A stretch of 14,063 nucleotides of DNA. It comes from a virus (Duplodnaviria; Heunggongvirae; Uroviricota; Caudoviricetes). The stretch lies in the IMG/VR virus record IMGVR_UViG_2693429635_000015. One strand, written 5' to 3'. Shown in pieces: positions 1-14,063 of this stretch. Position 1 is the first letter of the stretch, and the number at the start of each line of letters is the position of its first letter. Below the pieces are notes generated by a model. That model was given only the letters and a program-made list of their open reading frames with translations. It was not told where the DNA came from and searched no databases. The translations under genes and the position numbers were made by a program.

Positions 1-957
1 CCCCAGTTCCAGCCCCGGACGCCACAGATAGTTACCCTCGGTGTCTTTCAGCAGACGGATGGCAAACAGGCTGTTGTTGTTCATCATGAACTTCGCGCCG
101 GTGCGGTGTGCCTTACGCAGCGTGTAAATCAGTTTGATAATGGCGTCTGCGGTCACCGCCGTCGCTTCGCCGGATACAATATGCTGAAGTTTGCCGAACG
201 CCCGGACCTTATCGGTTTCATCCGTGGATTCATACGCCAGGAACCCTTTCGGCTTCTTGGTACCATCGCCGGTGGTAAAGGCAATTTCTTCCTGTTCGGC
301 AAATTCGGTTGCCAGCTCGCTGTTGATCCAGGCCTCCACGTTGAAAAAGGCATCATCCAGCATTTTCTGGGTGGCCTGCGGGTTACCGTAGATTTCCCCC
401 ATGAAAGGTTCAATCAGTCCCAGTCTGGAGGTGGCAGTCTGGGAGCGCGCGTCAGTCTCGCCAACCCATCCGGAAGCCGTGCCGCCCAGATTCACCAGTT
501 TTTTGTAGTCGGAACCGCCAACGGTGATCACCGCGGCTTCCTGGCGCATCACCACTTCATCTTTCAGCAGGGTCAGAATGTTGCGATCCAGCGCTTCCGG
601 CACGGCATAGCCACCGTCTTCATCGGTGCCCACCTGTAATGCCTTGCGCTCCAGATCACGCAGACCATCTTCACGGCCTTTACGCAGGAAGCCCACAAAC
701 GCTTCTTTATGCTCGGTGGCCAGTTGATTCTGCGCACCACCTGCCGGACGTTTCAGCTCAATCAGCTCTTTTTCAAGGTCGCTTTTGAGATTTTCCAGCT
801 CGCTGAGTTTCCCGTTCAGGGTTTCCACCTGCCCGGCAAGTTTGCCTTTTTCCTGCTCAATCGCATCCACGCGCTTGTCGTTCTTTGCCTTGAAGTCGTC
901 AAACTTCTGCTGCAGCTCCTGCGCGACCTGTTCGACATCTTTAATATCAACCGCCAT
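1..957 (-). CDS. Major capsid protein, HK97 family (partial; C-terminal part lies beyond the window start)
   Basis: Minus-strand frame open from ATG at 957-955 to the window edge, absent from the ORF track because it has no stop in the window. AGGAG RBS just upstream (revcomp of 961-972). My translation begins MAVDIKDVEQVAQELQQKFDDFKAKNDKRVDAIEQEKGKLAG..., a coiled-coil delta domain followed by capsid-like sequence (ALQVGTDEDGGYAVPEAL...). Position directly after the prohead protease fits the HK97 head module. Confidence 0.85.
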   Translation of the reverse strand, partial: MAVDIKDVEQVAQELQQKFDDFKAKNDKRVDAIEQEKGKLAGQVETLNGKLSELENLKSDLEKELIELKRPAGGAQNQLATEHKEAFVGFLRKGREDGLRDLERKALQVGTDEDGGYAVPEALDRNILTLLKDEVVMRQEAAVITVGGSDYKKLVNLGGTASGWVGETDARSQTATSRLGLIEPFMGEIYGNPQATQKMLDDAFFNVEAWINSELATEFAEQEEIAFTTGDGTKKPKGFLAYESTDETDKVRAFGKLQHIVSGEATAVTADAIIKLIYTLRKAHRTGAKFMMNNNSLFAIRLLKDTEGNYLWRPGLELG

Positions 958-971
958 CGTATTTCTCCTGA

Positions 972-1622
972 TTAGAAGTTCAGATTTTTCAGTGCATTCA
1001 GTGCAGAGCCCACATCCTCAGCGTCGCGCAGGGACAGTGCGCCATAGCCCCCGGCCATGAATGCTTTGGCCTGGGTACGGGAGAGTCCGACATCACGCAG
1101 GACTCTTTCGATTTTTTTCTGTTCAGGGATTTCCCCGCGGGCCAGCGCGTTCTTGACGTCGCTGATCCGCGCCTCGTCGTTAGACGGAAACGTCACCAGA
1201 CTGACTTCCCAGAGGTCGATTTCTTTCAGCAAAAAGGCTTCTTTCGTCCGGTCGTATTCCCAGTCTTTCAGGACGTACCCAATAGAAAGGCCGGTTAACG
1301 AACCGGCCTTCATGTGTGCATGTGCGCGTTTTGCCAGGGGATCATCATCAATGAGCAACCGCCCCCTGACGTAAAGCCCGACATCGTCTTCCTTCATTTC
1401 GGTGTAAACTCCGATGGGCTCATCCATGCGGTGCTGCCAGAGCAGCGCAGGTAACGCTTTTCTGTCACTCCACGCCCGCAGGGAAGCAGCAAATGCCCCG
1501 GACATCACCACATCATCGTGGCTGTCCTTTACACCAAAGACGGAGCCATACCCTTCAAACTCACCGGAGTCACTGACAGATTTCAGACTCAGCGGTACAT
1601 CAAGACGTTGTTTCGTCTGCAT
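972..1622 (-). CDS. Prohead maturation protease, HK97 family (S78/U35 type)
   Basis: ORF track 972..1658 contains the GYGSVFGVKDSHDDVV motif region typical of HK97-type prohead proteases and sits between portal and capsid. I prefer the internal ATG at 1622 (AAGGA RBS 7 nt upstream) over 1658, which overlaps the portal by 59 nt and lacks an SD; the start is uncertain. Confidence 0.8.
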   Translation of the reverse strand: MQTKQRLDVPLSLKSVSDSGEFEGYGSVFGVKDSHDDVVMSGAFAASLRAWSDRKALPALLWQHRMDEPIGVYTEMKEDDVGLYVRGRLLIDDDPLAKRAHAHMKAGSLTGLSIGYVLKDWEYDRTKEAFLLKEIDLWEVSLVTFPSNDEARISDVKNALARGEIPEQKKIERVLRDVGLSRTQAKAFMAGGYGALSLRDAEDVGSALNALKNLNF

Positions 1623-2841
1623 TGGCGTTATCCTTCTGCTTACCGGCTTTACTGCCATCGGAGGGTTTCGTGGTCATGTTCATCGGTGTGAGATAGACAT
1701 CACCACCGGGACGCGGATTCATATCTTCGAGGTCGCGGCAGTCATTGGGAGAGTAAATTCCCCAGTTGATCCCGGTAGCGTAGGCTTCAAAACGGGACTT
1801 CATATCCCCGCGCAGTAAGGCCCCGGCGTTAAATTTGGCGTAATAAACGCCCTGCTTACTTTTTCGTACCAGTCCGGTGTTGATCCGCTGCTCAATGCGG
1901 GTCAGATACGGCACCAGTGAATAGTTGATAAATCCCAGCCCCAGCTCTTCGATATTGTTGAAGGTGGCGCGATCGGTGTTCTGCACCATGTGCAATGGCA
2001 CCCGGAACAGACGACAGATTTCTTCAAGCTGAAACTTGCGGGTTTCCAGGAACTGGCTGTCCTCGGCGTTCAGCGCCATCGACTTCCAGTCCAGCCCCAT
2101 CTCAAGGATCATCGGGCGGTGAGCATTGCCAAGCCCGGTGTGACGCTCCTCAAAATCTTTCTTCAGGCGCTCGTAAGCCTGATCTGACAGCGTCTGCTCT
2201 GTACGCAACACACCCGACGTCACCGCACCATTGCTGAACAGTCTGGCCCCGTGCTCTTCGGTCGCTGCCGCCAGCGATATTGCCTCGCGGGCATAGGCGA
2301 TGGGATTCAGCCCCACCAGTCCGTCCAGCGTCAGCGTGCGCACATGCCAGATATCTTCCTGGCTCAGCACATCCGTGGAGCCGTCCGGGAATGTGACCTG
2401 ATAGACCGGCTCCCAGCTACTGTTAAGCTTCGGTACCACACAGCCGGGATCGACGGGCAGCAGTTCAGCCACTTCGCCAAATGCTTTCACTTTGTAGGCG
2501 TAAAAGTTTCCCCGCAGGCACAGACAGGTGACCACCAGCTCCCAAAACTCCTGCGGCGTCATATAGCCATTGGGATGCGTGGAAATCAGCTTATGCAGAC
2601 GTTCGCCGGTGGCTCTCTGTTTCAGGTTGCCGTTCAGGTGATACAGGTTGCAGGGCAACATCCCGACCGACTCTGCCAGCACCCTGACGCAGGAAAAAAC
2701 CGCCGTCAGTCGCATGGCCCGCTGACTGCTGATCTGCTTTCCGGTATAGGTGTCGTAGGACAGCCCGATAGCGTCCGCCAGCTCTGCTGGCGTGGTCACC
2801 GGTGCGTCACTTTTCCGTTGAAATAATCCCGAAAAGAACAC
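1600..2841 (-). CDS. Portal protein, HK97 family
   Basis: 413-aa ORF between terminase and protease, the canonical position. GTG start at 2841 with GGAGGT RBS 5 nt upstream; it overlaps the stop of the upstream small ORF (TAGTG), suggesting translational coupling. Confidence 0.85.
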   Translation of the reverse strand: MFFSGLFQRKSDAPVTTPAELADAIGLSYDTYTGKQISSQRAMRLTAVFSCVRVLAESVGMLPCNLYHLNGNLKQRATGERLHKLISTHPNGYMTPQEFWELVVTCLCLRGNFYAYKVKAFGEVAELLPVDPGCVVPKLNSSWEPVYQVTFPDGSTDVLSQEDIWHVRTLTLDGLVGLNPIAYAREAISLAAATEEHGARLFSNGAVTSGVLRTEQTLSDQAYERLKKDFEERHTGLGNAHRPMILEMGLDWKSMALNAEDSQFLETRKFQLEEICRLFRVPLHMVQNTDRATFNNIEELGLGFINYSLVPYLTRIEQRINTGLVRKSKQGVYYAKFNAGALLRGDMKSRFEAYATGINWGIYSPNDCRDLEDMNPRPGGDVYLTPMNMTTKPSDGSKAGKQKDNANADETTS

Positions 2842-3023
2842 TATTTACCTCCGCCGACAGACGACTGTGTACGGTCGAGATATCGCGCCACCAGCCACGA
2901 CCAGAACAGGCACAGCGCCCCGGCAACAACAAAACCCGCCGGGGGATAAATCAGCCAGGCACCATACGCCAGCAAAAGCGCACCCAGCACGCCCACCAGA
3001 GGCGCTAAAATCAGCATGATCAT
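2841..3023 (-). CDS. Small hydrophobic protein (60 aa, two predicted TM helices), function unknown
   Basis: ATG at 3023 with GAGGT-like RBS. The sequence [49 protein letters not shown] is strongly hydrophobic. It fills the TerL-portal gap exactly and its stop overlaps the portal start. Confidence 0.5.
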
Positions 3024-3034
3024 AATTACCTCAG

Positions 3035-4768
3035 TTAAAGCGAGCGGATCCCATAGGACTCAATGTGGTCAGACAGCGTGTCTTCTTTCTCGTACAGCAT
3101 GGCTCTGCCAACCGCCATAATCAGCGCAACTGCACCGTCAATTTTGTTTTCCGCCTGCTCTTTGACGGGCTTCACCACATCATCGTTACCCGGCATGTTT
3201 TTGCCGACCACGTTGCCGATACACCAGGTCATGATGGGATTGCCGTCATGATGAAAACGTCCCGATTCAATCGCTGCTTCCAGCTCTTTCATCGGATCGG
3301 ACATATTGGTGAAGTTCTGGACGATAGTGACGGGATTCAGGTCTTCATCAGCAAGGTCATGTGACAGCCCGGTCGCCCCGAAGGGGTCGATGGGTGACTC
3401 GCTGACCGGGCTGATTTTGTTCGCCGCTTTGGCCTCTTCGAGGATGTAGCGATAATCCACCTCTGCACCATCGGTAACGGTCAGGACGCCCATTTCCACC
3501 CATTTCTGAAAGCGTTCGGCTGTCCGGCGATCTTCATTTTTCTCGACGCTGTACACCGTGTCATACGGTACCCAGAAACGCGGGGCCACACTGTAGTAAT
3601 GCGTTTTACCGTCAATCTCGCGGGTATAAAGTCGCGCCATGCTGTTCATATCCAGTTTACGCGCCAGGTCAAAGGCCAGAATGCACGGCTGCCCCTCGAA
3701 TTGCTCAAGAGTCAGTGATTTATCCTCGCAGCTCTGCCAGCTCACCAGGTTGAAATACGCCGAACGCGCCGACACCCAGATATTGAGGTGTTTTGTTTTA
3801 AAGACGTTTGCCAGACGGGCGTTATTCTTCGCACGCTGTTGCTGACTTAACAAAAACTCACGGTAAACCGACACCCCGATATTCGGGTTGGCTTTTTCCA
3901 GCACCTGTGGGTTGGTCCAGTCGTCACCTTCGTCAACGGTATAGATGATCCCGAACAGTTCATCGTTGGGTACCGAACCGTTGAGCATCTCGATAACTTC
4001 CCGCCGTTTGTCGTAGCACGGCCCCTCAATGTTGTACCCGGCAGTAGTAATGGCCCACATCAGTGGCTGACGTCGCGCCCCCATCCCGGTAAGCATCGTG
4101 GTGTAAAGCGCATCGGTGGCGTGCTCGTGATATTCATCCACCACCGCATAGTGGGGTGATGATCCATCACCGGGGTTACCGATCAGCGGTTCAAACCGCG
4201 CGCCATCCTCCGGACGGTTCATGTTTGAGGCGTTAACCTCAATCCCGAACGCTTCCGTCAGCATGGGTGTGCGTTTACACATCAGTCGTGCCGGACGAAA
4301 GACTTCCCATGCCTGTTTCTCCGTCGTGGCACCGGAATACACTTCCGCGCCGAACTCGTTATCACAGGCAAAACAATACAGGGCAACACCGGCAGAGATT
4401 GCCGATTTGCCGTTCTTACGGGGGATTTCGGTATACACCTCCCGGAAGCGGCGCAGCCGGGAGCCTTTATTGACCCAGCCAAACGCGCAGCAGATCACAA
4501 AGAGCTGCCACGGCTCCAGCGTGATGGGCATCCGTTTGAATGCCCACTCACCCTTGGTGTGCGGCAACAGCTGAATAAATTTCGCGGCCCGTTCAGCCTG
4601 GTCCTTGTCGAAGCGGTAACGAAACGACTTACTTTTTTCCGCCATCAGGTCATCAAGATGGCGCTGGCAGGCCTGAATCACAAACTGGCAGGCCACAATC
4701 TTTCCGCGCACGACATCACGGGCATACTGATTGGCAGCATTTACGTTGGGGTAAGATTTCCGGCTCAT
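3035..4768 (-). CDS. Terminase large subunit
   Basis: 577-aa ORF with a Walker A-like P-loop ([10 protein letters not shown]) and acidic motifs (VVDEYHE). ATG at 4768 overlaps the TerS stop in an ATGA arrangement. Position between TerS and portal. Confidence 0.9.
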
Positions 4769-5259
4769 GATTCGATGATTTTCAGAAACGGGTTAGTGGC
4801 TTTCTTCTGCCCCGCCAGGCCAATCAGACGCTGGCGGCTGCTGGGGTCGAGTCCGAGCATTGCCCCCGTGCTGCTCATCTCGGACTCCTGTTCTTTCTTG
4901 GCGGTCAGCTCCGGATTTTTGACCATGCCACCCATTGCACCGGTGATGGTGTTGCCCTGTCTGGCAATATTTTTCACGGCACGTCGCCAGAACTCATAGG
5001 CCACGCACCACCGCTCAAGTACCGCCAGGTCAGTCACGCACAGCAGGCCCTGACCGCAGAGTTCTTTGGTTGTCAGTTGCCACATGATCGTGGCGAGAGG
5101 GAGATCTTCTTCAGCGAACCACTCCGGTGGCTCAACACCTTTGATGGGCGTAAAAACAGGTTCATCTTTATTCAGGGCTCGCTTGCCGGGGTTTCCGGCC
5201 AGCGCCTTGCGCGCCGTTGGCTTGGGGCGACGCCCGGAACGCCCCGCCGTTCCAGCCAT
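4765..5259 (-). CDS. Terminase small subunit (P27-like family)
   Basis: N-terminus [30 protein letters not shown] is characteristic of P27-family small terminase subunits. The first ATG is at 5259 with AGGAG 8 nt upstream; the ORF track's 5268 start is an in-frame GTG that I consider less likely. Confidence 0.8.
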
Positions 5260-5268
5260 ATGCGGCAC

Positions 5269-5384
5269 TCCTGGTTAAATTTCATTTTTCGCGGGTATAA
5301 AAAAACGATGGGGCGGGCAGTCCGGAAGACGTCAGGCCGCAGGGATTTGACCCGCCCCTCCCCTCAGGCAGTTGAGAATTATTA
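5269..5384. other. Candidate cos / terminase recognition region (copy A)
   Basis: Intergenic region between HNH and TerS, where HK97-like phages carry cos. It contains a GC-rich imperfect inverted repeat GGGGCGGGCAG ... TGACCCGCCCC flanking a central GACGTC palindrome. The exact cut site cannot be determined from sequence alone. Confidence 0.35.
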
Positions 5385-5735
5385 TCACTTCAACCGTTCA
5401 CGGGCCGTCTTCGCCTTATGACACGGCCAGCACAGACTCTGCAGATTACAGTCGGCATCAGTGCCGCCATGCGCTTTAGGGATGATGTGGTCAACGGTTT
5501 TCGCCTCGCGCACCACACCAGCACGCAGGCACAACTGGCACAGGCCTTTGTCACGCTTGAGCACACGTTCACGGATAACATCCCATTTCGAACCATAACC
5601 GCGCTGGTGTCGGGACTGGCCTGGCTTGTATTGCTTCCAGCCTTCGCTTTTGTGGCTTTCGCAATAGCCTGACGAGTCAGTGGTGGTATGGCGGCAGCCG
5701 CGAACGCGGCAGGCTTTTGGGGTTCGTGGGGGCAT
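5385..5735 (-). CDS. HNH homing-type endonuclease (phage cos-cleavage accessory HNH), copy A
   Basis: Cys-rich N-terminus (CRVRGCRH...CESH) and an HNH motif (DHIIPKAHGG...N...CWPCH). ATG at 5735 with AGAGGA RBS; the start is supported by the near-identical copy B, which begins MPPRTPKACR. Sits immediately upstream of TerS as in HK97-like phages. Confidence 0.8.
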   Translation of the reverse strand: MPPRTPKACRVRGCRHTTTDSSGYCESHKSEGWKQYKPGQSRHQRGYGSKWDVIRERVLKRDKGLCQLCLRAGVVREAKTVDHIIPKAHGGTDADCNLQSLCWPCHKAKTARERLK

Positions 5736-5885
5736 TGCATAATCCTCTTGGATGGTTCGCGTACGATACGTGGCACCCTTCTCAGAATCGAATCGCACTC
5801 CATTCCGGTTTTGCCATAAACGATCTTTTATGCTTCGCTGGATGTAGTTGATAGTTGTTGAAACTCAATGAACAGGAGTTCACAA

Positions 5886-6221
5886 ATGAATAGTTATGAA
5901 TGGGCATGGCTTTTGAACAAAGATGACACCCTATACTTTTTCCCCGTAGGCCATTCTGTAGAAGGTAATTACAAAATTCACTTTGAGTTGAGCGGTAGTT
6001 GTAACCTTAGAGTCTCAGATGCTGAATTGCATGGTAAACCTGTACTGCTGTTCGAATACTTCGATGAAGATGATGACCGCCCTGCAATAATCGAAATATT
6101 AGAAACAACCACTACAACTGTGGAGGCGATGATCGCACATCTGAATAGTATCGATAGTATTTACCATGAACCGATTTACAAAGCTGTTTACGAGTGGGCT
6201 GTAAAGTTTTTCTATCGATGA
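5886..6221 (+). CDS. Hypothetical protein (111 aa from the second ATG), AT-rich accessory gene
   Basis: ORF track 5868..6221. The second ATG at 5886 has AGGAG at 5874-5878 with 7-nt spacing. Composition is clearly AT-rich relative to the phage structural genes. I recognise no family; an acidic stretch (EYFDEDDD) and a TTTT run are present. Confidence 0.55.
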   Translation: MNSYEWAWLLNKDDTLYFFPVGHSVEGNYKIHFELSGSCNLRVSDAELHGKPVLLFEYFDEDDDRPAIIEILETTTTTVEAMIAHLNSIDSIYHEPIYKAVYEWAVKFFYR

Positions 6222-6321
6222 TACTTCGTTATCTTTCTGGCATTCACAATACCTTTACATATTAATGACATGCCAGCACAATACTGTCACTTACAACCGT
6301 TCGGATTACCTAGAGAAAAGT

Positions 6322-6438
6322 ATGATTCAGGATTTACTGATCGAAGCAATTAGTCACGATAGGATGCATAAAAAGTTAAATGAACTGAATGGCTACTTCT
6401 ACAATCGCAAACATGAAACACAAATACGTGATGAGTGA
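6322..6438 (+). pseudogene. Short ORF (38 codons) running into the IS3 left end; probable truncated gene
   Basis: ATG at 6322; the frame stays open to the TGA formed by the first three bases of the IS3 terminal repeat (6436-6438). Weak RBS. Could also be a chance ORF. Confidence 0.3.
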
Positions 6439-6500
6439 TCTTACCCAGCAATAGTGGACACGCGGCTAAGTGAGTAAACTCTCAGTCAGAGGTGACTCAC

Positions 6501-6800
6501 ATGACAAAAACAGTATCAACCAGTAAAAAACCCCGTAAACAGCATTCGCCTGAATTTCGCAGTGAAGCCCTGAAGCTTGCTGAACGCATCGGTGTTACTG
6601 CCGCAGCCCGTGAACTCAGCCTGTATGAATCACAGCTCTACAACTGGCGCAGTAAACAGCAAAATCAGCAGACGTCTTCTGAACGTGAACTGGAGATGTC
6701 TACCGAGATTGCACGTCTCAAACGCCAGCTGGCAGAACGGGATGAAGAGCTGGCTATCCTCCAAAAGGCCGCGACATACTTCGCGAAGCGCCTGAAATGA
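6501..6800 (+). CDS. insE: IS3 transposase OrfA (InsE-like, HTH DNA-binding)
   Basis: 99-aa product [50 protein letters not shown]... matches my memory of IS3 InsE. GAGGTGA RBS upstream of the ATG at 6501. A probable -1 slippery site (CCAAAAG around 6761-6767) lies near the 3' end. Confidence 0.85.
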
Positions 6801-7663
6801 AGTATGTCTTTATTGAAAAACATCAGGCTGAGTTCAGCATCAAAGCAATGTGCCGCGTGCTCCGGGTGGCCCGCAGCGGCTGGTATACGTGGTGTCAGCG
6901 GCGGACAAGGATAAGCACGCGTCAGCAGTTCCGCCAACACTGCGACAGCGTTGTCCTCGCGGCTTTTACCCGGTCAAAACAGCGTTACGGTGCCCCACGC
7001 CTGACGGATGAACTGCGTGCTCAGGGTTACCCCTTTAACGTAAAAACCGTGGCGGCAAGCCTGCGCCGTCAGGGACTGAGGGCAAAGGCCTCCCGGAAGT
7101 TCAGCCCGGTCAGCTACCGCGCACACGGCCTGCCTGTGTCAGAAAATCTGTTGGAGCAGGATTTTTACGCCAGTGGCCCGAACCAGAAGTGGGCAGGAGA
7201 CATCACGTACTTACGTACAGATGAAGGCTGGCTGTATCTGGCAGTGGTCATTGACCTGTGGTCACGTGCCGTTATTGGCTGGTCAATGTCGCCACGCATG
7301 ACGGCGCAACTGGCCTGCGATGCCCTGCAGATGGCGCTGTGGCGGCGTAAGAGGCCCCGGAACGTTATCGTTCACACGGACCGTGGAGGCCAGTACTGTT
7401 CAGCAGATTATCAGGCGCAACTGAAGCGGCATAATCTGCGTGGAAGTATGAGCGCAAAAGGTTGCTGCTACGATAATGCCTGCGTGGAAAGCTTCTTTCA
7501 TTCGCTGAAAGTGGAATGTATCCATGGAGAACACTTTATCAGCCGGGAAATAATGCGGGCAACGGTGTTTAATTATATCGAATGTGATTACAATCGGTGG
7601 CGGCGGCACAGTTGGTGTGGCGGCCTCAGTCCGGAACAATTTGAAAACCAGAACCTCGCTTAG
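6797..7663 (+). CDS. insF: IS3 transposase OrfB (InsF-like, DDE integrase core)
   Basis: 288-aa product matching remembered IS3 InsF (…[34 protein letters not shown]…[10 protein letters not shown]…). In the -1 frame relative to OrfA, overlapping it by ATGA. Confidence 0.9.
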
Positions 7664-7693
7664 GCCTGTGTCCATATTACGTGGGTAGGATCA

Positions 7694-7862
7694 AAGCGAG
7701 AGGGAGATCTTCTTCAGCGAACCACTCCGGTGGCTCAACACCTTTGATGGGCGTAAAAACAGGTTCATCTTTATTCAGGGCTCGCTTGCCGGGGTTTCCG
7801 GCCAGCGCCTTGCGCGCCGTTGGCTTGGGGCGACGCCCGGAACGCCCCGCCGTTCCAGCCAT
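7694..7862 (-). pseudogene. Terminase small subunit 5' fragment (first ~56 codons) truncated by IS3
   Basis: Identical to the N-terminal coding part of the 4765..5259 TerS ([18 protein letters not shown]...EEDLPLA). The reading frame then runs into the IS3 right end (ORF track 7677..7871). Confidence 0.75.
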
Positions 7863-7871
7863 ATGCGGCAC

Positions 7872-7987
7872 TCCTGGTTAAATTTCATTTTTCGCGGGTA
7901 TAAAAAAACGATGGGGCGGGCAGTCCGGAAGACGTCAGGCTGCAGGGATTTGACCCGCCCCTCCCCTCAGACAGTTGAGAATTATTA
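7872..7987. other. Candidate cos / terminase recognition region (copy B)
   Basis: Same GGGGCGGGCAG...GACGTC...CCCGCCCC architecture as 5269..5384, differing by three substitutions that I could see. Confidence 0.3.
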
Positions 7988-8338
7988 TCACTTTAACCGT
8001 TCACGGGCCGTCTTCGCCTTATGACACGGCCAGCACAGACTCTGCAGATTACTGTCAGCATCAGTGCCGCCATGCGCTTTAGGGATGATGTGGTCAACAG
8101 TTTTCGCCTCACGCACCACACCAGCACGCAGACATAACTGACACAGACCTTTGTCACGCTTCAGAACACACGCGCGGATACTGTCCCACTTCGAACCGTA
8201 GCCGCGCTGATGACGGGATTGTCCAGGTTTGTATTGCTTCCAGCCTTCGCTTTTGTGGCTTTCGCAATAGCCTGACGGGTCAGTGGTGGTATGGCGGCAG
8301 CCGCGAACACGGCAGGCTTTTGGGGTTCGTGGGGGCAT
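7988..8338 (-). CDS. HNH endonuclease, copy B
   Basis: 116-aa ORF with the same HNH motifs as copy A. ATG at 8338 with AAGGAG RBS 8 nt upstream. Confidence 0.8.
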   Translation of the reverse strand: MPPRTPKACRVRGCRHTTTDPSGYCESHKSEGWKQYKPGQSRHQRGYGSKWDSIRACVLKRDKGLCQLCLRAGVVREAKTVDHIIPKAHGGTDADSNLQSLCWPCHKAKTARERLK

Positions 8339-8388
8339 TTAAATTTCTCCTTCAATCATTACTACTGGTCTACCCATCGTAATGGCAA

Positions 8389-8419
8389 CAAAAAACCGCC
8401 CGTGGAAAGTGGGCGGTTT
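8389..8419 (-). terminator. Rho-independent terminator (minus strand)
   Basis: Perfect 8-bp GC-rich stem (AACCGCCC / GGGCGGTT) with a ~9-nt loop, followed on the minus strand by a run of 7 T. Lies 15 nt downstream of the 8434..8754 gene. Confidence 0.6.
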
Positions 8420-8433
8420 AGGAGAGAATCGAT

Positions 8434-8754
8434 TTAAATCAAATTGCCGATAAATTTCGCCTGTACAGACAGAGTCGCACCAGGAACACCAGCAATTCCA
8501 CCTTCAAGGTAATAACCATCCCCAATATCTCTCACAGAGAGATCCATCACATAATCGTTAAGGCCTGCAATAACGTTTTGTGCTGAAGGGTTATGGCGGG
8601 ATACATGAAGTTTCAATACCCCATCTTGTACACGCCCCTGATAGGTAAACCCAAAATCACCACCATTAACCGCATTATCCTTCACAACGACCGTGCCATT
8701 GCCAACATCATTATGACCGCTTCTGAACACAACAAAATAAATGCCGTCTTTCAT
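8434..8754 (-). CDS. Hypothetical protein (106 aa), moron-like gene between spanins and HNH
   Basis: ATG at 8754 with AAGGA RBS 8 nt upstream. Preceded by a ~90-bp AT-rich spacer and followed by the terminator at 8389..8419. Gly-rich with no obvious signal peptide; family not recognised. Confidence 0.55.
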   Translation of the reverse strand: MKDGIYFVVFRSGHNDVGNGTVVVKDNAVNGGDFGFTYQGRVQDGVLKLHVSRHNPSAQNVIAGLNDYVMDLSVRDIGDGYYLEGGIAGVPGATLSVQAKFIGNLI

Positions 8755-8846
8755 GTGTATAGTCCTTCAAAAAAATCACCCAAATCAGGTGCTTTGTATC
8801 TATTGGGTCATCACATATCAAATCAAGGAACAAAATAAAGTGAACA

Positions 8847-9116
8847 TCATTTTTTTTGCATGATGTGACCACGCTCAACTTCAATCCTTCTGATGTCAGC
8901 TTTATCGGTATTACACTGCGCCAATGCAGACAACAAGGCGGCATTCAGATCTAAGCTCGAGCCCCACGTAAAATGATCAGGTAAATCAGGCTGAGGGGTT
9001 TCAGCCGTCAGGCTGGCTGGCAGTGGTACCGTCGGAGTGTTCACGTAAACTGTCCGCATACTTCCGCAACCGCTCAGCAGCGGCAGCAGGCACAAGACGT
9101 GAAGCACAATCATCAT
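8847..9116 (-). CDS. Rz1-like o-spanin (outer-membrane lipoprotein), overlapping Rz in a different frame
   Basis: Within ORF 8847..9344 (different frame from Rz) an internal MM start precedes a lipobox-like LLSGC and a Pro-rich segment (TPTVPLPASLTAETPQPDLP). RBS is weak and the start uncertain. Extends past the Rz stop, so the pair is overlapped rather than embedded. Confidence 0.5.
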   Translation of the reverse strand: MMIVLHVLCLLPLLSGCGSMRTVYVNTPTVPLPASLTAETPQPDLPDHFTWGSSLDLNAALLSALAQCNTDKADIRRIEVERGHIMQKK

Positions 9117-9393
9117 CCGCAACGGCCATTTTGATATCTTCCTGGGTTCTTTGTGACTCCAGTGCGATCTGCTGTTTTGCATGCTGGTTAGCCTCCAGTA
9201 CTGTATTGACGATTTGCAGTGATTGCAGGACGTTATTGGTAATGGCTGTTGCTGATCCAGCATTTCGTTCAGCCTCATCAGCACGCTTCTTTTCGTACTG
9301 ATATTTGCTGTAGTAGTGGTTGGCTGACCAGATGAAAGAACCAATGACAGTAACGAAGAAAGCAGCGATAACCAGCTTATAGCTCAACTTCAT
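9001..9393 (-). CDS. Rz-like i-spanin (inner-membrane spanin subunit)
   Basis: 130 aa with an N-terminal TM helix (LVIAAFFVTVIGSFIW) followed by a charged, coiled-coil-like domain. Immediately downstream of the endolysin, overlapping its stop. Confidence 0.65.
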   Translation of the reverse strand: MKLSYKLVIAAFFVTVIGSFIWSANHYYSKYQYEKKRADEAERNAGSATAITNNVLQSLQIVNTVLEANQHAKQQIALESQRTQEDIKMAVADDDCASRLVPAAAAERLRKYADSLREHSDGTTASQPDG

Positions 9394-9853
9394 TTATCAC
9401 CCCACCAGCCTCTTCAAACCGTGCAATCAGGTCACCGATTTTATGTTCATACTGACCGTAACCTGCACCAGGTAATGACGCCCAGATATTGCTGCAACGG
9501 TCGATTGCCTGACGAATATTGCCACGGTCAATCATCGGTAAAGCGCCACGCTCTTTAATCTGCTGCAGAGCTACAGCGTCCTGGCTTTCTGGAGAAAAAT
9601 CTTTCAGGCCAAGCTGTTTACGGTAAGCATCCCACCAGCGTGAAAGAAGCTGGTAACGTCCGGCGGCTGTTGACTTGAGTTTCGGGTTTAGCGTGACAAG
9701 TTTGCGAGGGTGATCGGAGTAATCAGTGAAGAGTTCACCACCGACAATAACGTCATAACCGTGGTTACGTGTCGGTTGTCGTCCGTTATCCGTTCCTTCT
9801 GACCATGCCACCATATCAAGGAAAGCTTTACGCTGGGAATTTAGTACCTGCAT
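9377..9853 (-). CDS. R: Endolysin, lambda R-type lytic transglycosylase
   Basis: 158-aa product ...NSQRKAFLDMVAWSEGTDNGRQPTRNHGYDVIVGGELFTDYSDHPRKLVTLNPKLKS...RYQLLSRWWDAYRKQLGLKDF... is near-identical over long stretches to phage lambda R as I remember it, including the catalytic-region EGT motif. AAGGAG RBS upstream of the ATG at 9853. Confidence 0.9.
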   Translation of the reverse strand: MQVLNSQRKAFLDMVAWSEGTDNGRQPTRNHGYDVIVGGELFTDYSDHPRKLVTLNPKLKSTAAGRYQLLSRWWDAYRKQLGLKDFSPESQDAVALQQIKERGALPMIDRGNIRQAIDRCSNIWASLPGAGYGQYEHKIGDLIARFEEAGGVINEVEL

Positions 9854-9856
9854 AAA

Positions 9857-10183
9857 TTACTCCTTAGAGCCACCAAATTTGTTACCGATTACTCGCATTG
9901 CAGCCCCACGAATAGCATCGACACCGATCAGCCCCACCCCACCACCAATGGCAACAGAAAGTGATTTAGGCCATCCGACATACTCAAGAGCGGATGCAAA
10001 GGTCAGCGTCAGAGCGCCACATAGCAAAATCTCGAGCGTTTTTCGCTTCCAGCCACCACCACCGCCAAAATAGGCGATGCGCAAACCAGCCATAACGATC
10101 GACATAATCACTGCACCCAGCGGTGTGTCTCCACGCCACCAGCTCTGGACCAAGTCCAGCCAGGTATTTGGGTTATGAGGCAT
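9857..10183 (-). CDS. Holin (class I-like, three predicted TM segments)
   Basis: Immediately upstream of the endolysin with a 3-nt gap. Three hydrophobic segments and a charged C-terminus. I chose ATG at 10183 (GAGGT-containing RBS region); the ORF track's longer form starts at a GTG at 10279 that overlaps the methylase 3' end. Confidence 0.6.
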   Translation of the reverse strand: MPHNPNTWLDLVQSWWRGDTPLGAVIMSIVMAGLRIAYFGGGGGWKRKTLEILLCGALTLTFASALEYVGWPKSLSVAIGGGVGLIGVDAIRGAAMRVIGNKFGGSKE

Positions 10184-10225
10184 TTCGTCATCTCTCACCT
10201 CGCGATATTTGCGGGTGCTGTGTTG

Positions 10226-10254
10226 GAAATAAAAAGGCCACGCAACGTGGCCAC
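10226..10254 (-). terminator. Putative rho-independent terminator (minus strand) between methylase and holin
   Basis: Stem GGCCACG / CGTGGCC with a 3-nt loop, followed on the minus strand by TTTTTATTT. The short loop makes this moderate confidence. Confidence 0.45.
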
Positions 10255-10259
10255 CAGAA

Positions 10260-11312
10260 TTATTTCCCCACCAGTTCACTTACCTCTTTCACCGTCTGAT
10301 TAAACCGCTCTGACTCAAGTTCAACACCTAACGCCCGACGCCCCAGCGCCATTGCTGCTTTTATTGTGGAACCGGATCCCATAAAAAAATCAGCAACCAG
10401 ATCACCAGGTCGACTACTGGCATTGATTATTTGCCTGAGCATATCCGCCGGTTTCTCACACGGATGTTTACCCGGGTAGAACTGAACGGGTTTATGCATC
10501 CAGACATCGGTATAAGGCACGGAGACTGATACGGAGAAATAGCGCCGGAGAGATTTAAACTCATCCAGCAATTCAGAATATTTGCGATTCAGTGAATCAT
10601 AAGACGCCACCAGCTGGTGGTGTGGTTGTTCCAGTTGTTGTTCCTGAAACTTCTCTGCCGCTATACGGGAAAACAGTGCCTGTAACTTCCGATAGTCAGC
10701 CTCATTCGGCAACTGCCACTGACTGGCACCAAACCAGTGGGAAACCATATTTTTCTTACCTGTGGCTTCGGCAATTTGTTTTGCCGTTATACCCAGTTCG
10801 GCACGAGCATCCCTGAAATACGATATCAGCGGTGCCATTATGTGCTGTTTGAGTTCCCTTTCTTTTGCCGCATAGCCGTCACTTTTGCCGCGATATGGCC
10901 CCTGGTAATGTTCAGCAAACAGAACGCGCTCTGTGGCAGGAAAATATGCGCGCAGACTTTCTTTATTACACCCATTCCAACGTCCGGACGGCTTCGCCCA
11001 GATGATATGGTTAAGCACGTTGAAACGTTCACGCATCATGATCTCAATATCAGATGCCAGGCGATGCCCACAGAACAGGTAAAGGCTTCCGGCAGGTTTC
11101 AACACCCGCCAGAACTGGGCCAGACAGTGGTCCAGCCACTTAAGGTAATCTTCGTCCCCTTTCCACTGATTGTCCCAACCGTTGGGTTTCACCTTGAAAT
11201 AAGGCGGATCGGTAACAATCAGGTCAATGGAATCATCAGGCAGGGACTGAATAAAATGCAGGCAATCAGCGTTGATTAAATCAACACTGTTTATTTTTAC
11301 AGTATTTTTCAT
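10260..11312 (-). CDS. DNA methyltransferase (amino-MTase, beta-class motif order; probably N6-adenine)
   Basis: 350 aa with catalytic motif IV DPPY near the N-terminus (IVTDPPYF) and AdoMet-binding motif I FxGxG near the C-terminus (FFMGSGST). No adjacent restriction endonuclease gene, so it looks like an orphan phage methylase. Confidence 0.85.
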   Translation of the reverse strand: MKNTVKINSVDLINADCLHFIQSLPDDSIDLIVTDPPYFKVKPNGWDNQWKGDEDYLKWLDHCLAQFWRVLKPAGSLYLFCGHRLASDIEIMMRERFNVLNHIIWAKPSGRWNGCNKESLRAYFPATERVLFAEHYQGPYRGKSDGYAAKERELKQHIMAPLISYFRDARAELGITAKQIAEATGKKNMVSHWFGASQWQLPNEADYRKLQALFSRIAAEKFQEQQLEQPHHQLVASYDSLNRKYSELLDEFKSLRRYFSVSVSVPYTDVWMHKPVQFYPGKHPCEKPADMLRQIINASSRPGDLVADFFMGSGSTIKAAMALGRRALGVELESERFNQTVKEVSELVGK

Positions 11313-11461
11313 GGATCAGTAAGCGTAACTCTGGTAGGCTCACTCTGCTTTTGCGCTAAAGCAGTGGGCCGTGGTTCGCTTGTGACCAGTAAGCATGAGC
11401 GAATGGCTGGCAGGTGCTACCAACACCCACCAGCCGCCCATTTTCACAAATTAAAAGTCCT

Positions 11462-11656
11462 TCATTGCTGAAGGCGTCTGTAACAGCCGAACTGGTAATC
11501 TGCCAGCCCCGCCATAACCAACTGGGTCAGTATTAACTGACAGCGTTCGCGTGAAAGATATGTGTTTTGTGCAATCTCCCCGACTGTTGCCGGTTCGATG
11601 CTTAATTCATTAAAAACAACTTTCGCCGTTTCTGTCATATCTTGCTGTTTTAGCAT
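11462..11656 (-). CDS. Small hypothetical protein (64 aa), possibly HTH DNA-binding
   Basis: Within ORF 11462..11680; the internal ATG at 11656 has AAGGA 8 nt upstream. The segment TVGEIAQNTYLSRERCQLILTQL resembles a helix-turn-helix. First gene after the 11779-11804 terminator on the minus strand. Confidence 0.4.
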   Translation of the reverse strand: MLKQQDMTETAKVVFNELSIEPATVGEIAQNTYLSRERCQLILTQLVMAGLADYQFGCYRRLQQ

Positions 11657-11778
11657 GTCTTTTTTCCTTCTGGTTAACATGACATACCAATAACTCTTGT
11701 CTAAAAAGCCAGCAAGATAAAAAGTCAGTATTCACGACCACCAGCGTGTTTACCGTACTGCACCAGGTTTACAGGTAC

Positions 11779-11804
11779 AAAAAAACCCGCTCGACGGCGG
11801 GTTT
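11779..11804 (-). terminator. Rho-independent terminator (strong on minus strand, weak on plus); candidate tR'-like late terminator
   Basis: 7-bp stem AACCCGC / GCGGGTT with a 6-nt loop, followed on the minus strand by 7 T (plus-strand A run 11779-11785). On the plus strand only TTT follows. Confidence 0.6.
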
Positions 11805-11961
11805 AAGTTGTGTGGCGAAGTAACCACTCTTAACACGATATAATACTTTTTGCGTACGCGTTAACTTTTTCTGTAGTATTTAGTGTAAGATTCTTCACAA
11901 GATAGATACTTTGGAGTACATGATGTAAAGTGCTGTATGCATAAACAGTACAAAGGATATC

Positions 11962-12483
11962 ATGATGAACAAATTAGCACGCTTATTATTAACAGCAAGC
12001 TCAATTGCACCTGTTTGCGCAACTCTATTTTTTATTGGATATGTAAAAGATACGGTTTGGCTGATGCAATATAGCTTATGCGTTGGCATAGCAAGTTGGT
12101 TATTAGCAATAGGCCTGATTCAATATGCTGAGAAACAACTTGAACCTCTGACAAAAAATATTAGTTCAGTTTCTCCCGCTAACAAAGAAGTAACTAATTA
12201 TTTCTTAAGCTATTTATTCCCTCTCCTAGGAACAGACTCTATTGCTGAAAATAAAGCATATGCGTTATTCTTTTATTTGTCATTGTTATTTTACATCAGC
12301 TTTTCCGAGAACTATAACTTTAACCCAGTATTGTCACTTATCGGTTATAAATTTTACGAAGCTGAAGATGACACCGGCGTAGGTTTTGTATTGATTTCTA
12401 AATCAGTCATTACTGATATTAAAGATATCAAATTTACAGTTATTCAATTAACAGACTACACATTTCTACATGTTAAAGGATAA
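11962..12483 (+). CDS. Integral membrane protein (173 aa, ~4 predicted TM helices plus a ~60-aa C-terminal soluble tail); first gene of candidate accessory/defense cassette
   Basis: AAGGA RBS before a tandem ATG at 11962. Hydrophobic segments at roughly residues 8-28, 35-55, 80-92 and 100-115. Strongly AT-rich codon usage, unlike the flanking phage genes. Opposite strand to all surrounding phage genes. Confidence 0.65.
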   Translation: MMNKLARLLLTASSIAPVCATLFFIGYVKDTVWLMQYSLCVGIASWLLAIGLIQYAEKQLEPLTKNISSVSPANKEVTNYFLSYLFPLLGTDSIAENKAYALFFYLSLLFYISFSENYNFNPVLSLIGYKFYEAEDDTGVGFVLISKSVITDIKDIKFTVIQLTDYTFLHVKG

Positions 12484-12488
12484 TAACC

Positions 12489-13373
12489 ATGGCACTTTTT
12501 GCAGTAATAGATAATACAATTGCAACGAGAATTGTTAGAGTCGAACTTGATGCAACAGCAAGTACTTCTGTTACGGCCATTTTCCAACAACAGCGTCAAT
12601 ATTTTGAAAGTCATCATAACAATATGATACCATTCTATGCCGGTTATACACCAAAACATAGTGAGTGTTTTGAAATACAAAACTTTACTGATTCTGCACG
12701 CCTGATTGACGCAGTCAATAGGCCTACCGCCGTGCCTGTCTGGGATCCCAGCCAAATTGATATTGGTTATATTAAAGCATTATTTGTTGGTGTTGACGCG
12801 CCAGCAAACCCCAATATTATTGCGCTACAAACCTTCAACAAAAAACAAATCTTAGATACCTCAAAATCATTCTTTGGAAAGCTTTTTGCAAGCAAAACTA
12901 CCTTTAGTAAAGCTAATAGCATCGGTTTTAATGTTGATGATAAACTAGTTGCAATAATTATCAATGATACAATACGATTTAAGAGTTTCTTTAATCTAAG
13001 AAGCATTTTTGACATGTTGTCCTATTTTTCTGCTGCTACTGACCAAGAACTTAATGCATTTAGTCAACTTAGTGTATTTTCTACTCCCCAAGGTTTTGAT
13101 CTAAAATCCGTTGCAGATACAGTGATAAGAAATAAAGTAACACTAATAAATCAGACTGGGATGCTAACACCCCAAAATATGTCAAAGTTTAAATCCGAAG
13201 CTGCTAAAGTCAATTTCCCCTTACAAACCATAATAGTTGGCGGTGTTGAGAAAATTGTCATGCCTTCATCAAAAAAAGAAATAAAAGCCCTTCTTGACTT
13301 TCTTGAGGAAGACATTTGGATTTCTGGGATAAGTGGAAGACGCTTTAAATCGAATTCAAAGCGCCCAATATAA
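12489..13373 (+). CDS. Hypothetical cytoplasmic protein (294 aa); second gene of candidate accessory/defense cassette
   Basis: ATG at 12489 lies 5 nt after the upstream stop, with AAAGGA 8 nt upstream, so the two genes are translationally coupled. AT-rich, no TM segments, no motif I can assign with confidence (an R-x5-H pattern near residue 36 is noted but weak). Its stop is 21 nt from the convergent Q stop. Confidence 0.65.
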   Translation: MALFAVIDNTIATRIVRVELDATASTSVTAIFQQQRQYFESHHNNMIPFYAGYTPKHSECFEIQNFTDSARLIDAVNRPTAVPVWDPSQIDIGYIKALFVGVDAPANPNIIALQTFNKKQILDTSKSFFGKLFASKTTFSKANSIGFNVDDKLVAIIINDTIRFKSFFNLRSIFDMLSYFSAATDQELNAFSQLSVFSTPQGFDLKSVADTVIRNKVTLINQTGMLTPQNMSKFKSEAAKVNFPLQTIIVGGVEKIVMPSSKKEIKALLDFLEEDIWISGISGRRFKSNSKRPI

Positions 13374-13394
13374 CTAGAAGACAGTTAAGAATAG

Positions 13395-13742
13395 TTAACA
13401 GGCAAGAGTGCAAACAATGCCTTCAATGAAACCAAGCGATGTTTGCAACTCTTTCCTGATAGTCCCATCCGAACACTTTCTCTTCTTAGCAATGGCTCGC
13501 AATGAAATCCCTACTACAAAATGGGCTATAACTAACTCATACTCTTCTGGTTTGTACTTTCTTAATCTAGCTACGCACCCATCGATCATGAGCCCCTCAT
13601 CATCATCACACTGAATCCGGGACTTTTTGCCATGAGGTAAAAGCCCCTTGAAGCCAGCGGCTACCGGTTGCCAGTCCACTCCGCTATTGTCTGAAGCAGC
13701 CCAAGCTCCCCAACGATCCATCACTTCATACATATCACGCAT
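13395..13742 (-). CDS. Late-gene antiterminator Q (small Q class, phage 82 / DLP12 QuuD-like)
   Basis: 115 aa from the first ATG at 13742 (GGAG RBS 7 nt upstream); the ORF track's 13757 start is TTG. Contains RWGAWAA and Cys-rich motifs (CDDDE...DGC, ...CSDG) that I associate with small Q antiterminators. Position (after a DUF1364 gene, upstream of the lysis genes) fits. Confidence 0.65.
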   Translation of the reverse strand: MRDMYEVMDRWGAWAASDNSGVDWQPVAAGFKGLLPHGKKSRIQCDDDEGLMIDGCVARLRKYKPEEYELVIAHFVVGISLRAIAKKRKCSDGTIRKELQTSLGFIEGIVCTLAC

Positions 13743-13759
13743 CAACTTTCTCCACAAAA

Positions 13760-14050
13760 TCAGGCCAGCACGCCAATTGCCAGCGCACGATCGATAAAAC
13801 GAAATATCAGCTCCAGCTGGGAGCCATACTTCTCTTCAAATGCCACGGTATCCGCATGCAGCTCGTCGTGATGCTTTCTGCACAAAGGCAACACAAAGAG
13901 GTCATGCGCTTTTGTACCCATCCCACCCTGACCGTGGCCTATCAAGTGGTGGGGATCATCAGCAGGCTTTCCACAACATGCACACGGCTGTGTCTTAACC
14001 CAGCGCGTGTACTTTTCATTAACCCAGCGGCGACGTTTTGGGCGTAACAT
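13760..14050 (-). CDS. DUF1364 / YbcO-like zinc-binding putative nuclease (Nin-region protein)
   Basis: 96 aa with CxCC...HH...C..HH cysteine/histidine clusters. GGAG RBS 6 nt upstream of the ATG at 14050. Size and position immediately upstream of Q resemble ybcO of DLP12-type prophages; assignment from memory. Confidence 0.55.
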   Translation of the reverse strand: MLRPKRRRWVNEKYTRWVKTQPCACCGKPADDPHHLIGHGQGGMGTKAHDLFVLPLCRKHHDELHADTVAFEEKYGSQLELIFRFIDRALAIGVLA

Positions 14051-14063
14051 AAAAGACTCCGGC

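Follow-up and report, generated by a model that had tools for sequence, protein, structure and literature searches.

Among the closest described relatives of the locus analysed here are the e14-like, HK97-type prophages of Escherichia coli integrated at icd, which have intE and xisE beside icd, carry an HNH–TerS–TerL–portal–S78 protease–capsid gene order with a TerS of the P27 family, and vary in the cargo found in a slot between the lysis genes and the HNH gene. In HK97-like phages, an HNH gene next to that of the terminase helps in the cleavage of cos. The second element of the locus, E. coli IS3 (IS3 family, IS3 group), is a 1258-bp insertion sequence, and it is textbook knowledge that IS elements bring about deletions, inversions and hybrid joints in the prophages of E. 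coli. The window, that is, the whole stretch of DNA analysed (14,063 nucleotides), corresponds to the entire contig CXZY01000054.1 (14063 bp) of the draft assembly GCA_001283525.1, and no mention of the assembly accessions was found in the literature. Within it, IS3 stands between parts of two related prophages; we describe an ancestral insertion on its left side, a derived junction on its right side, and a join between the two that was probably created during assembly.

Results

The left part of the window (1–5259, minus strand) is the head and packaging module of an e14-like, HK97-type prophage, here called prophage A, as identified by Pfam and by the RefSeq annotation of the PS1Thumoskin9 locus (99.99% identical). 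From the same two sources it comprises, all on the minus strand, a partial capsid gene (1–957), an S78 prohead protease (972–1622), a portal (1600–2841), a YmfR-like gene (2841–3023) and TerL (3035–4768), which are joined by an intact P27-family TerS (4765–5259, minus strand; Pfam Terminase_4) and an HNH endonuclease gene of 116 aa (5385–5735, minus strand; Pfam HNH, E = 5e-15). The HNH gene lies directly upstream of the Terminase_4 TerS and of TerL (TerL_ATPase/TerL_nuclease), the arrangement by which an HK97-type module is recognized.

To the right of the HNH gene, two AT-rich ORFs (37–40% GC) on the plus strand form a moron; the first (5886–6221) encodes 111 aa and belongs to PHROG 14397, and the second (PHROG 12494) is present as a 5' fragment (6265–6438, by translation) cut by IS3. 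Searches of Pfam, PADLOC and PHROGs for a function of the two ORFs matched only PHROG families of unknown function. In its intact form, the second ORF is annotated with 189 aa and an ATG start at 6322, and intact 189-aa homologues exist. The stop codon TGA of the fragment is made up of the last G of the flank and the first two bases of IS3, and in silico excision of IS3 from L001 restores the open frame. IS3 itself (6436–7693, plus strand, 1258 bp; orfA, 6492–6800, and orfB, 6797–7663, both on the plus strand by ORF calling) is complete and 100% identical to copies in finished genomes annotated as 'IS3-like element IS3 family transposase'. Its termini, with TGATC at the start and GATCA at the end, form imperfect inverted repeats (28/40 matches), and its 387-aa transposase product contains Pfam HTH_Tnp_1 and rve; the orfA and orfB frames overlap, and an identical RefSeq copy bears a 'programmed frameshift' note. 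IS3 is a multicopy element, occupying a median of 3 places per genome. The flanks in the window read ...GATGAG–IS3–AAGCGAG..., with no 3-bp target duplication around the element (GAG on the left, AAG on the right). The element is IS3, yet its present flanks are not from one insertion event.

Comparison with relatives, which the first-pass annotation of the window had proposed as a way to see the ancestral arrangement, supplied that arrangement. E. coli PS1Thumoskin9, which differs by one SNP from window positions 1–7693, carries IS3 at the same base with a perfect duplication (GAG–IS3–GAG), inside an ORF continuing beyond the IS, and has no right-hand TerS–HNH repeat beside the element. The target site is empty, and the 189-aa ORF uninterrupted, in 76 finished genomes; the empty site of UPEC_U013 reads GATGAGTTAG. 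From these comparisons, the left junction is an old simple IS3 insertion, here designated IS3a, and the GAG at 6433–6435 is the original left half of its 3-bp target duplication. IS3a interrupts the second of the two AT-rich moron genes, which separate the lysis genes from HNH–TerS in the e14-like, HK97-type prophage A, integrated at icd. Since PS1Thumoskin9 shows the same left junction and the GAG duplication without the right repeat, the right junction is derived, giving the pattern of a hybrid junction with one ancestral flank, one derived flank and a known duplication-bearing ancestor.

The segment to the right of IS3 begins with a direct repeat. Positions 5093–5736 of prophage A, covering TerS codons 1–56 (Pfam Terminase_4), the intergenic region, to which the first-pass annotation had given the putative label cos-like, and the HNH gene (Pfam HNH), recur at 7696–8339, a copy 98.9% identical to TUM14664. 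Full alignment of the two gives 31 mismatches over 644 bp (95.2% identity), a similarity far beyond chance; the first 245 bp are identical (the right copy starts as 5093–5337), and most differences fall within the HNH gene. The repeat-finder seed spanned 5086–5385 and 7689–7988 at 98%. The right TerS (7677–7862, minus strand) equals the left one through Ala56 and then continues as LILPT and a stop, these 5 codons and the stop being supplied by the IS3 end, and the resulting 61-aa TerS–IS3 fusion product is recorded from one contig only. The right HNH endonuclease gene also encodes 116 aa (7988–8338, minus strand; Pfam HNH, E = 2e-16). The first-pass annotation had described, from the letters of the window, a complete IS3 with unequal flanking triplets, this direct repeat, a right TerS cut by the IS after about codon 56, and an AT-rich ORF reading into the IS end, all of which the alignments and translations bear out.

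The remainder of the right part (8434–14063), assigned by homology, Pfam and PADLOC, contains on the minus strand a GrlR-like gene (8434–8754), lysis genes (9001–10183), a DNA methyltransferase (10260–11312), antiterminator Q (13395–13742) and, at the right contig end, a partial DUF968 gene. On the plus strand, kwaA (11962–12483; PADLOC, E = 2e-83) adjoins kwaB (12489–13373; PADLOC, E = 1e-149; Pfam KwaB), identifying a Kiwa anti-phage system. Positions 7696–10207 and 11782–14063 are 98.9% and 99.7% identical to TUM14664, respectively, and not to PS1Thumoskin9. By homology, the sequence to the right of IS3 is that of a second, related e14-like prophage, here called prophage B. The claim of the first-pass annotation that IS3, as flanked here, is not a simple insertion but separates parts of two related prophages is upheld by the comparisons with PS1Thumoskin9 and TUM14664. 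No genome with the mosaic of the window was found by BLAST with 7694–14063 or by a protein search with the methyltransferase (best coverage, 75%); the methyltransferase allele of prophage B is widespread. The left contig end lies inside a 250-nt run that matches exactly between A-type and B-like capsid genes, a hint that the genome contains another head module at a different place. An attempt to assign genes to contigs from the protein accessions CTT35532 and CTT35601 was dropped, the order of their numbering not being known.

At the right junction, alignment of TerS alleles leaves the dinucleotide AA (7694–7695). Base 7694 (A) agrees with no part of IS3 and with none of about 1087 TerS copies, and base 7695 agrees with the 'TAG' TerS allele alone; homology to TerS begins at 7695 or 7696, and the new flank is not uninterrupted target sequence from its first base onwards. 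A synthetic TerS 91-mer with A at the equivalent of 7694 found 0 exact matches among 1087 TerS places in 994 genomes (best, 98.9%), and AAG was rejected as a normal target duplication on this ground; a TerS allele with that A and a further SNP is still conceivable. The identity between the copies starts right after a known G/A polymorphic TerS site, as expected for a repeat-graph boundary. A 302-bp query across the right junction had no covering match in 5426 complete E. coli genomes, and a search for an exact 27-mer found nothing in collections of viral, metagenome and species-representative sequences.

The accession numbers of three draft assemblies (L005, L007 and L009) are adjacent to that of the window's assembly; these share its left part, moron and IS3, and there a single N separates IS3 from a second TerL'/TerS–HNH–lysis block. 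At its start, this block exactly repeats upstream sequence of the same scaffold, over 134 nt in L005 and 902 nt in L007, and the right part of the window likewise opens with an exact upstream copy of 245 nt. In L007 the sequence reads ...GGATCA A N, with the same extra A as at base 7694 of the window, and in L005 and L009 the IS3 halts at nucleotide 1010, as would be expected for read-by-read gap filling. Other short-read contigs of the locus, among them the 8.5-kb Logan contigs L012 and L013, end at the IS3 boundary. In all four finished or long-contig genomes carrying IS3a, the right flanks are GAG-TTAG... or ATATTGCG...icd, and a second TerS–HNH copy is present in none of the four. An approximately 21-kb deletion adjacent to IS3a, without target duplication, is found in three finished or long-contig genomes; a one-sided rearrangement of the proposed type demonstrably does happen at IS3a.

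Discussion

From the ancestral insertion and the foreign right side, the fact that the contig is part of a draft, the single N found at this spot in related scaffolds and the absence of the junction elsewhere, we infer that the join across the multicopy IS3 was probably made in silico. Short reads are unable to span a multicopy IS of 1258 bp. In the proposed course of events, prophages A and B would reside in the same genome, and a scaffolder and gap filler probably tied a short dead-end branch, leading from the moron to IS3, to the alternative TerS–HNH repeat branch, after which the gap filler would have walked through IS3, leaving an IS3 without target duplication beside what looks like a direct repeat of 644 bp. 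Prophage B may have its own IS3 at TerS codon 56, in which case assembly merged two copies of the element; alternatively, the contig on the right may simply begin at the repeat boundary. The only pointers to a Velvet/SSPACE/GapFiller pipeline, which may have produced the assembly, are the accession series and the single-N pattern; the publication of one pipeline of this kind warns that the use of SSPACE and GapFiller 'can lead to false joins' and reports 4–10 misassemblies per genome (PMC5320598). Speaking against an assembly join is the join in the window itself, which has no N, unlike that in L005, L007 and L009. Gap closers normally require overlapping reads to remove a gap; reads containing the IS3 end followed by AAGCGAG may therefore exist, which would make at least that half-junction real. 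The real one-sided events caused by IS3a, namely the 21-kb deletion, also mean that a real event is not far-fetched.

The first-pass annotation had interpreted the locus as an IS3-mediated chimera; the two prophages and the derived right junction stand, but physical continuity through the IS is unsupported, and on the exclusion of assembly collapse, which that annotation had itself listed as a check, the indirect evidence leans to an assembly join. That one IS3 physically bridges prophages A and B is a serious possibility of lower probability, and the product would be a chimeric prophage in which 2.6 kb separates two HNH/intergenic copies and one TerS is intact. To give such a structure, IS3a may have recombined in a RecA-dependent manner with a second IS3 at prophage B TerS codon 56, resulting in inversion or deletion, although this needs two rare events as against one or none for an assembly join. 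Intramolecular transposition of IS3a into the TerS of a tandemly integrated prophage B is another route, with deletion of about one phage length (the moron 3' end, lysis A, early genes and int A, then tail and head B), and IS3-mediated fusion with a circular prophage B genome is a further one. The sequence is contiguous across the join with no N, an ancestral left junction paired with a derived right one is the mark of a one-sided IS event, the two prophage parts are oriented alike, which a tandem-prophage deletion requires, and the approximately 21-kb adjacent deletion without duplication is genuine in three finished or long-contig genomes. However, the junction occurs in a single draft contig, an explicit gap interrupts this layout in related assemblies, and base 7694 fits neither a 3-bp duplication nor direct strand transfer into the approximately 1087 TerS copies. 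The break of the contig in the capsid stretch shared with B-like phages, which suggests that the head genes of B are still present, contradicts the route by transposition into a tandem prophage B, and removal of these genes was discarded as the likeliest real route, the contig end suggesting a second capsid copy.

Two further explanations have very low probabilities. Illegitimate, non-transposase recombination at a GATC microhomology between the IS3 end (GGATCA) and TerS (TGATCG) would make the position at the IS end nearly a coincidence; the shared GATC did lead the repeat finder to extend the match to 5086/7689, but it is only four bases long, the junction has no independent occurrence, and the break coincides precisely with the canonical CA terminus of IS3, which indicates the IS end itself or an assembly-graph boundary. 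We regard this as highly improbable. Even less credible is an ancestral 644-bp duplication into which IS3 was later inserted simply between the copies, the flanks having become unequal by point mutation. No point in support of it was found; a relative with both repeats and without IS3, which the first-pass annotation had named as its own refutation, did not appear among the genomes searched, the insertion site is inside the 189-aa ORF, of which the window lacks the 3' part, and the two repeat copies have different closest relatives. PS1Thumoskin9, with the same insertion, a perfect GAG duplication and no right repeat, contradicts this scenario, as do the 76 uninterrupted sites.

If the join were real after all, a single vertically inherited IS3a would have at least three right-hand partners across E. 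coli strains, a proposition that we consider rather unlikely: the original duplication, the 21-kb deletion, by which int is lost and the remnant locked in place, and the fusion at prophage B TerS codon 56. The IS3 end would then repeatedly, and from one side, drive the decay of prophages and the formation of chimeras, and the product would have doubled HNH/intergenic regions and a new Kiwa defence cargo upstream of the old head module. Either reading is known biology, and the IS3a insertion is already present in finished genomes. The locus is a caution that an IS without target duplication amid direct repeats in a draft contig is just what scaffolding and gap filling give rise to where two related prophages and a multicopy IS coexist, and that such signatures need comparison with finished relatives before being called rearrangements. 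A single point of biology is solid: the verified 21-kb deletion adjacent to IS3a in other strains shows how this element wears down the icd prophage.

It is worth comparing the locus with the known systems to which it is related. With E. coli IS3, the window copy shares the length of 1258 bp, the TG...CA ends, the inverted repeats and orfA/orfB with a programmed frameshift, but it lacks the 3-bp duplication (GAG versus AAG) that the PS1Thumoskin9 insertion has (GAG/GAG). With the e14-like prophages at icd, it has ymfR and the gene order from HNH to capsid in common, and differs in being composed of parts of two of them with different cargo, the 111/189-aa moron on one side and GrlR-like, Kiwa and methyltransferase genes on the other. 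The IS3a deletion variant of E. coli (NCTC assembly UGFL01000003, strains 602687 and CD45) has a left junction and moron fragment identical to those of the window, likewise no target duplication, and a head module within 1–4 SNPs; in that variant, however, the right end of IS3 runs into ATATTGCG... at about 0.7 kb from icd, with loss of the lysis genes, early genes and int, a second TerS–HNH copy is absent, and the arrangement is seen in finished or multi-megabase contigs. Finally, the window shares with the false joins of scaffolded, gap-filled assemblies a multicopy IS within a draft contig, related scaffolds with a single N at the same place and a right part starting as an exact upstream copy, and differs from them in having no N at the join.

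An IS3 copy between direct repeats

The IS3 copy in the window (6436–7693; 1258 bp, starting with TGATC and ending with GATCA) carries imperfect terminal inverted repeats (28/40 matches) and two overlapping frames (6492–6800 and 6797–7663), and is 100% identical to IS3-annotated copies in RefSeq finished genomes. It is preceded by ...GATGAG and followed by AAGCGAG...; the flanking triplets being GAG versus AAG, no 3-bp duplication surrounds the element. The direct repeat, for which the repeat finder gave the seed 5086–5385/7689–7988, is colinear by alignment from 5093/7696 to 5736/8339 (644 bp, 31 mismatches, 95.2%), without difference over the initial 245 bp and with most mismatches in the HNH gene, and comprises codons 1–56 of a P27-family small terminase (TerS), the intergenic region and the gene for a 116-aa HNH endonuclease. 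The right TerS receives five codons and a stop from the IS3 end, and the stop codon of the second of two + strand ORFs (37–40% GC) left of the element is created at the IS3 boundary. The features described in the first-pass annotation (the IS3, its unequal flanks, the repeat, the cut TerS and the AT-rich ORFs) are all present in the sequence, and the observation of an IS3 between direct repeats without target duplication is confirmed.

Ancestral state of the left junction

Positions 1–7693 differ by one base, through the final base of IS3, from the finished chromosome of E. coli PS1Thumoskin9, in which the same IS3 is flanked by GAG on both sides and the interrupted ORF runs on past it, toward the lysis genes. 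Removal of IS3 in silico restores the open frame, intact 189-aa homologues of which are recorded, and the empty site (GATGAGTTAG) occurs in 76 of the 79 finished genomes in which the two-gene moron separates HNH from the lysis genes. The GAG...GAG flanks, the restored ORF and the empty sites together mean that this copy (IS3a) is by origin an ordinary simple insertion, which still has its original left flank in the window. The PS1Thumoskin9 prophage adjoins icd, with intE/xisE, and its ymfR places it in the e14-like, HK97-type group, to which the left prophage (prophage A) belongs. An ancestral 644-bp duplication followed by a later simple IS3 insertion was rejected on the PS1Thumoskin9 insertion with its GAG duplication and on the moron site in finished genomes.

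The moron (window 5886–6438, +; intact in another locus, L028, at 2650–3655) encodes proteins of 111 and 189 aa at the same 37–40% GC, and occupies, on the opposite strand, the slot that separates HNH from the lysis genes. Pfam and PADLOC gave no match for either ORF, and the only families matched, PHROG 14397 and 12494, have no known function. The same slot carries GrlR-like, Bor, KilA-N/ORF11CD3 and DUF2513 proteins in relatives, and in genomes with such matches NYN-domain and DUF6731 proteins may also occupy it; the slot looks like a cargo hot spot. In its early region the PS1Thumoskin9 icd prophage harbours another identical IS3, opposite in orientation to the moron copy (icd-side locus L025, 16769–18026), and a further IS3-family element truncates its tail genes (locus L001, 1–1292; adjacent CDS annotated incomplete). 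IS elements are eroding this prophage from several sides.

Origin of the right side

Identity to strain TUM14664 is 98.9% over 7696–10207 (cut TerS, HNH, GrlR-like gene and lysis genes) and 99.7% over 11782–14063 (KwaA/KwaB and Q). The intervening methyltransferase segment is similar to other relatives. The right part therefore derives from a second e14-like prophage, itself a mosaic (prophage B). The proposal of two related prophage modules is correct.

Prophage B carries a complete two-gene Kiwa anti-phage system (11962–13373, +; PADLOC: KwaA, 173 aa, E = 2e-83; KwaB, 294 aa, E = 1e-149), located between the genes for antiterminator Q and the methyltransferase and oriented against the late genes. 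No restriction gene adjoins that for the 350-aa N6/N4 DNA methyltransferase (10260–11312, −; Pfam E = 2e-42; PADLOC Type II MTase E = 6e-152), which is probably an orphan phage methylase; an identical protein is found widely among lambdoid and e14-like prophages whose head modules differ. For the 106-aa ORF 8434–8754 (−), relatives carry the annotation GrlR-family regulator; the Pfam GrlR match of the ORF, covering residues 1–61 only, lies under the gathering threshold (24.1 vs 26.8 bits), and a further match is to PHROG 2483, whose function is unknown.

One-sided events at the same IS3

In NCTC UGFL01000003, 602687 and CD45 (finished or multi-megabase), the left junction is identical and the head module lies 1–4 SNPs apart, and the IS3 right end meets ATATTGCG..., ~0.7 kb from icd (L006 11373–12070; L026 and L027, 7958 onward). 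This breakpoint corresponds to position 11574 of L025, so that ~21 kb, including int, xis, the early genes, Q, the lysis genes and a HEPN/Toprim-associated gene, has been deleted beside IS3 without duplication, leaving a locked-in head module as its remnant. Genuine one-sided IS3 events hence do happen at IS3a. A second TerS-HNH copy right of IS3a was found in none of the four finished genomes examined.

Assembly join or real chimera

The window is the entire contig CXZY01000054.1 (14063 bp) of the draft GCA_001283525.1, by exact-protein look-up, and evidence from this and related drafts suggests that the join across IS3 was made in silico, a reading to which we give slightly better than even credence. 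IS3 occurs in several copies, with a median of three places per genome, and independent short-read contigs of the locus (L012–L014) end at its boundary. The drafts CYGD, CXZS and CYEQ, of neighbouring accession numbers, show the same moron and IS3, a single N within or directly after IS3 (scaffolds L005, 11125; L007, 11374; L009, 2599) and then, from another prophage, a second TerL'/TerS-HNH-lysis block. In two of the three, IS3 breaks off at exactly nucleotide 1010, perhaps a position polymorphic among IS3 copies; the third has a full-length IS3, then 'A', then N. The block after the N begins with 134 nt (L005) or 902 nt (L007) identical to the scaffold's own upstream copy, and the right part of the window likewise begins with 245 nt identical to 5093–5337. 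Gaps and copied starts of this kind are expected from scaffolding and read-by-read gap filling over a two-prophage fork, past which the A-specific branch is only ~700 bp long, a dead end in a repeat. In one published pipeline of such a design, SSPACE runs for 16 rounds and GapFiller for 120; its authors caution on false joins and give 4–10 misassemblies per genome (PMC5320598). The same pipeline may have produced the window's assembly.

The junction itself occurs in none of 5426 complete E. coli genomes and in none of three public contig collections. Base 7694 (A), the first past the IS3 end, fits no TerS allele, and none of 1087 TerS places matched exactly a synthetic allele with A at the equivalent position; in L007, too, IS3 is followed by this 'A', with which the ATATTGCG flank also begins. 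Base 7695 agrees with the 'TAG' TerS allele only, and identity to the left copy starts directly past a known G/A polymorphic site in TerS, as expected at a repeat-graph boundary. Each contig end lies within a phage gene, capsid at position 1 and DUF968 at 14063; the left end falls in a 250-nt run exactly common to the A-type and the B-like capsid genes, 99 nt short of the first difference between them. This is consistent with more related prophage copies in the source genome and suggests a second head module there, which argues against a deletion having removed the head genes of prophage B.

A real IS3-mediated chimera, formed by recombination between IS copies, by intramolecular transposition between tandem prophages or by replicon fusion, is possible, though we would wager against it. 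No N marks the window's join, so that reads bridging the IS3 end and AAGCGAG may exist, and if they do, at least one IS3 end truly adjoins codon 56 of the prophage B TerS. Even then, short reads cannot tie that IS3 copy to the moron, and a second IS3 in prophage B merged with IS3a by the assembler would give the same contigs as a real IS3 × IS3 inversion. The alternative partners of IS3a would read as the IS3 right end followed by GAGTTAGTTG or ATATTGCGATGG, and TerS codon 57 onwards at an IS3 left end as ...CACATGATCGT[A/G]G followed by TGATCTTACC. Other routes to the junction share a small remainder. Of the IS3-mediated chimera first proposed, flanks not derived from one insertion and two prophages stand, but on physical continuity the indirect evidence leans toward an assembly join. 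Whether assembly join or real chimera, the arrangement belongs to known biology.

Follow-up and report, generated by a model that had tools for sequence, protein, structure and literature searches.

ORF-A and ORF-B, two small plus-strand genes in the 14,063-nt tailed-phage sequence analyzed here (IMG/VR record IMGVR_UViG_2693429635_000015, hereafter the window), are genuine AT-rich morons that run antisense to the late module of a prophage. On balance, we favor the view that they represent two independent, horizontally acquired moron cassettes stacked head-to-tail, rather than a two-component system, and that ORF-B is a probable nuclease defense cargo. Each cassette was found alone, in the same slot and in the same orientation, in other Enterobacterales prophages, which argues that A and B are independent of each other.

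Two moron cassettes upstream of the packaging module

The host element of A and B is an HK97-type lambdoid prophage of E. coli at the icd (e14) site, and both genes occupy a slot between its lysis cassette and its HNH-terS-terL packaging module. ORF-A (positions 5886 to 6221, plus strand) is intact in the window. ORF-B is present as a remnant (6322 to 6438, plus strand), which comprises the first 38 codons of a 189-aa gene and ends on a TGA provided by an IS3 element. The HNH, terS, terL, portal, and lysis genes are all encoded on the opposite strand. The GC content is 0.396 in ORF-A, 0.370 in the spacer separating the two genes, and 0.351 in the ORF-B remnant, compared to 0.555 in the head/terminase module, in good agreement with the first-pass annotation of this sequence, which had described both ORFs as AT rich and antisense to the phage module. 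On its left, this variable slot is bordered by copy A of the HNH endonuclease gene (5385 to 5735, minus strand), with which the packaging module begins and which was placed using the ORF list, the RefSeq annotation of an identical locus, and its located start codon.

In a cross-genus comparison of ORF-A and ORF-B, synonymous sites were saturated (pS, 0.62 to 0.92), versus a pN of only 0.09 to 0.28, and dN/dS ranged from 0.06 to 0.16 where it could be calculated. The low pN in the face of a saturated pS indicates that both are real genes under purifying selection and not chance ORFs. All descriptive points previously made on the two ORFs were borne out. Furthermore, ORF-B is conserved, and the 111-aa product of ORF-A is not a common phage structural or regulatory protein.

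ORF-A starts with an ATG at position 5886, located 7 nt downstream of an AGGAG ribosome binding site that was read directly from the sequence (5874 to 5878, plus strand), and its stop codon ends at position 6221. The 111-aa ORF and its ribosome binding site had already been proposed at these positions, and an identical RefSeq CDS exists (WP_001505012.1). An ATG further upstream, at 5868, was ruled out as the start codon, since every homologue begins at a Met equivalent to the one at 5886. The encoded protein is acidic (pI 4.6), harbors a FEYFDEDDDRP patch, and is cytoplasmic. It belongs to phrog_14397, an orphan family that is restricted to Enterobacterales and labeled "unknown function" in PHROGs. 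ORF-A gave no match above threshold in Pfam, NCBIfam, or PADLOC, sequence-profile searches against the PDB returned nothing usable, and its AF2 model was poor (pLDDT of 55). Two candidate assignments were not accepted, namely, the P22 antirepressor C-terminal domain (P22_AR_C), weakly matched by 4 of 28 homologues with a best E value of 0.007, and a CPR-C4 match in the PDB, which recurred with the ORF-A profile at an E value of about 0.1. The first-pass assignment to an unknown family thus stands for ORF-A but not for ORF-B, for which a PD-(D/E)xK nuclease fold is predicted (see below). The product of ORF-A would be a small, acidic protein of the cytoplasm that is separate from ORF-B; like the latter, it is probably expressed in the lysogen, and it probably works through binding a protein partner.

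Both genes were found in 79 to 80 of 5,426 complete E. coli genomes, and within this species they always occur together, as neighbors on one strand separated by 100 nt. Outside E. coli, each gene occurs without the other. At least five prophage backgrounds carry, in the same slot, an ORF-A homologue (56 to 74% identity) with no neighboring ORF-B (loci L011 to L019, L022, and L025 to L028). Conversely, ORF-B homologues (65 to 71% identity) were found in this slot without ORF-A in prophages of Enterobacter (L005 to L010), Yersinia (L021), and Citrobacter (L029 and L030). A copy of ORF-B that is 68% identical and also devoid of ORF-A is present in Pectobacterium (L023), in a context that is not prophage-like. 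Close homologues of ORF-B are confined to Enterobacterales, and its distant relatives are solitary chromosomal genes. In the Enterobacter loci, ORF-B is preceded by an unrelated ORF of 72 to 75 aa; the 75-aa version was ruled out as an ORF-A homologue by an hhalign probability of 0.3% against the ORF-A profile. A tblastn search of ORF-A and ORF-B against 50,697 sequenced phage records (phi80 included) returned no match, suggesting that the carriers may all be defective or poorly sampled prophages.

These distributions bear on the proposal, raised in the first-pass annotation, that the two genes form a functional pair of the toxin-antitoxin or immunity-effector type. In such an obligate module, B would be a toxic nuclease and the acidic A its antitoxin, inhibitor, or DNA mimic, acting in a toxin-antitoxin or abortive infection system. 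This would be consistent with the invariable adjacency of both genes in E. coli, with the small size and acidity of ORF-A, with the nuclease fold predicted for ORF-B, and with the observation that B is broken by IS elements while A stays intact, both in the window and in four complete genomes. However, co-inheritance is limited to E. coli, B is found without A in four other genera and its distant homologues are solitary, A is found without B in many prophages, and A shows no relationship to the small ORF that precedes B in Enterobacter. In addition, each cassette has its own copy of a boundary motif, indicating separate acquisition. We therefore regard an obligate module as quite improbable, and the proposed pair did not hold up. 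A and B might nevertheless cooperate in the E. coli lineage, where they are always together.

The boundary motif, CCATTCCGGTTTTGCCAT, is located upstream of ORF-A (5800 to 5817, minus strand) and differs by a single mismatch from CCAGTCCGGTTTTGCCAT, where chance alone would give 0.01 matches. Translated as its reverse complement, it yields MAKPEW, in a reading frame that ends in a stop after 11 codons. The motif is what is left of the 5' end of a Terminase_2-type terS, translation-initiation region included, and has traveled with cassette A. The 18-nt motif lies 66 to 68 nt upstream of every ORF-A start codon, and in the A-only loci it is where the divergently oriented packaging gene terS actually starts (MAKPDW). 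In the B-only loci of Enterobacter, Pectobacterium, and Citrobacter, it lies 38 to 41 nt upstream of ORF-B, and the Yersinia locus harbors it in a diverged version only. A degenerate copy is present in the A-B spacer (6222 to 6321, plus strand); in the aligned B-only loci, the motif is followed by TGTATAAT. Because the motif represents the terS 5' end and initiation region at a fixed distance from each cassette, it most likely marks a recombination joint for cassette swapping between mosaic phages. It provides a concrete and testable candidate joint for the shuffling of cargo upstream of packaging genes.

The slot is variable, since a second prophage segment of the window carries a GrlR-family gene as alternative cargo in the same HNH/lysis slot. 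This 106-aa gene (8434 to 8754, minus strand) was assigned from the RefSeq annotation of near-identical loci and from a Pfam GrlR match with an E value of 4e-5, which is below the cutoff. HNH endonuclease gene copy B (7988 to 8338, minus strand) belongs to the same segment. Rha and KilA-N antirepressor-like genes were also found in the slot.

The same observations could be read as a sign that A and/or B serve the phage itself, be it in DNA processing near cos, recombination, host takeover, or counter-defense, or as a free-standing selfish element, similar to a homing endonuclease, targeting the 5' region of terS. Indeed, A and B always adjoin the packaging genes and the cos region, the terS-derived motif found at every cassette border could be a homing target, the nuclease-like B lies near an HNH nuclease, and the antirepressor-like genes in the slot, together with the weak P22 antirepressor matches of four A homologues, point in the same direction. 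A function in the phage cycle nevertheless appears unlikely to us. A and B are AT-rich foreign DNA antisense to the Q-driven late operon, distant relatives of B are chromosomal and without phage linkage, neither gene occurs in the 50,697 phage genomes, the flanking genes vary widely among loci, and B is dispensable, as it was disrupted by IS elements at two independent sites.

ORF-B as a predicted solitary PD-(D/E)xK nuclease

ORF-B starts with the ATG at position 6322 (MIQDLL...), a start common to every homologue, and its intact version encodes a protein of 189 aa (WP_000613842; phrog_12494, labeled "unknown function" in PHROGs). The AF2 model of this protein (pLDDT of 84.7 and pTM of 0.85) consists of a helix (residues 30 to 46), three strands (50 to 53, 65 to 68, and 80 to 89), a second helix (97 to 108), and a fourth strand (117 to 127). 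It hence displays the four-stranded mixed beta-sheet with flanking helices, in an alpha-beta-beta-beta-alpha-beta core, that defines the PD-(D/E)xK fold. An alignment of 38 sequences of the family, down to 18% identity, shows no variation at K30, E32, D64, E85, and K87. In the model, the catalytic residues expected of this fold are found in helix 1 (E32), at the start of strand 2 (D64), and in strand 3 (E85-x-K87), and the closest structural neighbors are type II restriction enzymes. The prediction that ORF-B encodes a solitary 189-aa PD-(D/E)xK nuclease with the signature E32 ... D64 ... E85-x-K87 is well supported by the model and by residue conservation.

ORF-B itself had no match above threshold in Pfam, NCBIfam, or PADLOC. 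Profile searches against the PDB, for which three profiles were used across ORF-A and ORF-B, gave nothing usable, a Foldseek search of the model against the PDB gave nothing significant, and a literature search on the accession numbers and PHROG identifiers of ORF-A and ORF-B found nothing. When the whole ORF-B family was scanned, 16 Pfam families were matched, all below threshold, including with respect to curated PD-(D/E)xK profiles. Four of these are nuclease families, matched exclusively by distant members (HSDR_N, best E value of 1.4e-4; PDDEXK_9, 0.022; DUF234, 0.017; and DpnII-MboI, 0.046), and the other 12 are unrelated and received one or two weak matches each. In PADLOC, seven families were matched, among them SduA, which one distant member matched with an E value of 1e-5, and, at 0.004 to 0.045, three models of type II restriction enzymes. 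Upon rescanning of ten distant relatives, the SduA match was not seen again and one type II restriction-enzyme match returned.

Judging from its predicted fold, its position, and the analogy with known systems, ORF-B would most likely be a defense cargo expressed in the lysogen. Its product may cleave invading nucleic acid as a self-sufficient nuclease directed against phages, and the gene may be expressed from a promoter of its own, in the direction opposite to that of the Q-dependent late transcript. The A-B spacer contains a weak sigma-70-like site (TTTACA-17-CACAAT, 6254 to 6282); in the promoter scan, promoter-like sites were no commoner than by chance, and the terminator scan of the locus found none.

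The type II enzymes that come closest to the model suggest another role for ORF-B, namely, that of the endonuclease in a split type II restriction-modification system, with either the N6/N4 methylase of the phage or a host enzyme such as Dam as its partner. The weak matches to type II restriction-enzyme models would fit such a role, and a methyltransferase is indeed encoded by the same prophage (N6_N4 methylase, 10260 to 11312; E = 2e-42). A D12-class methyltransferase lies 3.3 kb away in the Yersinia locus. Enterobacterales possess Dam, and the close homologues of ORF-B are confined to this order. However, no adjacent, co-inherited methyltransferase, as expected of a type II system, was found. 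None lies within 6 kb of B in the six Enterobacter prophages, and none was detected in the 4 to 6 kb around B at the Pectobacterium locus (L023) or at the loci of distant homologues (L031 and L034). The methyltransferase of the window is not adjacent to B either; it is separated from B by about 4 kb, occupies another moron slot, and is encoded on the other strand, and the notion that B depends on a host methylase is purely speculative. A split restriction-modification system is thus very improbable. Since no cognate methyltransferase travels with ORF-B, a solitary nuclease would have to tell self from nonself in some other way, for example, through dependence on DNA modification or activation by a phage trigger.

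We tentatively extend this reading to a broader one, which is possible though not probable. ORF-B may found a family of partner-free and methyltransferase-free PD-(D/E)xK anti-phage nucleases of about 190 aa, residing in the packaging-proximal hotspot of lambdoid prophages and as solitary chromosomal genes, and ORF-A may be a second, unrelated single-protein defense or counter-defense factor using the same joint at the terS 5' end. If ORF-B were an active stand-alone defense, it would add to the prophage immune genes a minimal effector that lacks a methylase and is represented in none of Pfam, PADLOC, and NCBIfam. The question of how a nuclease acting alone escapes self-cleavage could then be addressed at little cost with this gene.

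IS3 insertion and the right-hand junction

The element that ends ORF-B in the window (6436 to 7693, plus strand) is 1,258 bp long, with imperfect TGATC...GATCA terminal inverted repeats and two overlapping ORFs (orfA, 6492 to 6800; orfB, 6797 to 7663) joined by a programmed frameshift; RefSeq names it [quoted passage not shown] Its first bases (TGATCTTACCC...) create the TGA that stands as codon 39 of ORF-B (6436 to 6438). The first-pass annotation had noticed that this frame runs into the terminal TGA of the IS3 and had suspected a truncated gene, in agreement with the intact 189-aa version that we found in 75 complete E. coli genomes. ORF-B is dead in the window, because the cut at codon 38 removes D64, E85, and K87.

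It had also been suggested that the IS either inserted into ORF-B or recombined within it. A simple insertion is indeed found in NZ_CP180607 (locus L002), where the same IS3 is bordered by a 3-bp GAG target duplication and followed by the remainder of ORF-B. No such simple insertion is seen in the window, where the IS3 is followed on the right (7694 onward) not by the remainder of ORF-B but by the 5' fragment of a second terS (P27 family; 7694 to 7871, minus strand; 98% identical to 5091 to 5268) and then by the second HNH gene. The window accordingly contains a direct repeat (5086 to 5385 and 7689 to 7988), and other E. coli prophages harbor intact versions of this terS, with matches that begin at window positions 7689 to 7696. 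The two flanks of the IS3 derive from different prophage segments, and no target-site duplication is present because they differ in origin. Such a junction would result if the IS3 had undergone homologous exchange with a second copy located within terS in a related prophage.

Alternatively, the junction of IS3 and terS could be an assembly artifact, caused by the collapse of a repeat over two IS3 copies, so that the window would not be a real contiguous segment. All 5,426 complete E. coli genomes lack the right-hand junction, the target duplication is missing, and IS3 is a 1.26-kb multicopy repeat, all of which would be compatible with an artifact. However, the left junction is shared by three complete genomes, in which the IS3 is followed by the remainder of ORF-B in one case and by the icd side in the two others, documenting that real IS3-mediated rearrangement took place at this very copy. 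Moreover, the structure of the window is exactly what would be expected if two IS3 copies in direct orientation had undergone an exchange. We consequently give little credence to an artifact and retain the IS3-mediated exchange. In practical terms, the window contains a dead ORF-B and an orphan ORF-A, and the locus is mainly a record of IS3-driven prophage decay and rearrangement.

Comparison with known systems

The EcoRV-like branch of type II enzymes (R.SwaI, BglI, EcoRV, HincII, and SfiI) shares only 12 to 15% sequence identity with ORF-B, which, unlike these enzymes, matches no curated restriction-enzyme family above threshold and has no cognate methyltransferase. Shedu (SduA, DUF4263) is a single-gene nuclease defense whose fold superfamily would be shared by ORF-B. 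SduA has a variable N-terminal sensor domain, whereas ORF-B, with only 189 aa, lacks a domain of this type, and ORF-B and its close homologues have no PADLOC SduA match.

Among phage cargo genes, the window also contains a complete Kiwa system (11962 to 13373; KwaA, E = 1.9e-83; KwaB, E = 1e-149), an AT-rich antisense moron that resembles ORF-A and ORF-B in composition and orientation. Kiwa, lambda bor, and HK97 gp15 have in common with ORF-A and ORF-B that AT-rich cargo separates conserved modules of the phage, is often oriented against the late operon, and has autonomous transcription, which for ORF-A and ORF-B is presumed. However, the former have known products (membrane or lipoprotein exclusion factors and KwaA/KwaB), while ORF-A and ORF-B are cytoplasmic and bear no sequence relationship to them.

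HepS of Gifsy-1 provides a precedent for a prophage-encoded, self-sufficient single-protein nuclease defense without a partner gene (PMC13043305). In contrast to the PD-(D/E)xK fold predicted for ORF-B, HepS is a HEPN-domain protein. By our own reading, TaiEcA of phi80 carries an R-x4-H HEPN motif and hence also differs from ORF-B in fold. ORF-A and ORF-B were ruled out as homologues of Tai and Ati by hhalign (TaiEcA versus B, 2.6%; TaiEcA versus A, 0.4%; AtiEcA versus A, 0.05%).

In placement and orientation, TaiEcA corresponds exactly to ORF-A and ORF-B. Its gene, orf63, adjoins the packaging module on the upstream side, runs antisense to the Q-dependent late operon, and shows constitutive expression in the lysogen (PMC11364771). 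ORF-A and ORF-B likewise lie on the upstream side of this module and are oriented divergently from the late operon that depends on Q. Their slot is a known defense hotspot, that of Tai of phi80. Transposon insertions arise in tai when the gene is costly, and ORF-B has similarly been interrupted by IS elements at two independent sites. If ORF-B does belong to a family of partner-free anti-phage nucleases, these repeated insertions would reflect a fitness cost or autoimmunity, as for phi80 tai.

Two AT-rich cargo genes and the history of the IS3 insertion

The window covers part of a lambdoid prophage of Escherichia coli whose minus strand encodes an HK97-type head module, in which an HNH endonuclease gene (5385-5735, minus) is followed leftward by a P27-family terS, terL, ymfR, portal and onward. 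Next to it, ORF-A (plus strand, ATG at 5886, stop codon ending at 6221, AGGAG at 5874-5878) encodes 111 aa, while the remnant of ORF-B (plus strand, start at 6322, MIQDLL...) runs for 38 codons into a TGA supplied by the start of IS3 (TGATCTTACCC...). Their GC contents are 0.40 (A) and 0.35 (B), versus 0.555 in flanking phage genes. The first-pass annotation had described AT-rich ORFs in a moron position, the first preceded by AGGAG and the second truncated by the terminal TGA of IS3; in view of the GC contrast and the coordinates, this was correct as written, moron status included. B is thus inactivated in the window by the element at 6436-7693. The identical ORF-A coding sequence is annotated by RefSeq as a hypothetical protein. 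Judged by their substitution pattern, A and B are real genes, because in cross-genus comparisons synonymous sites are saturated (pS, 0.62 to 0.92) versus a nonsynonymous divergence of 0.09 to 0.28. Both families are tiny, with close homologs confined to Enterobacterales: B forms 27 clusters in a search of 5.8 billion proteins and A forms 15, a count raised to 39 by a profile search. When 1.84 billion representatives were searched in full with an HMM, only 42 relatives of B emerged at an E value of <1e-3.

The 700-bp region was found at ≥95% identity in 80 of 5,426 complete E. coli genomes. Intact homologs of the truncated ORF, which the first-pass annotation had proposed to look for, were recovered: in UPEC_U013, full-length B comprises 570 nt and 189 aa (WP_000613842) and ends 22 nt from the convergent Rz1/LysC gene. 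Among the complete E. coli genomes, A was present in 79 and B in 80, always together, and B was full length in 75.

Three complete genomes share the left IS3 junction of the window. NZ_CP180607 harbors a simple insertion with a GAG duplication and the other 455 nt of B after IS3. In both NZ_CP189657 and NZ_CP182220, IS3 is bordered on its right by the icd side of the prophage, at the attachment site (about 9925-10528 of these loci), and the whole stretch from B to the end of the prophage is deleted, including the lysis, early, and immunity part; from this right flank, the prophage can be assigned to the e14/icd integration site. In all three loci, the tail terminator gene at the opposite end of the head module (positions 1-554) is cut short by a further IS3-family transposase, and these prophages are therefore heavily IS degraded.

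In the window, IS3 is flanked by GAG on the left and AAG on the right, so that a target duplication is absent, and the right-hand junction was found in no complete E. coli genome. To the right lie the 5' fragment of a second terS (7694-7871, 98% identical to 5091-5268) and a second copy of the HNH gene (7988-8338). A 300-bp direct repeat (5086-5385 versus 7689-7988, 98% identity) spans the 5' end of terS and the spacer between terS and HNH. This repeat and the duplicated HNH gene therefore indicate that two related prophages each contributed a segment to the window, with IS3 at the join. The foreign right flank and the mismatched GAG and AAG suggest an old IS3 insertion into B that probably recombined later with another IS3 copy, one located within terS of a related prophage; a repeat-induced assembly join is a less likely explanation. 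In strain 24AR0142 (NZ_CP195362; positions 3501-5059 of the extracted locus, L037), a different IS3-family element, oriented the other way, interrupts B at about nt 320, and B was therefore inactivated independently at least twice. An additional IS3 copy in this strain truncates the lysozyme gene 1 kb from the disrupted B.

Predicted properties of the two proteins

AlphaFold2 produced a confident model of B from a 16-sequence alignment (pLDDT, 84.7; pTM, 0.85), with a predicted order of helix 30-46, strands 50-53, 65-68, and 80-89, helix 97-108, and strand 117-127. Across 38 sequences, down to 18% identity, only K30, E32, D64, E85, and K87 were invariant, and N28, R36, E54, P56, and D93 were nearly so. 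The conserved residues map to helix 1, the start of strand 2, and the inside of strand 3, the classical E...D...(D/E)xK arrangement. Subthreshold matches of distant B members included four nuclease families among 16 in Pfam (HSDR_N, PDDEXK_9, DUF234, and DpnII-MboI) and, in PADLOC, SduA plus three type II restriction enzyme models among seven. Foldseek with the B model gave nothing significant, and sequence-profile searches of the PDB gave no match. The predicted fold and the conserved residues make it quite likely that B is a PD-(D/E)xK nuclease. It is a new, uncurated small family, probably inside this well-known superfamily, at a known hotspot. No methyltransferase was consistently found near B across the loci inspected, so we rejected a conventional restriction-modification endonuclease.

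A is a 13-kDa protein with a pI of 4.6, and no signal peptide or membrane segment was seen on reading its sequence. Among its homologs, the acidic stretch EY.DEDDD is invariant, and a pair of C-terminal helices is strongly conserved. Searches of Pfam, NCBIfam, PADLOC, and PDB gave zero matches, making A an orphan. Four A homologs weakly match the P22 antirepressor C terminus (best E value, 0.007), which we regard as a lead only. We infer that A is an independently acting, lysogen-expressed accessory protein working via protein binding.

Separability of A and B and proposed exchange of the slot cargo

The first-pass annotation had also suggested that the two genes might form an immunity, antidefense, or toxin-antitoxin-like pair. 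Homologs of A at 56 to 74% identity stand alone in prophages whose packaging modules are of the Terminase_2, PhageMetallopep/DUF2280, or other types, at a distance of 66 to 70 bp from the first packaging gene, which is divergently oriented. Conversely, in prophages of Yersinia and Citrobacter, B homologs at 65 to 71% identity occupy the same slot, between the lysis cassette and the packaging module, and A is missing. A is likewise missing beside a Pectobacterium copy (68% identity), whose surroundings are not prophage-like, and in six Enterobacter prophages B is preceded by a 72- to 75-aa ORF unrelated to A. More distant relatives (30 to 46% identity) are solitary chromosomal genes, one adjoining recJ and tusA. 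Since each gene is found without the other, an obligate toxin-antitoxin or immunity pair is refuted, and the proposed functional pair did not hold up; inside the E. coli lineage, A and B could still conceivably cooperate.

In a neighborhood of lipid biosynthesis genes (L020, 616-1767), P0049, a distant relative of B with about 30% identity, is preceded by another ORF of equal length (182 aa), which may be a tandem paralog. A metagenomic protein of 119 aa (P0027; ENA contig, 44.5 kb) matches A over its first half at 95% identity and B over a short stretch at 92%; it is probably the product of a deletion fusing the two cassettes.

Aligning the A and B cassettes together with their flanks revealed an 18-nt motif, CCAGTCCGGTTTTGCCAT. 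It precedes each A start codon by 66 to 68 nt (5800-5817 in the window) and, in the B-only loci of Enterobacter, Pectobacterium, and Citrobacter, the B start codon by 38 to 41 nt. None of these copies has more than two mismatches; the Yersinia B locus has only a diverged version. The reverse complement of the motif, ATGGCAAAACCGGACTGG, encodes MAKPDW, with which the divergent terS actually begins in A-only loci. In the window and in the majority of B-only loci, the motif survives as a noncoding remnant, the window copy translating as MAKPEWSAIRF and then a stop. The motif is probably a recombination joint, such that slot cargo would be exchanged by recombination inside the conserved terS 5' end. 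The E. coli A+B order would represent two stacked cassettes, and the A-B spacer retains a weak residual alignment to the motif.

In B-only loci, GTATAAT after the motif gives an extended-minus-10-like sequence, TGTATAAT, about 30 nt before the ATG. In the window, a promoter scan detected a single weak TTTACA-17-CACAAT site, in the A-B spacer, no better than chance. A conserved hairpin followed by a terminator-like AAAAAACCGCCC...GGCGG element lies about 30 to 90 nt downstream of A in four A-only loci (L011, L013, L017, and L025) and next to the second HNH copy in the window (8360-8420); in the A+B arrangement, it is replaced by an AT-rich spacer plus B.

Defense context of the slot

The window harbors a complete Kiwa system (11962-13373, plus strand), consisting of KwaA (11962-12483; PADLOC E value, 1.9e-83) and KwaB (12489-13373; 1e-149). 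This AT-rich moron (GC, 0.30 to 0.39) runs antisense to the late operon and is bordered by antiterminator Q (13395-13757, minus) on one side and by an N6_N4 DNA methylase (10260-11312, minus) and holin genes on the other. In the prophage segment right of IS3, the HNH/lysis slot is occupied by a GrlR-family gene rather than A/B (8434-8754, minus, 106 aa; Pfam GrlR E value of 4e-5, under the cutoff; RefSeq name, GrlR family regulatory protein), after which comes the lysis cassette. A GrlR-family gene co-occurs with an A homolog in loci L017 to L019.

In lambdoid phages, the slot directly upstream of the packaging module has been described as a defense hotspot. In phi80, it contains orf63 (TaiEcA), which is antisense to the Q-driven late operon, constitutively expressed in the lysogen, and prone to transposon inactivation once costly (PMC11364771). 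Neither A nor B is homologous to Tai/Ati of phi80. In Gifsy-1, HepS shows that one prophage-encoded nuclease can be a complete, trigger-activated defense (PMC13043305). A minimal, methylase-independent nuclease defense by B, with A as a second single-protein factor, is a tentative and rather doubtful proposal. By analogy with Tai and HepS, and given Kiwa in the same window and a GrlR-family gene filling the slot, the most economical reading is that B is a putative lysogen-expressed defense cargo.

Follow-up and report, generated by a model that had tools for sequence, protein, structure and literature searches.

An M.EcoGII-family methyltransferase gene and a probable conserved leader RNA in the late gene region of a prophage

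Background

The adenine methyltransferase M.EcoGII is sold commercially as EcoGII. It is a non-specific N6-adenine methyltransferase encoded by a prophage of E. coli O104:H4 (PMC5778455). Murray et al. (2018, PMC5778455) described M.EcoGII together with M.EcoGI from strain C227-11. Neither gene is expressed in the lysogen (PMC5778455), and their expression slows growth and is harmful to the cell (PMC5778455; PMC12707154). Homologues of the two enzymes in O111 STEC gave no methylome signal (PMC6602927). Protection of phage DNA against restriction is the role put forward for M.EcoGII by the authors who described it (PMC5778455; PMC12707154).

Other phages carry adenine-modifying genes of a different make. 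The enzymes hin1523, nma1821 and hia5 of Mu-like prophages (Drozdz et al. 2012, PMC3299994) are also phage-borne, with relaxed or absent specificity, and occupy the slot of the anti-restriction gene mom, but they are alpha-class proteins with the reversed motif order (PMC5778455), an unrelated recognition domain and a different type of phage around them. The mom gene of phage Mu is itself a toxic adenine-modifying late gene that is silent in lysogens (PMC12707154), although Mom makes N6-carbamoylmethyl-adenine and is not a methyltransferase. T4 Dam, P1 Dmt and Dam homologues of Stx phages such as M.EcoGV and M.EcoVT2 are orphan N6-adenine methyltransferases of enterobacterial phages or prophages (PMC6602927; PMC12707154), but they are GATC-specific, have the alpha-class order, belong to another Pfam family and, in Stx phages, lie elsewhere in the genome.

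Here we analyse a methyltransferase (MTase) gene in a stretch of 14,063 nucleotides of caudoviricete DNA (IMG/VR record IMGVR_UViG_2693429635_000015), referred to below as the window. Like M.EcoGI and M.EcoGII, its product has the beta-class order and is a prophage-borne orphan of nearly the same length (350 aa, against 349 aa). It differs from M.EcoGII in 19% of residues. The neighbours of the window gene are a Q21-type Q gene and a Kiwa defence system upstream and SfV-type lysis genes downstream (Table 1).

Table 1. Features of the methyltransferase locus. Positions are those of the window; leader helices are numbered from the 5' end of the leader, with 11461 as position 1.
Feature	Position	Strand	Remarks
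Rz	9001-9393		after holin and endolysin
Endolysin	9377-9853		after holin
Holin, lambda family	9857..10183	minus	first lysis gene downstream of the MTase
Downstream intrinsic terminator	10226..10252	minus	GGCCACG-TTG-CGTGGCC then TTTTTATTTC
MTase ORF	10260..11312	minus	ATG start, TAA stop, 350 aa; M.EcoGII-family beta-class N6-adenine DNA methyltransferase
MTase motif I, FMGSG	10385-10371	minus	aa 310-314, read from sequence
MTase motif IV, DPPY	11210-11199	minus	aa 35-38, read from sequence
Non-coding leader	11313..11461	minus	149 nt; ends exactly at the MTase ATG
Leader helices	P1a 21-26:62-67; P1b 27-38:46-57; P2 75-84:138-148; P3 92-95:121-125; P4 98-104:111-117		leader numbering
Alternative leader helix	59-67:79-87		leader numbering; excludes P1a and P2b
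orf47-like winged-helix protein	11462..11656	minus	64 aa; mechanical ORF to 11680, homologues start at MLKQQDM
Upstream tR'-like intrinsic terminator	11776..11804	minus	AAACCCGC-CGTCGA-GCGGGTTT then TTTTGTA
59-nt segment	11805..11863	minus	candidate pR'/Q-binding/pause region; travels with the Q21-type Q allele
KwaA (Kiwa)	11962-12483	opposite to MTase	PADLOC E=2e-83
KwaB (Kiwa)	12489-13373	opposite to MTase	PADLOC E=1e-149
Antiterminator Q, Q21 family (PF06530)	13395..13742	minus	Pfam E=1.5e-45; 99.7%-identical copy annotated in RefSeq

A beta-class methyltransferase of the M.EcoGII family

The preliminary description of this DNA, made from the letters alone, had read the ORF as a beta-class amino-methyltransferase in which DPPY (motif IV) precedes FxGxG (motif I), leaving its strand unstated. 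The gene lies on the minus strand, and the motifs are where that reading requires them. The Pfam model PF01555 (N6_N4_Mtase) matches aa 29-341 with E=2.3e-42 and 145.9 bits, so far above the cut-off of 26.7 bits that the motif order is not due to chance. Further matches were obtained to the PHROG "DNA methyltransferase" family (E=4.5e-102) and to MTase_II of PADLOC (E=6e-152). With phmmer, the relatives of solved structure were M.BceJIV, M.RsrI, M.MboIIA and CcrM; the best solved relatives by sequence and fold, which also include M1.HpyAVI, M.PvuII and the Mod subunit of EcoP15I, are all beta-class N6A/N4C enzymes. When the AF2 model (pLDDT 68.5) was used as a Foldseek query, the top 46 matches were beta-class DNA methyltransferases only. 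The Dam-family models of Pfam and NCBIfam did not match the protein, in which motif IV comes before motif I, the opposite of the alpha-class order. Assignment to the beta-class N6A/N4C amino-methyltransferases is thus confirmed.

In the published architecture of the M.EcoGII family, an HTH recognition domain of four helices (~160-237) divides the Rossmann core into two parts (~1-134 and ~260-349) (PMC11551740). In the AF2 model of the window protein, helices 147-173, 177-184, 190-194, 204-223 and 231-255 lie between the core strands, and pLDDT drops below 50 at 100-140 and 258-285; at an overall pLDDT of 68.5, this secondary structure is compatible with that architecture. Motifs IV and I and a TGKKNM-SHWF helix-turn-helix segment are invariant across 30 Enterobacterales homologues.

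The M.EcoGII sequence comes from the SUPREM paper (PMC11551740, Supplementary Table S1); the reference sequences were extracted from the PDF by machine and include a few reading errors. Aligned with M.EcoGII, the window protein is identical at 282 of 349 positions (81%) over the full length, recognition domain included, with two gaps of one residue. With two reconstructed ancestors, Anc291 and Anc284/SUPREM, both reported to be active on DNA and RNA (PMC11551740), it shares 88.8% and 69.7% identity, respectively. These identities place it inside a clade that is bracketed by tested enzymes without detectable site preference. In the ancestors this lack of preference was measured on RNA only, by nanopore sequencing (PMC11551740), and for DNA, motif-free methylation in the family rests on M.EcoGII itself. 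Homology to the tested enzymes therefore suggests that the window protein methylates adenine in any context; some preference for sequence could, in principle, have returned with the 19% of residues in which it departs from M.EcoGII. Among site-specific relatives the nearest, M.PflMI, shares just ~27% identity.

The family is common and has already been characterised, so that the gene as such is already known. Of 5426 complete E. coli genomes, 1256 (roughly a quarter) carry it, with up to 8 copies in one genome; 3064 protein clusters match it at E<=1e-10 across the Enterobacterales, and one cluster of 4060 sequences is 99% identical to the window protein. On its own, then, the MTase adds little, being one more copy of a widespread family. 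What the family name does change is the expected outcome of follow-up work, for which the preliminary description had looked to a predicted specificity in REBASE and to the methylome of the lysogen before and after induction. For a member of the M.EcoGII family the REBASE specificity is expected to be "non-specific adenine" and not a motif, and the silence of M.EcoGI, M.EcoGII and their homologues in lysogens means that no signal is expected in a lysogen methylome; heavy m6A would appear only after induction.

An orphan gene between Q and the lysis genes

Reading along the minus strand, the order is a DUF968 gene (cut by the window end), Q, the 59-nt segment, a terminator, the winged-helix ORF, the leader, the MTase, a second terminator, holin, endolysin and Rz; beyond Rz come a GrlR-like ORF and then HNH, terminase, portal and protease genes. 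The Kiwa cassette sits between Q and the candidate late-promoter segment. This order, with the MTase between Q and the lysis genes, bears out the position in the late operon that had been claimed for it. The accompanying claim that lambdoid and Stx-type phages carry such genes in this position also holds, since SfV, Ayreon, mEp460, cdtI and Stx2a phages have the MTase next to Q. In one Stx prophage contig, for example, the order is Q, a 65-aa ORF, an MTase that is 92.8% identical to M.EcoGII, stxA and stxB, and the Q of that contig is of the lambda type. Stx phages have tRNA genes in the interval from Q to the lysis genes; none was found there in the window.

The orphan status of the MTase was likewise upheld. 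All ORFs from 7988 to 14063 could be assigned (HNH for packaging, GrlR-like, Rz, endolysin, holin, winged helix, KwaA, KwaB, Q and DUF968), and none is a restriction endonuclease. The only nuclease-like genes nearby are the HNH endonucleases by the terminase genes and the DUF968 gene upstream of Q; unlike a Type II restriction-modification system, the MTase has no cognate endonuclease gene adjoining it. The same orphan context was seen in 80 viral and 80 genome loci. At one of the loci (L128), a large ORF upstream of the MTase might, at a guess, encode an NPPY-type methyltransferase.

No other full-length instance of Kiwa together with the MTase turned up among 80 viral loci, 5426 E. coli genomes or 50,697 phage records. 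Elsewhere in the window the HNH/terS region is present in duplicate, and one copy of the small terminase gene is broken by an IS3-family element. Past this element lies another HNH-terS-terL-portal set, which is intact, so that the packaging module may still work.

Terminators and late transcription

The putative terminator that had been noted between the MTase and the holin is a real sequence feature (10252..10226), with a folding energy of -12.5 kcal/mol and z=-2.4. The MTase stop codon lies 8 nt ahead of its start, and 43 nt separate its end from the holin ATG (10183). The tR'-like terminator upstream of the module has a folding energy of -13.8 kcal/mol (z=-3.1), and the sites of both are annotated as terminator in phages SfV and Ayreon. 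Apart from these, a weak terminator-like hairpin follows orf47.

In Q cassettes, the Q gene is followed by the constitutive promoter pR', a pause site, a terminator and the late genes, and RNA polymerase that has been modified by Q ignores terminators (bioRxiv 10.1101/651190; PMC4104026). In the window, a search by consensus gave no convincing -35/-10 pair for pR' in 11961-11805. The 59-nt segment directly upstream of the first terminator was present in 13 of 17 loci whose Q is at least 70% identical, against 6 of 143 loci without such a Q, and it is absent from SfV, which has another Q family. This co-segregation fits a Q-specific loading site in the segment; such a placement would put Kiwa between Q and pR', and not inside the late transcript.

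From the gene order and the established biology of Q, strict Q dependence of the MTase is the most likely arrangement, and it would explain the silence reported in lysogens. That silence is also consistent with the two terminators (11804-11776 and 10252-10226) and the lack of a promoter-like site; a simple consensus scan of the minus strand at 11782-11313 gave no sigma-70-like promoter that would belong to the module itself. The preliminary description had further suggested that the downstream terminator may tune MTase expression relative to lysis. Since Q-modified polymerase ignores terminators, the downstream terminator could not do so for late expression under Q dependence. More plausibly, it insulates the holin from Q-independent transcription, or simply marks the edge of the cassette.

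A mobile module with terminators at its edges

Region 8881-11803 is ~95% identical to Shigella phage SfV, in which the MTase is orf48 (~97% in DNA). The SfV gene and those of Ayreon, mEp460, cdtI and mEp460_4F5 share ~95-98% DNA identity with the window from the upstream terminator through the downstream terminator. SfV differs from the window in having a Q of a different family (250 aa) and no Kiwa, and its homology starts exactly at the upstream terminator; homology to two further loci (L003 and L006) also switches at 11776..11804. Q, Kiwa and the holin are also present in E. coli TUM14664; relative to this strain, the window contains an extra 1574 bp (10208-11781), and this piece is exactly orf47, the leader, the MTase and the downstream terminator. 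Across 80 near-identical viral loci the cassette is constant, while the flanking Q and lysis alleles vary. The constancy of the cassette and its absence from TUM14664 indicate that the terminators mark the edges of a mobile module. As regards the features of a moron, the downstream terminator is present and the cassette edges are terminators, and the simple consensus scan revealed no promoter.

The module has a conserved order, with the orf47-like gene first, then the leader and the MTase. The orf47-like protein belongs to PHROG 331, of unknown function, has weak Pfam matches to DprA_WH and TrmB and is named "TrmB family transcriptional regulator" at NCBI. Its AF2 model (pLDDT 91.5) shows an H-H-H-beta-hairpin fold, that is, a minimal winged helix, and its structural neighbours are generic: DNA-binding domains of MarR and IclR, dimerisation domains of O-methyltransferases and the RNA-binding domain of SelB. 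By tblastn, an orf47-like gene lies upstream of the MTase in ~55 of 80 genome loci.

A probable structured leader upstream of the methyltransferase

The 149 nt that separate the orf47-like gene from the MTase are very likely a conserved RNA structure under selection. RNAfold gave z=-3.2 for the leader. Compared with 36 diverged genome loci, the window had a higher mean nucleotide identity in the leader (82%) than in the MTase gene (74%) or orf47 (71%). A covariance model built from a MAFFT alignment placed the leader against the MTase ATG in 57 of 80 genome loci. The range extends from Escherichia to Providencia, Morganella, Yersinia and Lonsdalea, and the model also picked up the leader in SfV, Ayreon, the Stx prophage and the window itself; in Photorhabdus and Xenorhabdus it is shorter, with the first hairpin kept. 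When viral contigs were scanned with a degenerate pattern, 113 of the 117 evaluable copies had the MTase 80-200 nt downstream, and in the other 4 only hairpin P1 was left and the MTase gene had been replaced.

Covariation points the same way. In the MAFFT alignment, which is blind to structure, 86.7% of the cells could pair, as opposed to 27-45% when the partners were slid against each other, and 9 pairs had changed on both sides, compared with 3-6 in the slid controls. A model-fitted alignment of 61 sequences gave 19 such pairs against 6-9, and none of 500 shuffles reached the observed value. In hairpin P1b, all 12 pairs showed compensatory change. The many conserved G-U pairs indicate that the structured strand is the sense strand of the mRNA.

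A second fold is supported in the same manner. The alternative helix covaries, with pair 61:85 occurring as C-G, A-U, U-A and U-G and pair 64:82 as U-A and C-G; 4 or 5 of its pairs changed on both sides, compared with at most 1 in the slid controls, and this held for both alignments. Position 82 changes together with both of its alternative partners. The predicted energies of the two folds are almost equal in the window, and they differ by -0.6 kcal/mol on average (SD 4.9) over 59 distinct copies.

Several more familiar explanations for the leader were tried and set aside. A leader peptide could be imagined from an ATG at position 21 (MGGWWVL..., with two Trp codons), but indels of a single base put homologues out of frame or end the peptide after 7 codons, so that no reading frame is conserved, and Providencia copies have no Trp codons yet keep the helix. 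A split Shine-Dalgarno sequence at the 5' foot of P2 was also set aside: no more than 32 of 61 copies have GAGG, AAGG or AGG at this place, and the window copy has none of them. The prophage sRNAs AgvB and AsxR lie at other positions and have Rfam families, which did not match; Pas and StxS also lie at other positions, and are set apart by their described positions only. Rfam 15 gave no gathering-level match over the window and none at E<=10 overlapping 11313-11461; weak matches at 11770-11875 reflect the terminator hairpin only. A literal search with two strings of the leader sequence, over 8 million papers, returned no match. The leader thus appears to be undescribed, and is the new point of this analysis.

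The position of the leader suggests how it might act. There is no Shine-Dalgarno sequence before the MTase start, and P2 pairs positions 75-84 with 138-148, the nucleotides directly 5' of the start codon. In one fold P2 would lock the 11 nt upstream of the start, and in the other the alternative helix would dissolve P1a and P2b. We offer tentatively, as a possibility somewhat short of probable, that the leader controls expression of the MTase through these alternative folds, as a cis-regulatory switch that gates translation of a toxic enzyme. Under such a switch, the leader would be specific to MTase genes of the M.EcoGII type. Candidates for the trigger are the 64-aa winged-helix protein, co-transcriptional folding behind Q-modified as opposed to ordinary polymerase, processing by RNase III and a small ligand.

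The Com/mom pair of phage Mu resembles the module by analogy only, in that a small protein gene lies directly upstream and a folded mRNA abuts the start of the modification gene. Com, the translational activator of mom, is a zinc-finger protein, whereas the orf47-like protein is a winged helix. The leader also persists, equally conserved, in ~18 loci in which other genes take the place of the orf47-like gene, and the fold matches of the protein are generic; the idea that the leader must have this protein as its partner was rejected. The analogy has its appeal but little strength.

Proposed role and alternatives

We think it likely that the gene, which lies in the late transcription unit of a lambdoid prophage akin to SfV, is an active member of the M.EcoGII family that is expressed late and gives the progeny protection from restriction. 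The target-recognition HTH domain and a charged linker would bind nucleic acid without reading its sequence, and the enzyme would use SAM to methylate N6 of adenine in essentially any context. In the lysogen, polymerase starting from the constitutive late promoter would halt at the first terminator, and the toxic MTase would not be made. Upon induction, Q-modified polymerase would pass all terminators, so that the MTase is made together with the lysis and head proteins, and the replicated phage DNA would be heavily m6A-methylated before packaging. The progeny would then enter the next host already shielded from the many restriction systems of Types I, II and III whose action is blocked by methylated adenine. 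This anti-restriction role is the one proposed in the M.EcoGII literature, and we extend it to the window gene by analogy.

The MTase could instead be a sequence-specific orphan enzyme like Dam or CcrM, with a defined motif and a part in phage regulation, such as packaging, the timing of replication or control of lysogeny. The NCBI family name "site-specific DNA-methyltransferase" points in this direction, as do a weak, sub-threshold similarity to the YhdJ and CcrM models and the HTH of the central domain, a fold usual for specific recognition. However, the database name is generic and not experimental, the NCBIfam scores fall far under their cut-offs (109 against 292 and 67 against 830), and the close match to M.EcoGII takes in the recognition domain; the tested nodes, down to ~70% identity, had no discernible site preference, as measured on RNA only. 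We therefore consider a specific enzyme unlikely. Less probable still is that RNA is the relevant substrate: late methylation of phage or host mRNA, rRNA or tRNA would then change how the RNA is translated or how stable it is, and activity on DNA would be secondary. M.EcoGII accepts single-stranded RNA and DNA:RNA hybrids in vitro (PMC5778455; PMC7544214), and family ancestors have up to 12-fold higher activity on RNA (PMC11551740). Against this, the initial rate of M.EcoGII is ~90-fold higher on DNA than on RNA (11.12 against 0.12; Table S3, PMC11551740), the window protein has the fold of a DNA methyltransferase, and no RNA target is known in vivo.

Another view of the locus would make the gene a silent passenger in a decaying prophage, intact in sequence, never expressed and without current function. 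The IS element in one small terminase copy and the duplicated HNH/terS region mean that the prophage may be defective, in which case the MTase is perhaps never expressed here, and the absence of the full-length Kiwa and MTase arrangement from the genomes, phage records and viral loci searched suggests a recent recombination. Yet no damage is seen in the ORF, in any of its catalytic motifs, in the leader or in either terminator, the protein is nearly identical to that large cluster of 4060 sequences, and the second HNH-terS-terL-portal set leaves packaging perhaps working. A passenger gene is improbable on this evidence, and late expression with protection of the progeny is the reading that we prefer.

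Implications

How the toxic enzyme is silenced in lysogens and released in the lytic cycle is a question left by the M.EcoGII papers, and the leader makes it directly testable. The conserved module offers a set of elements that can be mutated: the upstream terminator, the winged-helix gene, the folded leader with its two alternative pairings, the start codon without a Shine-Dalgarno sequence and the downstream terminator. The same module occurs in Stx prophages, where it lies on the late transcript just upstream of stxAB, and passage of polymerase through this RNA, or its stability, could bear on toxin expression.

Leader RNA of the methyltransferase gene

The 149-nt non-coding leader that precedes the methyltransferase gene (M.EcoGII family) is more conserved than the genes on either side of it. 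Its helices are backed by covariation, and two of its pairings are mutually exclusive. No match was obtained when the leader was compared with the Rfam families. Ahead of M.EcoGII-type methyltransferase genes it turns up across the Enterobacterales, and it is also present in an Stx prophage. In four viral contigs (L182, L226, L253 and L274), P1, the first hairpin of the leader, is all that remains of it, and the methyltransferase gene has been exchanged for unrelated AT-rich DNA. The recombination breakpoint in these contigs lies immediately 3' of P1.

Cargo between Q and the late-promoter candidate

The 59-nt segment upstream of the tR'-like intrinsic terminator is probably the loading site of the antiterminator Q together with the late promoter. 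It co-segregates with the Q21-type allele of Q, even where 1.5 kb of unrelated cargo lies in between. In the window, the space from Q to the 59-nt segment holds a Kiwa anti-phage system, complete and inserted in antisense orientation. Kiwa and the methyltransferase cassette were not found jointly in any of 5426 complete E. coli genomes or 80 viral loci, nor in any of 50,697 phage records when a match covering at least 80% of the query was required. At the same site, each was seen without the other. The gap from Q to the 59-nt segment looks like a cargo hotspot.

Features located in and around the late region
Feature	Position	Strand	Remarks
HNH/terS copy	5197-5736
ORF between HNH/terS copies	5868-6221
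ORF between HNH/terS copies	6265-6438
IS3-family orfA	6492-6800
IS3-family orfB	6797-7663
Shortened terS	7871-7677		64 aa
HNH/terS copy	7800-8338
106-aa ORF	8434-8754	minus	between Rz and HNH gene
Leader	11313-11461	minus	149 nt, abuts methyltransferase ATG
Terminator-like hairpin with U-tract	11459-11474	minus	directly behind orf47 stop codon
orf47	11462-11656	minus	64-aa winged-helix protein; PHROG 331; RefSeq 'TrmB family regulator'
59-nt segment	11805-11863	minus	directly upstream of tR'-like terminator
Kiwa	11962-13373	plus	KwaA 173 aa, KwaB 294 aa

Possible rearrangement of the packaging region

The HNH-endonuclease/small-terminase (terS) region is present in two copies within 5197-8338, both ~94-99% identical to one and the same stretch in E. 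coli TUM14664. Of the two terS genes, the upstream one is cut down to 64 aa and adjoins an IS3-family element. The two ORFs found between the copies are unassigned. The prophage could be a rearranged or a defective one. An unusual passenger at the lysis/packaging boundary is the 106-aa ORF, labelled 'GrlR family regulatory protein' in RefSeq, with a Pfam GrlR match below threshold. GrlR is a family of negative regulators of the T3SS.

The winged-helix gene and its terminator-like hairpin

The winged-helix gene orf47 is the immediate upstream neighbour of the leader at ~55 of 80 related genome loci, and its product could be a regulator or reader tied to the methyltransferase. The hairpin that follows orf47 in the window is weak, with 6 bp (ACUUUUAAUU). 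At the equivalent site, other lineages (L091, L093 and L284) have a longer U-run past the stop codon, e.g. GGGGGCUUUUUUUU, the comparison being of the U-run alone. If the hairpin terminates transcription, the methyltransferase would stand behind two terminators.

Follow-up and report, generated by a model that had tools for sequence, protein, structure and literature searches.

A probable late-promoter unit of the Q21 antiterminator family, split from its Q gene by a Kiwa cassette in a lambdoid prophage

We analysed a 14,063 bp stretch of viral DNA (IMG/VR record IMGVR_UViG_2693429635_000015), hereafter the window. Its minus strand from 11870 to 11779 very probably carries a conserved late-promoter/leader/terminator unit of the Q21 antiterminator family (PF06530). 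We are equally confident that this unit is the late regulatory switch of a lambdoid prophage with a Q21-family antiterminator, and that it has been split from Q by a Kiwa cassette. The unit is an ordinary kind of element. Added here are its precise anatomy, a clade-specific palindrome as the candidate Q site, and a recurrent insertion site for antisense defence cassettes.

The window includes the late-control region of the prophage, where the late strand is the minus strand. The features around the unit are listed below in late-strand order.

13760-14050: DUF968/HNH gene, before Q
13395-13757, minus strand: Q antiterminator gene, Q21 family (Pfam PF06530, 1.5e-45)
11962-13373, plus strand: Kiwa cassette, antisense to the late strand (kwaA 11962-12483, kwaB 12489-13373)
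11871-11961, plus strand: Kiwa-specific 5′ flank, presumed kwaA promoter region, common only to Kiwa-bearing loci
11657-11778, minus strand: 5′ UTR of the first late-strand gene (SfV orf47 homologue, 11462-11656/11680), 97.6% identical to SfV
11462-11680, minus strand: winged-helix ORF of 65-72 aa (the SfV orf47 homologue)
10260-11312, minus strand: N6 DNA methylase
9857-10279, minus strand: holin
9377-9853, minus strand: lysin

Promoter anatomy and conservation

The preliminary description had called the segment 11806-11960 AT-rich, and it contains 34% G+C against 50% in the whole window. It had also pointed to sigma-70-like hexamers on both strands, all of which are present: TATAAT at 11839-11844 on the plus strand, and TTAACG (11864-11859)-N16-TATATC (11842-11837) on the minus strand. 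Their matches are no better than chance, however, and for the −10 element we favour TATCGT, with an 18-bp spacer, over TATATC, from family conservation and the start site mapped in K-12. A consensus promoter scan returned 8 promoter-like sites where 8.4 ± 2.8 were expected, with the earlier-quoted hexamers falling under its threshold; as the counts equal chance and the relevant hexamers are unlisted, the scan is uninformative. The promoter case therefore leans on relatives and not on hexamers. The elements of the unit, all on the minus strand, are as follows.

11866-11870: A-tract at −42 to −38, UP-element-like, upstream edge of the conserved unit (from relatives)
11859-11864: −35 element TTAACG, family consensus yTAACG, with an 18-bp spacer to the −10 (from relatives)
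11847-11859: palindrome GCGTACGC (11859-11852) plus A5 (11851-11847), candidate Q-binding element (from co-variation with Q clade)
11835-11840: −10 element TATCGT (from family conservation and the K-12 start site)
11829-11835: TGnTAAG at −7 to −1, near-invariant, candidate extended −10-like sigma-dependent pause element (from relatives)
11828: predicted transcription start A (homologous to the K-12 Cappable-seq start)
11779-11828: leader RNA of about 49 nt, composed of a 5′ hairpin (11827-11812), single-stranded ACAACUUAA and the terminator
11779-11804: intrinsic, tR′-like terminator, stem 11804-11783 and T7 11785-11779 (from terminator scan and fold)

Read along the minus strand, the window thus has the A-tract 11870-11866, TTAACG, the palindrome, A5, TATCGT, G-T-TAAG at 11834-11829, A11828 and the leader, in this order. 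A first set of contigs was chosen by exact leader match and is biased in that respect; a second set, which corrects this bias, came from a scan anchored on the spacer element AACGCGTACGCAAAAA alone and yielded 100 unique sequences, many with diverged leaders. The T at −35 is invariant in these 100 relatives, though it lies outside the search anchor. TAnnnT occupies −12 to −7 in 98 of them, 7 nt upstream of the homologous K-12 start, and an A stands at +1 in 84. TG at −7/−6 (97 of 100) and TAAG at −4 to −1 (93 of 100) are likewise conserved, at positions free of search bias. At −42 to −40 an A is found in 85-96% of 98 unique relatives, and farther upstream the sequence changes with the cassette. 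PhiR40_1 and DLP12 carry TTTACA/TTTACG about 2 bases downstream of the window's −35 position, giving a 16-bp spacer.

The −35 of the window is poor (4/6) and its spacer is 18 bp long, features that count against a promoter reading.

Three other placements were considered and rejected. A −10 at −17 to −12, where the window reads TATTAT, lacks conservation in the family; TGnTAAGAG cannot be the promoter's own extended −10, as the K-12 start falls inside it; and the plus-strand TATAAT at 11839-11844, which overlaps the late −10 region, is unconserved and has no usable −35 or TG motif.

Between +1 and +12, the region where phage 21 has its pause element (+2 to +8), we found no canonical −10-like hexamer (TAnnnT). 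The leader contains CA(A/G)CTT at +19 to +24. From its sequence, which has the extended −10 form and resembles the TAAGCT of phage 21, we might speculate that TGnTAAG acts as a sigma-dependent pause element. A further speculation, on geometry, is that sigma re-engaging at TGnTAAG would put the palindrome in the "−35" position.

Terminator and leader RNA

A minus-strand hairpin followed by a T run had been noted earlier at 11779-11804, and we find a strong intrinsic terminator there: AAACCCGCCGTCGAGCGGGTTT at 11804-11783 forms 8 pairs with a 6-nt loop, and the T7 run follows at 11785-11779. The whole ends at about +49 from the predicted start, with the late and lysis genes downstream. The terminator is kept in relatives while its loop and stem vary. 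It had been considered the only such hairpin on the minus strand. This holds from the Q stop (13395) to the next late-strand gene, where the scan gave this one terminator-like site plus a weak match inside kwaB; more minus-strand terminators lie downstream, at 11474-11459 and 10252-10236. Termination here, its efficiency included, and read-through when Q is present are predictions.

The hairpin had also been described as a bidirectional terminator, a reading that is not supported. The terminator scan listed the minus strand only at 11779-11804. The plus-strand tail past the hairpin is interrupted, being AAGTTGTG beyond the extended stem and TTTAAGTT beyond the GC core. Moreover, among the genes of the window no convergent plus-strand gene ends at the hairpin.

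Folding of a 53-nt RNA gave the 5′ hairpin (+2 to +17) and the terminator, with a minimum free energy of −20.1 kcal/mol (z = −4.3). For the 5′ hairpin, register 0 scored above all slid registers, but the structure itself was drawn from the consensus. Its covariation was not significant: 84.5% of cells were paired, compared with 83.9% after shuffling, and 33 of 500 shuffles reached the covariation score. A scan of 11200-14063 against Rfam 15 with permissive filters gave only sub-threshold, terminator-driven matches; the best (Leu_leader with 22 bits against 50, isrJ with 21 against 37, also P9 and Trp_leader) all stayed far under the gathering score. As far as available, the term-seq supplement text of PMC7815308 contains neither a 3′ end nor an essD entry.

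These results bear on the possibility that the unit is mainly a gene for an Hfq-binding type of trans-acting small RNA, about 49 nt long, and that its conservation reflects RNA function and not Q loading. Conservation of the leader greatly exceeds that of its surroundings, and Q clades just 41-59% identical share it. The fold, in which an unpaired A/U-rich linker joins the 5′ hairpin to a terminator ending in U7, would suit such an RNA, and StxS, a regulatory small RNA that is a by-product of pR′, offers a precedent (PMC7547250). The unit is also widespread: 899 of 5,426 complete E. coli genomes carry it, K-12 included, and it is annotated in none. On the other side are the missing significance of the 5′ hairpin covariation and the lack of any Rfam family above threshold. 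Conservation also reaches the untranscribed DNA at −12 to −1, which argues for a role at the DNA level. We consider the small RNA as the main function unlikely, and such a role would be compatible with the late-promoter reading rather than exclusive of it.

Linkage of the unit to Q

The Q gene of the window belongs to PF06530, which is the Q21 family (PMC9388147). Its product weakly matches the Q21 structures 6P18/6JNX (E = 6e-4, over 79 residues). We found no biochemical characterisation of this small-Q subfamily in the literature.

More than 120 IMG/VR viral contigs contain the 26-nt initial transcribed sequence that immediately precedes the hairpin, GTTAAGAGTGGTTACTTCGCCACACA. Of these contigs, 108 extend far enough upstream to be informative, and every one of them has a same-strand PF06530-type Q there, 41-100% identical to that of the window. 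In 13 cassette-free loci the Q stop is 27-38 nt from the motif, and the remaining loci have a gap of 0.5-3.8 kb. The unit is always ahead of late or lysis genes: holin in 30EVA1, essD in DLP12, and orf47, methylase and holin in the window and in SfV.

In the window, the promoter does not immediately follow Q. The displacement proposed in the preliminary description is real, as 1,531 bp separate the Q stop from the −35 hexamer. A late promoter directly beside Q had been named among the observations that would overturn the proposal, and it is ruled out. Only 21 bp, without a hairpin, lie between the Q stop and the kwaB stop, and a search of the window for a second copy of the unit, beside Q or within the cassette, returned none; a late promoter therefore cannot adjoin Q. 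With this arrangement, kwaAB transcripts probably run antisense into Q.

A promoter adjoining Q is the usual arrangement and was seen in the 13 cassette-free relatives; it is not a mechanistic requirement.

The earlier proposal that the late promoter and a tR′-like terminator lie here, with the cassette inserted between Q and its site of action, agrees well with these comparisons. A unit of about 95 bp directly follows the Q stop in cassette-free relatives and elsewhere appears behind about 25 cassettes, which suggests insertion. The position upstream of lysis and late genes, a layout matching the experimentally defined pR′ of phage 21, and the DLP12 start on the homologous base point the same way.

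Spacer palindrome and Q clades

Clustering of the Q proteins at 80% identity separated five main clades and the singleton Q6, with a Q4-type tail and spacer. The spacer elements of the clades are as follows.

Q clade 1 (that of the window; 19 gap lengths): GCGTACGC in 40 of 40 loci
Q clade 2: GCGGTCCGC in 28 of 29 loci, and GCGTTCCGC in one locus
Q clade 3 (QuuD included): TTTAC-N4-GTAAA, 16 loci
Q clades 4 and 6: GCGGTCCGC in 13 of 13 loci
Q clade 5: GTTATAAC, 12 loci

Q clade and spacer palindrome co-vary almost perfectly despite shuffled promoter surroundings, cassettes and late modules. Leader and terminator are common to all Q clades, whereas the spacer palindrome is clade-specific, and promoters otherwise identical from −23 to −1 are found with the clade 1 core and with the clade 2 core. 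Such a pattern would arise if Q specificity resided in the palindrome while host polymerase contacted the rest, and it makes the palindrome a candidate for the Q-specific site. If Q does recognise it, the palindromic form might mean that a small Q binds as a symmetric dimer.

Shared descent may account for part of this co-variation between Q clade and spacer.

Kiwa cassette and its insertion site

The cassette had been regarded as a self-contained insertion, and this is borne out by its 35% G+C (window 50%), by two junctions that can both be located, and by PADLOC hits for KwaA (1.9e-83) and KwaB (1.1e-149); Pfam KwaB also matched (6e-7). The adjacent pair of kwaA, a multi-pass membrane protein, and kwaB (DUF4868) is what defines membership in Kiwa, and RefSeq likewise names near-identical E. 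coli loci kwaA/kwaB.

On the Q side, cassettes join about ten codons ahead of the Q stop, so that the Q tails vary with the cassette. On the promoter side, the junction is the A-tract just before yTAACG, equivalent to 11870/11871 of the window. The sequence 11871-11961 parts from other-cassette loci exactly at this A-tract and presumably holds the kwaA promoter. By eye, a candidate promoter, TAGATA (11903-11908)-N17-TAAAGT (11926-11931), matches at 8 of 12 positions, and a candidate kwaA ribosome-binding site, AAGGA, lies at 11953-11957.

Relatives carry about 25 different gene sets in the gap between Q and the promoter, nearly all antisense to the late strand. PADLOC candidates among them are PDC-S20 (KAP/PifA-like), PDC-S42, PDC-S54, PDC-M53A/B and PDC-M68A (HNH). 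Other contents include two NA37 proteins, a GmrSD_N and HEPN pair with a C5 methylase, and an AAA_15/21 ATPase; several gap pairs consist of a membrane protein plus a soluble protein without known family. Insertion of antisense cassettes, many of them defence genes, recurs at the junction of Q and late promoter. A literature search of incomplete coverage found no described "Q to pR′" defence insertion site.

A total of 33 complete E. coli genomes match 11782-13800, comprising hairpin, leader, Kiwa and Q, at 99.7%; in these the holin comes directly after the hairpin. Where the holin directly follows the unit, the 5′ UTR at 11657-11778 is missing. The phages vB_EcoS-569R4 and PhiR40_1 have the same small Q type with other antisense cassettes, and about 60 bp upstream of the hairpin are common with the window. 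The hairpin and about 90 bp upstream of it are kept with about 25 unrelated cassettes and with none, and thus are phage backbone tied to Q type.

This decides most of the alternative raised in the preliminary description, that the segment is the control region of the Kiwa cassette, namely a kwaA promoter and an insulating hairpin brought in with the cassette. The part on the promoter stands, since 11871-11961 is found only with Kiwa and presumably contains it, and the perfect plus-strand TATAAT might seem to favour a cassette promoter too; this hexamer, however, lacks the context noted above and is not kept in relatives. The part on the hairpin fails, as the hairpin belongs to the phage late unit, is retained irrespective of cassette, and has its T-run on the late strand. 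As an explanation of the whole segment, we regard this alternative as very unlikely and retain the late unit of the phage.

Comparison with known systems

Phage 21 (OL657228, 39506-39590) also has a PF06530 Q, and its pR′ shows the same order as the window: −35, specific spacer element, −10, A start, TAAG-type motif, intrinsic terminator and lysis genes. The leaders are of similar length, about 46 nt in phage 21, where the terminator T-run ends at about +46, and about 49 nt in the window. The −35 of phage 21 is TTGACA, and its Q-binding element in the spacer is ATTGAGCA + AATGAGCA, two tandem 8-bp direct repeats; these repeats are absent from the window, whose spacer element is a palindrome plus A-tract. 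The pause element of phage 21, TAAGCTG, is at +2 to +8, with TAAG at +2 to +5 against −4 to −1 in the window. Its Q has 162 aa against 115-120 aa in the window, and ends 6 nt before the −35 against 1.5 kb.

A comparison with the late promoter regions of phage 82 and DLP12 had been proposed. Phage 82 is irrelevant here, as Q82 is of a different family (PMC9388147). DLP12 (qsr′) of E. coli K-12 has the same unit in the same layout, with quuD, an antisense nmpC, the unit and essD. Fifty-five of 121 query bases, leader and terminator included, align at 96% identity, and QuuD, likewise of PF06530, shares 47% identity with the Q of the window. The DLP12 spacer element, TTTACGTACGTAAA, fits Q clade 3. 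Unlike the window, the DLP12 cassette is the porin gene nmpC, interrupted by IS5, and not a defence system. According to Pasqua et al. (PMC7918800), who cite Rueggeberg 2013, the Q-type antiterminator of the phage governs the DLP12 lysis operon, and by this account the control acts across nmpC.

In the Cappable-seq data of Ettwiller et al. (PMC4782308), a plus-strand start is recorded at U00096.2 576452. This position corresponds to NC_000913.3 577229, the A homologous to window 11828, and lies 7 nt past the DLP12 −10 TATGCT. The conversion uses an offset between the K-12 reference versions that we take to be +777 at the DLP12 start; as a cross-check, the neighbouring strong start 576081 also falls 7 nt past a TATTAT hexamer. 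The signal of the DLP12 start is weak, with a relative read score of 1.7, and the cut-off of the study was reportedly near this value.

The pR′-6S RNA-tR′ system of lambda has the logic proposed for the window, a constitutive promoter, a short terminated leader, and a promoter-loaded Q that confers terminator resistance (PMC9388147). Unlike the window, lambda has a Q of an unrelated family (PF03589), a 194-nt leader and a promoter that abuts Q. StxS/EcOnc15 of Stx phages, like the window leader, is a short lysogen RNA and antitermination by-product, but is processed from the 258-nt leader of other Q types (PMC7547250). By analogy with StxS, the leader RNA of the window could have a function of its own.

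In SfV, a "putative rho-independent terminator" (U82619, 33675-33710) is homologous to the hairpin of the window. From methylase through hairpin (window 11300-11803, the orf47, methylase and holin module) the two are 97.6% identical. The homology begins at the hairpin and the upstream sequence differs: SfV there has a different promoter segment and, 107 bp from the hairpin, a Q of the Q-lambda family (PF03589, 250 aa).

That the unit is a Q-independent promoter with a leader attenuator controlling an orf47/methylase operon is extremely unlikely: orf47 and the DNA methylase, not lysis genes, are the first genes past the terminator in the window, and there is a weak Rfam likeness to amino-acid operon leaders (E = 0.15-1.9), but those scores are far under threshold, no open reading frame is present in the leader, the unit goes with Q rather than with orf47 (holin or essD directly follows it in the 33 E. 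coli genomes and DLP12), and in SfV orf47 and methylase sit behind the promoter region of a Q-lambda-family Q.

Proposed mechanism

The reading that we prefer, a late switch of a Q21-family prophage, would work as follows. Host sigma-70 RNA polymerase would start constitutively at about A11828 from TTAACG/TATCGT. Without Q, it would halt about 49 nt on, at the hairpin and T7 (11804-11779), and the lysogen would make the short leader RNA only. After induction, Q (13757-13395) would act in trans, binding the clade-specific spacer element formed by the GCGTACGC palindrome and A-tract. It would then load onto an early, probably sigma-paused complex and make it terminator-resistant. The modified polymerase is predicted to pass the terminators at 11804-11779 and 10252-10236 and to continue through orf47, the DNA methylase gene, holin and lysin into the DNA downstream.

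The Kiwa cassette (11871 to about 13394) would be one of many interchangeable antisense cassettes between the Q 3′ end and the promoter A-tract, and would use its own promoter. Located upstream of the late promoter and facing the other way, the cassette is not expected to be crossed by late transcripts.

Beyond this, a broader joint reading is possible, and we put it forward only tentatively. The small Q21-family Qs (115-127 aa) may bind the clade-specific palindrome (about −31 to −24) as a symmetric dimer, unlike at the tandem-repeat Q21 site, and may load at a TGnTAAG pause overlapping the start. Q might act from up to 3.8 kb away, antisense defence cassettes of at least about 25 types might use the junction of Q stop and promoter as a dedicated and widespread point of entry, and the 49-nt leader, found in about 17% of complete E. 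coli genomes, may be a regulatory RNA.

Biological significance

Knowing the unit fixes the late transcription start in a large class of prophages, DLP12 of K-12 included. Between the 3′ end of a small Q and the A-tract/yTAACG promoter, insertions have sharp limits and consist mostly of anti-phage genes, which makes this interval useful for the discovery of defence systems. Natural promoter variants whose sole difference is the palindrome core, matched to the Q clade, provide ready-made material for specificity swaps in this Q subfamily.

Junction at the Q gene

The insertion site extends from the 3′ end of Q, the Q21-family antiterminator gene, to the A-tract of the late promoter, and in the window it is occupied by the antisense Kiwa defence cassette kwaAB. 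The stop codons of kwaB and Q are convergent, and because the gap between them is only 21 bp and contains no hairpin (13373-13395), the kwaAB transcripts probably run on antisense into Q. A GC-rich hairpin directly 3′ of the Q stop codon accompanies the majority of the other cassettes inserted here. The last ~10 codons of Q (about 13395-13430 in the window) were found to vary by cassette type among the related loci compared (L002, L016, L021, L032, L041, L047, L048 and others); therefore, on the Q side the insertion site has its junction within the 3′ end of Q. The C-terminal tail of Q appears dispensable.

Two-gene cassettes

The gap between Q and the promoter contains the following cassettes in other related loci:

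L011, L038 and L056, antisense, two genes of 313 and 153 aa
L106, antisense, two genes of 273 and 160 aa
L059, antisense, two genes of 357 and 179 aa

All encode a small multi-pass membrane protein and a soluble protein of 270-360 aa, and no match to them was revealed in Pfam or PADLOC. Since their gene architecture is Kiwa-like, we consider them candidates for undescribed defence systems.

Late promoter unit and late-strand genes

The 91-bp unit of late promoter, leader and terminator was matched in 899 of the 5,426 E. coli complete genomes, and no annotated feature overlapped it among the sampled matches. In the K-12 prophage DLP12 (L126), a strong Cappable-seq start (PMC4782308; relative read score 90) is located at L126 position 4359, U00096.2 576081 (+), a short distance upstream of the start codon of nmpC, on the strand opposite that gene, and is directed at the late promoter and essD.

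Beyond the terminator of this unit, the late strand of the window contains:

11462-11680 (-), 65-72-aa ORF homologous to SfV orf47, the first late-strand gene past the terminator
11474-11459 (-), terminator-like hairpin of this ORF
10236-10252 (-), second strong intrinsic terminator (GGCCACGTTGCGTGGCC followed by a T-run) between the methylase and holin genes

The ORF is weakly similar to winged-helix domains (TrmB/DprA_WH, E about 0.005-0.008). The terminator at 10236-10252 is also annotated in phage SfV. Two terminators, that of the late promoter unit and this one, are found in the path of late transcription, and both must be passed.

Mosaic joint

Left of the T-run of the late terminator the window is 97.6% identical to phage SfV, whose Q belongs to the Q-lambda family; right of it the window shares 99.7% identity with 33 prophages of E. 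coli that have the holin directly after the terminator. The window is a recombinant at 11779-11808, and the terminator is a mosaic joint linking Q/promoter modules with late-gene modules.

Follow-up and report, generated by a model that had tools for sequence, protein, structure and literature searches.

Two genes poor in G+C lie in antisense between the gene for a Q antiterminator and the late genes of what appears to be a lambdoid prophage. Do they encode an anti-phage system, and what may control their expression? The question concerns a stretch of viral DNA of 14,063 nt (IMG/VR record IMGVR_UViG_2693429635_000015), hereafter called the window and taken at its full length. An earlier note had described a tightly coupled, AT-rich plus-strand pair transcribed against every neighbouring phage gene. 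It had named Kiwa (KwaA, with four transmembrane helices, plus KwaB, DUF4868) as the closest match, and had also considered that the system might be genuinely uncharacterised. The features of the locus are reported in Table 1.

Table 1. Features of the kwaA-kwaB locus and of its flanks, in window coordinates.
Feature	Coordinates	Strand	Basis or content
Conserved Q-linked element	11783..11871	minus	hairpin 11804-11783, then U run (intrinsic terminator)
Cargo-specific 5' region of the Kiwa cassette, putative promoter(s)	11872..11961	plus	alignment
Predicted LexA (SOS) box TGCTGTATGCATAAACAGTA	11931..11950	unstranded	CTGT-N8-ACAG at 11933-11948
kwaA Shine-Dalgarno AAAGGA	11952..11957	plus	read off the sequence
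kwaA, inner-membrane Kiwa component	11962..12483	plus	ORF list and KwaA models
kwaB, DUF4868 effector of Kiwa	12489..13373	plus	294 aa; ORF list and KwaB models
Q antiterminator gene	13395..13757	minus	Pfam PF06530, E=1.5e-45
Left flank		minus	72-aa ORF, DNA methylase (PF01555), holin (PF05106), lysozyme, Rz
Right flank		minus	Q (13395-13757), DUF968 gene

The two ORFs, 173 and 294 aa in the ORF list, are separated by 5 nt (TAACC) between the kwaA stop and the kwaB start, and an AAAGGA Shine-Dalgarno motif for kwaB resides within the 3' end of kwaA. The G+C content of the region 11962-13373 is 0.346 (kwaA 0.326, kwaB 0.357) against 0.519 elsewhere in the window; Q and the methylase gene measure 0.46 and 0.479. 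Membrane-protein composition was considered as a cause of the low G+C, and rejected because the soluble KwaB is equally AT-rich. The flanking phage genes are all on the minus strand, i.e. antisense to the pair, as had been described. Translation of kwaA probably begins at the second ATG (11965; 172 aa), since homologues start with MNK and RefSeq uses the same start. Q, called 'antiterminator Q family protein' in RefSeq, and kwaB are convergent, with stop codons 21 nt apart. A terminator scan of the window detected none between kwaB and Q; in Klebsiella, Pantoea and mEp460 loci a G+C-rich hairpin occupies this interval. No Rfam family matched in the window.

Profile searches, which the earlier note had recommended, bear out its choice of Kiwa. 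The first protein is matched over residues 1-172 by the 173-position PADLOC model PDLC00216 (KwaA; E=1.9e-83), and by 11 further KwaA models; the second is matched over its full length by PDLC00225 (KwaB; E=1.1e-149), and over residues 108-281 by Pfam PF16162 (DUF4868; 30.1 bits, gathering score 26.3). KwaA homologues carry the Pfam family PF28043 (KwaA) in precomputed annotations. NCBIfam model NF041622 (KwaA) matches the window protein with E=5e-12 and 46 bits, and its equivalog cut-off (100 bits; O55:H7 type) is not reached. The window KwaA is therefore a family member, not an equivalog, which fits the RefSeq wording 'KwaA family protein'. A transporter subunit, a lysis protein or a structural protein had been considered as alternatives, and are rejected: none of these families gave a match, and the Kiwa models cover the proteins at full length.

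Predicted structures lead to the same families. The AF2 model of KwaA (pLDDT 77) features helices at residues 2-28, 32-59, 76-96 and 98-114, followed by strands between residues 130 and 170. In a Foldseek search of the PDB its only significant matches are the KwaA cryo-EM chains 9mrg, 9mrx and 9mrr (prob 1.0, TM-score 0.54-0.69, 18% identity). Hydropathy plots reveal two segments at or above a Kyte-Doolittle value of 1.4 with a 19-residue window and a third with 15 residues, the third transmembrane segment being weak. The four transmembrane segments claimed earlier are thus seen as two or three by hydropathy; in the AF2 model the architecture is one of four long helices plus a C-terminal beta domain, which superposes on the solved four-helix membrane KwaA. 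The four significant PDB matches of the KwaB model (pLDDT 79.7) are all KwaB chains (9mrx_D, 9mtn, 9nyu), with prob 1.0, TM-score ~0.5, and an rmsd of ~8 A over ~310 columns at 12% identity. The modelled fold is that of solved KwaB, with a domain arrangement left uncertain by the moderate TM-score. Residues contacting DNA in the studied KwaB are R142, R167, K187, R233, N134 and D169 (PMC11785009); at 12% identity residue-level alignment to that protein is not reliable.

The Kiwa system at this locus is a known one. Pairs 99-100% identical to it reside in 33 of 5426 complete E. coli genomes; on these copies RefSeq labels kwaB as Kiwa or DUF4868, and some kwaA as 'KwaA family protein', so that the uncharacterised option is not supported. 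KwaA and KwaB of the window belong to a short-KwaA clade, whose identity to the O55:H7 Kiwa of known structure is ~12-18%. When the PDB was searched directly by sequence (phmmer with both proteins; clade profiles A1 and A2), no Kiwa chain was found, and the link to the PDB entries is made only by the fold search and by a broad KwaA profile built on 69 sequences, which matches the PDB 'Kiwa protein KwaA' with E=1e-14. Given the 12-18% identity and a KwaA below the cut-off, the clade may differ from O55:H7 Kiwa in mechanistic details such as its DNA-contact residues, phage range or sensitivity to Gam.

Co-occurrence and location in hotspots, two further checks proposed in the earlier note, gave positive results. 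The order kwaA then kwaB is found in all clade loci with sequence downstream of kwaA (>70 loci), the pair is co-conserved down to ~33-40% identity across many genera, and it recurs in prophage and satellite hotspots. In most clade loci, from at least 12 genera, kwaB starts no more than ~25 nt past kwaA; the gap is wider in L009, and in L004 and L007 the KwaB alignment begins only at residue 55 or 93. A scan of genome contigs yielded 6 loci; a narrower alignment of distant KwaA families found no viral loci. Kiwa is among the commonest defence systems. One joint explanation accounts very probably for these data: 11962-13373 is an intact kwaA-kwaB operon of the short-KwaA clade, carried as horizontally acquired cargo by a lambdoid (HK97-like) prophage.

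The putative LexA operator upstream of kwaA is the part of the locus for which no description was found in the literature searched, where no paper links Kiwa or DUF4868 with LexA. Between the predicted box and the first ATG there are 11 nt, and 14 nt if kwaA starts at 11965, as is probable. The motif CTGT-N8-ACAG occurs twice in the window, against 0.2 matches expected, and the window box agrees with the consensus TACTGTATATATATACAGTA at 16 of 20 positions (4 mismatches). CTG-N10-CAG is present in each of the 39 distinct sequences upstream of kwaA in the clade, and the strict CTGT-N8-ACAG in 35 of them. The arms are 100% conserved and the flanks ~35-45%, the box being the best-scoring 20-mer of each upstream region, a choice which inflates arm conservation somewhat. 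In the clade 11-25 nt separate the box from the start codon, and in homologous loci G-rich positions recur within this interval. The box is retained across a P4 satellite, chromosomal islands and prophages. Enterobacterial loci in the O55:H7-type cluster have it too, followed after 5-7 nt by an extended -10; it is absent from the O55-type loci of Vibrio owensii, Photobacterium and Aeromonas. That the box belongs to the hotspot and not to Kiwa was considered and rejected, because the other cargos of the same Q slot, all non-Kiwa cassettes, have no box and Kiwa keeps the box elsewhere. Conservation in the clade and in enterobacterial O55-type loci suggests a putative SOS control of Kiwa.

In alignments with mEp460, TUM14664 and a Klebsiella phage, similarity to the phage with a different cargo stops at ...GCGTTA, which places the left cassette boundary at about 11871/11872. 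The neighbouring conserved element contains a terminator supported by scan and folding (-20.1 kcal/mol, z=-2.4). Upstream of kwaA or of different cargos, this element or the motifs at its core (GCGTACGCG; CCACTCTT) are restricted to loci whose Q is of the PF06530 type; in the loci examined they never accompany a DUF1133-type or PF06323-type Q, or occur where Q is missing. A canonical Q cassette comprises Q, the promoter pR' directly after it, a sigma-dependent pause element, a terminator and the late genes (doi 10.1101/651190). Because of this layout the element may be read as a pR'/Q-loading region, a short leader and the terminator tR'. The window has Q (PF06530) and a terminator with late and lysis genes beyond it; the putative promoter would be ~1.5 kb from Q, displaced by the cassette. 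The cassette would then lie upstream of the late transcription unit and not inside it, unlike stx. The earlier placement between Q and the first late genes stands as to the flanks, and would need amendment in that the cassette ends at the Q-linked element, outside the late unit. In 50 of 59 viral-contig loci Q is convergent with kwaB and 3' of it, and lysis genes, where recognised, are divergent and upstream. In mEp460, SfII (PADLOC PDC-M53A/B) and Stx2a_WGPS2 the slot holds different cassettes.

Each of these readings has a rival. The pair might be a relic or a diverged relative of Kiwa, which no longer defends, or serves the prophage in superinfection exclusion at injection or in control of its own replication. 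Low identity to the characterised O55:H7 system, a KwaA under the equivalog cut-off and a main habitat in a single prophage slot, which could point to a phage-serving role, agree with such an idea, and no experiment on the short-KwaA clade was identified in the literature searched. Against it stand two intact ORFs that are 99-100% identical over 33 genomes, co-conservation of the pair down to ~33-40% identity in many genera, and the presence of the clade also in P4-satellite and chromosomal islands, contexts typical of defence cargo. Defence has been assayed for Kiwa systems including those of ECOR8, ECOR12, ECOR49 and D9, and five systems, from different clusters, all defended (PMC11785009). 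Superinfection exclusion by Kiwa would, moreover, be itself an anti-phage defence. A relic or repurposed pair is thus very improbable, and an intact Kiwa operon is retained. As to the palindrome, it could be another promoter or UTR element (UP-like, -10-like, or the site of another regulator) in front of a constitutive Kiwa, as a sigma-70 consensus scan found no convincing kwaA promoter, the window box deviates from the consensus at 4 positions, and three O55-type loci outside Enterobacterales have no box. Kiwa clones with native promoter protect unstressed cells, so that SOS is not required (PMC11785009). Yet the conserved positions are those defining the gammaproteobacterial LexA site, with an AT-rich variable spacer and drifting flanks; the box accompanies two Kiwa clusters in unrelated contexts at differing distances from the start codon, and only 12 of 1804 control windows score 15/20 or more. 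Basal expression is normal for LexA-repressed genes, such as recA and lexA, and several Kiwa boxes nearly match the SOS boxes of umuDC and recN. A role other than LexA binding is accordingly judged unlikely; with modest confidence we favour Enterobacterales Kiwa, of both the short-KwaA clade and the O55:H7 type, as a direct member of the LexA regulon, expressed at a basal level and boosted by SOS.

The assignment of the Q-linked element can also be disputed. Were pR' located directly after Q, as in lambda and in the canonical layout (doi 10.1101/651190), the cassette would be inside the late transcript and be read through in antisense, and 11783-11871 would be a mere terminator or a cargo promoter. 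The sigma-70 consensus scan identified no convincing late promoter, and none on the minus strand of 11805-11871, which favours this arrangement; so does a plausible plus-strand promoter recognised by eye, with -35 TTGCGT in the element and -10-like hexamers 17-18 nt further on in four cargos. The 21 nt between the Q and kwaB stop codons, an interval which holds just a hairpin in other loci, are however too few for a promoter and a Q-loading site. Besides, the element follows the Q family, not the cargo, and a strong minus-strand terminator ~50-60 nt past a -10-like position corresponds to the geometry expected for pR', leader and tR'. A cassette within the late transcript is for these reasons improbable, and a location on the Q side of a displaced late promoter is preferred.

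Kiwa was shown to consist of inner-membrane KwaA tetramers which hold KwaB dimers in a supercomplex, and the same study ties the system to RecBCD and Gam (PMC11785009). By homology, the window proteins would form the same membrane supercomplex, in which KwaB would bind incoming DNA via its DUF4868 domain; bound KwaB would stall replication and late transcription would be blocked, the cell surviving. The putative LexA operator, located directly 5' of the ribosome-binding site, would make kwaAB expression SOS-responsive. A resting lysogen would express kwaAB at basal level, and RecA activation would de-repress the operon. Triggers may include DNA damage, incoming single-stranded or linear DNA, and the prophage-inducing event itself; incoming DNA may act as SOS signal in the form of conjugative single-stranded DNA or of phage DNA processed by RecBCD. 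Where a prophage carries Kiwa, prophage induction and activation of the defence would share one signal.

The gene assignment as such changes little, as the sequence is in RefSeq as Kiwa, and carriage of Kiwa by prophages and satellites has been reported. The putative LexA operator provides a testable hypothesis on the regulation of a membrane-embedded, non-abortive defence, and would connect Kiwa with the biology of RecA and RecBCD. In lambdoid phages with a PF06530-type Q, the stretch from Q to the putative late promoter emerges as an exchangeable slot for antisense cargo, distinct from the stx site. The slot holds Kiwa, PDC-M53 and several unassigned cassettes, and is a place to seek new defence genes.

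Comparison with known systems defines what is shared and what is specific. Kiwa of O55:H7 RM12579 (P0DW45/P0DW46; 9mrg, 9mrr, 9mrx, 9mtn, 9nyu; PMC11785009) is a two-gene kwaA-kwaB operon as in the window, with a helical membrane KwaA ending in a beta domain and a DUF4868 KwaB, and a LexA-like box precedes kwaA in a locus with a 98%-identical KwaA. The window KwaB is 12% identical and the window KwaA 18%, and both are shorter than their O55:H7 counterparts (KwaA 173 vs 195 aa, KwaB 294 vs 315 aa). In O55:H7 Kiwa the genes overlap, while they are 5 nt apart in the window, and the box is ~70 nt from the start codon in the O55:H7 type, compared to 11-25 nt in the window clade. The O55-type loci examined reside in chromosomal, defence-island-like contexts, and the window Kiwa in the Q slot.

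Kiwa has been reported in a hotspot of E. coli P4-like satellites (PMC9122126). Satellite copies, such as that of APEC O18, are a sister type within the short-KwaA clade (171 aa + 297 aa), and are likewise carried at a hotspot of a mobile element, preceded by a LexA box (TACTGTTTTTATATACAGAT). They differ in sequence (49% identity for KwaA, 39% for KwaB) and in site, between psu and the integrase of the satellite rather than in a lambdoid prophage.

Other cargos of the same neighbourhood are organised differently. The conserved element, the small ORF and the methylase of the window are also present in phage Stx2a_WGPS2. There stx lies downstream of element, methylase and tRNAs on the late strand, and is therefore Q-dependent, whereas Kiwa is encoded on the other strand, upstream of the element, and has a control region of its own. 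The analogy drawn earlier with the stx site is hence valid for the neighbourhood and not for the exact position: stx is downstream of the putative late promoter, the cassette between this promoter and Q. The candidate defence pair PDC-M53 of Shigella phage SfII (SfII_50/SfII_49) occupies the same Q-element slot, in antisense and with two genes; its proteins are unrelated to Kiwa, and it has no LexA box.

Pairs of the same clade from Klebsiella phage ST846-OXA48phi9.1 (QBP07766/QBP07765) and from Proteus mirabilis prophages are found in the same antisense position between Q and holin and are preceded by a LexA box. The Proteus prophages differ in that Q is of the DUF1133/PF06576 family and the conserved element is missing; the same Q/Kiwa/lysis arrangement with another Q family is found also in locus L017. 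The Klebsiella and Proteus pairs are 68-73% (KwaA) and 47-52% (KwaB) identical to those of the window, and have been deposited as 'hypothetical protein'.

Two plus-strand genes, kwaA and kwaB, are separated by 5 nt at 11962-13373. A ribosome-binding site, AAAGGA, lies within the 3' end of kwaA. Homologues begin MNK, which makes the second ATG (11965), the start used by RefSeq, the probable true start of kwaA. The pair had been described, from sequence alone, as a coupled AT-rich operon antisense to its neighbours, and the ORFs were found exactly so. Its G+C content is 0.346 (kwaA 0.326, kwaB 0.357) against 0.519 for the remaining window (Q 0.46, methylase 0.479), and all adjoining phage genes are on the minus strand. 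Q and a DUF968 gene lie to the right of kwaB; a 72-aa ORF, a DNA methylase (PF01555), a holin (PF05106), a lysozyme and Rz to the left of kwaA, followed farther left by HK97-type HNH, terminase, portal and protease genes. Coordinates are in the table.

Features of the window and cargos of the Q-linked slot in related phages (L002, L088 and L089 are the fetched comparison loci, in their own coordinates)
Feature	Position	Strand	Description
kwaA	11962-12483	+	173 aa, ORF call; PADLOC KwaA match
kwaB	12489-13373	+	294 aa, ORF call; PADLOC KwaB match
Q antiterminator	13395-13757	-	Pfam PF06530, E=1.5e-45
Strong intrinsic terminator	hairpin 11804-11783, then U run	-	-20.1 kcal/mol, z=-2.4; end of the 11783-11871 segment
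LexA-like box TGCTGTATGCATAAACAGTA	11931-11950		palindrome CTGT-N8-ACAG; 16/20 positions of the gammaproteobacterial LexA consensus
IS3-family element	~6492-7663		orfA 6492-6800, orfB 6797-7663; NCBIfam transpos_IS3, E=3e-101
Slot cargo, mEp460	L002 2624-3550	antisense	308-aa protein, no family match
Slot cargo, Shigella phage SfII	L088 2117-3731	antisense	SfII_50/49 = PADLOC candidate PDC-M53A/B, E=2e-32 and 3e-54
Slot cargo, Stx2a_WGPS2	L089 2613-4176	antisense	unassigned 343-aa + 179-aa pair

Kiwa, named in the earlier note as the closest match, was recovered by the HMM searches proposed there. KwaA and KwaB match end-to-end the PADLOC models PDLC00216 (E=1.9e-83) and PDLC00225 (E=1.1e-149), and 11 further KwaA and 5 further KwaB models also match. 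KwaB scores 30.1 bits with Pfam PF16162 (KwaB/DUF4868), above the gathering score of 26.3. The 1412-bp pair was found in 33 of 5426 complete E. coli genomes (99.2-100% identity). RefSeq calls these kwaB copies 'Kiwa anti-phage protein KwaB-like domain-containing protein' ('DUF4868 domain-containing protein' in one record), and the kwaA copies 'KwaA family protein' in newer records, otherwise 'hypothetical protein'. Direct sequence searches of the PDB with the window proteins gave no match. Foldseek searches with the AlphaFold model of KwaB (pLDDT 79.7) gave as sole significant matches four KwaB entries (9mrx_D, two chains of 9mtn, 9nyu; probability 1.0, TM ~0.5, 12% identity), and the KwaA model (pLDDT 77.2) matched only the KwaA chains of 9mrg, 9mrx and 9mrr (TM 0.54-0.69, 18% identity). 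The solved KwaA was hit at E=1e-14 by a broad KwaA profile, which derives from an exhaustive search yielding 1138 representative clusters at E<=1e-3. Sequence-model, annotation and structure matches therefore identify 11962-13373, almost certainly, as an intact Kiwa operon. The system is of a short-KwaA clade, remote from the O55:H7 RM12579 system behind the structures; the one family test on which it falls short is the narrow NCBIfam equivalog model for the O55:H7 type (NF041622), with which KwaA scores 46 bits against a cut-off of 100 bits. It belongs to a known family and already carries that annotation, and the finding is already known.

Co-occurrence of the pair and residence in prophage hotspots, the further checks suggested at the outset, both hold in the clade. 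Loci were sampled in E. coli, Klebsiella, Salmonella, Serratia, Pantoea, Citrobacter, Proteus, Xenorhabdus, Photorhabdus, Avibacterium and 59 IMG/VR viral contigs. In every fetched clade locus having sequence downstream of kwaA, kwaB follows on the same strand, usually within ~25 nt. KwaA is always more conserved than KwaB of the same locus (for example 78/63, 73/52 and 50/37% among the clade loci, L001-L083), which suggests that the effector, or the surface it exposes to inhibitors, diversifies faster. Q is convergent and just 3' of kwaB in 50 of the 59 viral contigs, and holin or lysozyme genes are divergent upstream of Kiwa where recognisable. The same Q/lysis arrangement was found in Klebsiella phage ST846-OXA48phi9.1 (MK416021; locus L003, 4157-5549), whose Kiwa proteins are 68% and 47% identical to those of the window, in Proteus mirabilis prophages with a DUF1133-type Q, and in one locus with a PF06323-type Q. 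In the published genome of ST846-OXA48phi9.1, both genes of the pair are labelled 'hypothetical protein'. The psu-integrase hotspot of P4-like satellites, an already reported location of Kiwa (PMC9122126), houses a sister type with 49% and 39% identity, and a Salmonella copy of the clade lies within a chromosomal island.

An 89-bp segment, 11783-11871, is common to phages carrying different cargos. Its core motifs, ...CCACTCTTA(A/T)CA and, after ~11 variable nt, TTTTGCGTACGCG, lie 100-150 nt 5' of kwaA in virtually every locus whose Q is of the PF06530 type, and in no Kiwa locus with another Q family or without Q. The invariant GCGTACGCG, at 11852-11860 in the window, includes the 8-bp palindrome GCGTACGC and accompanies every PF06530-type Q examined, ~20 nt from ...CCACTCTTA(A/T)CA. 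Given the layout of the canonical Q cassette (Q gene, pR', sigma-dependent pause element, terminator, late genes; doi 10.1101/651190) and the mere 21 nt between the Q and kwaB stop codons, we infer that 11783-11871 is the late promoter/Q-loading region, with leader and tR'. The Kiwa cassette (~11872-13394) would then be wedged between Q and pR', outside the late transcript. A consensus promoter scan of the 11783-11871 region passed no candidate. A plus-strand promoter can be drawn in four different cargos: a -35 TTGCGT, followed 17-18 nt further on by -10-like hexamers specific to each cargo. A terminator scan of the kwaB/Q gap found none in the window, so the two convergent transcripts may overlap there; a hairpin occupies this gap in Klebsiella, Pantoea and mEp460 loci.

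The earlier note had placed the operon in the hotspot that carries stx. The Q-to-lysis neighbourhood is indeed the same, but the Stx2a-converting phage WGPS2 has the order Q, antisense two-gene cargo, element, small ORF, methylase, tRNAs, stxA, and the stx site is therefore separate from the Kiwa slot, downstream of the element. No description of the Q-to-element interval as an antisense slot with interchangeable cargos, separate from the stx site, was found in the literature searched. Left of ~11782 the window resembles mEp460-like phages (72-aa ORF, methylase, holin), and right of it TUM14664-type E. coli prophages (Kiwa, Q), which lack the methylase. The window thus looks like a mosaic with a joint at ~11782, and modules may be exchanged by recombination at the conserved element. 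None of the complete E. coli genomes has the exact arrangement of 9800-14063; the IMG/VR contig UViG_2648501230_000011 shares it, with products 100% identical.

A LexA-like box ends 11 nt before the first ATG of kwaA, and 14 nt before the probable start. The window has two copies of the strict motif CTGT-N8-ACAG, where 0.2 are expected. The box is conserved upstream of kwaA. In 71 loci with at least 130 nt upstream, reduced to 39 distinct sequences (KwaA 39-100% identical to that of the window), CTG-N10-CAG was found in 39/39 and the strict motif in 35. Conservation reaches 100% at C, T, G, T and C, A, G of the two arms and only ~35-45% in the flanks; the AT-rich spacer is variable, so that the box takes 35 different 20-mer forms. 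Scores of at least 15/20 were reached by 38 of the 39 kwaA upstream sequences versus 12 of 1804 control windows (130 nt, drawn from the same loci). The clade boxes end 11-25 nt before the start codon, and are kept amid unrelated DNA (P4 satellite, chromosomal islands, prophages with other Q types). The non-Kiwa cargos of the same slot in mEp460, SfII and WGPS2 have no LexA box. O55:H7-type loci were fetched with a partial solved KwaA sequence recovered from a PDB alignment. Enterobacterial members (a locus with KwaA 98% identical to the O55 protein, Moellerella, Pantoea dispersa, Enterobacter kobei type) carry a LexA-like box 66-71 nt ahead of the start codon, followed after 5-7 nt by an extended -10 (TGgTAAAAT, TGaTAAAAT, TGtATAAT or TGtTACAAT). 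The box is imperfect in the Vibrio cholerae locus, and none was found in those of Vibrio owensii, Photobacterium and Aeromonas.

From this pattern, LexA binding and SOS induction of kwaAB are inferred, and the box is probably a functional LexA operator. LexA and SOS are not mentioned in the Kiwa paper (PMC11785009), and the literature searched held no paper treating Kiwa or DUF4868 jointly with LexA; the link seems likely to be unreported. In a locus otherwise ordinary for novelty, the kwaA box is the one worthwhile, testable regulatory lead.

Conjugative DNA entry induces SOS. The cassette's own promoter, under the putative LexA operator, would express kwaAB at a basal level in the lysogen, and expression would rise upon RecA activation. 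In a prophage the same signal would trigger induction; a related prophage encodes a LexA-family (S24) repressor. SOS-boosted Kiwa might either protect the induced cell from superinfection or be damped by convergent Q transcription. In characterised Kiwa (PMC11785009), tetrameric KwaA and dimeric KwaB assemble into a supercomplex at the membrane, which becomes active where a phage attaches, DNA is ejected or conjugation takes place. The DUF4868 domain of KwaB binds the incoming DNA; replication stalls, which prevents late transcription, and the cell is not killed. Gam inhibits KwaB unless titrated by RecBCD. By homology the window system quite probably works in a broadly similar way, the extent of carry-over being uncertain at 12-18% identity.

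A second LexA-like box, TACTGTAAAAATAAACAGTG (11285-11304, 16/20), lies within codons 3-9 of the minus-strand DNA methylase gene (start 11312). mEp460 has the same sequence; related methylases retain it in part (TACTGTAAAAATATCCAGTT, CACTGTAAAAATATCCAGCT), and distant ones have lost it. It may be a genuine operator or a by-product of coding-sequence conservation.

Rearrangement is evident in the late region. There, 300 bp are directly duplicated (98%; 5086-5385 and 7689-7988), comprising the 5' portion of the small terminase gene and the sequence upstream of it, and an extra HNH endonuclease copy lies beside the duplication; one terS copy is truncated (7677-7871) and adjoins the IS3-family element. 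A lower-G+C minus-strand ORF between Rz and HNH (8434-8754) is called 'GrlR family regulatory protein' in RefSeq, and scores below threshold with Pfam GrlR (24.1 vs 26.8 bits). Two plus-strand ORFs by the IS, 5868-6221 (117 aa) and 6265-6438 (57 aa), form a second low-G+C island (~0.38-0.40). Neither matches PADLOC, nor the 117-aa ORF Pfam or NCBIfam; the island may be another moron.
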